The notes under the pieces were generated by a model that ran no database searches, had not been told where the DNA came from, and worked only from the letters and a program-made list of their open reading frames with translations. DNA of 64,000 bases from an uncultured Flavobacteriaceae bacterium. Its GTDB lineage: Bacteria > Bacteroidota > Bacteroidia > Flavobacteriales > Flavobacteriaceae. Below are positions 1 through 64,000 of this stretch, piece after piece (position 1 is the stretch's first letter; the number at the start of each line of letters is the position of its first letter). The position numbers and the translations under genes were made by a program. The stretch covers positions 9,766 to 73,765 of the forward strand of contig CAZPHF010000001.1 in NCBI GenBank assembly GCA_964586115.1. The letters run 5' to 3'.

Positions 1-1176
1 AGTCAATTCCGTACCCATTTCAATCTCATAGATACCCGGTCGCTTAAAGAAACTATCTAATGATACCAGTTTGGTACCCGTGGATTCAGAAGTTCCCAAA
101 GAAGCATATTCTTTACCTCCTTTGTCAAGAATCCAATGGATGTTGGCAAATGTTTCAACGTTACTCAATACGGTAGGTTTCCCAAATAATCCATATTGAG
201 CAGGGTAAGGAGGTCTTACCCTCACTTCAGGCCTCAGGCCTTCAATAGAGTTTAATAGCGCTGTTTCTTCACCACAGACATAACTTCCTTGTCCTTTGAT
301 AATTTTAAAGGTAAAGTCACCAATAAGATGATGGACTTTTAAATAATTCACGGCATTTTCAATAGTGCGTATAGATTCAGGATATTCACCTCTTATGTAA
401 ACAACACCGGTATTTGCTCCAACACATATTCCAGACAGGTACATCCCAAACAAGACTTTAAAGGGTTGATGTTCCATGAGATACATGTCACTATAAGCAC
501 CTGGATCTCCCTCATCTGCATTACAGACAATATATTTTTGTTCATTGACCTCCTTAGACACCGCATCAAGTTTAAACCAAAATGGGAATCCGGCCCCGCC
601 GCGACCTCTCAGTTTTGACGTTTTCAATTCTTCAATGATTTTTTCCTTGTTCTGTTGAAATTCATTGGCCAACTTGAAAAATGTCTTGATATCATCAACA
701 GTACCTGTAAGTATAGGCCTTGTATTGGCTTCTACATGATATTTATTTTCGACCTGAGCGGCTGTATCTTTTGAAGATAGCATTTGTTCTAAGCGCTCTT
801 TTGAATCTATTGAATACGTGTGATCTTTATACATAACGGCTCCGTTACTATGACAATGACCAACACAGGCCACATGGCCGATTGTTTCTTCTTTAAAATG
901 AGAACTCAACAAAGATTGTACTTGATCCTGAGATCCGGCAACCATACAGGCCGTGCCATTACACACTCTAATTTGTTTGTTTCTTTCTTCTGGTTTAATG
1001 AAGTCATAAAAAGAAGCAGTACCCAGTACTACAGAATCATCTATAAAAAACTGCTTTGATAACTGATGAAAATCTGTTTCGTCACCTTCATTTTTTGATA
1101 TTTCCGAAATTTTTTCAAACAGATTATATTCCAGTCCTTTTCTTGAAGAAAGAGATCGGATGCTTTTATTGGCCAT
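1..1176 (-). CDS. NuoE/NuoF-like fused diaphorase subunit (2Fe-2S + FMN/NADH-binding); runs off the left window edge
   Basis: Not in the ORF track. Manual translation from ATG at 1176: MANKSIRSLSSRK...; CNGTAC and CVGHC (2Fe-2S ligands), LRGRGGAGFP, CNADEGDPG, GQGSYVCGEETALLNSIEG are NuoF/HoxF/FdsB motifs. Confidence 0.9.
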   Translation of the reverse strand, partial: MANKSIRSLSSRKGLEYNLFEKISEISKNEGDETDFHQLSKQFFIDDSVVLGTASFYDFIKPEERNKQIRVCNGTACMVAGSQDQVQSLLSSHFKEETIGHVACVGHCHSNGAVMYKDHTYSIDSKERLEQMLSSKDTAAQVENKYHVEANTRPILTGTVDDIKTFFKLANEFQQNKEKIIEELKTSKLRGRGGAGFPFWFKLDAVSKEVNEQKYIVCNADEGDPGAYSDMYLMEHQPFKVLFGMYLSGICVGANTGVVYIRGEYPESIRTIENAVNYLKVHHLIGDFTFKIIKGQGSYVCGEETALLNSIEGLRPEVRVRPPYPAQYGLFGKPTVLSNVETFANIHWILDKGGKEYASLGTSESTGTKLVSLDSFFKRPGIYEIEMGTELT

Positions 1177-1242
1177 GGTATCAAATTGAATATTCTAGAA
1201 ATAAAAATAAGAAATATATTGAGGAAGTAGGGTAAGGGGGTG

Positions 1243-2418
1243 TTAAACTTTTCTACAATGGATCACTATCGTTTTTTCTTCTAAATCAGTAGTGAAGAAA
1301 AGAAAATCATCTCCACCTTCTTTGATACCCATTTTTTTTCTGATCTGTGCGACGGATTCATGAAAATTTCTTGTTGTAATATTGGCTTTTTTAGAACCGA
1401 ATACCTTTTTGATTTGCTTTTTATTGTATTTGTAAACAGTAATAATCTTAAAAGTTCTTCCAGGAAATTCAATAAGAATATCAGAAGTATATAAGTGACT
1501 GTTTATCTGAAGTTTATGTACGTTTAATTGAGAAGAAACTTCATTAAAAAGACCTGACTTGAGAATGGCTGAATTGGGTTCGTAAAGATATTTTTTAGCG
1601 AAAGAATAGGTGGGTGCTCCATGGGATGGAAATGTGGCTTCAAAGAAATCTTTTTTTTCATTAACGATGTTTACAGCTTTCAGATTGCAGTGACCTTTGT
1701 ATCCATTTTCAATTCGAATAATCAGTTCTTTGACTTCATTTTTCACAGCAACAACCTGAACTTCCCTAACAAATTGCAAACTGTTAATTATTGAAGATAT
1801 ATCTAGAAAGGGTGATAATTTGATCATTATATTGTTGGTGTGCTCAAGAAAAGTTTTGAAATGTAGTGTTACATCAGGTAAACAATCTTCTAGTCTAAAA
1901 ACCTTTCCTTTCAATTCATTCCTTCTTGAAGGATCAAGATAAACCCAATCATATTGCTGTGTTGAATTAGCTAAAAATGCAATACCATCTTCGTTTTTAC
2001 AATGAATGTTTTTCACTCCCATCTGACCGAAATTATGCGTAACAATTGCTGATAGTTCACCATTTATATCGCAATGAGTCACCTGATCAATTTTTTTTGC
2101 GAAAAAGTAGCTGTCAACTCCAAAACCGCCGGTAAGGTCTATCAATGATTGACCCGAAATAAGTGTTGACTTGTAACGGGCAGTAATCTCTGATGAAGTT
2201 TGTTCGATATTAACCCCTCTTGGATAATAGATCTTTTCCGTTTGAACCCAGGTGGGCAGCTTGGTCAAGCATTTTGACTTGGAAAGAACTTGTTCTGCCA
2301 GCTCTTGTATAGGAATTCCTTCGAAGGGAGATCCTTTTAGTACCAAGGTTGGAAGGTCGGTTTTTAAATGTGTATCAATAAAATGCTGGACTTCAGTATG
2401 TAATAGCTTCTCGTTCAA
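1243..2418 (-). CDS. Class I SAM-dependent methyltransferase with THUMP-like C-terminal domain
   Basis: DLTGGFGVD SAM motif, YLDPSRR motif, EQTSSE, LYEPNSAILKSG C-terminal region; conserved Bacteroidota family. Confidence 0.8.
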   Translation of the reverse strand: MNEKLLHTEVQHFIDTHLKTDLPTLVLKGSPFEGIPIQELAEQVLSKSKCLTKLPTWVQTEKIYYPRGVNIEQTSSEITARYKSTLISGQSLIDLTGGFGVDSYFFAKKIDQVTHCDINGELSAIVTHNFGQMGVKNIHCKNEDGIAFLANSTQQYDWVYLDPSRRNELKGKVFRLEDCLPDVTLHFKTFLEHTNNIMIKLSPFLDISSIINSLQFVREVQVVAVKNEVKELIIRIENGYKGHCNLKAVNIVNEKKDFFEATFPSHGAPTYSFAKKYLYEPNSAILKSGLFNEVSSQLNVHKLQINSHLYTSDILIEFPGRTFKIITVYKYNKKQIKKVFGSKKANITTRNFHESVAQIRKKMGIKEGGDDFLFFTTDLEEKTIVIHCRKV

Positions 2419-2419
2419 A

Positions 2420-3505
2420 CTAGTCGAAGTCTTTGGTCAAAGATTTAACTATTGGGTTTTCAGAAAGAAATTCTTTCAGAACAACTTTAATTACGGTGTA
2501 AGAGGGCACAGCAAAGATCATCCCGGTAATACCGAATAATAAACCGCCAATAACAATGATCAGAAATATTTCCAAGGGATGGGACTTCACACTTTTTGAA
2601 AATATAATGGGTTGGCTGAAAAAATTATCGATTAGTTGGGCGACGATATAACCAAATAACACATAAGTGGTAACAGGCAAAATATGGGTCTGAAAATCAT
2701 ACTCCAAGCTACTGGTCATGGTAAGCAGGATCATCAAGACGCCTCCAATCAAGGGGCCGATATAGGGAATTAAATTTAATAGGGCGCAAAGAAAAGCGAT
2801 GACAACGGCACTTTTGATATCAAAAATTAATAAGGTAACCGAGTAAATCGCGAATAGTATGGAAATTTGAATGATCAAGCCAATAAAATATCTAGATAAA
2901 AGATCATTGATTTTTTTTAAGGAGTGTAAGATTTTATCTTCATTGCGATCTGGTGTGATCAGCACGAAAACATTATGTAAAAGTCTGTTGTCTTTTAAAA
3001 AGAAAAAAGTGATAAAAAGCACAGAGAATAGACCCATGCTAAAAGATCCTACAACGCCCATAAATGAATTCAATAAACTAGGTATAGAGGCTATGTTTGA
3101 AGTTAAATCAATATTTTTTAACTCACGAAATAAGTTGATTCTTCTGGCTGAAAAGAAAACATCGATCTCTTGAAACAGATCAAACATTCTTCTTCTTAAT
3201 TCTTCAGTATTTAACAAGGATAAATTATGTCCTTGTTCTTTGATAAGCGGAATAAACATCGAAACAACCCCGAAAATTACCATTAGGAACAGCGTCATGG
3301 TTATGATCACTGCTAATATATTGGGGAGTTTGAGTCTATTCTTAAAAAAACTGAGGATAGGCCTTGCAATAAGCGATAAAACAGTCGCTATCACCAAATA
3401 GATAAGTACGCTTTGAATTTTGTATAGAAAAAATAGGATTAGAAGAATCCCTACAATAAAAGCTAAGGCTCTTAAAATTCCATTGGCAATGATTCTTGGA
3501 TTCAT
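2420..3505 (-). CDS. AI-2E family transporter
   Basis: Multi-TM protein with LNLIPYIGP, QLIDNFFSQP, HPLEIFL and GMIFAVP motifs. Confidence 0.88.
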   Translation of the reverse strand: MNPRIIANGILRALAFIVGILLILFFLYKIQSVLIYLVIATVLSLIARPILSFFKNRLKLPNILAVIITMTLFLMVIFGVVSMFIPLIKEQGHNLSLLNTEELRRRMFDLFQEIDVFFSARRINLFRELKNIDLTSNIASIPSLLNSFMGVVGSFSMGLFSVLFITFFFLKDNRLLHNVFVLITPDRNEDKILHSLKKINDLLSRYFIGLIIQISILFAIYSVTLLIFDIKSAVVIAFLCALLNLIPYIGPLIGGVLMILLTMTSSLEYDFQTHILPVTTYVLFGYIVAQLIDNFFSQPIIFSKSVKSHPLEIFLIIVIGGLLFGITGMIFAVPSYTVIKVVLKEFLSENPIVKSLTKDFD

Positions 3506-3576
3506 ACTTTTTAGTTCGTAATTGATCTTGGGTAAATATAGAAATAAATGTAGGAAGAATAAAGGCCTGACTTAGA

Positions 3577-4065
3577 TTATTCTTCACGTTTCAACACCAT
3601 TACCTGTTGATCACCTTCATAAAGAATTAAGGCATCATTTAATGTATAAGTCAATTCCTTTTCGTTAAAAGATTTCATGATCTTCCCACTAATATCCATA
3701 TGAGGACAGGCCATAAGGGTGCCTGCTGTAGGGCCAAAAATAATTTTATCTGTTTTGACGTTAACTTTTCCCTGAAATGAATTACAACCATCATTTCCAG
3801 ATAAAGCTTCCTTTGTGACATCTATAATCATGAAAGGTTGCTTGCCATTAAATTGCAGTGAGTCAATAGGCATATCATTTATCTGTTTGATCAGCCATTT
3901 TCCATCTAATATTATCAGCATTTCTTGTTGATACAATTCGCTATGCATCTCCTGAGACATTTTAGAATGAGGATCCTGGTAGCTGCTTCCAGATGAACTA
4001 GAAGATGATCCACAAGAAAAACACAGTAAGGAGAAAAAAATAGTGACTAAAAAAAAGGATTTCAT
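3577..4065 (-). CDS. META domain lipoprotein (HslJ-like)
   Basis: Lipobox CFSC plus Ser-rich linker; GNDGCNSF and GTLMACP META motifs. Confidence 0.85.
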   Translation of the reverse strand: MKSFFLVTIFFSLLCFSCGSSSSSSGSSYQDPHSKMSQEMHSELYQQEMLIILDGKWLIKQINDMPIDSLQFNGKQPFMIIDVTKEALSGNDGCNSFQGKVNVKTDKIIFGPTAGTLMACPHMDISGKIMKSFNEKELTYTLNDALILYEGDQQVMVLKREE

Positions 4066-4213
4066 TTTTGCGTATGATACTATTAAACTTCGTTTATAAA
4101 ACTATTTAAACAAAAATATCACTTATTAAAGACATGAAATTTTATTTGGTTTAAAAATATATTAACAGGATTGAATATTAAAATTCAAAAACAATCCATA
4201 ATTTTAGACATTA

Positions 4214-5734
4214 ATGATCAAATATTTTACAATGAATAGATTTAATGCATTAATCATCTGTCTTTTAATTTATGTTTCAGGTCTCGCGCAAGATGCGGCA
4301 TCCATAAATAATGGGTTGCGATCGTCGATTGAAGAGTTGAAAGATTTTATTTCCATACCTAATGACGCCCTTATTCCGGATGACATGGATAAAAACCTTG
4401 CCTGGTTATCAGAAAAATTCAGCAAAAGGGGTTTTAGCACTAAATTGATTACGACCACTGGTATTCCCTTATTTTTTGCAGAATTAACCAGCGAAAATAA
4501 AGAGGCACCAACGCTTTTAATTTATATGCATTTTGATGGTCAGTCTATCGATGCTTCAAAATGGAATCAACAGGACCCATATCAAGTAGTATTGAAGGAA
4601 AAGAATGAAGATCAGTGGATGGATCTCGATTGGAACAGGCTGAGCAAGGATATCAATCCTGAATGGCGGCTTTATGGAAGATCTACTTCAGATGACAAAG
4701 GGCCTATTGTGATGTTATTGAATGCAGTCGACATGTTGAGAACGGATAAAAAAAAGATACCTTTTCATGTAAAGGTTGTATTGGATGGAGAAGAGGAAAA
4801 AAGCAGTAAACCCTTACCGCAAGCGGTAAAAGAGAATAGGGATTTGTTAGAAGCCGATTTTTTAATGATCAATGATGGTCCGGTCCACCCTTCAAACAAA
4901 CCAACTTTAGTTTATGGATGTAGGGGGATCACCTCTATGAGTATCACAACTTTTGGACCAATAAGCCCTCAGCACAGTGGTCATTTTGGAAATTACGCTC
5001 CCAATCCGGGATTTCGATTGTTTCATTTACTGGGAAGCATGAAGGATGAAAATGGCAAAGTAATTATTAGTGGATATTACGATGGGATTGAACTTGATGA
5101 AGCGACAAAAAAAGTGTTAAGAAGCGTACCAGACGATATAGAATCGCTTCACCAGCGATTGGCAATACACTCCCCTGAAACCGTTGGGGCATATTACCAG
5201 GAATCATTACAATACCCTTCTTTAAATGTTCGGGGTTTAGGATCAGGTTGGATAGGGGAACAGGTAAGAACCATTGTTCCCGAAAAGGCCACGGCAGAGA
5301 TTGACTTAAGGCTGGTTGTTGAATCAGATGGTACAAGGCTAAAAAATTTGGTTAAGGAACATATTCAAAGCAAAGGGTATTACATTGTTGACAAGTTACC
5401 AACTATGGAAGAACGGATGACATATCCATTGATTGCCATGGTTAAAGAAGGATCGGTAACTGATGCTTTTAGAACAGATTTGAACAATCGTTATGGACAA
5501 TGGATGGAAAAAGTGCTCAGCACTACTTTCGATGAAAAAGTTGTGAAGATCAGAACCATGGGTGGAACTGTTCCGATTGCACCTTTTATCAATGAGTTGA
5601 ATATCCCAGCTATAATTCTCCCTTTGGTGAATCCTGACAACAATCAACATAGCCCTAATGAGAATCTAAGGCTCGGACAAATCACCTATGGACTTCAGGT
5701 GTTTTACAATCTTTTAAGTAGTGAAATCAACTAA
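4214..5734 (+). CDS. Secreted M20/M25/M40 family metallopeptidase
   Basis: Signal peptide; HFDGQ, GRSTSDDKGP, DGEEE, NNQHSPNENL metal-binding motifs. Alternative start 4232. Confidence 0.85.
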   Translation: MIKYFTMNRFNALIICLLIYVSGLAQDAASINNGLRSSIEELKDFISIPNDALIPDDMDKNLAWLSEKFSKRGFSTKLITTTGIPLFFAELTSENKEAPTLLIYMHFDGQSIDASKWNQQDPYQVVLKEKNEDQWMDLDWNRLSKDINPEWRLYGRSTSDDKGPIVMLLNAVDMLRTDKKKIPFHVKVVLDGEEEKSSKPLPQAVKENRDLLEADFLMINDGPVHPSNKPTLVYGCRGITSMSITTFGPISPQHSGHFGNYAPNPGFRLFHLLGSMKDENGKVIISGYYDGIELDEATKKVLRSVPDDIESLHQRLAIHSPETVGAYYQESLQYPSLNVRGLGSGWIGEQVRTIVPEKATAEIDLRLVVESDGTRLKNLVKEHIQSKGYYIVDKLPTMEERMTYPLIAMVKEGSVTDAFRTDLNNRYGQWMEKVLSTTFDEKVVKIRTMGGTVPIAPFINELNIPAIILPLVNPDNNQHSPNENLRLGQITYGLQVFYNLLSSEIN

Positions 5735-5760
5735 ATAGACATGAAAAAAATATAGTCATG

Positions 5761-7350
5761 TTACTTGTACTCACTTACAAAATGTAATTGAACACTTGGG
5801 TATTTTTGTTGTGTCATCTGCACTGTAAAAGCGGAGTCAGCTAAAAAAACCAATTGGCCTTTCTTATCTTTGGCAAGGTATCGTTGTTTGACCCTTTTGA
5901 ATTCTTTAAATTCTACACTTTGTTCATCTTCCGGTTCTACCCAACAGGCCTTATGTACGTTTACGTTTTCATAGGAGCATTTGGCTCCGTATTCGTGTTC
6001 AAGTCTGTATTGAATTACTTCAAATTGAAGCGCTCCAACGGTTCCTATTACTTTTCTTCCATTAAGATCTAAAGTAAACAACTGGGCCACCCCTTCATCC
6101 ATTAATTGGTCAAGTCCTTTGGCTAACTGTTTGGATTTCATTGGGTCAGCATTATTAACATACCTAAAATGCTCAGGTGAAAAGCTGGGTACTCCTTTGA
6201 ATTCCAAAATTTCACCCTCAGTCAGGGTATCGCCTATCTTAAAATTTCCAGTATCGTGTAAGCCTACAATATCTCCAGGAAAAGATTCATCAACGATTTC
6301 CTTCTTCTCAGCGAAAAAAGCATTCGGACTTGAAAATTTCATTTTCTTACCAAGTTTGACATGTAAATAGTTGGTATTTCTTTTAAAAACTCCTGAAACA
6401 ATCTTGACAAAGGCGAGTCTGTCGCGGTGTTTCGGGTCCATATTTGCATGAATCTTAAACACAAAACCCGTAAATTTCTTTTCTTTGGAATCAACCATTC
6501 TGTTGTTAGACATTTTTGGTTGAGGAGAAGGTGCAATGTCGATAAAACAGTCCAACAACTCCTTTACTCCAAAATTATTAAGTGCAGAGCCAAAGAATAC
6601 GGGTTGTAAATCACCTTTCAGATATGCTTCCTTGTCAAATCCAGGATATACCTCTTGAACCAGTTCTAATTCTTCTCTAAGTCTTTCTGCAGCTGTTTCT
6701 CCAATAATACGATCCAGTTCAGGGTCATCCAAATCAGTAAATTCCATTCCTTCAGAAACAGTCTGTTTACTGCCCGCTGAAAATAAGTTCAGTTTTTTGT
6801 CCCAAATATTATAAATTCCCTTGAAATCATAGCCCATCCCAATGGGGAAACTTAAAGGAACGACCTTTAAACCTAATTTTTGTTCCACTTCATCCAAGAG
6901 GTCAAAAGCATCCTTACCCTCCCTGTCGAGTTTGTTGATAAAAACGATTATCGGAATATTTCGCATTCGGCAGACCTCTACAAGCTTTTCTGTTTGTGCT
7001 TCGACACCTTTCGCAACGTCGATGACCACAATGACGCTATCAACCGCAGTCAGGGTTCTAAAAGTATCTTCGGCAAAATCTTTGTGACCCGGTGTATCTA
7101 GAATATTGATTTTTTTGTCCTTATAAATAAAAGCAAGCACGGATGTGGCAACAGAAATACCCCGTTGACGTTCAATTTCCATAAAGTCAGAAGTCGCACC
7201 TTTTTTGATCTTATTGCTTTTAACAGCACCGGCCTCTTGGATTGCACCACCAAATAGCAGGAGCTTCTCCGTTAAGGTAGTCTTACCAGCATCCGGGTGA
7301 GAAATAATACCAAAAGTACGCCTTCTTTGTATTTCCTGAAGTAAATCCAT
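5761..7350 (-). CDS. prfC: Peptide chain release factor 3
   Basis: RRRTFGIISHPDAGKTT, LDTPGHKDF, NKLD, GSALNNFGV, GALQFEV; 529 aa. Confidence 0.97.
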   Translation of the reverse strand: MDLLQEIQRRRTFGIISHPDAGKTTLTEKLLLFGGAIQEAGAVKSNKIKKGATSDFMEIERQRGISVATSVLAFIYKDKKINILDTPGHKDFAEDTFRTLTAVDSVIVVIDVAKGVEAQTEKLVEVCRMRNIPIIVFINKLDREGKDAFDLLDEVEQKLGLKVVPLSFPIGMGYDFKGIYNIWDKKLNLFSAGSKQTVSEGMEFTDLDDPELDRIIGETAAERLREELELVQEVYPGFDKEAYLKGDLQPVFFGSALNNFGVKELLDCFIDIAPSPQPKMSNNRMVDSKEKKFTGFVFKIHANMDPKHRDRLAFVKIVSGVFKRNTNYLHVKLGKKMKFSSPNAFFAEKKEIVDESFPGDIVGLHDTGNFKIGDTLTEGEILEFKGVPSFSPEHFRYVNNADPMKSKQLAKGLDQLMDEGVAQLFTLDLNGRKVIGTVGALQFEVIQYRLEHEYGAKCSYENVNVHKACWVEPEDEQSVEFKEFKRVKQRYLAKDKKGQLVFLADSAFTVQMTQQKYPSVQLHFVSEYK

Positions 7351-7467
7351 GATTGAAAATTAGTCCGCAAATATAAGCCAACTATGTAAACTTATCATTA
7401 GGATATTCAATTTTTGAATGCAGCCTTTGAGCGAGCTTTAAGATCTCTTTTTATTGTTTAATATAAA

Positions 7468-8172
7468 TCAATTAATAACCTCTATTTTCATAAAAACATC
7501 ATCAAGCGGCCACTCATCGCTTCCTGCCTTAAGATTCACTATTTTATCAATAGTTTCAAAACCCGAGATTACTTGGCCAATAACGGTGTGTTCGCCATCA
7601 AGGTGATGCGCCCCTTTTCTGTTTTGAACAATATAAAATTCAAAGGCTGTTGAATACTTTCTAGGATTGTTTTCCCAGTCTCTTGCCATGGCAATTGCTC
7701 CATATGTATGACGCCGTTGCTTGCTGAATTCAGGTGGGATTTTATATCGCTGGTATCTGGCTTTATACCTTTGTGTGTCGAGCCGTTCTGATTCACCACC
7801 CTGTATAATAAAATCAGGAACGACACGATAGAAACAGGTCGTGTCAAAATATCCCATCTTGGTAAGGAAGATGAAACTGGCCCGATGTAAAGGTGTGTCT
7901 TTATACAATTGAATTTTAATATTTCCAAGTCTTGTCTTGATCAATACCTTGGTTTCTTTGTTTTCCTCGCCGTATTTGCCTAAAAACAAGATTACGTTCT
8001 TTTTGTTAATAGAATCTTTTGGATGTTGTGGGGTAGATGTGGTTTCAATATTTTCTTTCTTTAAAACCTTTTCAACGATTATTTCTTGATCTTTTGCTCT
8101 ATTCTTGTCATTTTTACAATTTGAAAACATGAGCAGAAACATAATGAAGAAAGGTATTGAGAAATATTTCAT
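7468..8172 (-). CDS. Cyclophilin-type peptidyl-prolyl isomerase, lipoprotein
   Basis: FYRVVPDFIIQGG, GAIAMAR, HLDGEHTVIGQV; lipobox FSNC. Start moved to ATG 8172 (MKYFSIP). Confidence 0.88.
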   Translation of the reverse strand: MKYFSIPFFIMFLLMFSNCKNDKNRAKDQEIIVEKVLKKENIETTSTPQHPKDSINKKNVILFLGKYGEENKETKVLIKTRLGNIKIQLYKDTPLHRASFIFLTKMGYFDTTCFYRVVPDFIIQGGESERLDTQRYKARYQRYKIPPEFSKQRRHTYGAIAMARDWENNPRKYSTAFEFYIVQNRKGAHHLDGEHTVIGQVISGFETIDKIVNLKAGSDEWPLDDVFMKIEVIN

Positions 8173-8254
8173 AGCTATTGATATGCATAAATTAAAAACA
8201 AAGATATAGCAATGAAACAAATGTTTGTATTTTCACTGACTAAATAAGACATGA

Positions 8255-8725
8255 ATGAGAGGAGTTATTGTTATATGCATTTTATTTATTTGTATTTCAT
8301 TTAGTTGTGAAGGAAAGAAAAAGGATCATAAAAAGGCAACACTTTTTACAGATATGAAAGGTCTTCCAGTAAGCTTGGAACAATTCAAAGGAAAACGAAT
8401 TTTGGTTAATTATTGGGCTACATGGTGCGTACCATGTTTAAAAGAATTTCCTTCTTTGCAAAAGGCAGAAGAATTGCTATCGAATGAAAATTATGTATTC
8501 TTGTTTCCAAGTCCGGATAGCCCTAAAGAAATAAAAGCATTTTATGAATTGAGAAGTTATTCTTTAAATTTTTTATCCCTGAATCAGTCTTTAGATAAAT
8601 TGAATATTTATGCCTTACCGTCAACCATCATATATACAACGGAAGGTTCTGTTTATAAAAAAATTGATGGTGCGACAGATTGGTTCTCACCTGAAATGAT
8701 TGATTTGTTAAGATCTGTACCATGA
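8255..8725 (+). CDS. TlpA-family thioredoxin-like lipoprotein
   Basis: Lipobox SFSC; LVNYWATWCVPCLKEFP; cis-Pro ALPST motif. Confidence 0.88.
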   Translation: MRGVIVICILFICISFSCEGKKKDHKKATLFTDMKGLPVSLEQFKGKRILVNYWATWCVPCLKEFPSLQKAEELLSNENYVFLFPSPDSPKEIKAFYELRSYSLNFLSLNQSLDKLNIYALPSTIIYTTEGSVYKKIDGATDWFSPEMIDLLRSVP

Positions 8726-9957
8726 AACATGTAATAAAATTTAGTTTGATTTTTTTTGTAGCTGTTCTGCTATCCTGTCAAGTAAAGGATAAGGTTGAGG
8801 TTTTGAATTTGGTAGAAATGAATCCTCCGGTAGACACGCTATCCATGCAACCTTATCTATTTGCAAACGGATCAGAATTATTGATGTCATGGACAGAACA
8901 GAAGAATGATTCAGTATTTGCACTATACGTTTCAAAATTAACTGATGGAAAATGGAGTGCCAGGTCAGAAATTAAAAAAGGTAAGAATTGGTTTGTGAAT
9001 TGGGCAGATTTTCCATCTATTACAGGCTTTGACGATAAGCTACTTAGTTACTATTTGAAGAAATCTGATGCAGAGACCTTTGCCTATGATATTTTTTTAA
9101 GGCAATCCAATGATTCGGGAATACATTGGAATATTGAAAATAAGTTACACAGTGATACGACCAAAAGTGAACACGGTTTTGTTAGTATGACACCTTCAAG
9201 TGATAATTCTTTTTTTATCAGTTGGCTAGATGGAAGAAATACAAAAAGTATGGGGCATGATCATGCTCATGGTGAAAATGGAGGAGCCATGCAGATCAGA
9301 GTGGCAGAGCTCATGACCAACGGAGAGATAAAAAATGAATTTGAACTTGATTCTCGTACTTGTGATTGCTGCCAAACTTCAATAGCGATGACAGATGATG
9401 GTCCAATTGTTGTTTTTAGAGATAGATCTGGTCAAGAAATAAGAGATATTTATTATTCCAAATATAAGGATGGAGTTTGGTCCAAATCTAAGCCTGTTTT
9501 TCAGGACAACTGGACGATAAACGGTTGCCCTGTAAATGGTCCTAAAGTGGCAGTTCAAGAAAATTCAGTAGCTGTGGCGTGGTTTACTGCTGCTGATAAT
9601 ATTCCCAAAGTAAATCTCGCATTTTCAAACGACAGGGGTGAGAACTTTTTACACCCCATTCAAATTAATCAGGGGAAGGCTATCGGAAGGGTTGATCTCT
9701 TAATGCTAGACAAAGACACTGCTTTGATCAGCTGGATGGAATCATCAGAAGATATGGCTTTGCTGAGAATTGCAAAAGTTGGAATCAGTGGAGAAATAGA
9801 GAAAATAATAACAGTAGGAGAAATCTCATCATCTAGATCAACTGGTTTCCCTCAAATGGAATTAGTTGGTAACCAAATCTATATGGCTTGGAATGGTTTG
9901 GAAAATGATAAAAAAAAGATCAAGGTTTTAAGTCTTTCTTCGGAAGCACTAAATTGA
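8722..9957 (+). CDS. Asp-box (BNR) beta-propeller lipoprotein with CDCC/GCP/His-rich motifs
   Basis: Lipobox LLSC; Asp-boxes SNDSGIHW and SNDRGENF; TCDCCQT, NGCPVNGP, HDHAHG. Overlaps the TlpA stop (ATGA). Confidence 0.7.
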   Translation: MKHVIKFSLIFFVAVLLSCQVKDKVEVLNLVEMNPPVDTLSMQPYLFANGSELLMSWTEQKNDSVFALYVSKLTDGKWSARSEIKKGKNWFVNWADFPSITGFDDKLLSYYLKKSDAETFAYDIFLRQSNDSGIHWNIENKLHSDTTKSEHGFVSMTPSSDNSFFISWLDGRNTKSMGHDHAHGENGGAMQIRVAELMTNGEIKNEFELDSRTCDCCQTSIAMTDDGPIVVFRDRSGQEIRDIYYSKYKDGVWSKSKPVFQDNWTINGCPVNGPKVAVQENSVAVAWFTAADNIPKVNLAFSNDRGENFLHPIQINQGKAIGRVDLLMLDKDTALISWMESSEDMALLRIAKVGISGEIEKIITVGEISSSRSTGFPQMELVGNQIYMAWNGLENDKKKIKVLSLSSEALN

Positions 9958-9981
9958 TATCTTTGTAAAAAAAAGATTGGC

Positions 9982-10494
9982 TTGGAAGAAAAAGTAATTT
10001 TAGTAAATGAAAAAGATGATCAACTGGGCTTGATGGGCAAAATGGAAGCCCATCAAAAAGCTGTGCTCCACCGTGCTTTTTCGGTATTTATATTTAATGA
10101 AAAAGGAGAGTTGCTATTGCAACAGAGAGCACTTGACAAATACCATTCACCAGGTTTATGGACCAATACCTGCTGCAGTCATCAAAGGGATGGAGAAACT
10201 AATATTGAAGCAGGAAAAAGAAGGTTGCATGAAGAAATGGGTTTTAGCTGTGGTTTGGAAGAGATGTTTTGGTTCGTTTACAAAGCACCATTTGATAATG
10301 GTTTAACCGAACATGAACTTGATCATGTGATGAAAGGATATTATGATCAAGATCCAAAAATAAATAAGGAAGAAGCAGCTTCTTTTAAGTGGATGTTGCT
10401 CGAAGAGGTGAAGAAGGATATCGAGAAGTATCCTGAATTATATACCGAATGGTTTAAAATTATTTTTAAAGAATACGATCAAAGATTAATATAA
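9982..10494 (+). CDS. idi: Isopentenyl-diphosphate delta-isomerase (type I)
   Basis: LHRAFSVFIFN, WTNTCCSH, EHELDHV; TTG start. Confidence 0.95.
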   Translation: MEEKVILVNEKDDQLGLMGKMEAHQKAVLHRAFSVFIFNEKGELLLQQRALDKYHSPGLWTNTCCSHQRDGETNIEAGKRRLHEEMGFSCGLEEMFWFVYKAPFDNGLTEHELDHVMKGYYDQDPKINKEEAASFKWMLLEEVKKDIEKYPELYTEWFKIIFKEYDQRLI

Positions 10495-10495
10495 T

Positions 10496-10906
10496 ATGAA
10501 AGTTACCGTTAGCAGAAAGGCGCATTTCAATGCGGCCCACCGATTGTACAATATTGAATGGACAGACGCAAGAAATACCACTGTATTTGGTAAATGCGCA
10601 AACCCGAATTACCATGGGCACAACTATGAACTGATTGTTGCAGTAAAAGGGGAAATACATCCTGAAACAGGCTTTGTGATGGATATGAAAGTGCTAAAAG
10701 ATTTGATCAGAACCGAGATTGAAGATGAATTTGACCACAAGAATCTCAACAAAGAAGTGATTGAATTTAAAACACTTAATCCTACGGCAGAAAACATTTC
10801 TGTAGTGATCTGGAATAAATTGCGTGCTAAAATAGAGGAAGATTTGGAATTGACTATCACGCTTTATGAAACGCCAAGAAATTTTGTAAGCTATAATGGA
10901 GAATGA
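10496..10906 (+). CDS. queD: 6-carboxytetrahydropterin synthase (PTPS family)
   Basis: FNAAHRL, CANPNYHGHNY, FDHKNLN, PTAENI, LYETPRN. Confidence 0.88.
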   Translation: MKVTVSRKAHFNAAHRLYNIEWTDARNTTVFGKCANPNYHGHNYELIVAVKGEIHPETGFVMDMKVLKDLIRTEIEDEFDHKNLNKEVIEFKTLNPTAENISVVIWNKLRAKIEEDLELTITLYETPRNFVSYNGE

Positions 10907-11448
10907 TGATTAAAAAAGCAGCTTTTTTTGTTCTAATCTTAGTTCTGATATTGATTTTGTTCTCAGTATTCAAATCAAGTGCTCAAACTCCTTTAAAAGT
11001 TGGAGACAAAATACCTTCTTTTGAATTACAGGATCAATCTGGTAATAATTTTGAGATAGATCAGTATACAGGAAATACAGCTATGGTGATTTATTTTTAT
11101 CCTAAAGATGATACGCCTGGTTGCACCAAAGAAGCCTGTAGTTTTAGAGATGCTTATGAAGCCTTTACCGATAAAAACATCAAAGTAATTGGCATTAGCT
11201 CTGACGATGTAGAGAGTCATAAGAATTTTGCGGCGAAGTATAATTTACCCTTTACACTGCTGGCTGACACAAAAAGTGAAGTGAGAGGTTTATTTGGAGT
11301 CAAAGACAATGCCTTTGGTTTGATTCCTGGCCGTGTAACCTACGTGATAGATAAAAAGGGTGAGATTATCTTTATGTATGACAGCCAATTAAAAGCTGCA
11401 AAGCATATCGAAGAGTCTCTTAAAGCCATTGATGGCAGTATGGACTGA
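10903..11448 (+). CDS. Peroxiredoxin (BCP/PrxQ family)
   Basis: FYPKDDTPGCTKEACSFRD; PGRVTYVID. Confidence 0.92.
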   Translation: MMIKKAAFFVLILVLILILFSVFKSSAQTPLKVGDKIPSFELQDQSGNNFEIDQYTGNTAMVIYFYPKDDTPGCTKEACSFRDAYEAFTDKNIKVIGISSDDVESHKNFAAKYNLPFTLLADTKSEVRGLFGVKDNAFGLIPGRVTYVIDKKGEIIFMYDSQLKAAKHIEESLKAIDGSMD

Positions 11449-11455
11449 AACAATA

Positions 11456-12463
11456 CTAAAGATTTTTCAGGTAGTAACTTTCTAATTCAGTTAAATATTT
11501 CTCCTTCAGCGCATCGCCTATCAAGGCATATTCAAAAGAATTTTTTGCCAGTACATAAATGTCCTCTTTAGAAAGGTCCAATGCCTTTTGAATTTCTATG
11601 TAATTTTGATTCACCTGACCTCCAAAATAAGCTGGATCGTCAGAGTTCACCGTTACTTTCATTCCAAGTTCCATCATTTTTTTTAAGGGATGATCTTTTA
11701 GATCAGGAACAACCTGAAGTGCACTATTTGAAAGAGGGCAAACCGTGAGGGCAATATCTCTTTTGACTATTTCCTGCACAAGTGTCTCGTCCTGCATTGA
11801 GTTATTACCGTGGTCTATTCTTTCAATTTTTAATATGTCAAGGGCCTCCCAGACATAATCTGCGTTGCCTTCTTCTCCGGCATGTGCCAAAGGTATATAG
11901 CCTGCCTGTACAGAGGCTTTAAAAACATTCTTAAACTTAGAAGGAGGATTTCCTTTTTCAGATGAATCAAGCCCTACAGCCGTGATATATTCTTTAAATG
12001 GGAGTGATAGTTCAAGTATTTTAAACGCATCTTCTTCTGATAAATGTCTCAGGTAGCTCATGATCAATAATGAGGAGATCCCTAATTTTTCTTTGGCGTC
12101 GGCACAAGCCCTATGGATACCTTTGACTACAGTACCAAATGCTATACCTCTTTCTGTATGGGTTTGAGGGTCGAACATGATCTCTGTATGCCTTACATTT
12201 TGCGCTGCACATTTTTTCAAATAGCTATAGGTAAGGTCATAGAAATCCTGTTCATGTATCAAAACACTTGCTCCTTGGTAGTATATATCCAAAAAGTCTT
12301 GCAGACAATCAAATTGATAGGCTTCTTCGATTTCCTCAACAGAGTCAAATGGTATCTTGATTCCATTTCTCTTGGCAATGTCAAACATGAGTTTTGGCTC
12401 AAAAGTTCCTTCGATATGCAGGTGTAGCTCTGCTTTAGGTATTCCCTGAATAAATTTTTCCAT
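11456..12463 (-). CDS. add: Adenosine/adenine deaminase
   Basis: LHLHIEG, AHAGEE, IDHG, NSDDPAYF. Confidence 0.9.
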   Translation of the reverse strand: MEKFIQGIPKAELHLHIEGTFEPKLMFDIAKRNGIKIPFDSVEEIEEAYQFDCLQDFLDIYYQGASVLIHEQDFYDLTYSYLKKCAAQNVRHTEIMFDPQTHTERGIAFGTVVKGIHRACADAKEKLGISSLLIMSYLRHLSEEDAFKILELSLPFKEYITAVGLDSSEKGNPPSKFKNVFKASVQAGYIPLAHAGEEGNADYVWEALDILKIERIDHGNNSMQDETLVQEIVKRDIALTVCPLSNSALQVVPDLKDHPLKKMMELGMKVTVNSDDPAYFGGQVNQNYIEIQKALDLSKEDIYVLAKNSFEYALIGDALKEKYLTELESYYLKNL

Positions 12464-12689
12464 AGCGCAAAAATAGTAATTTATCCTGATGCGATGCTGT
12501 TTTTTATGAGGTAGATCCGTTCATTTTTAAGCAATTATTAAGTTCAGAATGCTGTCATGAATTCCTGCGGATTAAATATTCATCGTTAATTCCAAAATTA
12601 GTGCTTGAATAAAACGTAAATGACCAAACTTTCATTTGAAATAATTATCTTTGCTTGCTGTAAAAGAACCCTTTTAAAATAAAAAAAAT

Positions 12690-13883
12690 ATGCCTGGATT
12701 TGAGTTATTTGGCGACGCCGAAAGAAAGGAATTGAATGATGTACTCGAGAATGGAGTATTAATGCGCTATGGTTTTGATGGCATGAGAAACGGACACTGG
12801 AAGGCCAAGGAACTTGAGAGAGAGTTGGAAAGTCGGTTTGGTGTAAAACATGCCCAACTTACCAGTAGCGGTACCACCGCGCTGAATGTGGCTTTGGCCG
12901 TGATGGGCGTTGGAGCAGGAGACGAAGTAATTATGCCTTGCTTTACCTTTGTAGCTAGTTTTGAATCAATTTTGGCTTCAGGAGCAACACCTGTATTGGT
13001 GGAGATAGATGATACCTTAACGCTAGATCCTGTAGCAGTTGAAGCGGCGATTACCCCTAATACCAAAGTGATTATGCCCGTGCATATGTGTGGGTCAATG
13101 GCCGAATTAGATGCCTTAAAAGCGATATGTGAAAAGCATGATTTGCTTTTACTGGAAGATGCTTGTCAAGCGTTTGGGGGTACTTATAAAGGTAAAATGT
13201 TGGGAAGTATCGGAGATGCAGGTACCTTCTCTTTTGATTTTGTGAAGACCATTACTTGTGGAGAAGGAGGAGTAATGTTGACCAATAATAGTGACTACGC
13301 CTTATGGGCAGATCAATATTCAGATCATGGTCATGACCATATAGGGAGTGACAGGGGAGCTGAAACCCATCAATATTTAGGCTATAATTTCAGAATATCT
13401 GAACTGCATGCCGCCGTTGGTTTAGGTCAAATCAGTAAAATGGATGATTTTATAAGCATTCAAAGAAGAAATCACGGTATCTTAAAAGAAGCTTTAAGTG
13501 AAATTCCAGAGGTAAGTTTTAGAAGAATTCCAGATCCCGAAGGAGACAGTTGTGGGTTTCTAAATTTCTTTATGCCAACTGCCGAACTATCCAATAAAGT
13601 TGTTGATGCCTTTGCCGAATTTGGTATTGATGCCTATTGGAATTATTTTAATAATAATTGGCATTATATCAGAAAATGGGATCATTTTAAGGAAATGAAA
13701 AGTTTATTTCCTCTTTCTGATCATATTAAAAAGGGAATGGAAAGACTTAAAGACCAGTCATTTCCGCAGTCAGATGACCTGATCTCAAGAAATATTTCTT
13801 GCCTGATCAAATTGTCCTGGACTGAAGAAGAAGTTAAAGACAGAGCCAAAAGAATGGCTGCAGCCATAAAATCAATACTCTAG
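12690..13883 (+). CDS. kdnA: 8-amino-Kdo transaminase (DegT/DnrJ family PLP enzyme)
   Basis: MPGFELFG N-terminus, EDACQA, SFDFVKTITCGEGG, DHGHDHIG, NNWHY closely match Shewanella KdnA as I recall it; context with kdsB and an Fe-ADH. Confidence 0.85.
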   Translation: MPGFELFGDAERKELNDVLENGVLMRYGFDGMRNGHWKAKELERELESRFGVKHAQLTSSGTTALNVALAVMGVGAGDEVIMPCFTFVASFESILASGATPVLVEIDDTLTLDPVAVEAAITPNTKVIMPVHMCGSMAELDALKAICEKHDLLLLEDACQAFGGTYKGKMLGSIGDAGTFSFDFVKTITCGEGGVMLTNNSDYALWADQYSDHGHDHIGSDRGAETHQYLGYNFRISELHAAVGLGQISKMDDFISIQRRNHGILKEALSEIPEVSFRRIPDPEGDSCGFLNFFMPTAELSNKVVDAFAEFGIDAYWNYFNNNWHYIRKWDHFKEMKSLFPLSDHIKKGMERLKDQSFPQSDDLISRNISCLIKLSWTEEEVKDRAKRMAAAIKSIL

Positions 13884-13889
13884 ATTCAC

Positions 13890-14621
13890 ATGAAGATCAT
13901 AGCAATGATACCTGCCCGCTACGGAGCCACAAGGTTTCCCGGTAAATTGATGGCAGATTTAGGAGGAAAGCCTGTAATTGTAAGAACTTATCTGGCAACA
14001 CTCGCTACTGGTCTGTTTGATGAAGTCTATGTTGTTACAGATAGTGATATTATTAAGGAAGTAGTGGAGAAGGCAGGTGGTAAAGCCATTATGAGTCAAA
14101 AGGAGCATGAATGTGGATCAGACAGGATTGCTGAAGCGGTTGAAAACCTTGAAGTTGATGTAGTCGTTAACGTTCAGGGAGATGAGCCTTTTGTGAAGAA
14201 GGAGCCTTTGGAAGCGGTTATTAAAGTGTTTGAAGGACCGGATGCAGCTAAAATTGATTTGGCTTCTTTGATGCAGGAAATTACCGATTGGAAAGATATT
14301 ACCGATCCAAATTATGTAAAAGTTATTGTTGATAAGGATGATTTTGCTCTATATTTTTCAAGGTCACCCATACCGTATCCTAGAGATAAGGAAGCTGGTG
14401 CCAGATATTTTGAACATATTGGAGTATATGCTTTTAGAAAACAGGCGATCATGGATTTTTATCATTTACCAATGAGAGCCCTGGAAGCGACAGAGAAAGT
14501 TGAATGCATTCGTTACCTGGAATACGGGAAAAGGATCAAAATGGTAGAAACCAGTTATATGGGTATTGAAATTGATACCCCGGAGGATCTTAAAAAAGCC
14601 GCCAAATTTATTAAAGATTAA
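13890..14621 (+). CDS. kdsB: 3-deoxy-manno-octulosonate cytidylyltransferase
   Basis: [43 protein letters not shown]. Confidence 0.95.
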
Positions 14622-14641
14622 CCCTAAAAAATAGTCAGATT

Positions 14642-15724
14642 ATGAGTTTTAGAAACTTTCCTATGGTGCCCAGAGTAGTCTTTGGAAGAGGCAGTTTTAA
14701 TCAGCTTGGTGAAATTTTAGAACCAAAACGACAAGGAGATAAGGCACCATTCATTTTTTTGGTGGATGATGTATTTAAGGGAAAGGTAAGTCTGATCTCT
14801 AGAATCCCTTTGAAGTATAATGACAAAATCATATATATCAGTGCTGATGAAGAGCCTAAAACGATCTATGTGGATGCCATCAGAGATGATATTAAAAAGG
14901 AGTTTAATGAAATTCCGTCAGGGGTTATCGGAATTGGCGGAGGAACCATGTTGGACTATGCTAAAGCAGTGGCTTTGATGCTTACTAACCCCGGCTCATC
15001 TGCTGATTACCAGGGGTGGGATCTTGTAGAACAACAAGGCGCTTATCATGTAGGTATTCCAACAATTTCGGGAACAGGAGCGGAGGTTTCAAGAACCACA
15101 GTTTTAACGGGTCCTGAAAGAAAACTAGGAATGAATTCTGACCATACCCCATTCGATCAGGTGGTGCTGGATCCTTCTTTACTAGAAGGAGTGCCCAAAA
15201 ATCAATGGTTTTATACAGGTATGGATTGCTATATTCATTGTATAGAATCACTCACAGGAACCTATCTAAATGCCTTTAGCCAAAGCTATGGTGAAAAATC
15301 TCTCGATCTTTGCCGCGAAGTTTATTTGGAAAAAGAAAGTATAGATGAAGATTCTCAGGATAAATTGATGATGGCTTCATGGCATGGAGGAATGAGTATT
15401 GCTTACTCACAAGTTGGGGTAGCACATGCTATGAGTTATGGTCTTTCCTATTTGTTGGGTACTAAACACGGTATAGGGAATTGTATTGTTTTTGACCAAT
15501 TGGAAGAGTTTTATCCTGAAGGAGTAAAGGAATTCAAGCAGATGGTCAAGAAGCATGGAATTGATATTCCAAAAGGACTGTGTAAAGACCTTTCGGATGA
15601 TCAATTCAATACTATGATTGATGTGGCATTAGGCCTGGTCCCTCTTTGGGAAAATGCCCTTGGTAAAGAATGGAAAAAAACAATCACACGAGAAAAATTA
15701 AGAGCAATGTATGAATTAATGTAG
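14642..15724 (+). CDS. kdnB: Kdo 8-oxidase (iron-containing alcohol dehydrogenase family)
   Basis: FGRGSF, GGGTMLDYAKA, YQGWDL, PTISGTGAE, GMDCYIHCIESL, HAMSYG, HGIGNC; matches recalled Shewanella KdnB. Confidence 0.83.
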   Translation: MSFRNFPMVPRVVFGRGSFNQLGEILEPKRQGDKAPFIFLVDDVFKGKVSLISRIPLKYNDKIIYISADEEPKTIYVDAIRDDIKKEFNEIPSGVIGIGGGTMLDYAKAVALMLTNPGSSADYQGWDLVEQQGAYHVGIPTISGTGAEVSRTTVLTGPERKLGMNSDHTPFDQVVLDPSLLEGVPKNQWFYTGMDCYIHCIESLTGTYLNAFSQSYGEKSLDLCREVYLEKESIDEDSQDKLMMASWHGGMSIAYSQVGVAHAMSYGLSYLLGTKHGIGNCIVFDQLEEFYPEGVKEFKQMVKKHGIDIPKGLCKDLSDDQFNTMIDVALGLVPLWENALGKEWKKTITREKLRAMYELM

Positions 15725-15780
15725 GCTGAAAGATGTGAATTTTGAACCAAATTGATTTATATTTAACAAAAAACAAAAAT

Positions 15781-16053
15781 ATGGCCAGTATTAGAAAGTT
15801 GAAAAAGGAAATGAACAATGTTTTATCAGAAATAATAGAAGATTGTTATGTTTGTCAAATGAATTCAGATGATAAAACCGCTGCAAAGGCTGAAAAAATA
15901 ATTGAGGAAGCCATTGGTACTTTTGACGAATTGATTGTGAAGTTGCATCAAAAGGATGTGACAGATCAAAAAACGCATTTAAGAGAGCTTAAGGTTTCAT
16001 TGAATGAGAAAACAACCGCATTGTCTGATAAAATAGCAAAATTAACTAGCTGA
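15781..16053 (+). CDS. Conserved small helical hypothetical protein
   Basis: ATG at 15781 (MASIRKLKK) preferred to the TTG at 15742; amphipathic helical pattern. Confidence 0.7.
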   Translation: MASIRKLKKEMNNVLSEIIEDCYVCQMNSDDKTAAKAEKIIEEAIGTFDELIVKLHQKDVTDQKTHLRELKVSLNEKTTALSDKIAKLTS

Positions 16054-16156
16054 TATTTAATTTGTTGTAAATTAAATTTCATTTTCTTAATTTTTTTTCT
16101 TAATTTGCAATAAGTGTTCCTAAGAATGCGTTGTTTATCTTAAAAAAACGATATTT

Positions 16157-16354
16157 ATGGCAAGAGCAATATTAGACTACACCAAAACCGTCCTAAAAAA
16201 AGTTAGTTTTAATGTAGAATTGTTTAGTAAGGAATTAAAAAAAGCTGTGAAAAGGTTATTACCTTTTGAAATTGAAGAATTGAGAATTTGGCTATTGCAA
16301 TTTACCGCAAACAGACCAGAGCTTTATCCAACTTTAGCGCTTATAAAAAGTTAG
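16157..16354 (+). CDS. Conserved small hypothetical protein (65 aa)
   Basis: YTKTVLKKVSF...FSKELKKA...LLPFEIEEL; a pattern I recall from small Bacteroidota proteins; fills an intergenic gap. Confidence 0.7.
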   Translation: MARAILDYTKTVLKKVSFNVELFSKELKKAVKRLLPFEIEELRIWLLQFTANRPELYPTLALIKS

Positions 16355-16357
16355 CGA

Positions 16358-17311
16358 TTATATTTCTACAGGTTTCTTGTTGAGAGGGCTGATAATTTTC
16401 ACATCGTGAAAACTAATGGCGCCTCTGATCACTCCGTCTATAGTAGTTTTTAAAGCCTCTATCAATTGCATTTTTAATTGCGATTTATGATAGATGATGC
16501 TTACTTCTCTGGCTGGAACAGTATTTGTGAATTCTTTTAGGTACTGCTTGTCCTGTTCAGGAAGCTCTAATGAATGCAGATAAGGGATCAAAGTCATACC
16601 CATACCTTCCTTGCTCAATTTGATTAAGGTGTTTATATTGCCACTTTCCAGATGGAACTGATTGTGATCCATGCTATTTTTGTTTTTACAAATGTTGATC
16701 ACACTATTTTTAAAACAATGTCCTTCTTCAAGTAACAAAATATCATCGATATCAAGATCATCTTCACTAATATTCGGTTGATTATAGAGCCTGTGTTCTG
16801 ATGAAACAAAACCTAAGAAAGGTTCGTAATAAATAGGCTTTTCTTTGATGGCTTCATTTTCAAGAGGAGTAGCAGCTATACCTACATCGAGATGCCCCTC
16901 TGTTAATTTTTTTATGATCTCTTCCGTGGTTAACTCTTCAATAATCAATTTTACTTTGGGGTATTTATTTAAGAAGTTTTTGAGGAAAATAGGCAAAAGT
17001 GTAGGCATAATGGTTGGTATGATACCAAGTCTGAATTCTCCGCCAATGAAGCCCTTTTGCTGGTCAACAATATCATTGATCCTTTCGCTTTCATCTACAA
17101 TAAGCTTAGCTTGTTGTATTATTTTTTGACCGATTGAAGTCAATGCAATAGGTTTCTTTTTTCTGTTAAAAATGGTCACATCCAATTCATCTTCAAGTTT
17201 CTGAATTTGCATGGATAGGGTAGGCTGTGTAACAAAACTATGTTCTGCTGCCAGGGTAAAGTTTTTGTATTCGGCTACAGCTAATACATATTTCAACTGT
17301 GTGATCGTCAT
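16358..17311 (-). CDS. oxyR: H2O2-sensing LysR regulator OxyR
   Basis: MTITQLKY HTH, VTQPTLSMQI, LLLEEGHCF...NIC redox Cys pair; divergent from dps. Start at ATG 17311. Confidence 0.9.
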   Translation of the reverse strand: MTITQLKYVLAVAEYKNFTLAAEHSFVTQPTLSMQIQKLEDELDVTIFNRKKKPIALTSIGQKIIQQAKLIVDESERINDIVDQQKGFIGGEFRLGIIPTIMPTLLPIFLKNFLNKYPKVKLIIEELTTEEIIKKLTEGHLDVGIAATPLENEAIKEKPIYYEPFLGFVSSEHRLYNQPNISEDDLDIDDILLLEEGHCFKNSVINICKNKNSMDHNQFHLESGNINTLIKLSKEGMGMTLIPYLHSLELPEQDKQYLKEFTNTVPAREVSIIYHKSQLKMQLIEALKTTIDGVIRGAISFHDVKIISPLNKKPVEI

Positions 17312-17345
17312 TAGTATAAATTTTTTTGATAAATATATATAAAGT

Positions 17346-17360
17346 ATCAATGAAATTGAT
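17346..17360. promoter_or_regulatory. LysR/OxyR-type binding box
   Basis: ATCAAT-GAA-ATTGAT inverted repeat (T-N11-A) between divergent oxyR and dps. Confidence 0.55.
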
Positions 17361-17415
17361 GCAAAAATTAGGTAAATATTAGCGAAATTTGTTTCAAATT
17401 ATAAATCAAATTATT

Positions 17416-17886
17416 ATGAGTACAACAGTTTTAGGATTAGACAGAGAAAAAGTACAGGATTTAACAACAAGCTTAAATGAATTATTAGCCAATTTTCAAG
17501 TATACTACCAGAATTTAAGAGGATTACATTGGAATATTAAAGGAAAATCATTTTTTGAGCTACACGTGAAATTTGAGGAACTCTACACGGATTCACAAGA
17601 GAAAATTGACATGATTGCCGAACGAATACTAACATTGGAAGGTACACCTTTACATACCTTTAAAGATTATACTGATTTAGCGAAGGTACCGGTTGGTAAA
17701 AACATCACGAATGATACTGAGTCAGTAAATCTGATCGTTACTTCCCTAACTAAATTGATTGAGATTGAAAGAGATTTATTGCTTCGATCAGCTGAGGCAG
17801 ATGATGAAGGGACCAATGCAATGATGAGTGATTTCGTTTCTGAACAAGAGAAGACGGTGTGGATGTTAAAAGCCTGGTTGTCTTAA
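17416..17886 (+). CDS. dps: DNA-protecting ferritin-like protein Dps
   Basis: LHWNIKG, FELHVKFEELY, DMIAERI, EQEKTVWML; ATG at 17416. Confidence 0.93.
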   Translation: MSTTVLGLDREKVQDLTTSLNELLANFQVYYQNLRGLHWNIKGKSFFELHVKFEELYTDSQEKIDMIAERILTLEGTPLHTFKDYTDLAKVPVGKNITNDTESVNLIVTSLTKLIEIERDLLLRSAEADDEGTNAMMSDFVSEQEKTVWMLKAWLS

Positions 17887-17893
17887 TTTATAT

Positions 17894-17928
17894 AAAAAAA
17901 CATCCGTCATTTGACGGATGTTTTTTTT
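17894..17928. terminator. Bidirectional intrinsic terminator
   Basis: A7-CATCCGTC-attt-GACGGATG-T8 between convergent dps and the acyltransferase. Confidence 0.9.
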
Positions 17929-18739
17929 AATACATATCCCAGAACTCTCGTTTTTTATTGAGTTCTTTTTCACTTTTGTGATAATCTTCCACTTTGGCTA
18001 CTTTAAGTAAAGATGGGTGCTGTTCTATAGCAAATTCTAGTTTCTCAACGATATCTTCAACAGAATCATTTTCATAATCTATGTCCATCGGCTTTTTGAT
18101 GACCATAGATTGTAAGATACCTCTCTTTTTTATCATCAGTCCTTTTTTATCAAAAGAGCGTCTGAACCCGTCAATGACGATTGGAATCACTATGGGTTTA
18201 TTTTGTCTGATAATATGCGCAGTTCCTCTTCTAATGGGTTTGAAAGGGGTAGTTGTACCTTGAGGAAAAGTAATCACCCAGCCATCTTTTAGAGCTGTGG
18301 TTATATTAGAAACATCTGATAGTTTCACTTTTTTGTTGATGTCTTTTCCTTTTTCTCTCCAGGTTCTTTCTATAGAAATAGATCCCCCATAGGCCATTAT
18401 TTTTGGTAAAATTCCGGCTCTCATGGTTTCTTTTGCGGCCACAAAATAGATATTCAGTTTAGGTTGCCATAAATAACCAACGTCTTTTATATTATCAACC
18501 CGACCACTCAGTGCCGCATTAAAAACATGCAACATAGCAGCTACATCCGCAAAATAAGTTTGATGATTTGCAACAAAAAGGACGTTATTATCGGGAAGAT
18601 CCCGGATAATTTCAGACCCTTCTATTTGTAATTCATTGAATCCACGATATCTTCTATGGGAGAATAATCCCAATACGCGTATCAATGTTTTTTTTAGTAA
18701 AAGACTATTTCCAAAAACATCTTTCTTAAATAATGCCAT
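17927..18739 (-). CDS. 1-acyl-sn-glycerol-3-phosphate (lysophospholipid) acyltransferase family
   Basis: NHQTYFAD (HX4D), FPQGTT, RRG motifs. Confidence 0.88.
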   Translation of the reverse strand: MALFKKDVFGNSLLLKKTLIRVLGLFSHRRYRGFNELQIEGSEIIRDLPDNNVLFVANHQTYFADVAAMLHVFNAALSGRVDNIKDVGYLWQPKLNIYFVAAKETMRAGILPKIMAYGGSISIERTWREKGKDINKKVKLSDVSNITTALKDGWVITFPQGTTTPFKPIRRGTAHIIRQNKPIVIPIVIDGFRRSFDKKGLMIKKRGILQSMVIKKPMDIDYENDSVEDIVEKLEFAIEQHPSLLKVAKVEDYHKSEKELNKKREFWDMY

Positions 18740-18771
18740 TCTTAACTATTTGCGCCACAAACTTAAAAAAA

Positions 18772-19410
18772 TTAATGTAGATTTTCTTTGATTAAGTCTT
18801 TAATTTCACTCAACATCATCGCAGTGGCTCCCCAAACGGTTTTGTTATTGAAGTTGTAACATGGAACTTCAATATTTTCCATATAACTTGTCGATAAATT
18901 CTTAGAACTTACTGACTCATCATTTAAAAGATCTGTCAGTTTAACTTCAATGATTTCCTCAACTTCGTGATTCGTACTAAATTCTGGTCTTTTATTCGTA
19001 AAACCAAAAAATGGACTTACAAGAAAATTACTGGGCGGGATAAAGGTATCTGTCATTTTTTTGGTGATCCTGATATTTTTCATGTTAACCCCAACTTCTT
19101 CGGAGGTTTCTCTAAGGGCCGTTATTTCCAAATTCTCATCCTGTTTTTCAAATTTTCCACCAGGAAAACTGATTTGAGAAGAATGGGTCCCATCATAATT
19201 CGCTCGGAGAATCAGTACAAAATTCGTCAAATTACTTTTATCTGGATAAAACAAGGCCAGTACAGCCGCCATTCTTGGGTTTGCTGTTTCGATATCATCC
19301 AGATGAATCAGTTTTCGTTCTTTAGGAACCATTTTAGCATGAGAAGAGAAACCACCTAAATGAGCATTCTCGATCCTTGAAATCAACGATAAAAAATAGT
19401 CAAAGTCCAT
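18772..19410 (-). CDS. Nudix CoA pyrophosphatase
   Basis: HSSQISFPGG, ALRETSEEVG, VWGATAMML. Confidence 0.9.
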   Translation of the reverse strand: MDFDYFLSLISRIENAHLGGFSSHAKMVPKERKLIHLDDIETANPRMAAVLALFYPDKSNLTNFVLILRANYDGTHSSQISFPGGKFEKQDENLEITALRETSEEVGVNMKNIRITKKMTDTFIPPSNFLVSPFFGFTNKRPEFSTNHEVEEIIEVKLTDLLNDESVSSKNLSTSYMENIEVPCYNFNNKTVWGATAMMLSEIKDLIKENLH

Positions 19411-19576
19411 TTAAAAGCATATTTTTACATATACGAATTTACAATTATTCTGATAATACAAGAAGTAATATGTTGCTATGGATTGTTTACTTGATTGTGA
19501 AGAAGAAAAATCATTTAGCATAGTCAAGAAGTAAGGAGTCAGGATGTTTTCGTCTGTTAAAACAAAAGAATAAAAT

Positions 19577-20710
19577 ATGAATATAGGAATAGTTTGTTAT
19601 CCTACGTATGGAGGAAGCGGTGTGGTGGCTACAGAATTAGGTATTGCTTTAGCTCAGAAAGGTCATCAGGTTCATTTTGTAACCTCTCACCAACCTGTAA
19701 AATTGAATTTTCTTACCCATAATCTTCATTTTCATGAGGTTTTTGTTGAAAGCTATCCTTTGTTTCATTACCAACCTTACAATTTAGCTTTATCAAGTAA
19801 GTTGGTGGAATCAGTGCAAAAATATGATCTTGATGTTTTACATGTGCATTATGCCATTCCACATGCCTATGCTGCTTATATGGCCAAACAAATGTTAAAG
19901 GATTTCGGTATTGACATTCCTATTGTGACAACCCTGCACGGTACAGATATTACTTTGGTTGGTAGCCATCCGGTATATAAACCCGCTGTAGAATTCAGTA
20001 TCAATCATTCTGACGCGGTGACCACGGTATCTAACAGTTTAAAAGAAGACACGTTGCGCTTGTTCAATATCAAAAAGAATATTGAAGTCATTTATAATTT
20101 TATTGATTTTGAGAAACAAGTGTCCTGGACGGCCGAAGATTGCATGCGTGAAACGCTTGCTGATCCAGATGAAAAAATCCTCGCGCACGTGAGTAATCTC
20201 CGACCGGTAAAACGCGTATTGGATGTTATCAGAATATTTCATCAAGTACAAAAGAAAATACCTTCCAAATTATTGGTCGTAGGTGATGGACCGGATAGAG
20301 AAAAAGCAGATCTTTTGGCAAACGAATTAGGGCTAAAGGATAAGATTCTTTTTCTAGGTAAAAGCGATGAAATCAGAAAGATTCTTTGTTTGACTGATTT
20401 GTTCCTCCTACCTTCGGAAACAGAAAGCTTTGGTTTGGCAGCTTTGGAGGCCATGGCGGCACATACCCCGGTGATCTCAAGTAATACAGGAGGACTTTCG
20501 GAGGTGAATGTTCATGGAGTGACAGGTTTTCTCAGTAATGTTGGTGATGTAGAGGATATGGCAAAGAACGCCATTTACCTTTTGAGTGATGAGAAGCGTC
20601 TGGAGACATTCAAGCAACAGGCTTTCGATTCGGCGCACCAATTTTCGATAGAAACTATTTTACCAAAATATGAAAGCATGTATAAAAGAGTGATTAAGAA
20701 TGGTTTTTAA
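19577..20710 (+). CDS. bshA: N-acetyl-alpha-D-glucosaminyl L-malate synthase (bacillithiol biosynthesis)
   Basis: CYPTYGGSGVVATELG, HVHYAIPHA, TTLHGTDIT, HVSNLRPVKR, ESFGLAALEAM. Confidence 0.92.
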   Translation: MNIGIVCYPTYGGSGVVATELGIALAQKGHQVHFVTSHQPVKLNFLTHNLHFHEVFVESYPLFHYQPYNLALSSKLVESVQKYDLDVLHVHYAIPHAYAAYMAKQMLKDFGIDIPIVTTLHGTDITLVGSHPVYKPAVEFSINHSDAVTTVSNSLKEDTLRLFNIKKNIEVIYNFIDFEKQVSWTAEDCMRETLADPDEKILAHVSNLRPVKRVLDVIRIFHQVQKKIPSKLLVVGDGPDREKADLLANELGLKDKILFLGKSDEIRKILCLTDLFLLPSETESFGLAALEAMAAHTPVISSNTGGLSEVNVHGVTGFLSNVGDVEDMAKNAIYLLSDEKRLETFKQQAFDSAHQFSIETILPKYESMYKRVIKNGF

Positions 20711-20720
20711 ATAGCTGTAA

Positions 20721-21797
20721 TTAAGAGGCAGATTGCATATAGTAAAGCAGTCCTTTTTCAATGAGTTTAGGGTCTAATTGAATGTCAAGTTTACAGTTTT
20801 CCATTCGTTCTAGTAAGACAAAGTTTACTTTCCCGCTCACATTTTTTTTATCATACTTCATTAGATTGGTTATTTCAGCCAGATCTTCTTTTTCGATATT
20901 TACTTTTCCATAAAAGGTATTCACAAATGTTTTTAAAGCCTGGGTCAATTCCATTGGAAACCCAAACATTTGAGAAGAATAGTACAATTCGATTACCATG
21001 CCAACTGCGATGGCTTCTCCATGGGTCAGACGCTGTTTAACTGCTGATTCCAAAAAATAAGATTCAATTGCATGACCTATGGTATGGCCAAAATTTAAGG
21101 ATTTTCGAAGGTTATTCTCATGAAGATCTTGCAATACTACATCATTTTTAATCACCACAGATTTGTATACTAAATTGCTGATATTTTTCATATCAATTTC
21201 GGTAAACTCTTTTATAGTATTCCAGAGTTTTTCGTCAAAGGTGAAACCATATTTGATAATTTCTGCTAAACCGGAACGCATTTCTCTCTTAGAAACCGTA
21301 TTGAGAAAATCCATATCTACCAGCACCATTTCCGGATTGCTGAACAAACCAATTTGATTTTTCAAAGCGCCCAGATCCACTCCCGTTTTTCCGCCAACTG
21401 AAGCATCAACCATACTTAAGAGTGTTGTCGGGATATTAATGAATTTCAGTCCTCTTTTAAAAGTAGATGCAACAAAACCACCCATATCTGTGATGACTCC
21501 ACCACCTAAATTAATCATCAAAGATTTTCTATCAGCACCCCTTTCAGACAATTGGTTCCAAAGGTAGTTGCAAGTTTCAATATTTTTAAAGACTTCACCG
21601 GCTTCTATCTCAATAATTTCAATTGCTATGTTGAGTTTTGCTCTATCCAGAAAAAAAGGAAGGCAGTGTTTTAGGGTATTACTATCTACAAGAATAAAAA
21701 TTTTTGAATGGAAATTTTCTTCTAAATAAACATGCAAAGACCGGTAAGCATTTTCCTGAAAATGCACATAGTAATTTGTAGAAAGTATTGACTGCAT
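20721..21797 (-). CDS. aroB: 3-dehydroquinate synthase
   Basis: GGGVITDMGGF, PTTLLSMVDASVGGKTG, LNFGHTIGHAIES, HGEAIAVG, DKK. Start at ATG 21797. Confidence 0.95.
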   Translation of the reverse strand: MQSILSTNYYVHFQENAYRSLHVYLEENFHSKIFILVDSNTLKHCLPFFLDRAKLNIAIEIIEIEAGEVFKNIETCNYLWNQLSERGADRKSLMINLGGGVITDMGGFVASTFKRGLKFINIPTTLLSMVDASVGGKTGVDLGALKNQIGLFSNPEMVLVDMDFLNTVSKREMRSGLAEIIKYGFTFDEKLWNTIKEFTEIDMKNISNLVYKSVVIKNDVVLQDLHENNLRKSLNFGHTIGHAIESYFLESAVKQRLTHGEAIAVGMVIELYYSSQMFGFPMELTQALKTFVNTFYGKVNIEKEDLAEITNLMKYDKKNVSGKVNFVLLERMENCKLDIQLDPKLIEKGLLYYMQSAS

Positions 21798-21833
21798 AAA
21801 AATGAATTTTATGATGCAAATAACGGTCAAATA

Positions 21834-21866
21834 TTTGAAAAAAATAAATCGCTCTTGGTATCTTTG
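21834..21866 (+). promoter_or_regulatory. Bacteroidota housekeeping promoter (-33/-7) for the proline dehydrogenase gene
   Basis: TTTG (21834-37), 21-bp spacer, TATCTTTG (21859-66). Similar -7 boxes at 9958 (idi), 12646 (kdnA), 26086 (glyA), 34661 (sucC), 63861 and, on the minus strand, 7368-75 (prfC) and 12468-75 (add). Confidence 0.7.
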
Positions 21867-21882
21867 TTAAAAACAAAATAGC

Positions 21883-23049
21883 ATGAAGGAACTTTTTAAT
21901 AATACCGAAGTGGCTTTTAGTTTAAAATCGGATTCCGAATTGGAACGAGCCTATTTTTTATTCAGATTGATCAAAAGTGAACCTTTGGTCAAAATTGGTA
22001 CAGCAGTGACAAAGTTTGCTTTAAGATCATCCCTTCCCGTTGAAGGATTGATCAGGGCAACTGTTTTTGATCATTTCTGTGGAGGAATCAGTGAAAGTGA
22101 CTGTATGCCCATTATTGAAAAAATGTACGATAAAAAAGTACATGCTGTTCTGGATTATTCAGTTGAAGGAAAAGAAGAAGAGAAGCAATTTGATCGTGTT
22201 TTGGAGAAAACCCTTTCACTGATCAATTTTGTCAATGAAAAAGAAGCAATGCCTTTTGCGGTATTCAAACCTACAGGTTTTGGCAGGTTTGATTTATATA
22301 GAAAGATAACAGAAGACATAACACTTACTGAGGAGGAAAAAAGTGAATGGGCACGTGTGGTAAATAGATTTGAAAAGGTAGCCATGGCTTGTTATGAAAA
22401 GGATGAATGCTTACTGGTAGATGCGGAGGAAAGCTGGATGCAAAAAGCTGCAGATGAATTGATGGAGGGATTAATGGAAAAATACAATAAGGGAAAAGTA
22501 ATTATTTTTAGTACACTGCAGTTATACAGACATGACCGTCTTGATTATTTAAAGGGTCTGCATAAAAGAGCCAAGGAAAAGGGTTATAAAATTGGTATGA
22601 AACTTGTAAGAGGTGCTTATATGGAAAAGGAAAGGGAACGTGCCCAGCTTAAAAATTACCAGGACCCTATTTGTAAAAACAAAGCCGAAACTGATCAAAA
22701 CTTTAATGATGTGCTCAGGTATATGTTTGATCATTTGGAAGATATGGCTATTTTTTGTGGTACACACAATGAAGAAAGTTCCTATTTATTAATGGATATG
22801 ATCCAAGAGTCAAAGTTTGATAAAAGAGACAATCGCTTATGGTTCGGTCAATTATACGGAATGAGTGATAATATTTCTTATAATTTGGCCGACCAAGGAT
22901 ACAACGTGGCGAAATACTTACCTTTTGGTCCGGTAAAAGACGTAATGCCTTATTTGATCAGAAGAGCGGAAGAAAACACTTCAGTTGCAGGGCAAACCAA
23001 TAGAGAACTTGACCTGATCAGGATAGAGAAAAAAAGAAGAAAAGTGTAA
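21883..23049 (+). CDS. Proline dehydrogenase (monofunctional)
   Basis: LDYSVEG, LLVDAEE, KLVRGAYMEKE, GTHN, FGQLYGMSD, KYLPFGP, YLIRRAEEN. Confidence 0.92.
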   Translation: MKELFNNTEVAFSLKSDSELERAYFLFRLIKSEPLVKIGTAVTKFALRSSLPVEGLIRATVFDHFCGGISESDCMPIIEKMYDKKVHAVLDYSVEGKEEEKQFDRVLEKTLSLINFVNEKEAMPFAVFKPTGFGRFDLYRKITEDITLTEEEKSEWARVVNRFEKVAMACYEKDECLLVDAEESWMQKAADELMEGLMEKYNKGKVIIFSTLQLYRHDRLDYLKGLHKRAKEKGYKIGMKLVRGAYMEKERERAQLKNYQDPICKNKAETDQNFNDVLRYMFDHLEDMAIFCGTHNEESSYLLMDMIQESKFDKRDNRLWFGQLYGMSDNISYNLADQGYNVAKYLPFGPVKDVMPYLIRRAEENTSVAGQTNRELDLIRIEKKRRKV

Positions 23050-24312
23050 ATGTCGACGAGAAACATTTCAATTAGTATTATCTGGACCCTTATCGTATTG
23101 TTGGCCATGGATGTTTATATCTATTCGGCATTGCGTCCAAGTATACAGAAAAATAAATGGAAACCATTTCTGAATATTATCTATGCCGTTTTTGTGGTAT
23201 TGAGCTATATAGGATTTTATTATTTACACTTTTATTTTACTGCTAAACCCTTACAAGCAGACTTGGCTCCGAATCTTGCCATTGGTTTCTTTTTTTCAAT
23301 CATGGTAGTTAAAATTTTATTGGTCCTTTTCTTTTTATTTGAAGATGTCTTCCGATTTTTGGAACTTATTTTCAACTCGCTGAGTGGCCTTATAAGAGCA
23401 GATCATCAAAATATCGTCAGACCTGGCAGAAGAGGGTTTGTCAGAAAAATCGGTTTAATTGTAGCCGGCATCCCTTTTACATCAATGCTTTATGGCATAA
23501 CCAAGGGGAAGTATGATTTTAGAGTAAACAAGGTAAAATTGGTTTTTGACAACTTGCCAGAGGCGTTTGAAGGGTTTAAAATTATACAGATTTCGGATAT
23601 ACATTCCGGTAGTTTTGACAGCAAAGAAGCTATAATTAATGGAATCAAGCTTGTAAATGAGCAAAAAGCTGATGTGGTCCTTTTCACAGGTGACCTTGTC
23701 AATAATGATTCTCGTGAAATTATACCTTTTATAGAAGATTTTAAGGAACTTAAAGCACCTCACGGTGTCTATTCAGTTTTGGGGAATCACGACTATGGTG
23801 ATTACAAAAGATGGAATTCTGAGCAGGATAAGCAAGAGAATATGGAATTACTTTATCAGTATCAGGAAAAAATGGGTTTTCAATTACTGAATAATCAGAA
23901 TGCTGTCATTGAAAAAGGGGAAGATGTTATTGGTATTTACGGAGTAGAAAACTGGGGTAATCCACCATTTCCACAAAAAGGAGATCTCGACAAGGCCTTG
24001 TCGGGTAGAGAAGATGTAGCTTTTAAAATTCTCTTAAGCCATGATCCTACGCATTGGGATAAAAAGGTAGTCAGCCATCCTGTGCATATTGACCTCACTT
24101 TATCAGGTCATACGCATGGTATGCAGTTCGGAGTTGAAATTCCCGGTTTTAAGTGGAGCCCGATCAAATATGTGTATCCTCAATGGGCTGGATTGTACAC
24201 AAATAACAAACAACACTTATACGTGAACCGAGGCTTTGGTTTTTTGGGTTTTCCCGGTAGAGTCGGTATTTGGCCTGAAATCACACTGATTGAATTAACT
24301 AGAAACACATAA
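23050..24312 (+). CDS. Membrane-anchored metallophosphoesterase (YkuE-like)
   Basis: N-terminal TMs; SDIH, TGDLVN, LGNHDY, LSHDP, GHTHGMQ. Confidence 0.9.
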   Translation: MSTRNISISIIWTLIVLLAMDVYIYSALRPSIQKNKWKPFLNIIYAVFVVLSYIGFYYLHFYFTAKPLQADLAPNLAIGFFFSIMVVKILLVLFFLFEDVFRFLELIFNSLSGLIRADHQNIVRPGRRGFVRKIGLIVAGIPFTSMLYGITKGKYDFRVNKVKLVFDNLPEAFEGFKIIQISDIHSGSFDSKEAIINGIKLVNEQKADVVLFTGDLVNNDSREIIPFIEDFKELKAPHGVYSVLGNHDYGDYKRWNSEQDKQENMELLYQYQEKMGFQLLNNQNAVIEKGEDVIGIYGVENWGNPPFPQKGDLDKALSGREDVAFKILLSHDPTHWDKKVVSHPVHIDLTLSGHTHGMQFGVEIPGFKWSPIKYVYPQWAGLYTNNKQHLYVNRGFGFLGFPGRVGIWPEITLIELTRNT

Positions 24313-24317
24313 AAAAG

Positions 24318-24686
24318 ATGTTTGAATTTTTTAAGTCTAACAATAAGAAAGATAGCAATAAAGAGCTTTTAAGAATAGATTTTGATACCAAAGATCAATG
24401 GTCAGATCTTAAGGACTTGTCGCATAATCAAGCGGTATACATTTTTAAACACAGCAGTAGTTGTGGCATCAGTTCTGTGGTGCTCAATCGATTTGAAAAG
24501 CAAATAAAAGAAAGAAATGAAACCTATTTCTATTTGCATATACAAGGATTTAGATCCTTGTCAAACTGGTTGGCAGAAGAACTTGGGATTCGTCATGAAT
24601 CCCCGCAACTTATTGTCCTGAAGAATGCAAAAGTAATGGCTCATGATTCTCATTACTCGCTCCTGGAAATTCTTCCAAAGTTGTAG
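24318..24686 (+). CDS. ytxJ: Bacillithiol-system redox-active protein, YtxJ family
   Basis: FKHSSSCGIS and HESPQL motifs; bshA is 4 kb upstream. Confidence 0.8.
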   Translation: MFEFFKSNNKKDSNKELLRIDFDTKDQWSDLKDLSHNQAVYIFKHSSSCGISSVVLNRFEKQIKERNETYFYLHIQGFRSLSNWLAEELGIRHESPQLIVLKNAKVMAHDSHYSLLEILPKL

Positions 24687-24694
24687 AAAGTATA

Positions 24695-25987
24695 CTACTT
24701 TTCAATACTGAACTTTCTCGCTTTTTTGACCTTTCCAACACATTCACCAAAACCAATTCTTACTTGGTCGTTCTTGCAATAACCGTGCATAATGACCGTA
24801 TCTCTGTCGAGGATAAACTTTCGTTCAGTCCCGTCAGACATCTTAATGGGCTTGGTTCCTTTCCATGACAATTCAAGCATTGAGCCATAACTGCTCTTAT
24901 CTTTTCCTGAGATTGTACCACTTCCGTAGAGATCTCCTGATCGCACATTACAGCCATTAACTGTTTGATGCGCTAGTTGTTGTGAGATACTCCAGTACAA
25001 GTTTTTAAAATTAGTCTTGCTAACTAGTGTCGCATTTTCTTTTTTTGGCTTTATAAAAGTGTCAATTGTAATATCATAAGAAGTCAATCCCTCTTCCTCC
25101 AAATAGGGAAGGGGCTGAGGGTCCTGCTCAGGTCCGGCAACCTTAAACGGCTCTAAGGCATCTAACGTTACAATCCAGGCCGAAATAGTAGAGGCAAAGT
25201 TTTTTGCAAGAAATGGGCCGAGCGGAACATATTCCCATTTTTGAATATCCCGGGCTGACCAGTCATTGAGTAATACCATTCCGAAAATATGATTTCTCGC
25301 TTCCTCTATAGGTATTGATTTTCCCATGTCATTAGCATCTGTGGTGATAAAACCCATCTCAACTTCAAAGTCTAATAATTTAGATGGTCCAAACACAGGT
25401 TGTGAAGCTCCCTGTGGCAATGTTTGCCCGAGAGGTCTGCGAATTTTAGTGCCAGATACTACAATAGAAGAAGACCTGCCGTGATAACCTACAGGAATAT
25501 GAACCCAGTTTGGTAATAAGGCATTTTCAGGATCTCTGAACATAGTACCCACATTTGTAGCATGGTCTTTACTGGAGTAAAAATCAGTATAATCGCCTAT
25601 GACAACCGGCAATAACATTTCAATTTCGTTTATATCGAAAATTACAACCTCTCTATGTGCTGCATGATCTTTTAATTTCTTGTTTTCAGCATCAAATATA
25701 TCGGCGATTCTGTTTCTTACAAGGCGCCAAGTAGTTTGACCATCAGCTATAAAATCATTGAGGGAGTCTTGCATAAAAATATCGTCGGTTAAGGGAATCC
25801 CTTCAAAATAGCCCAACTGCTGCAAGGCAGCAAGGTCAATGGCATAATTCCCTATCCTTGTTCCGATTGTCGTGATATCATCTTTGGTAAGAAATACGCC
25901 AAATGGAATATTTTGGATGGGAAAATCGGAATCTGTTTCCACAGTTAACCAGGATTTTCGATTGGGATTGTTGGCAGTTATCTTCAT
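24695..25987 (-). CDS. fahA: Fumarylacetoacetase
   Basis: DFPIQNIPFG, DYTDFYSS, PVGYHGRSSS, LDFEVE, NDWSARDIQKWE, GSGTISG. Confidence 0.95.
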   Translation of the reverse strand: MKITANNPNRKSWLTVETDSDFPIQNIPFGVFLTKDDITTIGTRIGNYAIDLAALQQLGYFEGIPLTDDIFMQDSLNDFIADGQTTWRLVRNRIADIFDAENKKLKDHAAHREVVIFDINEIEMLLPVVIGDYTDFYSSKDHATNVGTMFRDPENALLPNWVHIPVGYHGRSSSIVVSGTKIRRPLGQTLPQGASQPVFGPSKLLDFEVEMGFITTDANDMGKSIPIEEARNHIFGMVLLNDWSARDIQKWEYVPLGPFLAKNFASTISAWIVTLDALEPFKVAGPEQDPQPLPYLEEEGLTSYDITIDTFIKPKKENATLVSKTNFKNLYWSISQQLAHQTVNGCNVRSGDLYGSGTISGKDKSSYGSMLELSWKGTKPIKMSDGTERKFILDRDTVIMHGYCKNDQVRIGFGECVGKVKKARKFSIEK

Positions 25988-26126
25988 GATTTTTGAGAAT
26001 TTAATAAAAAAATATCTATAATTTACGAAAACAATTAATTCATTTCAAATATAGAAGTTTCTCTATATATGAAGGATGAATTTATTACTTTTGTGCTGAT
26101 TTAAATTTACAAATAAAACTATATTC

Positions 26127-27398
26127 ATGAGCCGAGATCAAATAATTTTTGACCTGATAGCAGAGGAAAAGGAAAGACAAACCAATGGTTTGGAGCTAAT
26201 CGCTTCAGAAAACTTTGTCAGTGAGCAAGTAATGGAAGCTGCAGGCTCCATTCTAACCAATAAATATGCTGAAGGATACCCTGGTAAAAGATATTATGGA
26301 GGTTGTGAAATAGTTGATCAGGTAGAGCAAATTGCAATTGATAGGGCAAAAGTACTTTTCAATGCTGAATATGTTAATGTTCAACCTCATTCTGGTTCGC
26401 AGGCCAACACAGCCGTTTATCACGCAGTTTTAAATCCGGGTGATACCATATTAGGCTTTGATCTGTCGCACGGGGGGCATTTGACGCACGGTTCTCCTGT
26501 GAATTTTTCGGGAAAATTATACAATGCTACTTTTTACGGTGTTGAAAAGGAAACCGGGGTTTTGAATTATGATAAAATACAAGAAAAGGCTAATGAAGTA
26601 AAACCTCAATTAATCATCGCTGGTGCTTCTGCTTATTCCAGAGATATTGATTTTAAAAGATTCAGAGAGATCGCTGATAGTGTTGGGGCCATTCTTTTGG
26701 CTGACATTTCCCATCCCGCAGGATTAATAGCTAAAGGTATATTAAATGACCCGCTTCCTCATTGCCATATTGTAACTACAACCACTCATAAAACCTTGAG
26801 AGGTCCAAGGGGAGGGATCATTATGCTTGGTAAAGATTTTGAAAACCCTTTTGGAGAAAAAACACCTAAAGGAACGGTTAAAAAGATGAGTAGTTTGCTG
26901 AATTCGGCTGTATTTCCTGGTAACCAGGGTGGGCCTTTAGAGCATATTATTGCGGCCAAAGCGATTGCTTTCGGAGAAGCCTTGACCGATGAATTTCTAA
27001 GCTATCAAATACAGGTAAAAAAGAATGCTGCCGCCATGGCCGAAGCATTTGTTGCTAAGGATTATCATATCATTTCAGGTGGAACGGATAATCATATGAT
27101 GCTTATCGATCTTAGAAATAAAAATATTACGGGAAAGGAAGCTGAAAATGCCTTGGTAAAAGCAGATATAACAGTGAATAAAAATATGGTTCCATTTGAC
27201 GATAAATCTCCCTTTGTTACATCTGGTATCCGCATTGGGTCGGCTGCCGTGACTACTAGAGGACTTGTTGAAAGTGATATGGGCATTATTGTTGATTTTA
27301 TTGACGAGGTGATCAGTGATTTTGAAAATGAGGACCTTTTGGAGGCTGTTGCTTCAAAAGTAAACGCCCTGATGAAAGACAAGCCTTTATTCGTTTGA
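26127..27398 (+). CDS. glyA: Serine hydroxymethyltransferase
   Basis: [36 protein letters not shown]. Confidence 0.98.
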
Positions 27399-27475
27399 TT
27401 CATATGTACACATGATAATAATCATTTAATTCTCAGCATATTTGACCTATTTTTACTAGGTAAATCTGCCGAAAA

Positions 27476-29350
27476 ATGGGGGCACATGCCGTAAAAGCGA
27501 TAGAAAGTTTAAGAGAACGCAAGGAGTTTTTGTATCATCTTCTGAATGATGTAAAGGCACTTGAAATGATGATTGAACAGGACGTTTTTGAAAAAGGTAT
27601 CAGGCGTATTGGAGCTGAACAGGAATTGTGTTTGGTCGATAAAAATTTCAGACCCTCCTGTAATGCGTTAGAAGTGCTTGACCACCTTAAAGATCCTCAC
27701 TTTACTACAGAACTCGCGCTGTTCAATCTGGAGATCAATCTGGACCCCCTCGAATTGACTAAAGACTGTTTTTCCAGGATTGACAAAGAATTAACAGCAC
27801 TTATCTCAAAAGGAGATGCTGTTGCCAACCAAATTGATGATAATAAAATTATCCTTACAGGTATTCTGCCAACGCTTAGAAAGCGTGACATGGTATTTAA
27901 GAATATTACACCTTTCCCACGCTATAAAGTCTTAAATAAAATATTAAAGGATATCAGAGGTGATGATTTTATGCTGAAGATCAAAGGGGTTGATGAATTG
28001 ATTCTAAATCATAAATCAATTCTTTTTGAAGCCTGTAATACCAGTTTTCAGGTGCATCTTCAAATTCCAATGGATGAAATGGTAGATAAATACAATTGGT
28101 CTCAGGCAATTGCCGGACCAGTTTTATCGATTACGGCAAATTCACCGTTATTATTGGGAAGAGAATTATGGAGTGAAACAAGGATTGCTTTGTTTCAGCA
28201 AAGTGTGGATTCAAGGAATCGATCCTATCTGCTTAGAGAGCAAAAGCCCAGAGTGTCTTTTGGCAGCAACTGGATCAAAGATTCTGTCATTGAGCTGTAT
28301 CAGGATGATATTGTGAGATATACCCCTTTGTTAACCACTGATTTTAAAGAAGATGCTATAGCGAAACTCCGTCGTGGAGATATACCTAAATTAGAGGCTA
28401 TTGGCATACACAACGGTACAATCTACAGATGGAATCGTTTATGTTATGGGCAAACCAAAGGTATTCCTCACATGCGGATCGAGAACCGATATATTCCTTC
28501 TGGCCCCAGTGTAAAAGATGAAGTAGCAAATGCTTTGTTTTGGGTTGGCCTGATGCAGGGCATGCCTGAAAAATATAAAAAACTGGACAGATTAATACCC
28601 TTTAATGAAGTGAAGGGAAATTTTGTGAATGCTGCCAGGACAGGGATCAATACTTATTTTAATTGGTTTGGTAAGGGGGTGTCGGCGAAAAGATTAATAC
28701 TTACAGAATTGTTACCTATTGCTTATCAAGGCTTGGTTAACTGTCAAATTGACCTCAAGGATATTCATTATTATTTGGATATCATTGAAAAACGAGCAGA
28801 AACAAGATATACAGGAGCTCAATGGATCAGAAGCAGTAATATCGCTCTAAGAAAAAAAATGACCAAGGATATCGCTAATGCTACCCTGACTGCACATATG
28901 TACAAAAACCAGAAAACTGGTAAACCCATACATGAATGGAAAATAGCTAACGATAACCATGTCTTAAATATGGATGTTGGCTTGACTAAATTAGAGAAAT
29001 TCATGACAACGGAAGTTTTTGTTGTCAATGAAAACGATTTGGTAGAGCTGGTTGCAAAAATTATGGAATGGAGAAATATTCATCATATTCCAGTAGTTGA
29101 TGATAAAAACAGGCTAACCGGTTTGATCACAAAAACGAATATTCTGGCAATTCAAGGACAAGATACCAATGTAATTGTAGCCAAAGATATTATGGTAAAA
29201 GAAATTATTTCCGTTGATTCCGAAACTTCTATTGAAAAGGCTAATAGCATAATGCTGGAACATGAAATTGGTTGTTTACCAATACTTGAACTGGGCGATC
29301 TGGTAGGGATTTTAACCAAAACTGACCTGGATAAATTACTGTATACTTGA
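27476..29350 (+). CDS. Glutamate-cysteine ligase (GCS2/YbdK-type) family enzyme fused to a C-terminal CBS pair
   Basis: GAEQE, TELALFNLE, SFQVHLQ, NSP, RIENR ligase motifs; C-terminal FMTTEV...HHIPVVD...GLITKT and IMVKE...GCLPI...GILTKTD CBS repeats. Confidence 0.8.
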   Translation: MGAHAVKAIESLRERKEFLYHLLNDVKALEMMIEQDVFEKGIRRIGAEQELCLVDKNFRPSCNALEVLDHLKDPHFTTELALFNLEINLDPLELTKDCFSRIDKELTALISKGDAVANQIDDNKIILTGILPTLRKRDMVFKNITPFPRYKVLNKILKDIRGDDFMLKIKGVDELILNHKSILFEACNTSFQVHLQIPMDEMVDKYNWSQAIAGPVLSITANSPLLLGRELWSETRIALFQQSVDSRNRSYLLREQKPRVSFGSNWIKDSVIELYQDDIVRYTPLLTTDFKEDAIAKLRRGDIPKLEAIGIHNGTIYRWNRLCYGQTKGIPHMRIENRYIPSGPSVKDEVANALFWVGLMQGMPEKYKKLDRLIPFNEVKGNFVNAARTGINTYFNWFGKGVSAKRLILTELLPIAYQGLVNCQIDLKDIHYYLDIIEKRAETRYTGAQWIRSSNIALRKKMTKDIANATLTAHMYKNQKTGKPIHEWKIANDNHVLNMDVGLTKLEKFMTTEVFVVNENDLVELVAKIMEWRNIHHIPVVDDKNRLTGLITKTNILAIQGQDTNVIVAKDIMVKEIISVDSETSIEKANSIMLEHEIGCLPILELGDLVGILTKTDLDKLLYT

Positions 29351-29353
29351 ATT

Positions 29354-30529
29354 ATGATTGAAACCAAAAACGAATACAGAACAGATTTTTCTCATGATAA
29401 AAGAATACTAGGACAATTTTACGGCACTGATAATGGCCCTACAGTCATTATATTCGCCGGTATTCATGGAAATGAAAAAGCAGGCGTACATGCTTCAGAT
29501 AAGGTCATACGGAAAATCAATGAAAGACATATAAAGTTCAAAGGAAATCTCCATATTCTTCTAGGGAATATCAATGCCTTGGGCAAAGGTGTTCGATTTG
29601 AAAAAGTTGATTTGAACAGGATCTGGCAAAAGGAGCACATTGAGGAGTTAGAGACTCGCATGGGTAAATTTTCTCCAGAAGAAAGGGAGCAGTGGGATAT
29701 TCTGAATATCATCAGGCATATATTGCTGCATGAATCCGGCCCTTTTTATTTTTTGGACCTTCATACAACATCATCTTCTTCGATACCTTTTATTACCATA
29801 AGTGATTCACTAAATAATAGAAAGTTTTCTTCTAATTTTCCTATACCTGTTGTTTTGGGAATAGAAGAGTACCTCGATGGTCCGTTACTGACTTTTATCA
29901 ATGAATATGGTCATGTCGCCTTAGGATTTGAAGGAGGGTCTCATGATGCAGTATCTTCCATTGTAAATTGCGAAGCCTTCATATGGAAAGCTCTTGTGCA
30001 TTCAAAATGTTTAGATAAATCGGAATTGACTGATTATGACCAATATAAAAACATATTATCAAACCTTTGTTGTGAGTATCAGTTCTTTGCCATCAAATAC
30101 CGCTATGAATTAAAAGAACAAGAACAGTTTTCCATGAGATCAGGATTCGAGAATTTTGAACTTATAGAAAGAAATGAGTTTTTAGCAAAAAGTAATGGTG
30201 AGGATATCATGGCACCTAGAAGTGGGCGTATTTTCATGCCTTTATATCAGGAATTGGGGGAGGACGGTTTTTTTATCCTTAGCAGAATTTCCAAATTCTG
30301 GCTTGGCTTGTCTATCATTGCTCGTAAGATGAAATTTAATAATTTTTTAAGGCTGATTCCAGGGGTTAGGAAGGATCCGGAAAATAGCTATACTTTAATT
30401 GTCAACCCCAGGGTAGCCAGATTTATGACACAACCTGTTTTTCACCTATTTGGTTATAGACAGCAGATTTATAAAGATGACAAACTTCATTTTATCAAAC
30501 GAGACAGAAAAATAACAGAATTTATCTAA
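29354..30529 (+). CDS. Succinylglutamate desuccinylase/aspartoacylase (M14-like Zn) family hydrolase
   Basis: GIHGNE, DLNR, DLHT, GFEGG; starts 3 bp after the ligase stop. Confidence 0.85.
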   Translation: MIETKNEYRTDFSHDKRILGQFYGTDNGPTVIIFAGIHGNEKAGVHASDKVIRKINERHIKFKGNLHILLGNINALGKGVRFEKVDLNRIWQKEHIEELETRMGKFSPEEREQWDILNIIRHILLHESGPFYFLDLHTTSSSSIPFITISDSLNNRKFSSNFPIPVVLGIEEYLDGPLLTFINEYGHVALGFEGGSHDAVSSIVNCEAFIWKALVHSKCLDKSELTDYDQYKNILSNLCCEYQFFAIKYRYELKEQEQFSMRSGFENFELIERNEFLAKSNGEDIMAPRSGRIFMPLYQELGEDGFFILSRISKFWLGLSIIARKMKFNNFLRLIPGVRKDPENSYTLIVNPRVARFMTQPVFHLFGYRQQIYKDDKLHFIKRDRKITEFI

Positions 30530-30549
30530 TTGAGATGCAACATCGATTT

Positions 30550-31293
30550 CTAGTTCAGGTAATGTTTTAATATACCTAAGGCGTATTTACTAGCGATCTC
30601 CTTAGCAAATTTTGGAAAATCAATATGCGCATTGTGATTGGCATTATCTGAAATTGTTCTTATAATAGAAAAAGGGACTTTATATTCAAAGCATACCTGA
30701 GCTACTGCCGCTCCTTCCATTTCCACACATTTTACGGTTGGCAGACCCGATAGAATTTTAAGACTTTGCTTGGTAGATGAAATGAATTGGTCTCCAGAAG
30801 CGATATCTCCAACGTGAATTTTTGGCGTCCTGATTTGAAAGATTGCTAATTGCTCTTTTGAGAGAAACTCATTTTTATTTTGCAAAAATTGATCACTCGC
30901 TTGAGCAAGTTGATTTCTTTTTTCAACATGGGTGCTGAAGGCACTTTTTCCTAAAAGAGGTACTTCAAAGGCACTGACTAGCGGACTACCGTCCATATCA
31001 TGTTGGTAAAGATCTTTTCCAATGACAATGTCTCCGACAAAAATATCAGGTTGAACGCCTCCTGCAACTCCTGTAAAAATGATTTCATCCACATCAAAAT
31101 CATTGATCAATTGGGTAGCTGTGGTAGCCGAGGCCACCTTGCCCCAACGTGAGAAGACCAGTATTACTTTTTTACCAAAAAGCCTTCCCTGATAATAAGT
31201 TCGCATCCCTTTGATCATTTTATTTTCAACTTGCAGTAGGATCTGTAAGGCTTCGATCTCTTCCGGCATGGCGCTAATAATCCCGATGTACAT
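30550..31293 (-). CDS. mtnN: 5'-methylthioadenosine/S-adenosylhomocysteine nucleosidase
   Basis: IGIISAMPEE, GKV, GDQF, VEMEGAAVAQVC, RTISDNA. Confidence 0.92.
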   Translation of the reverse strand: MYIGIISAMPEEIEALQILLQVENKMIKGMRTYYQGRLFGKKVILVFSRWGKVASATTATQLINDFDVDEIIFTGVAGGVQPDIFVGDIVIGKDLYQHDMDGSPLVSAFEVPLLGKSAFSTHVEKRNQLAQASDQFLQNKNEFLSKEQLAIFQIRTPKIHVGDIASGDQFISSTKQSLKILSGLPTVKCVEMEGAAVAQVCFEYKVPFSIIRTISDNANHNAHIDFPKFAKEIASKYALGILKHYLN

Positions 31294-31316
31294 AATAAAA
31301 AAAGAGTAAATAGTGA

Positions 31317-31970
31317 TTAAATGATCTTTCCATCTTTCATTTCGAGTTTCCTGTCGGCCATTTCGGCCAATTCCTGGTTATGCGTGACAATCACAAAGGT
31401 CTGATGGAATTGATCTCTTAGTGTAAAGAAGAGTTCATGAAGGTGTTTGGATGAAGCAGTATCAAGGTTTCCACTTGGCTCATCTGCAAAGATGACATCT
31501 GGTTTATTGATTAAGGCTCTGGCCACAGCAACTCGTTGTTGTTCACCTCCGGAAAGTTCATTGGGTTTGTGTTCTATTCTATCCGAAAGTCCTAGAAAGT
31601 CTAATATTTCAGTAGCTTCTTTTTCTACTTCTTTTTTAGAGCGGTTTGCAATAAACCCAGGAATACATACGTTTTCCAGAGCTGTAAATTCTGGTAATAA
31701 TTGATGAAACTGAAAAATAAAACCTATATGCTTGTTCCTGAATTTTGAAAGGGCCTTGTCATTTAGTTTTTTTATATCAGTATCGTCAATAGTTAAGGCA
31801 TCAGAATAAGAGGGTTTGTCTAAGGTGCCCAGAATTTGTAATAAGGTTGTTTTACCTGCGCCACTCGGTCCAATAATCGCAACGATCTCACTCTTTTTGA
31901 TATGTAAGTCAACCCCTTTTAGGACCTCTAATTCACCGTAGTATTTATGGATGTTCTCAGCTTTAATCAT
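31317..31970 (-). CDS. lolD: ABC ATP-binding protein, LolD-like
   Basis: [43 protein letters not shown]. LolD assignment is probable, not certain. Confidence 0.75.
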
Positions 31971-32061
31971 TTGGATAAAATATGCGGGTGAAATTACAAT
32001 AAATTAGTGAGTTCCCAAAGATGGTATCAACTCATATAAACCTATTCTTTCGAGCTTATTA

Positions 32062-34485
32062 CTAAGAATTGTCTTTTTTAACCCAACGCTTAACATTATT
32101 GTAATCAAGGAAATAGATTAGTTTCACTGATAGAAGGTGTCCGCTAGGTTGTTCTAAGAGCTCGGATAAATTTTCGCCAAATGATAAAAAAGACCTGTCA
32201 TCGTCGCTTTGAATCGAATTCCTGTATAAGGCAACTAGTTCGCTTCCTCTTGTAAATTGCCAAACATATCGTAGATCCAGATTCCAGCTATTAAAATTGA
32301 GATCGTTGTTCTCATTATATGGATGAGTTGATAAATAGCCATCTTCACCCAGTTCATAGTATTGCTCCTGATAGGCTACTGTAGACCAATAATGTCTAAA
32401 CGACATGCTTACGGAAGACTTGTCGTTGAAACTATATTTACTTGAAAAACTATTTTCAATTTGATTGTTTTGCCTGACTCCAAAAATAATGGTTTCATCA
32501 TCTAAAGTATCAACATATCCTGGTTGGTTGAAACTTTGCTCAAGGGTGAACCCATAGGCAAATTCCAATTTATCATTGACTCTGAATCTTGGACCAAGGC
32601 CTAATTCATAGGAATATTCATTGGTTCCATATCTATCTCTATATTGGAGGCTAGTTTCAAAAGCAAGTCTTTTCCTGAAATCCGAAGAGAAATAACCTTC
32701 GGAACGAAATTGTCCATTCCGTTTCCAAAAGCGCCCTTCTGTTCTCGGTTCAAAGAAATCAACTCTCTCTCCAATGTTAGTGCCTAGCTCAAAGCCATAA
32801 GACAATTGTTTTAAATTTGTAGCAAAAAAATCGATTTCGGTATAGTTACTGGTCGTTACACTGGGCTCATACCTTCTGAAATGACCTCCAAAGAAACTTA
32901 TTCTTAAAAAGTTAAAATGCTTGGTTGGTTTAAATATTCTATAAGAAACGTTTCCCGTAAAATCATTGAAATTATTGGTGCGCTGAAAACCCAGATCATT
33001 CTTGTCATAAGTATCATCTGCAAACCGGTGCCTGAGACTATATCTTATTTGACCTTTGGTTTTTTCGAATTCTAATCTTGACGCAAATCCGCTTTCATTC
33101 TCACCGTTTTCACTAATGTTACTCATACTCCCGTCACCACTGAGTCTGTAAGCATTTGATCCGTTCGCCAGACTGAATACCAAAGACGATACATTGGCAT
33201 CTCTAAAATTACCTTCCCTCAATACATTAGTGTTTACCAATGAAATAAATGAATTCTTATTGAATTCCTGATCGATAACAAATACGTTATAATTGGTTAA
33301 GGGTTCCGTTTTAATTTTTGTAGTTTCTCCGGTAAGCGTATCTTTAACAGTTGCATAGGTGTTTTCAGTAACCGCATTGAGCACACCAACGCCCAATCCT
33401 TTCTGGGATCTTCCTGTTACCTTTACGGAATTGAGTACCTTTACCTCATCAGGGTTATTAACAATTTCTTCATCGTCATAATCATCCTCAATGTCTTCAC
33501 TGCCCACCGGAGAATTTCCTATCCTTCTTGAAAAGAAAAGATTCCCTTTTTCAAGTAAGTCAGCTCCTTCTATAAAAAATTGTCTTTGTTCTGAAAAAAC
33601 CTGTTCAAAAGGACCCAGATTCAAAACAACGTTATCAAAACCCGCTTGGGAAAAATCAGGAACCAATGTTGCAAACAAGGTAAAATTATCTGTAATACCA
33701 TATTTGACATCCATTCCAAAATTGAGATTGGTATCCGTATTTCCATCATTGCTGTCAAGAACAAATGATGCAAAAGGAGAAAAGCTTAATCGGGTAGGGG
33801 GAGATATATCTTTTAGTCCTGTCAAAATTCCTGCATATTGAGATGGTCTTCCTGTTGATTTATCAATGTAATTCCAAACATATTGTTCTCGGGTACTCTC
33901 AATTCGTCTATGAATATTTAGCCCCCAGGTCATGTCTTTACCATCAGCAAATCTCAATGCAGCATATGGGATCTTCATTTCAACATACCAGCCTTTTTCA
34001 TCAAATGACACTTCACTGAACCAAACTTCACTCCAACTAAAATCTTCGCCATTAGCAGGTGACACCTGCGCGTCTAACTGAGTTGCCCCGGCAGAAACAA
34101 AAAATTCATATTCATTTTGTCCGTCATTATTAGGACTAATCCCTAAAGCAAAGAAATCTGAAGTTCCCAGGTTATCTCTTTCACTGAGTTGTCTCATGAT
34201 TTTATTGGGCTCTGAATCATATAAATAAGCTCCTATATAAATAGCTTGATTGTCGTATAAGATCTTAACCTCGGTTTTTTGATTCTCCGGCTCAGGATCG
34301 CCATCTCCTGGTCTGAACATGACAAAATCTTTGGCTATGGCAGCCTCGTTCCATGCTGCATCATCTAGTTTTCCATCAATCACTGGTGGCTCTTGAATTC
34401 TGGAAGCCTGCAATTCTTTTTTTGTTGCTTGTGCACTTAAGCTCAAAGCTGAGATTAGAAAAAAAAGGAGAAAAAATTGTCTCAT
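32062..34485 (-). CDS. Outer-membrane protein: CBM9-like N-domain plus DUF5916 beta-barrel
   Basis: Signal peptide; PVIDGKLDDAAW, YVEMKIPYAALRF, PDFSQ, EQRQFFIEG, LFFSRRIG. Confidence 0.8.
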   Translation of the reverse strand: MRQFFLLFFLISALSLSAQATKKELQASRIQEPPVIDGKLDDAAWNEAAIAKDFVMFRPGDGDPEPENQKTEVKILYDNQAIYIGAYLYDSEPNKIMRQLSERDNLGTSDFFALGISPNNDGQNEYEFFVSAGATQLDAQVSPANGEDFSWSEVWFSEVSFDEKGWYVEMKIPYAALRFADGKDMTWGLNIHRRIESTREQYVWNYIDKSTGRPSQYAGILTGLKDISPPTRLSFSPFASFVLDSNDGNTDTNLNFGMDVKYGITDNFTLFATLVPDFSQAGFDNVVLNLGPFEQVFSEQRQFFIEGADLLEKGNLFFSRRIGNSPVGSEDIEDDYDDEEIVNNPDEVKVLNSVKVTGRSQKGLGVGVLNAVTENTYATVKDTLTGETTKIKTEPLTNYNVFVIDQEFNKNSFISLVNTNVLREGNFRDANVSSLVFSLANGSNAYRLSGDGSMSNISENGENESGFASRLEFEKTKGQIRYSLRHRFADDTYDKNDLGFQRTNNFNDFTGNVSYRIFKPTKHFNFLRISFFGGHFRRYEPSVTTSNYTEIDFFATNLKQLSYGFELGTNIGERVDFFEPRTEGRFWKRNGQFRSEGYFSSDFRKRLAFETSLQYRDRYGTNEYSYELGLGPRFRVNDKLEFAYGFTLEQSFNQPGYVDTLDDETIIFGVRQNNQIENSFSSKYSFNDKSSVSMSFRHYWSTVAYQEQYYELGEDGYLSTHPYNENNDLNFNSWNLDLRYVWQFTRGSELVALYRNSIQSDDDRSFLSFGENLSELLEQPSGHLLSVKLIYFLDYNNVKRWVKKDNS

Positions 34486-34696
34486 TAACAGGAGATATCT
34501 TAAGTAAATTTCAATGTACGAAAGTATATAGGTGTTGCATAAAACTGTCTTAAGGAACTGTTAAACTATTCTAATTTTTACAAGATATTTAGCCTGTTTT
34601 ATATGATGTATGAGTACAAAATAAATAAGGTAGGCATTCCTTGTATCTCAATTAAATACTTACTTTTGTACATCTCATAATATAAAGGACTTATTC

Positions 34697-35890
34697 ATGA
34701 ACTTACACGAATATCAAGGAAAAGAAATTTTAAATAGTTTCGGCGTAAAAATACAGCGTGGGATGGTTGCAGATAACCATAAAAAGGCAGTAGAAGCCGC
34801 TAAGTTATTAGCCACAGAAACAGGCACAGGCTGGTGGATAATTAAAGCTCAGATCCATGCAGGTGGACGAGGAAAAGGTGGCGGTGTCAAATTGGCTAAA
34901 AATTTAGCTGAAGTTGAAAGTATTTCAAAAGACATCATTGGCATGATGTTGAAAACACCACAGACCTCAGCGGAAGGTAAGAAGGTTAATCAAGTGTTGA
35001 TTGCTGAAGACGTTTATTATCCCGGTGACAATGAACCAGAAGAATATTACATGTCTGTTTTGCTGAACAGAGGAACTGGTAAGAATATGATCATGTATTC
35101 TACTGAAGGAGGAATGGATATTGAAACTGTGGCGGAAGAAACCCCACACTTAATTTTTACGGAAGAGGTAGATCCTGGAGCAGGTCTTTTAGGTTTCCAG
35201 GCAAGAAAAATAGCGTTTAACCTTGGCTTATCAGGGAAGGCATTTAAAGAGATGGTGAGGTTTGTGATGTCTTTATATAAGGCTTATGTAGAATCTGATG
35301 CTTCTTTGTTTGAGATCAATCCTGTATTGAAAACCTCAGATGATATGGTACTTGCTGTAGACGCCAAAGTAACCTTAGATGACAATGCTATGTTCAGACA
35401 TAAGGACTATCAGGGTCTCAGAGATCTTAGAGAAGAAAACCCAATAGAAGTTGAAGCAAATGCCGTGGGCTTGAATTACGTTGATCTTGACGGTAATGTT
35501 GGTTGTATGGTTAATGGAGCCGGTTTGGCTATGAGTACCATGGATTTGATCAAACAATCGGGTGGTGAACCTGCCAACTTTCTTGACGTAGGTGGTACAG
35601 CTGACGCAGAAAGGGTTGAAACCGGGTTTAGGATCATTTTAAGAGATCCTAAGGTAAAAGCCATATTGGTGAATATATTCGGAGGTATTGTAAGATGCGA
35701 CAGAGTAGCTCAGGGAATTGTAGATGCTTATAAGAATATGGGAGATGCAATTAAGGTTCCCATTATTGTAAGACTTCAGGGTACTAATGCTGTTGAGGCC
35801 AAGAAGTTGATCGATAGTAGCGGATTGGATGTGATTTCTGTGGTAGAATTTAAGGAAGCTGCAAATAAAGTACAGGAAGTTCTGGGATAA
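34697..35890 (+). CDS. sucC: Succinyl-CoA synthetase beta subunit
   Basis: [53 protein letters not shown]. Confidence 0.97.
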
Positions 35891-35916
35891 TTTCAGACTT
35901 TTTGATTATATGATAG

Positions 35917-35948
35917 AAGAGACCTGATTAATTTCAGGTCTTTTTTTT
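35917..35948 (+). terminator. Intrinsic terminator after sucC
   Basis: GACCTGA-ttaatt-TCAGGTC followed by T8. Confidence 0.88.
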
Positions 35949-36549
35949 GTTTAATGGCTCAATTTAAGGAACTCAAAAAATGCGGTTTATACAATTTTTT
36001 GAATTCTTGCAAGAAAAATTTATCACAACAAGAGATAATTTGACCAATAAATCATCATTTTTAAGTGTTTTTTACTTACCCGTTTTCCCCTAAGGTTGTA
36101 TGCAAATAAAAAAATATTTCATTAAAAATCACCTGGAGAATCAAAGTCATATCTTAGTATAGTGTCAAAATAAATAAGTTAAAACACTGATATTTATTTA
36201 GTTGTGCTAAATAAGGAGTGGCGTGAAGTTTCTAGTTGTTTTCGGGGATATTTGGAATTCCCATTTTTATCTATTGTTTAATACTTGTAATCTGACTTAC
36301 ATTTGAACTATGGTTTTCAAGTGAAATCATATTCTTTAACAAACGATTCGATTTAATAATAAAATATGAGATAACATTACTTTCTTACATCAGGAACAAA
36401 ATATTGATCAACAGTTAATAGCAGATCATTTATAAGTTCACTTTAGAAAATCAATCTCGATTTATTAAATCTCTTTACTTACAATTTTTCCTAATTTGAA
36501 ATAATACGCAAACTTTGAATTGCTAATTATTAACATAAATATTTCAATT

Positions 36550-36894
36550 ATGAAAAAGATAACTTTATTCTTCGCATTAAGCTTTGTAAGTCTGATAGGA
36601 TTTGCACAAGAATCTAAAAACTCAACAAATCTTGAAACTGAATCTTTAAAACGTCATACGGAATACATTATTGTATTAGACGATACTACTGTAGGAGATA
36701 ATATTGATATATTATTGAATAACAGTATGATAACTGAGGATATTCAATTGAATTTTAACGATCATGAGTTAGTTCATGACGCTCCGGATGCTTTAGACAT
36801 AGAAAGTAAATTTGTTGAAGGTGCTTTCACTTATAATGAATATGCATTGATCTATACGGCAGACCCTACTGAAATAAGTGGTTTAAAATCATAA
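36550..36894 (+). CDS. Small secreted acidic hypothetical protein (array member 1)
   Basis: ATG 36550; signal peptide MKKITLFFALSFVSLIGFA|Q; shares the (N/D)HELVH motif with the next genes. Confidence 0.7.
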   Translation: MKKITLFFALSFVSLIGFAQESKNSTNLETESLKRHTEYIIVLDDTTVGDNIDILLNNSMITEDIQLNFNDHELVHDAPDALDIESKFVEGAFTYNEYALIYTADPTEISGLKS

Positions 36895-36974
36895 TTCAAT
36901 ACTATTCAAGAAAGTTATCTTCCCAATCACAAATATAGAACCATTAATATATAATCATTTAAAAAACATAAACC

Positions 36975-37358
36975 ATGAAAAAATTACTATTTATCATAGC
37001 CATTACTTTAACAGGATTTTCAACCTATGCCCAACAAACTACAGAAGCTGCAAAGGCAACTATTACCAAATATGTCACGACATTTCCAAATGGAGATGAA
37101 GCGATAACCATTACGGATAAGTCTAGTTCAAGTTCACTTGAATTGTCATCTGCGGATAATTTTTACAAATATGAAATTCTCGAAACAGCTAATCACGAAT
37201 TGGTCCATGGTCAAAATAATAAAGGAAAGATCTGTGCCATAGACAAGACAAAATTAGAGGAAGGAACCTATACTTTAAAAGTGTATACAGATGATTTCGT
37301 GATCACATCGGATATCACCATCTCTAACGATGATGCAACAGACGGAAGTATTCAATAA
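36975..37358 (+). CDS. Small secreted protein, T9SS-CTD-like module (array member 2)
   Basis: Signal peptide ...STYA|Q; TFPNG...YEILE...IDKTKLEEGTYTLKV pattern. Confidence 0.8.
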   Translation: MKKLLFIIAITLTGFSTYAQQTTEAAKATITKYVTTFPNGDEAITITDKSSSSSLELSSADNFYKYEILETANHELVHGQNNKGKICAIDKTKLEEGTYTLKVYTDDFVITSDITISNDDATDGSIQ

Positions 37359-37398
37359 TCATAAACCTATTAATTAAAAACATTAAAGAACAACTATT

Positions 37399-37788
37399 AT
37401 GAAAAATTTAATCTTATTATTCGCAATATCCATGCTCAGCCTTTCAAGCTATGCACAAACCAACGCAAACAAACAATCTGAAAGAGTTACCAAATATGTA
37501 ACAACCTTCCCGAACGGTGAAGAAGCCATTACCATCACTGATCATTCGGCATCCGACAACCTTAAATTGACATCAGCTGACAATTTCTATAAATACGAAA
37601 TTCTCGAGTCGTCAAATCACGAACTGGTGCATGGATCTAATAACCAGGGGAAGGTATGTAACATAGATAAGAATAACCTTGAGGATGGAACATATACCTT
37701 GAAAGTTTATACAGATGATTTTGTGATTACTTCAGATATCACAATTACGAATGGACTACAAGCTGAATCAGATTCTTCTGTGAATTAA
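37399..37788 (+). CDS. Small secreted protein, paralog of 36975-37358 (array member 3)
   Basis: Signal peptide ...SSYA|Q; 70 of 86 core residues identical to member 2 by manual alignment. Confidence 0.8.
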   Translation: MKNLILLFAISMLSLSSYAQTNANKQSERVTKYVTTFPNGEEAITITDHSASDNLKLTSADNFYKYEILESSNHELVHGSNNQGKVCNIDKNNLEDGTYTLKVYTDDFVITSDITITNGLQAESDSSVN

Positions 37789-37813
37789 GATGATTCTACT
37801 GTAAGACTATTAT

Positions 37814-38161
37814 ATGAAATATATATTCAATTTGTTTATGATGTTTATAGTGTATAACGGATTCTCACAAAATGGTGAGAATAGCAAAAGAAGTAAAATT
37901 ACTACTTTCCCTAATGGAGATGAAGCCATAACCATCATTGAAAATTCAGACACAAATGTGATACAATTAACAAGAACTGAGAATTATAATAAATATGAAA
38001 TGCTTGATTTGTCGAATCATGAAGCAGCTCACCGTTCATCAAAAAAAAGGGGAATTATGAGAACGGAAACAGCAGGTCAGAACGGCTGGAGCTATACGGT
38101 TAGAAATCCTAACAAAGAAGCGAAAGATGAAAAAGATGGTGACGGTTCAGGCAGCAGTTGA
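37814..38161 (+). CDS. Small secreted protein, diverged paralog (array member 4)
   Basis: Signal peptide ...NGFS|Q; TTFPNGDEAITI and KYEMLDLSNHE shared with members 2-3. Confidence 0.7.
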   Translation: MKYIFNLFMMFIVYNGFSQNGENSKRSKITTFPNGDEAITIIENSDTNVIQLTRTENYNKYEMLDLSNHEAAHRSSKKRGIMRTETAGQNGWSYTVRNPNKEAKDEKDGDGSGSS

Positions 38162-38250
38162 GCATAAGTTCTATACCACATTAAACAGATCATGAAGCAG
38201 CATTACCTGCAAGATGATCTTGATTGAAATCACAAATAAAACCTAGAAAA

Positions 38251-38820
38251 ATGAAAAGATTCAATTCACTCACCACAATTCTCGTATTGGTTTTTGGTTT
38301 ATTGTTAAGCCCAACGAGCACGGCACAACTATTCAATGATATGGATAATAATCCACATGATATTGTTTATTACAGACCGTCAGACGAGGGAACACCACAA
38401 ATAAAAGTTATTTATGGACGACCTAAGGCCAAGGATGATAAAGTTTTTGGAACGCAGGTGCCTTATGGAAAGATTTGGAATACAGGTAGTAATGAATCAA
38501 CTGAAGTTAGGTTTTATTGTGATGTTATGTTTGGGAATAAATTTGTAAAAGCAGGAACCTATTCTCTTTACACAATTCCTAACAAGAGCTATTGGATCGT
38601 GATATTGAACGGGAAAACAGATACCTATGGGGCTCATTTTTATGATCCAAAATTTAATATTGCCACCATAGATGTGCCTGCTGTAAAAGGACAGAGCATG
38701 GAGAATTTTTCCATAGGATTTTCGTCAAAAAACTATGGTACACAAATGGTACTGGCATGGGCAGATACCAGGGTCAAAATTCCGTTATATACAGAAGAGC
38801 GACTCATATCAAAAATATAA
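38251..38820 (+). CDS. DUF2911 domain secreted protein
   Basis: ATG 38251; signal peptide; IYGRP, FGTQVPYGKIWNTGSNEST, AGTYSLYTIP, LAWADTRV. Confidence 0.85.
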   Translation: MKRFNSLTTILVLVFGLLLSPTSTAQLFNDMDNNPHDIVYYRPSDEGTPQIKVIYGRPKAKDDKVFGTQVPYGKIWNTGSNESTEVRFYCDVMFGNKFVKAGTYSLYTIPNKSYWIVILNGKTDTYGAHFYDPKFNIATIDVPAVKGQSMENFSIGFSSKNYGTQMVLAWADTRVKIPLYTEERLISKI

Positions 38821-38839
38821 TTATTGATTAATTTGTCTT

Positions 38840-38877
38840 GTTTGTATGAAGGCATCGCCATATGCCTTGGTACAAAC
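38840..38877. terminator. Long imperfect hairpin between convergent genes
   Basis: GTTTGTA-tg-AAGGCAT-cgccat-ATGCCTT-gg-TACAAAC; no clear U-tract. Confidence 0.5.
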
Positions 38878-38925
38878 TAGGAATCAAAAAAAGGGGATTA
38901 TTTTAAAAATAGGTTTATCTATATA

Positions 38926-39333
38926 TTAGATAAACCTATTTTTATATGAAGGTATCATCATGATACAACTGTCTTTCTTTCCAAACCATTGGTATCTGTT
39001 TTTTGCAATAAATTCATAAAGCTTATCTCTGAAACTTACAGGTAGGTAGGCTGCCACCGAAAACATTCTCCAAGGCCATTTTAAATGCGCGCAAATCTTC
39101 AAAACTGCCGATGATTTTTCATAGACTTTCCCACCTTCAATCAGAAGGATTGAATCCATTGTATTTTTTTTGCAATTATACTGTAACAAAATATTTTTTG
39201 CAGCGTCTGATTGTAAGGAAGCGAATAAGAACTGTTCTTTCGGGTCTCTTTTGAGAATGAATTGAACAGAAGCGTTGCATAAATTGCAGATACCGTCAAA
39301 TAGTATGATAGATTTTTTATCGTTGATGTGCAT
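38926..39333 (-). CDS. DCC1-like thiol-disulfide oxidoreductase (DUF393)
   Basis: FDGICNLC, FASLQS, RDKLYEFIAKNRYQWFG. Confidence 0.9.
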   Translation of the reverse strand: MHINDKKSIILFDGICNLCNASVQFILKRDPKEQFLFASLQSDAAKNILLQYNCKKNTMDSILLIEGGKVYEKSSAVLKICAHLKWPWRMFSVAAYLPVSFRDKLYEFIAKNRYQWFGKKDSCIMMIPSYKNRFI

Positions 39334-39411
39334 ATTGCAAAATTAGTAAATTCGCAGTTAGCATATACAGTACAATATTGTCTTGAAATAATTATAAAAT
39401 ACAGTCATCGA

Positions 39412-40104
39412 ATGATTAAAATTCAAAATCTTCATAAATCATACCCAATGGGTGATGAATCACTACACGTTCTTAAAGGATTGGACTTGCACATAAAAGA
39501 AGGAGAATTTGTTTCTATTATGGGATCTTCAGGTTCTGGAAAATCAACCCTCTTAAATATTGTAGGTCTTTTAGATGTGCATGACGAAGGTCAATACTAT
39601 CTAAATGGGCAATTGATTGAAAATCTGGATGAAAAAAAAGCAGCAGTTCTCAGGAATAAATTTTTAGGGTTTGTATTTCAGGCCTTTAACCTGATTACCT
39701 ATAAAAATGCGCTTGAAAATGTGGCACTGCCATTATACTATAAAGGAGTAGGAAGAAAAGAAAGACAAAAAATTGCCATGGAATACCTGGAAAAAGTAGG
39801 TTTGGGAGAATGGGCAAATCACCTTCCCAATGAACTTTCAGGCGGACAAAAGCAAAGGGTGGCTATCGCACGAGCCTTGGTAACTAATCCTAAAGTAGTC
39901 TTGGCAGATGAACCTACTGGTGCCCTGGATTCTTCAACTTCTCATTCGGTAATGGAGTTATTAAAGGAAATCAATAAAGAGGGTATGACGGTTTTTGTTA
40001 TCACCCATGAGGAAGATATCGCCGCTGAGACGGATAGGATAGTTAGATTGGTTGATGGCGTCATCGTTAGTGATGAACTGACCGGTAAAAAAGTAAATGC
40101 ATAA
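39412..40104 (+). CDS. MacB-type ABC transporter ATP-binding subunit
   Basis: ATG 39412; [33 protein letters not shown]. Confidence 0.92.
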
Positions 40105-40107
40105 AGC

Positions 40108-41340
40108 ATGTTTGATTTAGATCGTTGGAGAGAGATATTCCAGACCTTAAGCAAGAATAAATTAAGAACAGCATTGTCTGGTTTTACCATTGCTTTCGCT
40201 ATCCTTTTATTTACACTTCTTTTTGGTATTGGTAATGGACTCAAACATTTTTTTGAAAGAGAATTTGCCGGTGATGCGACAAATTCAGTTTATGTTTATT
40301 CCGGAATTACGACAAAACCCTATAAAGGATTACAAAGTGGTAGAAAGGTTCAATTTAGAAATGACGATACAAAATTTATCAATGAAAAATTTGAAGAAGA
40401 AATAGATTTCTTTAGTCCGAATATTCAACGAAATGGTGTTCAAGCGATATATAAGGGGAATCAGAATAAGTATACCGTAAGAGGTGTATATCCTGATTAT
40501 CAGCCGCTTGAGTCAGCTGTTATGGAAGAAGGAAGGTTTCTTAGTTTTCTTGACCTAAAGAAAAGAGCTAAAGTGGTGGCCATAGGAGGTTTGGTGGAAG
40601 AAGATCTTTTTGGAGCAAGAAGTGGCTTAGGGAAGAATATATCACTGGATGGAATTTCGTATCAGGTTGTAGGAGTATTTAGTGATCCAGGAGGTGATAA
40701 TGACGAAAGGATGATTTACACACCCTTTACAACTGCACAAGGAATGTATCGTGAAAACGATGAATTGGATCGATTTGGACTTACTTATAACCCTAAACTT
40801 AGTGTAGATAAGGCACTTGCCTTTTCAAATTTATTAACAAAGGTTTTAAAGGAAAAACACAATGTAGACCCTCGTGATCAGGGAGCGTTGCGAGTTATTA
40901 ATTATGCAGAAGGAGCAAGAAGTGTACAACAATTTATATTTGTATTAAATTTGATCATTCTTTTTATAGGTATTGGAACATTAGTTGCCGGAGTCATTGG
41001 TATTAGTAATATCATGGTTTATATCGTCAAGGAACGTACCAAAGAGCTGGGAATAAGAAAAGCCCTGGGGGCAACTCCTGGTTCTATTATTTCCATGATC
41101 ATGCAGGAATCTATTTTTGTAACAGCAATAGCTGGATATGCAGGACTGACGATAGGCGTTTTTGTATTGAAAGGGATAGGTGAAAGTTTAGAAAAATATT
41201 TCATTGTTGATCCAAGTGTAGAAACCTATGTAGTGGTTGGAGCCACCGTTGTATTGGTGATTGCAGGAACCATTGCTGGTTATATTCCAGCAAAAAGAGC
41301 TGCAAGAATTAAGCCTATAGTGGCCTTGAATGACGAATAA
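40108..41340 (+). CDS. MacB/FtsX-family ABC permease
   Basis: NKLRTALSGF, GVIGISNIMVYIVKERTKELGIRKALGA, PAKRAARIKP. Confidence 0.92.
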   Translation: MFDLDRWREIFQTLSKNKLRTALSGFTIAFAILLFTLLFGIGNGLKHFFEREFAGDATNSVYVYSGITTKPYKGLQSGRKVQFRNDDTKFINEKFEEEIDFFSPNIQRNGVQAIYKGNQNKYTVRGVYPDYQPLESAVMEEGRFLSFLDLKKRAKVVAIGGLVEEDLFGARSGLGKNISLDGISYQVVGVFSDPGGDNDERMIYTPFTTAQGMYRENDELDRFGLTYNPKLSVDKALAFSNLLTKVLKEKHNVDPRDQGALRVINYAEGARSVQQFIFVLNLIILFIGIGTLVAGVIGISNIMVYIVKERTKELGIRKALGATPGSIISMIMQESIFVTAIAGYAGLTIGVFVLKGIGESLEKYFIVDPSVETYVVVGATVVLVIAGTIAGYIPAKRAARIKPIVALNDE

Positions 41341-41351
41341 AGCAACATAAG

Positions 41352-42596
41352 ATGAAATTTATATTTGATCCCGATACATGGCAAGAGATTTACGGAAGTA
41401 TCCGTAAGAATAAAATGCGTGCGGCTATTACAATAATAGGGGTGATGTGGGGTATATTTTTACTTATTGTGTTGTTGGGAGCTGCAAAAGGAATGGAAAA
41501 TAATTTTAATAAATTGTTTGGAAATTTTGCGACTAATAGTGTTTTTGTCTGGGCCCAGTCAACAAGTATGCCATTTAAAGGTTTTCAGGAGGGTAAGAAT
41601 ATCAGGATGAAATTGTCAGATGCAGACCATATCATGAGTGAAATTGAAGGACTTGAATTTGTGGTGCCAAGACATCAAAGACAGTCTCAGGCTGTGAATA
41701 AATTTAAAACAGGAACTTTTGGTATTTATGGAGATTATCCGGAATTGGATAAAGTGGAGAAGAAAGAAATGGTGTATGGACGATTTATTAATGGTAGTGA
41801 TATAGCAGAAAAGAAGAAGGTTTGCGTAATTGAAGAAGAAATATTTAAGCAATTATTTGAGCCGGATGAGAATCCGATTGGTCAGTACATAAAGATCAAC
41901 GAGGTTAATTACAAGGTTGTAGGCATGTATAAACAAGGTCAACTTAGAATGGGTGGGCCTCAGGGAGCAATTCATATTCCATTTACAACTTTCCAGCAGG
42001 TTTATAATACGGGGGATTCAATGGGATGGATGATGATTACAGGAAAACCTGGCTTTGAGATCAAACAAATAGAATCTGATGTCAAACTATTGTTAAAGAC
42101 CCTACATAAGGTGCATCCTAAAGATAATCGTGCTTTCGGTAGCTTTAATCTTGGGAATGAAATCAAGAAGTTTACAGGTTTTTTAACAGGAATGCAGTTT
42201 TTAACCTGGTTTGTCGGAATAGCTACTTTAATTGCGGGCGTATTTGCCATAGGAAATATACTCTTGATCACCGTAAAAGAACGTACAAAGGAGATTGGTA
42301 TTCGAAGAGCTTTAGGTGCAAAACCCTGGGAGATCAAAAGACATATTATGCTGGAGTCAGTATTCCTGACAAGTTTGGCAGGAGCGCTTGGAATCATTTT
42401 TGGAGGACTCGTGTTAATGATAATTGATGCTACGCTTGGAAGTGGAGATGACCCAGCTTTAACAAATCCTACTGTGGATATTCCGGTCATTCTTATTGCT
42501 GTATCCACTTTAATAATTCTAGGAACATTGATAGGGTTGATACCGGCGCAGGTAGCTGTTAGTATTAAACCTATCGAGGCATTAAGAGATGAATAA
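41352..42596 (+). CDS. MacB/FtsX-family ABC permease (second paralog)
   Basis: NKMRAAIT, IGNILLITVKERTKEIGIRRALGA, IKPIEALRDE. Confidence 0.92.
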   Translation: MKFIFDPDTWQEIYGSIRKNKMRAAITIIGVMWGIFLLIVLLGAAKGMENNFNKLFGNFATNSVFVWAQSTSMPFKGFQEGKNIRMKLSDADHIMSEIEGLEFVVPRHQRQSQAVNKFKTGTFGIYGDYPELDKVEKKEMVYGRFINGSDIAEKKKVCVIEEEIFKQLFEPDENPIGQYIKINEVNYKVVGMYKQGQLRMGGPQGAIHIPFTTFQQVYNTGDSMGWMMITGKPGFEIKQIESDVKLLLKTLHKVHPKDNRAFGSFNLGNEIKKFTGFLTGMQFLTWFVGIATLIAGVFAIGNILLITVKERTKEIGIRRALGAKPWEIKRHIMLESVFLTSLAGALGIIFGGLVLMIIDATLGSGDDPALTNPTVDIPVILIAVSTLIILGTLIGLIPAQVAVSIKPIEALRDE

Positions 42597-42630
42597 TTAA
42601 CAATCAAACTCAATAGAAAATAAAATAACA

Positions 42631-43746
42631 ATGAAAAAAAAGTTAATTTTTGGAAGTATTATTATAGCCTTAATAGTTGTTCTGATTTGGCTGGGAAAAA
42701 AGAATAGTAAGTCTCCTATTCAGTTCGAAACGGAAAAACCTTTCAAGACAAATATTGTGAGAAAGACCGTTGCCACGGGAAAAGTAATTCCATTAGAAGA
42801 GGTTGAGATCAAACCTCAGATCAATGGTATTATTGAAAAAATTTATGTTGTAGAAGGTGCAAAACTAAATAAGGGTGATTTGATTGCTAAGGTAAGGGTT
42901 ATTCCTAATGAACAGGCTTTGGCAAGCGCCAGAGGGCGGATGACCAAGGCTGAATTGGATCAAAGCAATGCAAAAATTGTTTACAATCGAAACAAAAAAC
43001 TATATGATAACGGAGTTATCTCTCAAGGAGAATTTGAAGGATTTCAATTGAGCTATAATCAATCTAAGCAGGATTTGATCAACGCTAAAAATGATTATCA
43101 GATTATTCAGAAAGGATATACCGGTCAGGGAGGATCTGCCAATACCAATATTCGGGCGACAACGTCTGGGATGATACTTGAAATTCCTGTGAAGGAAGGT
43201 TATCAGGTAGTCCAAAGTAATAATTTCAATGCAGGAACTACTATTGCTTCTATTGCTGATATGAGTAAAATGATCTTTGAAGGAAAGGTAGATGAGGCTG
43301 AGGTTGGAAAATTAGCTGTTGGAATTGAAATAGAGGTTGGTTTAGGAGCTATTGAGAAAAAGAAGTTCCCGGCTAAACTTAATTTTATTGCTCCGAAAGG
43401 AACAGAAGAGAATGGGGCAGTTCAATTTAAAATAAAGGCGGATGTAACCTTAGATGAGGAATATTTTGTCAGGGCCGGGTACAGTGCTAATGCTGATATT
43501 GTTCTGGAGTCAAAGGACAGTGTATTATCAATTAAAGAGGCTTTATTACAGTTTGATAAAAAGACAGAAATTCCTTACGTAGAAATAAAGACCGGAGATC
43601 AAGAATTTGAAAGAAAGGATTTGGAATTGGGTATTTCAGATGGAATCAATGTTGAAATCATTTCTGGAATAACAGAAGAAGATGAGATAAAAATTTGGAA
43701 TAAGACCAAAAAAGACGATGATGAACCTGATGGAGGAAGGAACTAA
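42631..43746 (+). CDS. MacA/HlyD-type periplasmic adaptor
   Basis: N-terminal TM, ATGKVIP, coiled hairpin, GKVDEAEVG, RAGYSANADI. Confidence 0.9.
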   Translation: MKKKLIFGSIIIALIVVLIWLGKKNSKSPIQFETEKPFKTNIVRKTVATGKVIPLEEVEIKPQINGIIEKIYVVEGAKLNKGDLIAKVRVIPNEQALASARGRMTKAELDQSNAKIVYNRNKKLYDNGVISQGEFEGFQLSYNQSKQDLINAKNDYQIIQKGYTGQGGSANTNIRATTSGMILEIPVKEGYQVVQSNNFNAGTTIASIADMSKMIFEGKVDEAEVGKLAVGIEIEVGLGAIEKKKFPAKLNFIAPKGTEENGAVQFKIKADVTLDEEYFVRAGYSANADIVLESKDSVLSIKEALLQFDKKTEIPYVEIKTGDQEFERKDLELGISDGINVEIISGITEEDEIKIWNKTKKDDDEPDGGRN

Positions 43747-43763
43747 ACTTCTACTTTGATCAT

Positions 43764-43791
43764 AAACCCTGCTTCAGCAGGGTTTTTTTTT
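43764..43791 (+). terminator. Intrinsic terminator after the ABC operon
   Basis: AAACCCTGC-ttca-GCAGGGTTT followed by a T-run. Confidence 0.88.
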
Positions 43792-43907
43792 GCTATACGC
43801 CATGTTAAAAAAAATGAGATAGGTCTAAAAAAAATGACTTTTATCAATGGTATACTCACTTTTTTTTAAGAAATTTATGGTATTATTAATTATAACATTT
43901 TAAGGCC

Positions 43908-44288
43908 ATGGAGACAAAATTAGTTTATTTAAGCGATTTGAAGTTTAATTTAAAGGTTTGGAAGGAAGAATTAAGGTATCACAGAAAAGAGATGGAGAAG
44001 TTTGAAAAGAAACTGGAGAGTATCGCAAAGCGAAACCTGGGGATAGAAGCTATGGCTCCGTTGGAAGGCTTTCAAAATAAAATAATACGTGAAAAAGAAG
44101 TCATAGGACGAATGTTACAACGAATACGGATGAAGAAAAAAATTATAGCAACGGCTGATATCAGTGAGGAACTTGATGGTAGGTTAAGGAATCAGCAAAC
44201 GTCTATGAAAGATGATATGAAAACCTATATAAAATTGCACTATGAATTGAAAGAGGATCTAATGGATTATTTTTTAAGATGGTTATAA
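43908..44288 (+). CDS. All-helical hypothetical protein
   Basis: 126 aa, heptad-like helices, own terminator downstream. Confidence 0.7.
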   Translation: METKLVYLSDLKFNLKVWKEELRYHRKEMEKFEKKLESIAKRNLGIEAMAPLEGFQNKIIREKEVIGRMLQRIRMKKKIIATADISEELDGRLRNQQTSMKDDMKTYIKLHYELKEDLMDYFLRWL

Positions 44289-44293
44289 GTAAT

Positions 44294-44326
44294 AAAAAAG
44301 CCCCGCTGTAAAGTGGGGCTTTTTTT
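44294..44326. terminator. Bidirectional intrinsic terminator
   Basis: A6-GCCCCGCT-gtaa-AGTGGGGC-T7 between convergent genes. Confidence 0.88.
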
Positions 44327-44330
44327 ATGG

Positions 44331-45221
44331 TTATTTATTAAATTGTGACGACACTTTTTCCGCCTTTTTAGAGGCAGCATAGTCATAAAATCCTTCTCCT
44401 GATTTAATACCGAGTTTACCAGCCATCACCATATTTACAAGTAAAGGGCAAGGCGCATATTTAGGATTTCCAAAACCCTCGAAAAGAACTCTTAGGATTG
44501 AAAGACAAACATCAAGACCTATAAAATCCGCTAGCTGAAGCGGTCCCATGGGATGTGCCATACCTAATTTCATTACAGTATCAATTTCATAAACTCCCGC
44601 TACACCTTCATAAAGTGAATAAATGGCTTCATTGATCATAGGCATAAGAATTCTGTTGGCAATGAACCCCGGGTAGTCATTGACTTCAACAGGTACTTTT
44701 CCGAGCGTCTTCGAAAGTTCCATTATTTTAAGTGTTACTTCATCCGAGGTGGAATAACCCCTGATTACTTCTATCAGTTTCATAATGGGCACTGGATTCA
44801 TAAAATGCATTCCTATAACCATTTCCGGTCTGGCAGTAACAGCAGCAATTTCTGTAATTGAAATAGAAGAAGTGTTGGTTGCTAAGATCGATCCCGACGG
44901 AGCCAGCTTATCAATTTGAGAAAATATTTTTTTCTTTAGAACCAGGTTTTCAGTGGCTGCTTCAACTACAAGATCAGCCATGGCAATGCCATTTTCTATT
45001 TTGGTAAAGGTCTGGATACGATCTAAAGTACCCACTTTTGTTTCCTGGTTGATCTTTTCTTTGGCCAACATCCGGTCAAGGTTGTTTGAAATACTCGATA
45101 CAGCTTTTTGCAAAGCATTTTCAGAAATATCCACCAAACTCACTTGAAAGCCATTTTGGGCAAACACATGAGCGATTCCGTTACCCATGGTTCCGGCGCC
45201 AATTACTGTAATATTTTTCAT
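44331..45221 (-). CDS. hbd: 3-hydroxybutyryl-CoA dehydrogenase
   Basis: GAGTMGNGIA, EAATE, ATNTSSISIT, GMHFMNP, AHPMGPLQLADFIGLD. Confidence 0.93.
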   Translation of the reverse strand: MKNITVIGAGTMGNGIAHVFAQNGFQVSLVDISENALQKAVSSISNNLDRMLAKEKINQETKVGTLDRIQTFTKIENGIAMADLVVEAATENLVLKKKIFSQIDKLAPSGSILATNTSSISITEIAAVTARPEMVIGMHFMNPVPIMKLIEVIRGYSTSDEVTLKIMELSKTLGKVPVEVNDYPGFIANRILMPMINEAIYSLYEGVAGVYEIDTVMKLGMAHPMGPLQLADFIGLDVCLSILRVLFEGFGNPKYAPCPLLVNMVMAGKLGIKSGEGFYDYAASKKAEKVSSQFNK

Positions 45222-45223
45222 TT

Positions 45224-45622
45224 TTAAGATTTTTTAGGGGGCATAGTGCCGAACACGCTGTCCCAGAAAGTATTGGAAACCCCAAATGCTTTATCTGGAT
45301 GTTTATAGTGATGCAAGCTGCGGTGACGCCAAAGATATTTAAATCTTTGTGCATTTGAATTCTCATTCATCCAGTGAAATACAAATCGATCTAAGATATA
45401 TTCAGCATAGGTCCAAAAGAAAGACGTAAATATAAAAAGACCTATAAAAGTAAAAACGGAGATTTCCTTGAGATAAATAGCGTTGTAAATTAACAATAAA
45501 ACAACAAGTCCATAAACAATAATATTTTGTTTTAGAGAGGTCTTGGTCAGGCTTTCAAGAAAGGGGTTCTTAAAAATAGTTGCAGCTCCACGATTGTGTT
45601 GAGTAGTAACTTTTGCTTTCAT
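45224..45622 (-). pseudogene. Sterol desaturase/fatty-acid hydroxylase remnant with in-frame internal deletion
   Basis: N-terminal (LESLTKT, EYILDRFVFH) and C-terminal (HHYKHPDKAFGVS...WDSVFGT) family motifs are joined directly at RFKY|LWRH; only 132 aa; two His-box histidines appear replaced. Confidence 0.65.
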
Positions 45623-45624
45623 AT

Positions 45625-46584
45625 TTAAAAATTATCTATAATTTGTTGCGCTACCTTCAAGGCACGTGTGCCTTGCTGAAGCGAAACAATAGGTGTTGTA
45701 TTATTCATTATGGCATCAGCAAACGATTCCAGCTCATCCAGGATAGCATTGTTTTGGAGAATCTTGGGATTCTCAAAATATATTTGCTTTTTATTGCCTT
45801 CTGCATTTTGCAGTATCATGGCAAAATCATCCGGATTTTCCGGAGCATCTTTCATTTTGACCACTTCACTTTTTTTCTCTAGAAAATCAACCGAAATATA
45901 GGCATCCTTTTGAAAGAATCTCGATTTTCTCATATTCTTCATTGAAATTCTACTCGCTGTTAGATTAGCCACACAGCCATTTTCAAACTCTATTCTTGCA
46001 TTTGCTATATCAGGAGTTTCACTGATGACGGATACACCACTGGCATGAATTTCCTTCACTTCAGAATTCACGACACTTAAAATAATGTCAATATCATGAA
46101 TCATCAAATCAAGCACTACGGGCACATCTGTTCCTCTGGGATTGAATTCTGCTAATCGATGACATTCTATAAACATCGGATTTTCAATCATATCCTTAAC
46201 AGCGGTAAACGCGGGATTAAAGCGTTCAACATGGCCAACTTGTCCTCGAACTTGGTGCTTTGCTGCAAGGTCTCTCAGGATTTCGGCTTCCTCGAAGGTC
46301 TTCGTGATCGGTTTTTCTATAAATATATGTTTTCCTTTTTCAATAGCTTTTTGAGCACAGTCAAAATGGCTTAGAGTAGGTGTCACAATATCAATAACAT
46401 CAACAGATTCAATCAATTCATCGATACTTTCAATAAATCTATAGCCGAACTCCGAAGCTACTTGACGTGCATGTGCTTCAATCGGGTCGTAGAATCCGAC
46501 CAACTCATATTTTGAAGATTGTTGTAAAAGTTTTAAATGAATTTTCCCAAGATGACCAGCACCTAAAACGCCTGCTTTTAGCAT
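45625..46584 (-). CDS. Gfo/Idh/MocA family oxidoreductase (GnnA/WlbA-like)
   Basis: GAGHLG, EKP, GHVERFNPA, DLMIHDID, ASR. Confidence 0.88.
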   Translation of the reverse strand: MLKAGVLGAGHLGKIHLKLLQQSSKYELVGFYDPIEAHARQVASEFGYRFIESIDELIESVDVIDIVTPTLSHFDCAQKAIEKGKHIFIEKPITKTFEEAEILRDLAAKHQVRGQVGHVERFNPAFTAVKDMIENPMFIECHRLAEFNPRGTDVPVVLDLMIHDIDIILSVVNSEVKEIHASGVSVISETPDIANARIEFENGCVANLTASRISMKNMRKSRFFQKDAYISVDFLEKKSEVVKMKDAPENPDDFAMILQNAEGNKKQIYFENPKILQNNAILDELESFADAIMNNTTPIVSLQQGTRALKVAQQIIDNF

Positions 46585-46667
46585 AAAAATGTTTTTATCA
46601 AAAATACAAAAACACGTGCTAATTAAAAAAGGGCTTTAGCAAGAAAAACTAAAAAAATCATTTTAAT

Positions 46668-47558
46668 TTACAAAGAGGCTTCTAGAACTACTACTGCCAG
46701 TTTGGAACCATCCGGACTGATTACCAATCTGCTGATTCCTTCGATAGGGAATTCTGACTCAATACTAATGGGTGTCCACTTTTCATCTTCTCCTGGGTGA
46801 TATTTATAGATGGTGCCATCATTTCCCATTAGCATACTTCCTTTAGCCGTCCATGTAAGGTCCTGCGATCCTGTTAGCGCATCGGTTATGTATTTTGTTT
46901 CACTGGTTTGGGGGTCGATTGAATAAATTTCAGGAACTTCATGAGACATACTTATAAAACTAACCAAACTGCTGCCTAAGCCCACCGAATAAGGGATTTC
47001 ATGAAGTGATCTTCCAATATTACTTTGAATAGGGTATCGGATCTTAAATTTAAAATTGTTCACCTGTAGAGTCTCAATATCACCAATCACAAAACTGAGG
47101 ATTGATTTTTCATTCAACCATATATAATAGCCAACTTTCAGGTCGGGAATCAATAATTCAGGCAATTTCTTTTTATACGCATATTTATACAAAAATTGAG
47201 AACCATCCTCGTTCAGTCTGACACAGGTAAAGTATTTCTTCTTACCTGGCACAGCTAAAGGAGAAAACTCACTTTCTGCAGTGTCAGTAATCCAGATCCT
47301 GTATTTTTCTTCAATAAAATATTTTGAAATATCGGATTGGCCATCCCTAAAAGAAGCAAACAATAATGCTGAACCATCTTCTGTGAAGCTGGGTTGATTA
47401 TCATAACCTTCATTTTTTGAAATGTTAATGGGATTATTGATGGTGATTTGACCATCTTGTTCATTGAGGTCAAATAAATATATTTCTGTCGCTTCCTGTG
47501 CTGTGATCACTGCACACAGTAATGACATCAAAATCGAGGGGATTATTCTGATATGCAT
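46668..47558 (-). CDS. Secreted TolB-like (PD40/WD40) beta-propeller protein
   Basis: Signal peptide; YDNQPSFTEDG, SEFSP, ISPDGSKLAV repeats. Confidence 0.7.
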   Translation of the reverse strand: MHIRIIPSILMSLLCAVITAQEATEIYLFDLNEQDGQITINNPINISKNEGYDNQPSFTEDGSALLFASFRDGQSDISKYFIEEKYRIWITDTAESEFSPLAVPGKKKYFTCVRLNEDGSQFLYKYAYKKKLPELLIPDLKVGYYIWLNEKSILSFVIGDIETLQVNNFKFKIRYPIQSNIGRSLHEIPYSVGLGSSLVSFISMSHEVPEIYSIDPQTSETKYITDALTGSQDLTWTAKGSMLMGNDGTIYKYHPGEDEKWTPISIESEFPIEGISRLVISPDGSKLAVVVLEASL

Positions 47559-47669
47559 ATAAAAATGTATTAAGCTATTTCAATATCAAATATAGAGCTT
47601 ATCTAAGCGAAAAAGTTAAAAAACCAAAGAAGATTTTTTCCAGGTGCCAAAAGACACCTGGAAAATTAT

Positions 47670-49463
47670 TTAAAAACAATACTTATTTTCCTCAATAAGA
47701 ATCGCTGCAATCTCTTTTCTTAAAGCAATCACATTAGGTAAGTTGGTGTATTTTGTGAATCTCTTAAGACCCATGAGCATCATTCTCTGTTCATCTCCTT
47801 CAGAAAAATAGGCTATTGCCTCTTTCCCTTTTTCATTAATGATTCCAACGGCATGGCTCAAATTGAGTTTTGCCATGGCAATTTGCCCTTTAGCTGCTTC
47901 CACAGACGTAAGATCTGCAACTTTTTCGGCTTTGATCAAGGCGCTTTCTGCCATATAGATTTCAATCAGCACTTCGGCCGCAGCTAAAATAAGTTGTTGG
48001 TGTTCTTCCAATTCAATTCCAAAAGTCTCAACTGATTTCCCGGCGATCATTAAAAAGGCTTTTTTCAATTTAGAGATCATTTCCTTTTCTTCTGAAAATA
48101 ATTCCGAATAATCAGGGATGTCAAACGAAGGGATTTCCATAAGGCTCTTACCAACTTGCATTGCCGGAGTCATTAGGTCAATATCTCCCTTAAAGGCCTT
48201 TTTTAGTAACATACCAACTGTCAAGAGTCTGTTGATCTCGTTCGTACCCTCATATATCCTGGTAATTCTCGCATCTCTCCAAGCTGCCTCCATAGGGGTG
48301 TCTTTTGAAAAACCCATTCCACCAAATATCTGAATACCTTCGTCAGTAACAAATTGAGAGGTTTCTGATCCATATACTTTTAAAATCGCAGCCTCAATAG
48401 CATATTCACTAAAGGCTTCAAGTTCAGATTCCTGATGAGATTTACCTGTGGCAAGCAAAGCATCTATATAATTCTGGATATCCTTAGCAGCTCTATATGA
48501 ACCTGCATCTATCGTAAAGGTTCTGGTGCCCATTTCAGCTAGTTTTGCCTGAATGGCACCGAAACTAGAAATTGGTTTTTTGAATTGAATTCTTTCGTTG
48601 GCGTATTTGATGGATTCTGTCAAAATTCTTCTACTGGCATCCAGGCAAGCTGCAGCAAGTTTGATACGGCCCACATTTAGAGAGTTAAGAGCGATCTTAA
48701 AACCTTTACCTCTTTCTGATAGCATGTTTTCTGCTGGAATCTTGGTATCATTGAAAAAAACTTGACGGGTAGAGGAGGAGGTGATTCCCAACTTCTTTTC
48801 TTCTTCCCCAAAAGTTACACCATTTGGATTTTCTTTATCATATTCAAGTAAAAAACCAGTGATATTTTTATCATCTTCAATACGAGCAAAAACTATAAAA
48901 ATTTCAGCAAAACCAGCATTTGAGATCCACATTTTCTGACCGTTGATAAGGTAGCTTTTTCCATCTTCAGTTAAAGTAGCCGTAGTTTTACCAGAATTAG
49001 CGTCACTTCCTGCACCGGGCTCTGTTAAGCAATAGGCCCCAAATTTCTCACCTGCTGTTAAAATTGGAAGGTATTTTTGCTTTTGTTCTTCTGTACCATA
49101 TAGAAAGATAGGCATTGTTCCAATACCTGTATGGGCACCAAATGCAGTTCCCAGTGAGCCCGAGGCCGAAGAAATATAATCTGTCACCAACATAGTAGAA
49201 ACAAATCCCATACCAATCCCTCCGTAAGCCTCAGGAATAGATACACCCAGAAAGCCCATTTCACCGGCCTTTCTCATTAATTCTTCAGTAAGGGCATAAT
49301 CCTTTTGCTCAAAACGTTCTTTGATTGGCCAAACCTCACGATCAATAAACTCGATGACCGCATCTTTCATCATTTGCTGCTCTTCAGTAAATTGTTCTGT
49401 GATAAAGACATCTTCCTTATTTACTTCTCTGATGAGAAACTCACCTCCTTTAATAGCTTTCAT
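47670..49463 (-). CDS. Acyl-CoA dehydrogenase (long type)
   Basis: AYCLTEPGAGSDA, NGQKMWISN, GRIKLAA, QIFGGMG, RIYEGTNEINR. Confidence 0.94.
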   Translation of the reverse strand: MKAIKGGEFLIREVNKEDVFITEQFTEEQQMMKDAVIEFIDREVWPIKERFEQKDYALTEELMRKAGEMGFLGVSIPEAYGGIGMGFVSTMLVTDYISSASGSLGTAFGAHTGIGTMPIFLYGTEEQKQKYLPILTAGEKFGAYCLTEPGAGSDANSGKTTATLTEDGKSYLINGQKMWISNAGFAEIFIVFARIEDDKNITGFLLEYDKENPNGVTFGEEEKKLGITSSSTRQVFFNDTKIPAENMLSERGKGFKIALNSLNVGRIKLAAACLDASRRILTESIKYANERIQFKKPISSFGAIQAKLAEMGTRTFTIDAGSYRAAKDIQNYIDALLATGKSHQESELEAFSEYAIEAAILKVYGSETSQFVTDEGIQIFGGMGFSKDTPMEAAWRDARITRIYEGTNEINRLLTVGMLLKKAFKGDIDLMTPAMQVGKSLMEIPSFDIPDYSELFSEEKEMISKLKKAFLMIAGKSVETFGIELEEHQQLILAAAEVLIEIYMAESALIKAEKVADLTSVEAAKGQIAMAKLNLSHAVGIINEKGKEAIAYFSEGDEQRMMLMGLKRFTKYTNLPNVIALRKEIAAILIEENKYCF

Positions 49464-49494
49464 ATTCTATATTTTTATCAATTGAGTTCAAAAT

Positions 49495-50679
49495 TTATTT
49501 TAATAATTCATAAACGCCCGCAGCACCCTGACCCGTTCCAACACACATGGTGACCACCCCGTATTTTTGTTTCCTTCTTCTCATTTCGTTGAATAGTTGT
49601 ACTGATAATTTTGCTCCCGTACATCCAAGGGGATGGCCTAGGGAAATGGCTCCTCCATTGACATTTACAATATCCTGATTAAGGCCTAATTCACGAATAA
49701 CCGCCAAAGATTGAGAGGCAAAGGCTTCATTTAGTTCAAATAGGTCTATATCATTTAGTTGAAGACCAGCTTGTTTCAGAGCCTTTGGTACTGCTGCTAC
49801 TGGGCCAATACCCATGATTCTGGGCTCAACACCAACAGCTGCAAAACTCACCATTCTTGCGATGGGTTCCAAGTTGAGTTCTTTAACCATTTCCTCACTC
49901 ATTACCAAAACAAAAGCTGCACCATCACTCATCTGTGATGAATTTCCAGCCGTAACACTTCCTTTATTAGCAAAGACAGGTCTCAGTTTGGCGAGGGCCT
50001 CAACAGATGTTCCTCTTCTGGGTCCTTCATCAGTTTTTGCCGTATAATTTCTTACCGATCGTTTACCGTTTTTATCTAAAAAGATCTGTTCAATATTGAT
50101 AGGAGCAATGTCATCATCAAATATGTTGTGGTCAATCGCATGTAATGCTTTCATGTGAGAATTATATGAAAACAAGTCCTGATCTTCACGACTCACCTTA
50201 TATTGCTCAGCCACAGCCTCCGCTGTAAGCCCCATACCCCAATAATAATCTTCGTGCCCTTCTTTAGCAGATTTGTAATTCGGCACCGGTCTGTAGCCAC
50301 CCATTGGGATATAGCTCATACTTTCCACACCTCCTGCCACAATACAATCTGCCATACCAGCTTGTATTTTTGCTGTTGCCATACTGATCGTTTCAAGTCC
50401 AGAAGCACAGTAACGATTAACAGTTACTCCTGCAACATCGTTTACTTTGGTTCCCATAAGGGATATCAATCTTCCTACGTTAAGACCTTGTTCGGCTTCA
50501 GGCATTGCATTTCCGACAATTACATCGTCAATTCTTTTTACATCCAATTCGGGTACCTGCTTTAACAAGTGTTCTATGGTTTCAGAGGCAAGTTCATCAG
50601 GTCTTTTAAACCTGAAGGTACCTCTGGGTGCTTTTCCTACTGCTGTTCGGTATCCTTTTATGATATATGCTGTTCTCAT
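49495..50679 (-). CDS. fadA: Acetyl-CoA C-acyltransferase (thiolase)
   Basis: NRYCASG, AGNSSQMSDGAA, NEAFA, GHPLGCTG, MCVGTGQG. Confidence 0.93.
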   Translation of the reverse strand: MRTAYIIKGYRTAVGKAPRGTFRFKRPDELASETIEHLLKQVPELDVKRIDDVIVGNAMPEAEQGLNVGRLISLMGTKVNDVAGVTVNRYCASGLETISMATAKIQAGMADCIVAGGVESMSYIPMGGYRPVPNYKSAKEGHEDYYWGMGLTAEAVAEQYKVSREDQDLFSYNSHMKALHAIDHNIFDDDIAPINIEQIFLDKNGKRSVRNYTAKTDEGPRRGTSVEALAKLRPVFANKGSVTAGNSSQMSDGAAFVLVMSEEMVKELNLEPIARMVSFAAVGVEPRIMGIGPVAAVPKALKQAGLQLNDIDLFELNEAFASQSLAVIRELGLNQDIVNVNGGAISLGHPLGCTGAKLSVQLFNEMRRRKQKYGVVTMCVGTGQGAAGVYELLK

Positions 50680-50682
50680 GTT

Positions 50683-53085
50683 CTAATTTCTTAATGGTTT
50701 ACCTGTTTTTAAAGTATGTTCTATTCTTTCCAGGGTTTTGCGTTCGGTTAATAGAGAAAGTATCGCTTCTCTTTCTAGGTCAAGAAGGTATTGTTCTGTA
50801 ACCAAAGTGGGTTCAGAAAGGTCACCACCCGCCATTATATAAGCTAGTTTATTGGCAATTTTTTTATCGTGTTCAGAAGCGTATCGACCTTTCTCCAGAC
50901 TATCAGTTCCAACAAGAAACATTCCCAATGCTTGTTGCCCTAAGACCTTAACTAGCTGAGGTGCGGGTTTGGTATAACCATCTTCAAGCATTTGAAGTGC
51001 ATACCTTTTGGCTGTTGCGATTTGTCGGTCAGCATTTACCACTACGATGTCCTTACCTTTTTGAAAATATCCTAAGTCAAATGCTTCTTCAGCAGAAGTT
51101 GCTACTTTGGCCATGGCGATGTTGATAAAGGTGTCTCTAAGTCTATTCAGTTTGACATCATCTTTCTTCCAAAGTTCAGAAACACGTTTGGTCATTTCTT
51201 TCGTACCAGCACCCGCAGGTATAATACCAACGCCGAATTCAACAAGCCCGGTATAAGTTTCAGCAGCAGCAACAACCATATCGGCATGAAGACCCATTTC
51301 GCATGCTCCTCCAAATGTCATCCCTCTTGGAGTGATCAAAGTGGGGACCGAGCTATATTTTAGTCTCATTACGGTATTTTGAAACATCCTGGTCGCCATA
51401 GACAATTCGTCATACTCTTGTTCAATTGCCAGCATAAAGGCCATAGCCAAGTTGGCGCCTACCGAAAAATTGGCTGCTTGATTACCGAGAATAACGGCTT
51501 CGTATTCCTGCTCTGCAAGATCGATTCCTTTGTTGATTGCTTGAAGCACTCCACTACCAATGGTATTCATTTTAGACTGAAATTCAACATTTAAGATACC
51601 ATCACCTAAATGTTGAATTGAAGCTTCTTTGTTGCTCCAAATAGTTTTTGATTCTCTGATATTGTCCAAGATGATAAAGGCATCCTGGCCAGGAATTTTG
51701 ATTTGCTCCTGCTTGTCAAGATCAAAGTAATATTTAGATCCATTCTCAATACTGTAAAAGGAATTACTCCCTTTTGACAACATATCAATGACCCATGCAT
51801 TAGGGGTATGACCCTCTTTGGACATCATTTCAATACCTTTTTCCACACCTATAGCATCCCAGATTTGGAACGGACCATGTTCCCATCCAAAGCCCGCTTT
51901 CATCGCATCGTCAATTCTGTATAATTCATCTGAAATTTCTGGAATCCTGTTAGAGGCATAGGCAAAGATTGCCGAAAGCGTTTTTCTGTAAAAATCTCCG
52001 GCTTTATCTGTCCCTTTTACAAGAATTTTAAACCTGTCAATAACCTTTTCAACTGTTTTGGTATGTGCCAGACTTGGGAAGGAGACCTTATTGGCTTTAC
52101 GGTATTCCATACTGTTGAGATCCAGTACAAGTATTTCCTTTTTCCCGTTAGCGAGAGTTTTTTTATAAAAACCTTGTTGTGTCTTGCTTCCCAGCCATTT
52201 ATTTTCCATCATCGTATTGACAAAATCAGGGATGGCGAAGCTACTGTGCATTTCGTCATTGGGTGCATTTTGAGCCACACCATTAGCGGTGTGTACCAAG
52301 GTGTCAAGACCTACAACGTCAATTGTTCTAAAGGTAGCTGACTTGGGTCGTCCAACGAGCGGCCCGGTCAGTTTGTCAACTTCTTCTACAGTAAGATCCA
52401 TCTCTTTCACGATATGAAAGAGACTCATAATACCGAATATACCTATTCGGTTTCCTATAAAAGCAGGAGTGTCTTTGGCAAGTACTGCGGTTTTCCCCAA
52501 ATACTTTTCTCCGTACATCATGAGAAAATCCTTAACTTCTGTCAAGCAGGAGGGACCTGGCACCACTTCAAAGAGTTTTAAATATCTTGGAGGATTAAAG
52601 AAATGAGTAACAGCAAAATGCTTTTGAAAATCTTCGCTTCTGCCCTCGTTCATAAATTTGATCGGAATTCCCGAAGTATTGGATGTAATCAGGCTCCCCT
52701 TTTTTCTGAATTTTTCAATCTTCTCAAAAACCTGTTTTTTAATATCCAATCTTTCCACTACTACCTCAATGACCCAGTCGACATCTTTGATTCCTTCAAG
52801 ATCGTCTTCCATATTCCCTGTACTTATTCGGGAAGCAAAGGATTGGTCATAAATTGGCGATGGTTTTGATTTCAAAGAGGCCTTAAGACTGTCATTGACA
52901 AGTCTGTTTCTTACTCGTTTATCTTCAAGAGTAAGATTTTGAGCTTCTTCGGCTTTACTGAGTTCTCTGGGAATGATATCCAGTAACAATACCTCAACAC
53001 CGATATTAGCGAAATGACAAGCGATACCGGAACCCATTATTCCGGAGCCAATCACAGCTACTTTATTAATATGTCTGTTTTTCAT
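50683..53085 (-). CDS. 3-hydroxyacyl-CoA dehydrogenase/enoyl-CoA hydratase (FadN-type)
   Basis: GSGIMGSGIA, SNTSGIP, HFFNPPRY, FIGNRIG; C-terminal crotonase domain (FSVGANL, GGACE, GLVEFGVG). Confidence 0.93.
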   Translation of the reverse strand: MKNRHINKVAVIGSGIMGSGIACHFANIGVEVLLLDIIPRELSKAEEAQNLTLEDKRVRNRLVNDSLKASLKSKPSPIYDQSFASRISTGNMEDDLEGIKDVDWVIEVVVERLDIKKQVFEKIEKFRKKGSLITSNTSGIPIKFMNEGRSEDFQKHFAVTHFFNPPRYLKLFEVVPGPSCLTEVKDFLMMYGEKYLGKTAVLAKDTPAFIGNRIGIFGIMSLFHIVKEMDLTVEEVDKLTGPLVGRPKSATFRTIDVVGLDTLVHTANGVAQNAPNDEMHSSFAIPDFVNTMMENKWLGSKTQQGFYKKTLANGKKEILVLDLNSMEYRKANKVSFPSLAHTKTVEKVIDRFKILVKGTDKAGDFYRKTLSAIFAYASNRIPEISDELYRIDDAMKAGFGWEHGPFQIWDAIGVEKGIEMMSKEGHTPNAWVIDMLSKGSNSFYSIENGSKYYFDLDKQEQIKIPGQDAFIILDNIRESKTIWSNKEASIQHLGDGILNVEFQSKMNTIGSGVLQAINKGIDLAEQEYEAVILGNQAANFSVGANLAMAFMLAIEQEYDELSMATRMFQNTVMRLKYSSVPTLITPRGMTFGGACEMGLHADMVVAAAETYTGLVEFGVGIIPAGAGTKEMTKRVSELWKKDDVKLNRLRDTFINIAMAKVATSAEEAFDLGYFQKGKDIVVVNADRQIATAKRYALQMLEDGYTKPAPQLVKVLGQQALGMFLVGTDSLEKGRYASEHDKKIANKLAYIMAGGDLSEPTLVTEQYLLDLEREAILSLLTERKTLERIEHTLKTGKPLRN

Positions 53086-53110
53086 TAGATGATAATTTGT
53101 GCTTAGTTCT

Positions 53111-53551
53111 TTAGTCCTTAAATATTGATTTTTGATAAATGAGTTCGTTGATCAGATCAGTAACCTCAAAAAAGTGATCAATTTTTACAGGATCGACCTG
53201 ATCTCTTACTGTTTGATTGAATTTATAAACAGAAGCCTTTGATATATCTCTTTTTTCTATACCTAGCTGAGTAAGTTTAATGAACACACCTCTTCCGTCT
53301 TCAGGGTTTTTTTCTCTAAAAATCAAGCCTCTTTCTTCCATACTTTTCAAAATTCTAGAGAGACTTGTTGCTTCCATTCCCATCGAGGGTCCTAAAGCGG
53401 TTGAAGGCGTACCGTTTTCTGCGTCAATATATAATAAAGACATGGCCATGGCCATGGTACTATCATGCTTGGCTGCTTGTTCATTATAGATCTTGGCAAC
53501 AGCCTGCCAAGTAGCTCTTAAGGCATGATCTATGGTTTTTTCTTTTTGCAT
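53111..53551 (-). CDS. MarR family transcriptional regulator
   Basis: Winged HTH TALGPSMGMEATSLSRILKSME...DGRGVFIKLT; first gene of the fad operon. Confidence 0.92.
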   Translation of the reverse strand: MQKEKTIDHALRATWQAVAKIYNEQAAKHDSTMAMAMSLLYIDAENGTPSTALGPSMGMEATSLSRILKSMEERGLIFREKNPEDGRGVFIKLTQLGIEKRDISKASVYKFNQTVRDQVDPVKIDHFFEVTDLINELIYQKSIFKD

Positions 53552-53568
53552 ATGTCAAATATAGGAAA

Positions 53569-53592
53569 AAATACTATGCATGCATAGTATTT
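53569..53592. promoter_or_regulatory. Perfect 24-bp palindromic operator
   Basis: AAATACTATGCA|TGCATAGTATTT, 18 bp upstream of the marR start. Confidence 0.8.
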
Positions 53593-53671
53593 AAAAAAAA
53601 AGTTACTTTTTAAAATAAATATTTGTAAATTGAAGACCCAACCTTTGATCAACCAAACAAATACAGTTTTT

Positions 53672-54367
53672 ATGGAAATACGCGAACTAATAGGAAAAAT
53701 TACCCTTCAGGAAAATGTGAGTCCTATTGAAAGGAACAAAATAAATGGCACATTCGTAATTCATATTCCTAATCCTTTAGCATCCTACTACAGTCGTTTT
53801 ACTGAGGTGAATAGGCCAAATTCGATTGTTTTTGCCACTAAAAATTCAGTTTCATTTGAAAAAATACTAAGAGCGACCAAAATCATCAATGAAAAAGAAG
53901 GTCTTGTTTTAAATGGGGCCAAATGCGAGGTAAATATTGGGCGTAATAAGTACAGTGGCATCCGGGTAACAGGAATTGACAGGTATACCAATATTGATAT
54001 GGTTCAAAAAGCCTATCAAGAAGGTGGTTTTGAATTTCATAAAAATGTGAGACTCGGTAAAGGAACAGATGCTATGATCAGGGTCAATAAATTCTTTAGT
54101 TTAATTGATGTGGAAGATAAGATATACCGATCACCAAATAATAAGGATAGGTTTTATTTTGAAATTCCCAGATATGTGAATTGGAATGATTTTAGAGAGA
54201 TGACCTTTGATGTTAAAAATAATATTTCTGTTAGTAATTATGACATTGCCAAAGGAATAATTTATGAAAAAGACGGTATCACTGACATTCTCCGTGTTAT
54301 CAAACCCAATATAACCGTTGAAATGGTTCAACAAATCAGGGATAAATACCTGGATAGACTCAGCTAG
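53672..54367 (+). CDS. Hypothetical cytoplasmic protein with internal duplication
   Basis: ATG 53672; two roughly 65-aa halves align on F..V(S/N)(F/W)..T..AK..(I/L)RV..MVQ. Confidence 0.72.
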   Translation: MEIRELIGKITLQENVSPIERNKINGTFVIHIPNPLASYYSRFTEVNRPNSIVFATKNSVSFEKILRATKIINEKEGLVLNGAKCEVNIGRNKYSGIRVTGIDRYTNIDMVQKAYQEGGFEFHKNVRLGKGTDAMIRVNKFFSLIDVEDKIYRSPNNKDRFYFEIPRYVNWNDFREMTFDVKNNISVSNYDIAKGIIYEKDGITDILRVIKPNITVEMVQQIRDKYLDRLS

Positions 54368-54426
54368 GTAATTTATCAATTTTTTCGACGTTCATTTTAC
54401 TATATTTGATTTTTTAAAATTCTTCT

Positions 54427-55356
54427 ATGGATCAAATTTTAGTGGCTGAAAATATTGTTAAGAATTTTGGTTCTTTTAAAGCCTTGAATCAAGTTTCATT
54501 GCAGGTTCCAAAGGGAAGTATATTTGGCTTGTTAGGTCCTAATGGGGCAGGAAAGACCACCTTGATCAGGATCATTAATCAAATTACCATGCCAGACGAA
54601 GGACAGGTATATTTTGACGGTAAACCTCTTGCTCCAAATGATGTACATTTTATAGGTTATTTACCTGAAGAAAGAGGTTTGTATAAGCGAATGAAAATCG
54701 GAGAGCAGGCGCTTTATCTGGCACAATTGAAGGGTTTGTCTAAACAGGATGCGAAAAGGAAATTGAAATTCTGGTTTGAAAAGTTTGAAATTACACCGTG
54801 GTGGAATAAGAAAGTCGAAGAACTTTCAAAAGGAATGGCTCAAAAACTTCAATTTATTATCACGGTCTTGCACGAACCTAAATTATTAATCTTTGATGAA
54901 CCCTTTAGCGGATTCGATCCGATCAATGCAAATTTGATCAAAGATGAGATCATCAATTTAAAAAATAGAGGGGCTTCTATCATATTTTCGACGCACAGAA
55001 TGGAATCAGTTGAAGAATTATGTGAATATATTGCGCTGATTCATAAGTCAAATAAAGTACTTGATGGGAAATTGGTCGATATTAAAAGAGAGTTCAAAAC
55101 CAACACTTTTGAAGTAGGGTTGTCGACTGCTGATAAATCTACCTTAAAAATGGAACTTAAAGAAAGATTCGAGGTGAGCCCTGCCAGTTTTAAATCACTG
55201 GATGACGATCTTAAACTGAATATCAGGCTTGCTAAAGGAAGTACTTCCTCTGATCTTATTAGGTATTTGAACAGCAAATCATCTATTACGCATTATAAGG
55301 AGGTGATTCCAACTGCCAATGATATTTTTATTCAAACTGTTAATAGAAATTCTTAG
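54427..55356 (+). CDS. ABC-2 ATP-binding protein (NatA/YhaQ-like)
   Basis: GPNGAGKTT, YLPEERGLY, LSKGMAQK, FDEPFSGFDP. Confidence 0.9.
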   Translation: MDQILVAENIVKNFGSFKALNQVSLQVPKGSIFGLLGPNGAGKTTLIRIINQITMPDEGQVYFDGKPLAPNDVHFIGYLPEERGLYKRMKIGEQALYLAQLKGLSKQDAKRKLKFWFEKFEITPWWNKKVEELSKGMAQKLQFIITVLHEPKLLIFDEPFSGFDPINANLIKDEIINLKNRGASIIFSTHRMESVEELCEYIALIHKSNKVLDGKLVDIKREFKTNTFEVGLSTADKSTLKMELKERFEVSPASFKSLDDDLKLNIRLAKGSTSSDLIRYLNSKSSITHYKEVIPTANDIFIQTVNRNS

Positions 55357-55373
55357 GTAATTAATAGATTCAA

Positions 55374-56687
55374 ATGAACAAATTAAAACTAATCATACAG
55401 AGAGAATTTCTGGCGAAGGTGAGAAATCGAACTTTTATAGTTATGACTTTTTTGAGTCCTATATTGATGATCGGAATGATCGCTCTGGTTGCCTTATTGA
55501 CAAAAAGTAGTATCGAAAAGAAAAGTACAGTAGCTTTTGTTGATGATTCAGGTCTTTTTCATGGAGATGATTTTAGTAAAGATAAATCGGTAACATTTGA
55601 AGATCTTACTGAAATTGGTCTTGAAAAAGCCAAGATCATTGTTAGAGAATCTTCACAAGAAGGATTATTATATATTCCTTCAAAAGTAGGTATTGATGAG
55701 GTCGCAGCAAATATTCAGTTCTTCTCCGAAGAATCACCAAGTATGATTACCATCTCAACTTTAGAAGGGATTCTTGACAAGAAACTGGAGAATGAGAAAA
55801 TGAAACAGTTGGGCATCGATCTAGTGAAACTGGAAAAATCAAAAGTAGACATCGATATTAGAATGTCTAATTTTAGTGGAATAAAATCTTCTAAACTGAT
55901 CAATGGTATCAAAATAGGGATTGGAATGGGTGCTGGCTATCTGATCATGATGTTTATATTGATTTATGGAGCTATGGTCATGAGAAGTGTTATTGAGGAA
56001 AAGACTAGCCGTATTATAGAAGTGATCATTTCATCAGTAAAACCATTTCAATTGATGCTAGGAAAAATATTTGGTACCGCCTTGGCTGGTTTGACACAAT
56101 TTGTGGTCTGGGGGCTTTTAATGCTATTGATATTTGTTGGGAGTTCTTACTTCTTCGGAGTAGAATTGCATAATAATGGCGTTGGAATGCAGCAAATGGG
56201 AGCAGAGCAAATGAATCAACTGGCTCAAAATGAAACGCAGCTTGTGTTTGATGAATTGATGAGTTTACCCTTGATCAGTACATTTGTCTATTTTATACTT
56301 TATTTTTTGTTGGGTTATTTGTTGTATAGCTCTCTGTATGCAGCTATTGGGGCTGCAGTTGACAATGAAACTGATACCCAGCAATTTATGCTTCCTATTA
56401 TGTTACCATTGATGCTGGGAGTTTATATTGGATTTGCCACAGTAATAAATGATCCTCATGGCACCGTTGCAACTGTATTCTCACTGATTCCTTTTACTTC
56501 ACCTATTGTCATGCTAATGCGAATTCCTTTTGGAGTTCCGTGGTGGCAGATCCTTATCTCACTTACTTTGCTATTGTTAAGTTTTTTAGGAGTCGTGTGG
56601 ATAGCAGCAAAAGTATATAGAGTAGGAATTCTTATGTACGGAAAAAAGATAAGTTATAAAGAATTAATGAAGTGGGTTCGCTATTAA
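55374..56687 (+). CDS. ABC-2 permease (NatB/YhaP-like)
   Basis: IIQREFL, VIEEKTSRIIEV, GKIFG, YAAIGAAV, PFTSPIVMLMR. Confidence 0.9.
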   Translation: MNKLKLIIQREFLAKVRNRTFIVMTFLSPILMIGMIALVALLTKSSIEKKSTVAFVDDSGLFHGDDFSKDKSVTFEDLTEIGLEKAKIIVRESSQEGLLYIPSKVGIDEVAANIQFFSEESPSMITISTLEGILDKKLENEKMKQLGIDLVKLEKSKVDIDIRMSNFSGIKSSKLINGIKIGIGMGAGYLIMMFILIYGAMVMRSVIEEKTSRIIEVIISSVKPFQLMLGKIFGTALAGLTQFVVWGLLMLLIFVGSSYFFGVELHNNGVGMQQMGAEQMNQLAQNETQLVFDELMSLPLISTFVYFILYFLLGYLLYSSLYAAIGAAVDNETDTQQFMLPIMLPLMLGVYIGFATVINDPHGTVATVFSLIPFTSPIVMLMRIPFGVPWWQILISLTLLLLSFLGVVWIAAKVYRVGILMYGKKISYKELMKWVRY

Positions 56688-56712
56688 TCTCACCTTAAAA
56701 TAAGAAAAAAAA

Positions 56713-57876
56713 ATGCCTAAAATATTAATAATAGAAGATGAAGATGCCATTAGAAGGGTGCTGATCAAGATCATTAAAAATGAGAATAGCAGCTTTGAGG
56801 TTGAAGATGCTGCTGATGGTTTAGAAGGATTTGAGATGATTCAAACTACTGATTATGATCTTGTTCTTTGCGATATAAAAATGCCTAAGATGGACGGAGT
56901 TGAAGTGCTTGAAAAGGCCCTCGCTGTTAAACCTGAAATACCATTTATCATGATTTCGGGCCATGGTGAGTTGGAAACTGCTGTGCAAACCATGAGACTG
57001 GGAGCCTTTGATTATATCTCAAAACCGCCAGATCTAAATCGCTTGCTGAACGCTATTAGAAACGCACTTGACAAAAAGCAACTTGTTGTTGAAAATATAA
57101 GGCTGAAGAAAAAGGTTGATAAGAATTATGAAATGATCGGCGAAAGCCTGGAAACAGAAAAAATAAAGGCGATCATTGAAAAAGTAGCTCCAACTGAGGC
57201 ACGTGTCTTGATCACGGGTGAAAATGGGACAGGAAAGGAATTGGTAGCGCATTGGTTGCATCAGAAAAGTGAGCGCTCCAAATTCCCTATGATTGAAGTG
57301 AATTGTGCAGCAATCCCTTCAGAGCTTATCGAAAGCGAGCTATTTGGTCATGTCAAGGGTTCCTTTACCGGAGCAAACAAGGACAGGGCCGGGAAATTTG
57401 AAGCCGCTAATGGCGGAACCATATTTTTAGATGAAATTGGAGATATGAGTCTTTCTGCTCAGGCTAAAGTGTTGAGAGCACTGCAGGAAAATAAGATCAG
57501 TCGGGTAGGGAGTGATAAAGACATAAAAGTGGATGTGCGCGTTATAGCTGCCACCAATAAAAAGTTGAATAGGGAAATTGCAAAAGGTAGATTCAGGGAG
57601 GATCTATACCATCGTTTAGCAGTTATATTGATCAATGTTCCAGCCCTTAACGAACGTAAAGATGATATTCCATTGTTGGTTGATTATTTTTCCCAACTTA
57701 TTGCTGACCAACAGGGAACTGCAAAAAAGCAGTTTAGTGATGGGGCGCTAGAATTACTTAAAGCATACAATTGGACGGGTAATATAAGAGAATTGCGGAA
57801 TGTAGTTGAAAGATTAATGATTCTTGGTGAAGACATCATCACAGAGAAAGATGTTAAACTATTTGCAAATAAATAA
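56713..57876 (+). CDS. Sigma-54-dependent response regulator (NtrC family)
   Basis: Receiver domain DIKMP; GENGTGKEL, ELFGHVKGSFTGA, FLDEIG, FREDLYHRL; no obvious C-terminal HTH. Confidence 0.92.
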   Translation: MPKILIIEDEDAIRRVLIKIIKNENSSFEVEDAADGLEGFEMIQTTDYDLVLCDIKMPKMDGVEVLEKALAVKPEIPFIMISGHGELETAVQTMRLGAFDYISKPPDLNRLLNAIRNALDKKQLVVENIRLKKKVDKNYEMIGESLETEKIKAIIEKVAPTEARVLITGENGTGKELVAHWLHQKSERSKFPMIEVNCAAIPSELIESELFGHVKGSFTGANKDRAGKFEAANGGTIFLDEIGDMSLSAQAKVLRALQENKISRVGSDKDIKVDVRVIAATNKKLNREIAKGRFREDLYHRLAVILINVPALNERKDDIPLLVDYFSQLIADQQGTAKKQFSDGALELLKAYNWTGNIRELRNVVERLMILGEDIITEKDVKLFANK

Positions 57877-57896
57877 AACTACTTTTAACTTATAAA

Positions 57897-58352
57897 CTAC
57901 TTATTCTGTTGGGTTTTTCTTTTTCTATACTCGGATAAAAGTCGTTTATTGAAATTCATTTCTGCCTGATATAATATCAAAAGTTTTGTAGAGGAAAGAA
58001 TTTTAGAGAGTTCCTTGTACATTTTTTCTCTTGTAACCGAGGCTTCCTTTTCAGCTGCTAGCATTTTAAAAACTATGTTAGTTGCTTCTTCAGCACTTAT
58101 GTTTTCAGGACCTCCTAATTCTTTGATTCGGTGTCTTTCTTTTCTGCCTTTTTCAACTTTTAAGCTGAATAGTTTTTTATCGTATTTATTATAAACGGGC
58201 CAGAATTTTTCAGCCTCCTTAGGACTTAGATCAAGTTCTTCTGTGATATAGGCAGTTTTGTAGGCCTTTATGCGTTCTTTTCCTCCTTGCTGAGCATTCG
58301 CCTGAATGCAAAATAAAAAGACCAATATACTAATGATCATTGCTTTGTTCAT
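57897..58352 (-). CDS. Periplasmic helical protein (Spy/CpxP-like) of the ECF module
   Basis: Signal peptide ...ANA|Q; KAYKTAYITEELDLSPKEAEKFWPVYN. Confidence 0.7.
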   Translation of the reverse strand: MNKAMIISILVFLFCIQANAQQGGKERIKAYKTAYITEELDLSPKEAEKFWPVYNKYDKKLFSLKVEKGRKERHRIKELGGPENISAEEATNIVFKMLAAEKEASVTREKMYKELSKILSSTKLLILYQAEMNFNKRLLSEYRKRKTQQNK

Positions 58353-58353
58353 G

Positions 58354-58929
58354 CTATCTGTTTTCTAAAATTAAATTCTCAATATCGACACTATTCAAAT
58401 ACTCATCAATGTCATCTTCTGCATACAATGTAAGCTCAAGTTCAACATCATTAAAGGCTTCTGCGATTTCGTATGTATTTAGATCTACAAGATCAGATTC
58501 GATCCATTTTACAAATTCTTCATCCTGAAAAACCAGTTGACTCTGAATGTTATCTTTGGTAATCATATAGTTAAGACCAAAAAATAATAAAATTGAGGCT
58601 GCAATTGAAAGTGATAAAATTCTAATAGATTCATTTTTTATCGGAATTACTTTGGTTTTTTTAAGACCTGAAATTTTTGATTCAATTGTATCAAAATACG
58701 CATCAGGCACACTAAAACCAGGATTTTTTCCAATTTGATCCAAAGTGAAGGAATCATTTTGTGCTAGGTCATTTTTATCATTTTCCTTAAATTTTTCTTG
58801 ATTGGAATCAATTTCACCTGTGGCATGATCAATACGATCTTCCAGACTGTCAAAATACGTCTTTGGCACCGTAAATCCAGGCCCTGTTCCTTTTAACCTG
58901 TTCAATATGTTCTCTTTCTTTCTATCCAT
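58354..58929 (-). CDS. Putative anti-sigma factor
   Basis: ATG 58929; twice-repeated GF(T/S)VP..YFD motif, one TM (SIAASILLFFGL), acidic periplasmic tail; follows the ECF sigma. Confidence 0.7.
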   Translation of the reverse strand: MDRKKENILNRLKGTGPGFTVPKTYFDSLEDRIDHATGEIDSNQEKFKENDKNDLAQNDSFTLDQIGKNPGFSVPDAYFDTIESKISGLKKTKVIPIKNESIRILSLSIAASILLFFGLNYMITKDNIQSQLVFQDEEFVKWIESDLVDLNTYEIAEAFNDVELELTLYAEDDIDEYLNSVDIENLILENR

Positions 58930-58942
58930 GATCTTCTTCTTC

Positions 58943-59485
58943 TTATTGATTGACAAGAATTGCTTCAATTTTTTTTCTGGCATGATGATAGGAAGCTTTT
59001 AATGCCCCTACTGATGTATCAAGTATATCAGATATTTCATCATATTTTAATTCGTCAAAATACCTCATGTTAAAAACAAGTTGCTGTTTCTGAGGTAAAG
59101 TGACGATGGCCTTTTGCAATTTCAATTGTATTTCATCACCATCAAAATAAACATCCTCTTCCAGATTTTCAACCCGTTGCTCTTGTAAGGTCTGCATATC
59201 AACTTGCAATTGCTTTGCTTTCTTATTTAAAAAATTGATAGATTCATTGGTAGCGATACGGTACATCCATGAATAGAGTTTACTATCGCCTTTAAAGCCA
59301 TCAATATGCCTAAAAACCTTTATAAAGGTATTTTGCAATACGTCATCTGTGTCTTCGTGATTCAACACCATTTTCCTTATATGCCAGTAAAGTCGCTCCT
59401 TATGGGTTGTAACAAGGGTGCGATAAGAAGCATCCCTTGTGCGGGGATCCTTTAGCTGACCTATAAGAATTTCTTCATCAAGCAC
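58943..59485 (-). CDS. ECF RNA polymerase sigma factor
   Basis: DDVLQNTFIKVF, SWMYRIATN, YDEISDIL..SVGALKASYHHA; GTG start. Confidence 0.93.
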   Translation of the reverse strand: MLDEEILIGQLKDPRTRDASYRTLVTTHKERLYWHIRKMVLNHEDTDDVLQNTFIKVFRHIDGFKGDSKLYSWMYRIATNESINFLNKKAKQLQVDMQTLQEQRVENLEEDVYFDGDEIQLKLQKAIVTLPQKQQLVFNMRYFDELKYDEISDILDTSVGALKASYHHARKKIEAILVNQ

Positions 59486-59501
59486 TTTTGTTTATGTATT
59501 A

Positions 59502-59527
59502 AGACTGTTAAACGGGTAAAAGGTTTA
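59502..59527 (-). promoter_or_regulatory. Candidate ECF-type promoter upstream of the ECF sigma gene
   Basis: Minus strand TAAAC-cttttacccgtttaac-AGTCT (AAC-N16-nGTC), 17 bp before the GTG start. Confidence 0.55.
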
Positions 59528-59564
59528 AAGTTCCTTAAAAAAAAGAAGGCTACCAAAATAAAAC

Positions 59565-62021
59565 TTAAAATCTCATGGCAACTTTGAGGTTAAGAACCCT
59601 GCCGCTTAAATAGTTAGGAATAGCCACATAACGGTTGGAAGACACATCTTTGACCCAAGTATTTGTGATCGAATTTTGATTGTCAAACATGTTGAATAAC
59701 TCCAGGCCTGCAGACAATTGCTTGAATTTTTTCTGCCAATTGGCTTTTGGAGGATTGTTAAGATCTACAAAAACATAAGAAATTCCTATGTCTGATCTAA
59801 AATAGGCCTTTAATCGATTCTGGTATTGATATGGATCAGCGTAAGATGGTGAACCACCTGGTACACCGGTATTATAAACCAGATTCAAATACATTTTTAA
59901 GCTTGGAACTGATGGAACATAGTCCTGGAACAGTAAGGCAAATTTAAATCGTTGGTCAGTAGGGCGTGAAATATAGCCCCTGTCATCAATATTCTCTTCT
60001 GTTTGCAAGTACCCAATGCTAAACCAGGATTCAGTACCGGGAACGAATTCTCCGTTAAGCCTGAGATCAACTCCAGCTGCATAGGCAACGGCATTGTTTC
60101 TCGCTCTGTACCTAATTTTTACATTATCTATGGTAAATGGATTCACCTCAGTAAGGTGCTTGTAGTAGACCTCGCTCACCAGCTTAAAGGGTCTGTTCCA
60201 CAGCTTAAAGCTATAGTCATGACCTAAGACAATATGTATCGATTTTTGAGCTTTTACCTCTGGGTGAACCGTCCCTAGGGAATCACGTAATTCTCGGTAA
60301 AAGGGAGGTTGGTAATATAGCCCTCCGGATACCCTAAAAAGCATATCATTATCCCAATTAGGCTTTATTGAAAATTGACCCCTAGGACTAACCACAGTAT
60401 GACTATCAGATACAAGACCATCTCCTTCTATTTGCCAGTGCTGGGCTCTTACTCCAAGGTTGTACCAAACGGTATGTTCGTTAATAAAGGATTTTTTGCT
60501 CCATTGTGCGAAACCCGAAACCCGTTGTATAGTGACATCATTTTCTGCATTGATATTAATAAAAGGCACTATCGGACCGGTGAAAGGCTCATAGGGTTCA
60601 TCATTTCTTGGTAAAAGGTATGGAGGCCTTAAAGAAAACCCAGAAGAATCAACAACCTGCCATTCATTGATTTTGTCTTTTATATTTTCATGTTGATACT
60701 TGGCTCCAAATTCAAAAAGATTAGAGTTGACTCTCCAATTCGCAGAAAGTTTTATACTATTGATTTGGGCCTTTAAGTTGTTTCTTGCATGGTCAAGTTG
60801 TGAACCTATGGATTGAACAAAATTAGAATCACCAAAATTATCCGATCCAAAGTCGGCATTTACTTCACCAAGTCCGTAAAATGAAAGAATATCGTAATAT
60901 TCTTGTTCCTGGGTATTGTATGAAGATGCAGTTAAAGAAACTGAGAAATTATCTGAAAACTTATAATTTCCTTTAAGCGCACCAAAAAGGGTTTCATATC
61001 GATCTTCCTCTTTACCTTCATAATTGACCACTAAGGATAAGGGATTTGTTAAGGTGCCAAAATTTGTTTGTCTGGATCTTGGTGTAAAATCAAAATTATT
61101 GAGAGAATAACTTCCTAAAAAATCTAAAGAGAATTTTTCACTGAAATCATAGGAAAGATACATCTGAACATCCGTATAATTCGGATTGAAATTCGCATCT
61201 AAATCATTGCTGTTTAGAAACAAACTGTTATTCCTGTATCTGGCACCTACAAGCGCCTTGAATTTTTCATTTTTAGATAAGCCTTCAACAGAAACGGAAG
61301 CACCAAGAAAGCTGGCCTCCACACTTGCACCAAATCGGGATGGTTTACGATAGGTAATGTCGAGAACTGAAGAAAGTTTGTCACCGTATTTGGCTTGAAA
61401 TCCCCCTGCAGAAAAATCTACATTCTGAGTCAATTCGGGATTAACAAAACTCAAGCCTTCCTGACGACCTGACCTTACCAGAAAGGATCGGTAGATTTCA
61501 ATTCCGTTGACATAAACAAGATTTTCTTCAAAACTACCTCCTCTAACGTTGTATTGCGTACTTAATTCATTGTTAAAGTTCACTCCGGGAAGCATTTTTA
61601 AAACGCTTTCTATGCCTTGATTCGCACTAGGTAATAGTTGTGCAGTACGACTGTCTATACCCACTAAGCCCTGGATATTGGCTTTTTGATCAATGATAAT
61701 GACTTCATCAATAGATTCAGTCTTAAAATATAATCGTGGTGAAAAGTAAAGTGTTTTTCCTTTTTGAACCCTAAAAGTTTTGGTAAAGCTATTGTATGAC
61801 ACATGACCATAGCGCACGGTTATACTTTTTCCTGCCGGAATAAGAATTTCATATGAACCATCCTTATTTGTCACGGCACCAAGGTTACCTATACTTACAG
61901 TTGCATTTTCAATGGGTCTATTGATACTATCTAAAACCTTACCCTTGATGGTTGCAGTTTGTCCTGATAATAATTGCACTGAAAGGCTAAAAAGTAAAAT
62001 GATGAGAAACTTTGCTTTCAA
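59565..62021 (-). CDS. TonB-dependent-receptor-like outer-membrane protein with N-terminal carboxypeptidase-regulatory-like domain
   Basis: Signal peptide; GKVLDS...IENATV, NELSTQYNVRGG, GGFQAKYGDKLSSVLDI; C-terminal F. Confidence 0.85.
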   Translation of the reverse strand: MKAKFLIILLFSLSVQLLSGQTATIKGKVLDSINRPIENATVSIGNLGAVTNKDGSYEILIPAGKSITVRYGHVSYNSFTKTFRVQKGKTLYFSPRLYFKTESIDEVIIIDQKANIQGLVGIDSRTAQLLPSANQGIESVLKMLPGVNFNNELSTQYNVRGGSFEENLVYVNGIEIYRSFLVRSGRQEGLSFVNPELTQNVDFSAGGFQAKYGDKLSSVLDITYRKPSRFGASVEASFLGASVSVEGLSKNEKFKALVGARYRNNSLFLNSNDLDANFNPNYTDVQMYLSYDFSEKFSLDFLGSYSLNNFDFTPRSRQTNFGTLTNPLSLVVNYEGKEEDRYETLFGALKGNYKFSDNFSVSLTASSYNTQEQEYYDILSFYGLGEVNADFGSDNFGDSNFVQSIGSQLDHARNNLKAQINSIKLSANWRVNSNLFEFGAKYQHENIKDKINEWQVVDSSGFSLRPPYLLPRNDEPYEPFTGPIVPFININAENDVTIQRVSGFAQWSKKSFINEHTVWYNLGVRAQHWQIEGDGLVSDSHTVVSPRGQFSIKPNWDNDMLFRVSGGLYYQPPFYRELRDSLGTVHPEVKAQKSIHIVLGHDYSFKLWNRPFKLVSEVYYKHLTEVNPFTIDNVKIRYRARNNAVAYAAGVDLRLNGEFVPGTESWFSIGYLQTEENIDDRGYISRPTDQRFKFALLFQDYVPSVPSLKMYLNLVYNTGVPGGSPSYADPYQYQNRLKAYFRSDIGISYVFVDLNNPPKANWQKKFKQLSAGLELFNMFDNQNSITNTWVKDVSSNRYVAIPNYLSGRVLNLKVAMRF

Positions 62022-62035
62022 GGGGCTTTCAAGGT

Positions 62036-63733
62036 TTAATTCTTTTTATTAAATGTGGTTGTAAATGTAGTGGAATTATTTACATTATCCGTCACAACAA
62101 CTTTTAAATTATGTAAAGTTCCTTCCAGTGTTTTATCACTGAAATCATAAGTTAATATCCCATTTTTTGGATTGAACGCCATACGAATCCATTCACCATC
62201 TAGCTCAGCTCTATACGATTTAACTCCAGATCCCTTGTCGTGAATTCTTATTTTCATCGTACTAAATTTTGTAAGCCACTGTTCATTTTTAAAGCCAATA
62301 GCTTTTATTGTAGGTCTCAGATTATCAGATAATAAAGTATATTCACCTAAACTTTTACTCAAAGTGTATAGGGTGTTATCTTTTCTTTTCGTATTCACAT
62401 AATTTAACTTCCCGTACCTATTCTTCTTGGCAATATGTAAAGTTTTTAACTCCTCGGTACTCAATTTAGAAACATCAAATGAGAGTCTGAAATTTTTATG
62501 AACGGGAACACTGCTATTATGTAATTTAATGATTCCATTCTTATGGCTATAATCGAAATAGAAATCTTCATAAAATATATTTTTTGGAAAATATGCAGTA
62601 ATCAGTGAATCCTTGATTGTATTGTCTTGATTGGCCTTAAAAAAATGAGGTGTTTTATCAACTTTCTTTGGAATAATTATGGAATCTTTTTTTCCCTTAA
62701 TTGGGATGACTAGTTTTGTTTTGTTTCCTTCATAGTCTTTTGCAATTATAGAAACAGTATATTCCATGCTGTCTTTGACGTTGATATAACCATTTTTCAC
62801 TAGTTTTTTATAAAGACTTAAATTATTTATTTCATGCTCTACAAAGCATTTTTGCACTCTTTGTTTTAGTTTGATAAGCCTTTCAAAATCTATATAGGAA
62901 TTGATCAATCTTGATTCACTAAAAGAGAATTTGTTTGCAGTAAATTGAAATACTTTTTGACCATTGACCAGCATTTCAAGTGAATACAACCCGTTTCGAT
63001 TTATAGCACCATCCAGTCGATCATAGGCATTGATTCCGAAACCGATTTCACCATGAGCATAGATTGTATTGGCCAGGAAATCTCCATCATATTGTCGGTT
63101 AAAAACCAGTTGTACGTTTTCGGAGGATTGATTGACTTGGGAATCGTCATTTTTTGAATAGGCAAAAGCATTTTGGATCGTAGGATTTTTATGATCAGGA
63201 ATTTTGATACCAAAAGACAGGGGATTGAGCGTATTTGATTTAACATCTCTAATCTCATAATGGAGGTGGGGGCCTCCGGAACTTCCCGAATTGCCACTTA
63301 GCGCGATCAAATCACCCTTATTGACTTTTAGCTCAGAGGGTTTGGGATAGAGTCTGATCGTAAAACTTTCTTTTTCATATTGCTTTTTACGAATATAGGC
63401 ATCTATCTCTGGCGAAAATTTTTGAAGATGTCCGTAAACTGTGGTGTATCCATTTGGATGGGTGATATAGAGAGCATTCCCATAACCCCATAGAGAAACA
63501 TTAATCCTTGATACATAGCCGTCAGCAGCAGATAATACCTTATGACCCTCAACCTTTTGTGTCTTAATGTCGATACCAGCATGGAAATGATTGCTTCTCA
63601 ATTCTCCAAAAGTTCCAGACAAAACCAAAGGAATTTCAAGCGGATTGATAAAGTAATCCTTTGGATAGCTATCCTGTGGGAAAACAAATTGGGCCAATCC
63701 CAGAAAAAAAAAGGTGAATATTTTGTTGCGCAT
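62036..63733 (-). CDS. M23 family metallopeptidase
   Basis: HFHAGIDIKT (HxxxD), YGHL, GPHLHYEIR (HxH). Confidence 0.9.
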   Translation of the reverse strand: MRNKIFTFFFLGLAQFVFPQDSYPKDYFINPLEIPLVLSGTFGELRSNHFHAGIDIKTQKVEGHKVLSAADGYVSRINVSLWGYGNALYITHPNGYTTVYGHLQKFSPEIDAYIRKKQYEKESFTIRLYPKPSELKVNKGDLIALSGNSGSSGGPHLHYEIRDVKSNTLNPLSFGIKIPDHKNPTIQNAFAYSKNDDSQVNQSSENVQLVFNRQYDGDFLANTIYAHGEIGFGINAYDRLDGAINRNGLYSLEMLVNGQKVFQFTANKFSFSESRLINSYIDFERLIKLKQRVQKCFVEHEINNLSLYKKLVKNGYINVKDSMEYTVSIIAKDYEGNKTKLVIPIKGKKDSIIIPKKVDKTPHFFKANQDNTIKDSLITAYFPKNIFYEDFYFDYSHKNGIIKLHNSSVPVHKNFRLSFDVSKLSTEELKTLHIAKKNRYGKLNYVNTKRKDNTLYTLSKSLGEYTLLSDNLRPTIKAIGFKNEQWLTKFSTMKIRIHDKGSGVKSYRAELDGEWIRMAFNPKNGILTYDFSDKTLEGTLHNLKVVVTDNVNNSTTFTTTFNKKN

Positions 63734-63894
63734 AATTGCGCTAAAATAATAATAAGAGGTGAAATAAAAAACGTTTATTTTAAGTGATTATGATTCAATT
63801 ATTTGTTAAATGTTTTTATGGATTTATGTCAAAATAGTTGTTTTATAAAATTAGGTAGCTTAAATTTGTTGCAATTGTTTGATTCTTTGAGTTG

Positions 63895-64000
63895 ATGAAT
63901 AGATTATTTGAAATAGTGAACAATCTGGAGGCCAAGCTTTCGAAGATATTGAGTCAATACGCTATTTTGCAGCAGGAAAATTTAAAATTAATGCAGCAAA
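63895..64000 (+). CDS. 5' part of a coiled-coil protein (ZapB-like), truncated at the window end
   Basis: MNRLFEIVNNLEAKLSKILSQYAILQQENLKLMQQ...; TAAATTTG -7 box at 63861. I recall this position lying before zapA in flavobacteria. Confidence 0.55.
   Translation, partial: MNRLFEIVNNLEAKLSKILSQYAILQQENLKLMQQ

Follow-up and report, generated by a model that had tools for sequence, protein, structure and literature searches.

A gene pair of an uncultured Flavobacteriaceae bacterium encodes two lipoproteins, a TlpA-like thioredoxin and a beta-propeller with four invariant cysteines. The pair lies in a stretch of 64,000 nucleotides (the window). We give an even chance to the reading that the propeller holds a predicted periplasmic Cys4 copper site, which is kept reduced by TlpA. 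What the analysis shows is two coupled genes, an invariant Cys site, a propeller model with seven blades, and copper genes that lie near relatives of the propeller or are fused to it; the convergence of the Cys in space, copper as the ligand, the action of TlpA on these Cys and the physiological role are inferred.

Thousands of such propeller proteins, from at least two phyla, are labelled 'sialidase' or 'hypothetical', and their most conserved feature is the predicted four-Cys pocket. The finding also corrects this label, which makes sialidases seem more numerous in marine and soil metagenomes than they are. A full-text search found no paper on the propeller family, with most subscription journals outside its coverage.

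A translationally coupled gene pair

The upstream gene (8255-8725) encodes a TlpA/ResA-like thiol:disulfide oxidoreductase lipoprotein of 156 aa, and the downstream gene (8722-9957) a propeller lipoprotein of 411 aa that belongs to the Cys4 family. Both are on the plus strand. They meet in an ATGA start/stop overlap (8722-8725, plus strand), with the propeller ATG at 8722-8724 and the thioredoxin TGA at 8723-8725, an arrangement of translational coupling. Gaps of -4 to +1 nt between thioredoxin and propeller recur at most related loci. The preliminary description had reported the overlap and the lipoprotein status of both products. Both reports were confirmed by the ORFs, which lie where it placed them, and by the hydrophobic leaders, which end in a Cys (C18 in the thioredoxin, C19 in the propeller).

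The thioredoxin matches Pfam AhpC-TSA at 44.8 bits (cut-off 26) and Redoxin at 42.8 bits, both above the cut-offs. When solved structures were searched with a profile of its family, ResA and TlpA were found at 1e-19 to 1e-25, and StoA was also matched. The best NCBIfam match is TlpA (NF047696), at 61.6 bits against an equivalog cut-off of 230. On these profile scores the protein is TlpA-like and not a TlpA ortholog. The signal peptide and lipobox (8255-8308, plus strand) end in C18, which is present in 34/34 partner thioredoxins. The WCVPC active site (8423-8437, plus strand) was read from the sequence; the same 34 partners show no variation at W54, T56, C58 or C61 and almost none at W57 and P60. 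P122, invariant in all 34, is probably the cis-Pro. A possible electron donor is a 683-aa frame on contig 2 of the same genome, with a DsbD_TM match of 85.9 bits. The product of 8255-8725 has the marks of the TlpA/ResA/CcmG type, namely the fold, WCxxC with a conserved Pro, a lipoprotein leader and a DsbD-type gene in the genome.

The neighbours of the pair in the window are genes for a cyclophilin, prfC, a Nudix protein, a PTPS-like protein, Bcp and adenosine deaminase. The Bcp-type peroxiredoxin, an exported protein, is encoded three genes downstream. Among Bacteroidota loci, the cyclophilin, prfC, Nudix and PTPS genes as neighbours are limited to one to seven propeller clades. We read them as clade-restricted local synteny and not as meaningful conserved neighbours. 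No copper island surrounds the pair in this window, and the three HMBD domains of the genome are on other contigs. A promoter/terminator scan of 7300-11700 gave counts at or below shuffle expectation and did not delimit the operon.

A propeller family with four invariant cysteines

The propeller represents a large family without a name (1733 representatives at E<=1e-30, in two phyla). Conservation was assessed in 151 propeller sequences, each of which represents a 50%-identity cluster. The mature propeller of the window has exactly four Cys (C214, C216, C217 and C269). These are invariant in 151/151 and are kept in 8/8 distant paralogs where other motifs changed; as judged from the alignment, such conservation is far beyond chance. 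The preliminary description had let its proposal hang on the conservation of the Cys motifs among homologs, which is what these counts demonstrate.

Three of the four Cys (C214, C216 and C217) form the CxCC motif TCDCCQT (residues 213-219; 9358-9378, plus strand), located exactly as first described. The motif is kept in all eight distant paralogs, and T219 is found in 149 of the 151 sequences. The fourth Cys is in NGCPVNGP (9520-9543, plus strand), where C269, P270 and G273 are present in 151/151 and C269, P270 and P274 are kept in 8/8 distant paralogs.

Other motifs of the plus-strand gene are almost as strongly conserved among the 151 sequences. The lipobox Cys C19 (8776-8778) is Cys in 130. 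The NWADFP loop (residues 93-98; 8998-9015), ahead of the blade II inner strand, is nearly fixed (N93 149, W94 147, A95 150, D96 150) and variable among the distant paralogs. The EHGFVS loop (residues 150-155; 9169-9186) precedes the blade III inner strand (E150 149, H151 147, G152 151, F153 150). It is followed by WLDGR (residues 168-172; 9223-9237; W168 150, L169 151, D170 150, R172 148), with D170 and R172 kept in 8/8 distant paralogs. The same eight paralogs keep R233, R241 and D242 of RDRSGQEIRD (9418-9447; R233 150, R235 148, R241 151, D242 149).

Between WLDGR and the CxCC motif is a disordered His/Gly-rich loop (residues 173-189; 9238-9288, plus strand), which contains HDHAHG (9256-9273) and has pLDDT <50 at 175-186. 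Across the family this loop has 12.3% His compared with 1.8% in the rest of the protein, a 6.8-fold enrichment. Its length ranges from 7 to 55 residues, and at least two His are present in 89/151. A combined Cys/His site had been suggested at first. The four invariant Cys stand, and the His cluster is retained as a matter of loop composition, HDHAHG not being conserved by position.

The propeller leader is of the Sec-type lipoprotein kind and lacks a twin-arginine motif, so that any cofactor would be loaded outside the cytoplasm. About 55 positions, seven of them Arg, are near-invariant in the 151 sequences. This is more than a simple metal carrier would need and suggests an enzyme that acts on an anionic substrate.

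Fold of the propeller and the sialidase label

That the propeller would be automatically annotated as a sialidase was anticipated correctly, as database sources call its relatives 'Exo-alpha-sialidase' or 'sialidase family protein'. The names in the ESM Atlas are likewise automatic only ('Exo-alpha-sialidase family protein', 'hypothetical'). An AlphaFold2 model of the propeller (pLDDT 86.8, pTM 0.86) has 28 strands at residues 41-406 and a closing strand at 31-33, grouped as seven sheets. By this model the propeller is seven-bladed and not a sialidase by fold, the sialidase propeller being six-bladed. The best structural matches (Z 25-32, rmsd about 3 Å) are proteins that we take to be seven-bladed; the matches include rhamnose-glucuronate lyase, a glycoside hydrolase and PL25 ulvan lyase. 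Sialidases superpose on the model with TM 0.44-0.51 and rmsd 9-14 Å, and the top sialidase matches of Foldseek were discounted for this low TM and high rmsd.

The sequence relationship to sialidases is equally slight. Searches of the PDB found no sequence relatives of the propeller; a query with the protein itself matched nothing but an antibody, by chance, at E 1.1, and the family profile found nothing at E<=1. The window propeller has no Pfam match even at E<=10. Pfam BNR_2 (PF13088, gathering score 31.4 bits) matched 19/32 relatives at E<=0.01, the best at 7.8e-9, and on these scores the family lies at the margin of what this generic model covers. Conserved Arg and Tyr exist in the propeller, with no significant alignment to any solved sialidase on which the Arg triad, the nucleophilic Tyr/Glu pair and the acid/base Asp could be mapped. 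Of the Asp-box propeller first described, the two Asp-boxes are present: SNDSGIHW (9106-9129, plus strand) between model strands 122-129 and 138-144, and SNDRGENF (9625-9648, plus strand; S302 141, F309 139 of 151). The blade number of the model departs from the six-bladed sialidase type. Asp-boxes are also found in many proteins that are not sialidases.

It is very improbable that the propeller is a carbohydrate-active enzyme, either a sialidase-like hydrolase or a propeller-type polysaccharide lyase, in which the four Cys form structural disulfides and TlpA aids folding. The Asp-boxes, the BNR_2 matches of the relatives, and the lyase and glycoside hydrolase among the best structural matches are what this proposal would explain, together with one locus beside SusD and GH43-type genes. 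However, glycan-utilisation-type neighbours occur at that locus only and do not recur in neighbour clustering, the window protein has no Pfam match and the family profile no PDB sequence match, and sialidases superpose poorly on a model with seven blades. The propeller family was also not found in 63 sampled genomes of the large family f21. Finally, TlpA-type proteins are reductants, whereas the formation of disulfides calls for oxidation (excerpts of PMC6107167 and PMC7558416).

The near-invariant motifs all sit ahead of inner strands or in strand 2-3 loops of the model blades. In the usual propeller topology such loops make up one face. From this strand topology we infer that the four Cys, on neighbouring blades and beside Glu150-His151, would converge at a central 'top' pocket.

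Linkage to TlpA-like genes and domain fusions

A TlpA-like gene is directly upstream of the propeller (-1, same strand) at 57/80 close loci and 58/100 Bacteroidota loci, and is its sole widely conserved neighbour. Co-occurrence of homologs with TlpA had been proposed in general terms. It holds for these Bacteroidota loci and for the fusions described below, but the adjacency is confined to 8/34 propeller clades, was seen at 1/20 loci in a phylum-wide Bacteroidota sample, and as a separate adjoining gene the TlpA-like partner was found at 0/20 Acidobacteriota loci.

Three natural Trx-propeller fusions join the two domains in both orders, with Trx N-terminal in P0225 and C-terminal in P0254 and L111. 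In P0280 a YHS domain, two HMBD and a CPC-type P1B ATPase are fused to a C-terminal propeller. Two more propeller fusions are to TonB-dependent receptors. Further fusions, to penicillin amidase and to CHAT-TPR, have no obvious copper logic. Apparent N-terminal fusions in P0204, P0262, L092, L112, L113 and L114 were rejected as ORF over-extensions, with a lipoprotein leader just ahead of the domain. In one propeller relative the C-terminus is extended by a segment that carries a haem-c motif, CSGCH.

Trx fusions in both orders look like enzyme-reductant fusions. They suit a metal-free thiol enzyme, in which CxCC and the fourth Cys would be catalytic and the propeller would act as a reductase or disulfide isomerase on an oxidised, probably anionic, periplasmic substrate or on copper-damaged proteins. 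The TlpA-like thioredoxin would recycle it, as in Trx-MsrA/B fusions or Scs, and copper islands would reflect copper-induced thiol stress. The many invariant Arg, Asp and Trp round the pocket suggest substrate binding, and a redox theme can be seen in the Bcp-type peroxiredoxin of the window, the haem-c extension and the cytochrome c neighbours of three Acidobacteriota loci. The Scs proteins, in the excerpts drawn on, are copper-induced envelope thiol oxidoreductases. We nevertheless consider such an enzyme unlikely. No substrate can be named for it, four invariant Cys exceed the need of a CxxC-type or single-Cys cycle, and metal handling accounts better than protein repair for the His-rich loop, for the CopD neighbours and for propellers fused directly to a Cu-ATPase or a TonB-dependent receptor.

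Copper genes near the propeller

A copper-type gene (Cus with HMBD, Cu-type P1B ATPase, multicopper oxidase or CopD) was found within 5-6 kb of the propeller at 20/120 loci, and none near it at 100/120. Pfam upheld the copper-type calls at 19 of the 20. Kin among these loci are not independent, so the count corresponds to roughly ten or more distinct arrangements, and the apparent enrichment is relative to a rough 1% expectation.

Several Bacteroidota arrangements are same-strand strings. One reads CusCBA(HMBD)-DUF3347-(multicopper oxidase)-TlpA-propeller-DUF2911, a second AraC-P1B ATPase-...-TlpA-propeller, and a third multicopper oxidase ... HMBD lipoprotein-TlpA-propeller-DUF2911-YceI-P1B ATPase. 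At 6/21 Acidobacteriota loci the genes next to the propeller encode an outer-membrane efflux protein and a two-domain multicopper oxidase, and at 3 a cytochrome c as well. CopD adjoins the propeller in L128, and a CopD-like gene does so in L099. The P1B ATPases of L073, L098 and L068 score above the TIGR01511 (copper-translocating) cut-off and lower on ZntA models. HMBD domains are rare, at 3 copies per genome of 3.0-4.2 Mb, and one genome (G111) has all 3 within 9 kb of the propeller. An alkaline phosphatase gene is a convergent neighbour at three loci of one family.

The preliminary description had left the metal as Cu, Zn or Ni; the copper-island contexts and the P1B-ATPase fusion favour a metal role and narrow it to copper, as a prediction from gene content. 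Proteins that bind zinc or nickel, ZnuA for example, typically have His-rich loops, and Cus systems also take Ag(I). Both facts would fit a Cys4 pocket that holds another thiophilic metal, either a structural or catalytic Zn(II) or Cd, Hg, Ag or As(III), with a role in zinc acquisition or heavy-metal detoxification. Alkaline phosphatase is a zinc enzyme, and the HMBD and P1B ATPase classes span several metals (Table 4 in the excerpted PMC7558416). This alternative is distinctly improbable. The neighbouring ATPases pass the copper-specific model, with lower scores on those for ZntA, and the ATPase in the fusion is of the CPC kind. Two of the partners, multicopper oxidase and CopD, are specific to copper, and CxCC has a solved copper precedent in CopG (PMC7558416, in part).

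CopG (DUF411) and the propeller co-occur in family f28 (47/49 and 46/49 genomes) and are not adjacent there. The propeller is therefore no simple stand-in for CopG. Sampling of families from the class to which the window belongs turned up no DUF411.

Proposed role

The gene pair would give rise to a lipid-anchored periplasmic module. Since TlpA depends on an electron donor in the inner membrane, a surface location, first offered as the other option, is unlikely; the periplasm fits. Four thiolates, those of CxCC and of the GCPVNGP Cys, would bind copper, most likely as Cu(I). They may hold it in a cysteine-bridged cluster, as CopG does with the same CxCC motif, and the flexible His-rich loop on the same face could capture the metal. 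The WCVPC thioredoxin, fed by the DsbD-type membrane protein of the genome, would keep the propeller Cys reduced or re-make them so. In the periplasm the module might buffer copper, alter its redox state or pass it on.

A bolder formulation, which we consider unlikely, makes the propeller a putative new class of cuproprotein, with a cysteine-bridged multinuclear Cu (or Cu-S) cluster at its hub as the thiolate counterpart of CuZ. It would be a periplasmic copper redox enzyme powered through the DsbD-TlpA electron path, acting for instance as a cupric reductase or as a Cu(I) buffer. In Bacteroidota and Acidobacteriota it would supply efflux pumps, multicopper oxidases and the assembly of cuproenzymes.

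Periplasmic copper handling is hardly studied in these two phyla. If the site binds copper, the process would gain a component, and with it a fold, that are both new to it. TlpA-like thioredoxins, of which the two phyla have many, for the most part orphans, would also gain a dedicated client beyond cytochrome oxidase assembly.

Comparison with known systems

The propeller shares Asp-boxes, the propeller fold and a database label with the GH33 sialidases and BNR_2 proteins. It differs from the sialidases in having seven blades in the model instead of six, in its poor superposition and in the lack of a sequence match to solved sialidases. To our knowledge sialidases are without the four invariant Cys of the propeller family. 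Nitrous-oxide reductase (NosZ) is a seven-bladed propeller with a multinuclear copper site (CuZ) at its hub, which is assembled in the periplasm. CuZ, in contrast, is ligated by histidines with sulfide bridges, and NosZ was not among the 50 structural matches listed for the propeller. No nos genes were seen near the propeller loci.

Proteins of the NHLRC2/SOQ1 type and DsbI also join a TlpA-like Trx or a DsbB-like domain to a beta-propeller (excerpts of PMC6107167 and PMC4460558). Their propellers are six-bladed NHL or unrelated and lack the Cys4 motif. An assay cited in the same sources found no oxidoreductase activity for the NHLRC2 Trx domain. The enterobacterial Scs system (ScsB/C/D) is comparable in that its envelope thiol oxidoreductases, which copper induces, include a membrane-bound TlpA-like reductase supplied by a DsbD-like protein; its proteins are all thioredoxin-fold, with no propeller among them.

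TlpA reduces the copper-ligand cysteines of CoxB and ScoI before metallation (excerpts of PMC7558416; Abicht 2014 as cited there and in PMC6107167). The Bradyrhizobium protein and the thioredoxin described here are both exported, membrane-tethered WCVPC thioredoxins, the motif being given for B. diazoefficiens TlpA in part of PMC6107167. However, the thioredoxin described here is a lipoprotein, its presumed client is a propeller and not a cupredoxin or Sco protein, and the two are coupled or fused, unlike TlpA and CoxB.

The periplasmic copper-resistance protein CopG (DUF411, PF04214) uses a conserved CxCC to hold a tetranuclear Cu cluster and is genetically linked to copA and cusCBA (excerpts of PMC7558416). 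It is a small thioredoxin fold with two adjacent Met ligands, whereas the protein described here is a seven-bladed propeller of about 390 residues with the fourth Cys on the next blade. The propeller has no PF04214 fold or Pfam match, and no adjacent Met pair like that of CopG was identified in it. The two have no sequence relation, and both are present in family f28. What the propeller shares with CopG is the CxCC motif, found in 151/151 sequences, a periplasmic location as predicted for the propeller, and linkage to copA-type ATPases, cusCBA and multicopper oxidases, here at a minority of loci (20/120).

The TlpA-propeller gene pair

Two lipoprotein genes overlap on the forward strand of the window. 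The first encodes a TlpA-like thioredoxin (8255-8725, 156 aa) and the second a propeller protein (8722-9957, 411 aa) whose ATG lies over the thioredoxin TGA (ATGA, 8722-8725). The arrangement and motifs reported in the preliminary description are all present: WCVPC (8423-8437) in the thioredoxin, and EHGFVS (9169-9186), HDHAHG (9256-9273), TCDCCQT (9358-9378) and NGCPVNGP (9520-9543) in the propeller. Both proteins begin with a hydrophobic leader with a terminal Cys (...ISFSC and ...VLLSC, respectively). The mature propeller has exactly four Cys.

The thioredoxin exceeds the Pfam cut-offs for AhpC-TSA and Redoxin. Its top NCBIfam model is TlpA, at 61.6 bits far under the equivalog cut-off of 230. 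A profile of 34 partner thioredoxins matches the solved structures of ResA, TlpA and StoA (1e-16 to 1e-25), and the lipobox Cys, both active-site Cys and Pro 122 are invariant among the 34. Judged by sequence, it is an ordinary exported member of the TlpA/ResA class. The genome encodes three more TlpA-like paralogs and a membrane protein of DsbD type, from which such thioredoxins usually receive their electrons.

Fold and family of the propeller

The propeller has no match in Pfam or NCBIfam, and no solved relative was found in single-protein or family-profile sequence searches. A word-indexed search recovered 7685 proteins at E<=0.001 of 8000 candidates scored; an exhaustive profile search of 50%-identity representatives recovered 6157 at E<=0.001, of which 1733 reach E<=1e-30. 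Pfam BNR_2 is touched weakly by 19 of 32 aligned members. The propeller lies outside every characterised family testable here and is borderline to BNR_2.

Relatives are labelled 'hypothetical', 'Exo-alpha-sialidase' or 'sialidase family protein', the misannotation that had been anticipated. In a confident AlphaFold2 model (pLDDT 86.8, pTM 0.86) the strands are predicted to form seven four-stranded blades. The top matches in a Foldseek-independent structure search were CylK (Z 32.2), rhamnose-glucuronate lyase (Z 28.6), the lectins BP39L and PLL, a glycoside hydrolase, integrin alpha and a PL25 lyase, each aligned over ~300-340 residues at ~3 Å and all of which we take to be seven-bladed propellers. 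Sialidases superpose on the model poorly (TM only 0.44-0.51, rmsd 9-14 Å), so the predicted fold does not support the sialidase label, which rests on two Asp-boxes. A carbohydrate-active enzyme, against which this poor superposition counts, is a very improbable reading.

A conserved four-cysteine site

Conservation was assessed in 151 sequences (150 representatives and the window protein). C214, C216 and C217 of the CxCC motif and C269 of NGCPVNGP occur in 151/151, as do G152, L169, R241, W264, P270, G273 and G322. E150, H151, D96, D170, R172, R233, R235, D242, R323 and R372 are each found in 147-150 of the 151. Conservation of the Cys motifs, which had been posed as a check, extends to all eight of the more remote paralogs compared, at E 1e-27 to 1e-38. 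In these NWAD is gone and EH partly gone, while the four Cys, T219, D170, R172, R233, R241, D242, W264, P270 and P274 are retained; the Cys pocket is thus the oldest and most constrained part of the propeller.

In the model, conserved motifs occupy inner-strand entry loops (93-98, 150-153, 213-219, 267-274, 322-325 and 372-377), and the remaining ones lie in the loop that joins strands 2 and 3 within a blade (168-190 and 233-242). The CxCC and GCP loops are on adjacent blades, and the Asp-boxes map to the side opposite to the conserved loops. In propellers generally, the inner-strand entry loops and the loops between strands 2 and 3 build one face round the central axis. From this rule and the strand topology we infer that the conserved motifs, the Cys included, converge on one face. 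The many invariant residues, seven Arg among them, suggest an enzyme with an anionic ligand. They favor the main rival to a copper site, a metal-free thiol enzyme that TlpA would recycle.

The proposed His cluster held only as a matter of composition. His makes up 12.3% of the HDHAHG loop vs 1.8% elsewhere, and 89/151 loops have at least two His. In 44/151 loops there is none, and HDHAHG itself is not conserved by position; loop length ranges between 7 and 55 residues, and the model leaves the loop disordered (residues 175-186, pLDDT <50).

Association with TlpA and distribution

Of the 80 closest public loci, 57 carry a TlpA-like gene immediately upstream on the same strand, in most cases with an overlap or a 1-nt gap; the same holds for 1 of 20 loci added from a phylum-wide Bacteroidota sample. 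When the neighbors of these 100 loci were clustered, TlpA was the sole widely common one (59/100, 58 at -1 on the same strand). Natural thioredoxin-propeller fusions occur in both orders: leader, thioredoxin (WCSPC), propeller in protein P0225, and leader, propeller, thioredoxin (WCAPC) in P0254 and locus L111. Grouping at 55% identity gave 34 propeller clades; loci with a TlpA neighbor are confined to 8 of these, and a separate adjacent TlpA was found in 0/20 loci of the second phylum (that of locus L068, taken as Acidobacteriota). The coupling put forward earlier is therefore real but not obligatory; genomes that lack an adjacent partner encode further TlpA paralogs, which could take its place.

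The propeller is single copy in the window's genome. Matches at E<=1e-20 occur in 80 of 301 sampled Bacteroidota genomes (73 of them at E<=1e-79). Of 151 genomes of the second phylum, 37 have a match. The spread is patchy, with 46/49 genomes in family f28, 0/63 in f21 and 2/22 in the window's own family.

Copper genes near the propeller

The neighborhood survey suggested in the preliminary description turned up TonB-receptor and metal-transport genes as well as TlpA. At least one copper-type marker lies within the 5-6 kb examined on each side in 20/120 loci, where the chance expectation of ~1% per locus is a rough estimate, not from matched controls, and related loci are non-independent. Pfam confirmed 19 of the 20; L071 stands on motif and phmmer evidence alone.

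Pfam scans of neighboring genes revealed copper-type strings on one strand in Bacteroidota. L065, L071 and L078 share CusA, outer-membrane factor, CusB with HMBD, a second CusB-like protein, DUF3347, TlpA, propeller and DUF2911, with a multicopper oxidase between DUF3347 and TlpA in L078. L069 has CusB(HMBD), DUF3347, an AraC regulator, an HMA-MauE membrane protein, an HMBD lipoprotein, TlpA, propeller and DUF2911; L073 has AraC, a P1B ATPase (HMA and two HMBD), DUF6503, DUF2911, TlpA and propeller; and L098 runs from a multicopper oxidase to an HMBD lipoprotein, TlpA, propeller, DUF2911, YceI and a P1B ATPase. An HMA protein and a P1B ATPase precede the pair in L051, and a Cus system is convergent in L031, L041 and L046. 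The propeller follows CusB(HMBD) and an HMBD lipoprotein in L079, adjoins an HMBD protein in L086, and lies between a CopD-like membrane protein and a globin in L099. In L068, of the second phylum, the propeller stands between a P1B ATPase on one side and, on the other, DUF5818, cytochrome c, a two-domain multicopper oxidase and an outer-membrane efflux protein, in that order going outward. L128, of the same phylum, has propeller, CopD and a TonB-dependent receptor. An efflux protein and multicopper oxidase adjoin the propeller in 6/21 second-phylum loci, three of which add cytochrome c.

HMBD is uncommon, with 3 domains in genomes of 3.0-4.2 Mb; in genome G111 3/3 are <9 kb from the propeller and in G301 5/8 are <8 kb. 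A search of longer proteins found two propeller fusions to TonB-dependent receptors and one protein, P0280, in which YHS, two HMBD and a P1B ATPase bearing a CPC motif are followed by a hydrophobic stretch and then the propeller. P0280 is known from one sequence and may be a read-through error. This fusion, those to TonB-dependent receptors and the CopD neighbors speak against the metal-free thiol enzyme, which we regard as unlikely, though the strongest competitor. The P1B ATPases of L073, L098 and L068 score above the curated threshold of TIGR01511, a model for copper translocation; this argues against a site for another thiophilic metal, an improbable reading. The top models of the multicopper oxidases are CueO or copper-resistance CopA, with scores under the cut-offs.

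Several other features accompany the family. DUF2911 (PF11138, no known function) is directly beside the pair in copper islands (L065:7212-7835, L069:7215-7835, L078:7200-7850, L073:4965-5546 and L098:7195-8082) and was detected by phmmer in 8/120 loci; a full-text literature search found a single paper naming it, and not in such a role. L068, L112, L117, L119, L126 and L129 share a conserved Acidobacteriota gene cluster beside the propeller, made up of an outer-membrane efflux protein, a multicopper oxidase with two domains (439-623 aa) and, in three of the loci, a cytochrome c. Immediately after the propeller and ahead of the oxidase, L112 (6162-6542) and L129 (6128-6514) carry small secreted ORFs (126-128 aa, His/Met/Asp-rich, no Pfam match) that may be copper-binding peptides. 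HMBD lipoproteins directly upstream of TlpA or propeller (L079:5479-5841, L098:5102-5398) have long His/Asp/Gly tracts before a CPMH...C..C core. In f28, similar small hydrophobic ORFs (131-141 aa, no Pfam match; L095:5567-5992, L101:5616-6011) overlap the propeller start in TlpA's place, with a convergent alkaline phosphatase gene on the other side. P0271, P0272 and P0273 are tandem double propellers (765-774 aa) with CxCC in both halves, the second diverged (CACC or CGCC). P0266 has a 240-residue C-terminal extension opening with a CSGCH haem-c motif. The propeller is also C-terminal in penicillin-amidase-type hydrolases (P0269, P0275, P0278, L110) and TPR-CHAT proteins (P0274, P0276, P0277), fusions that recur but do not fit an obvious copper role.

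The window neighborhood

Three observations count against the copper reading here: the pair sits among housekeeping genes, all three HMBD domains of its genome are on other contigs, and 100/120 loci have no nearby copper gene. Upstream and divergent is a PPIase of cyclophilin type (7468-8220, reverse strand), whose leader resembles that of a lipoprotein. Cyclophilins occur near the propeller in 12/120 loci at varying positions, which may be mere synteny within Flavobacteriaceae. Downstream are Nudix, PTPS-like and Bcp genes. The Bcp/AhpC-TSA peroxiredoxin (10903-11448, forward strand, Pfam 134 bits) is probably exported because it has an N-terminal hydrophobic leader. Its gene is the third one downstream from that of the TlpA-like protein, for which it could be a second client. 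L016 has the same order of propeller, Nudix, PTPS-like and Bcp, without TlpA.

Proposed mechanism and relationship to known systems

We see an even chance that the propeller binds copper with TlpA as its reductant. It would be exported unfolded via Sec and lipid-anchored in the periplasm, its hub presenting four thiolates with Glu150/His151 alongside. With electrons from DsbD, TlpA would keep them reduced despite the oxidising conditions of the periplasm. PMC7558416 and PMC6107167 (Abicht 2014 as cited there) describe TlpA reducing CoxB and ScoI before copper insertion. The His-rich loop may collect copper from solution and the reduced pocket bind it, as in CopG, for which PMC7558416 describes a Cys-bridged Cu4 cluster held by CxCC and a link to copA and cusCBA. 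The module could then buffer copper, convert it between Cu(II) and Cu(I), or pass it on to Cus, multicopper oxidases or cuproenzyme assembly.

Full-text literature searches, whose coverage excludes most subscription journals, returned nothing on the Cys4 propeller family or on DUF2911 in such a role. The module may be an accessory for copper or thiol-redox work in the periplasm that uses a new fold. The CxCC motif and the gene context are all that the propeller has in common with CopG. The thioredoxin-plus-propeller architecture resembles that of NHLRC2/SOQ1 and DsbI (PMC6107167, PMC4460558), whose propellers are unrelated.
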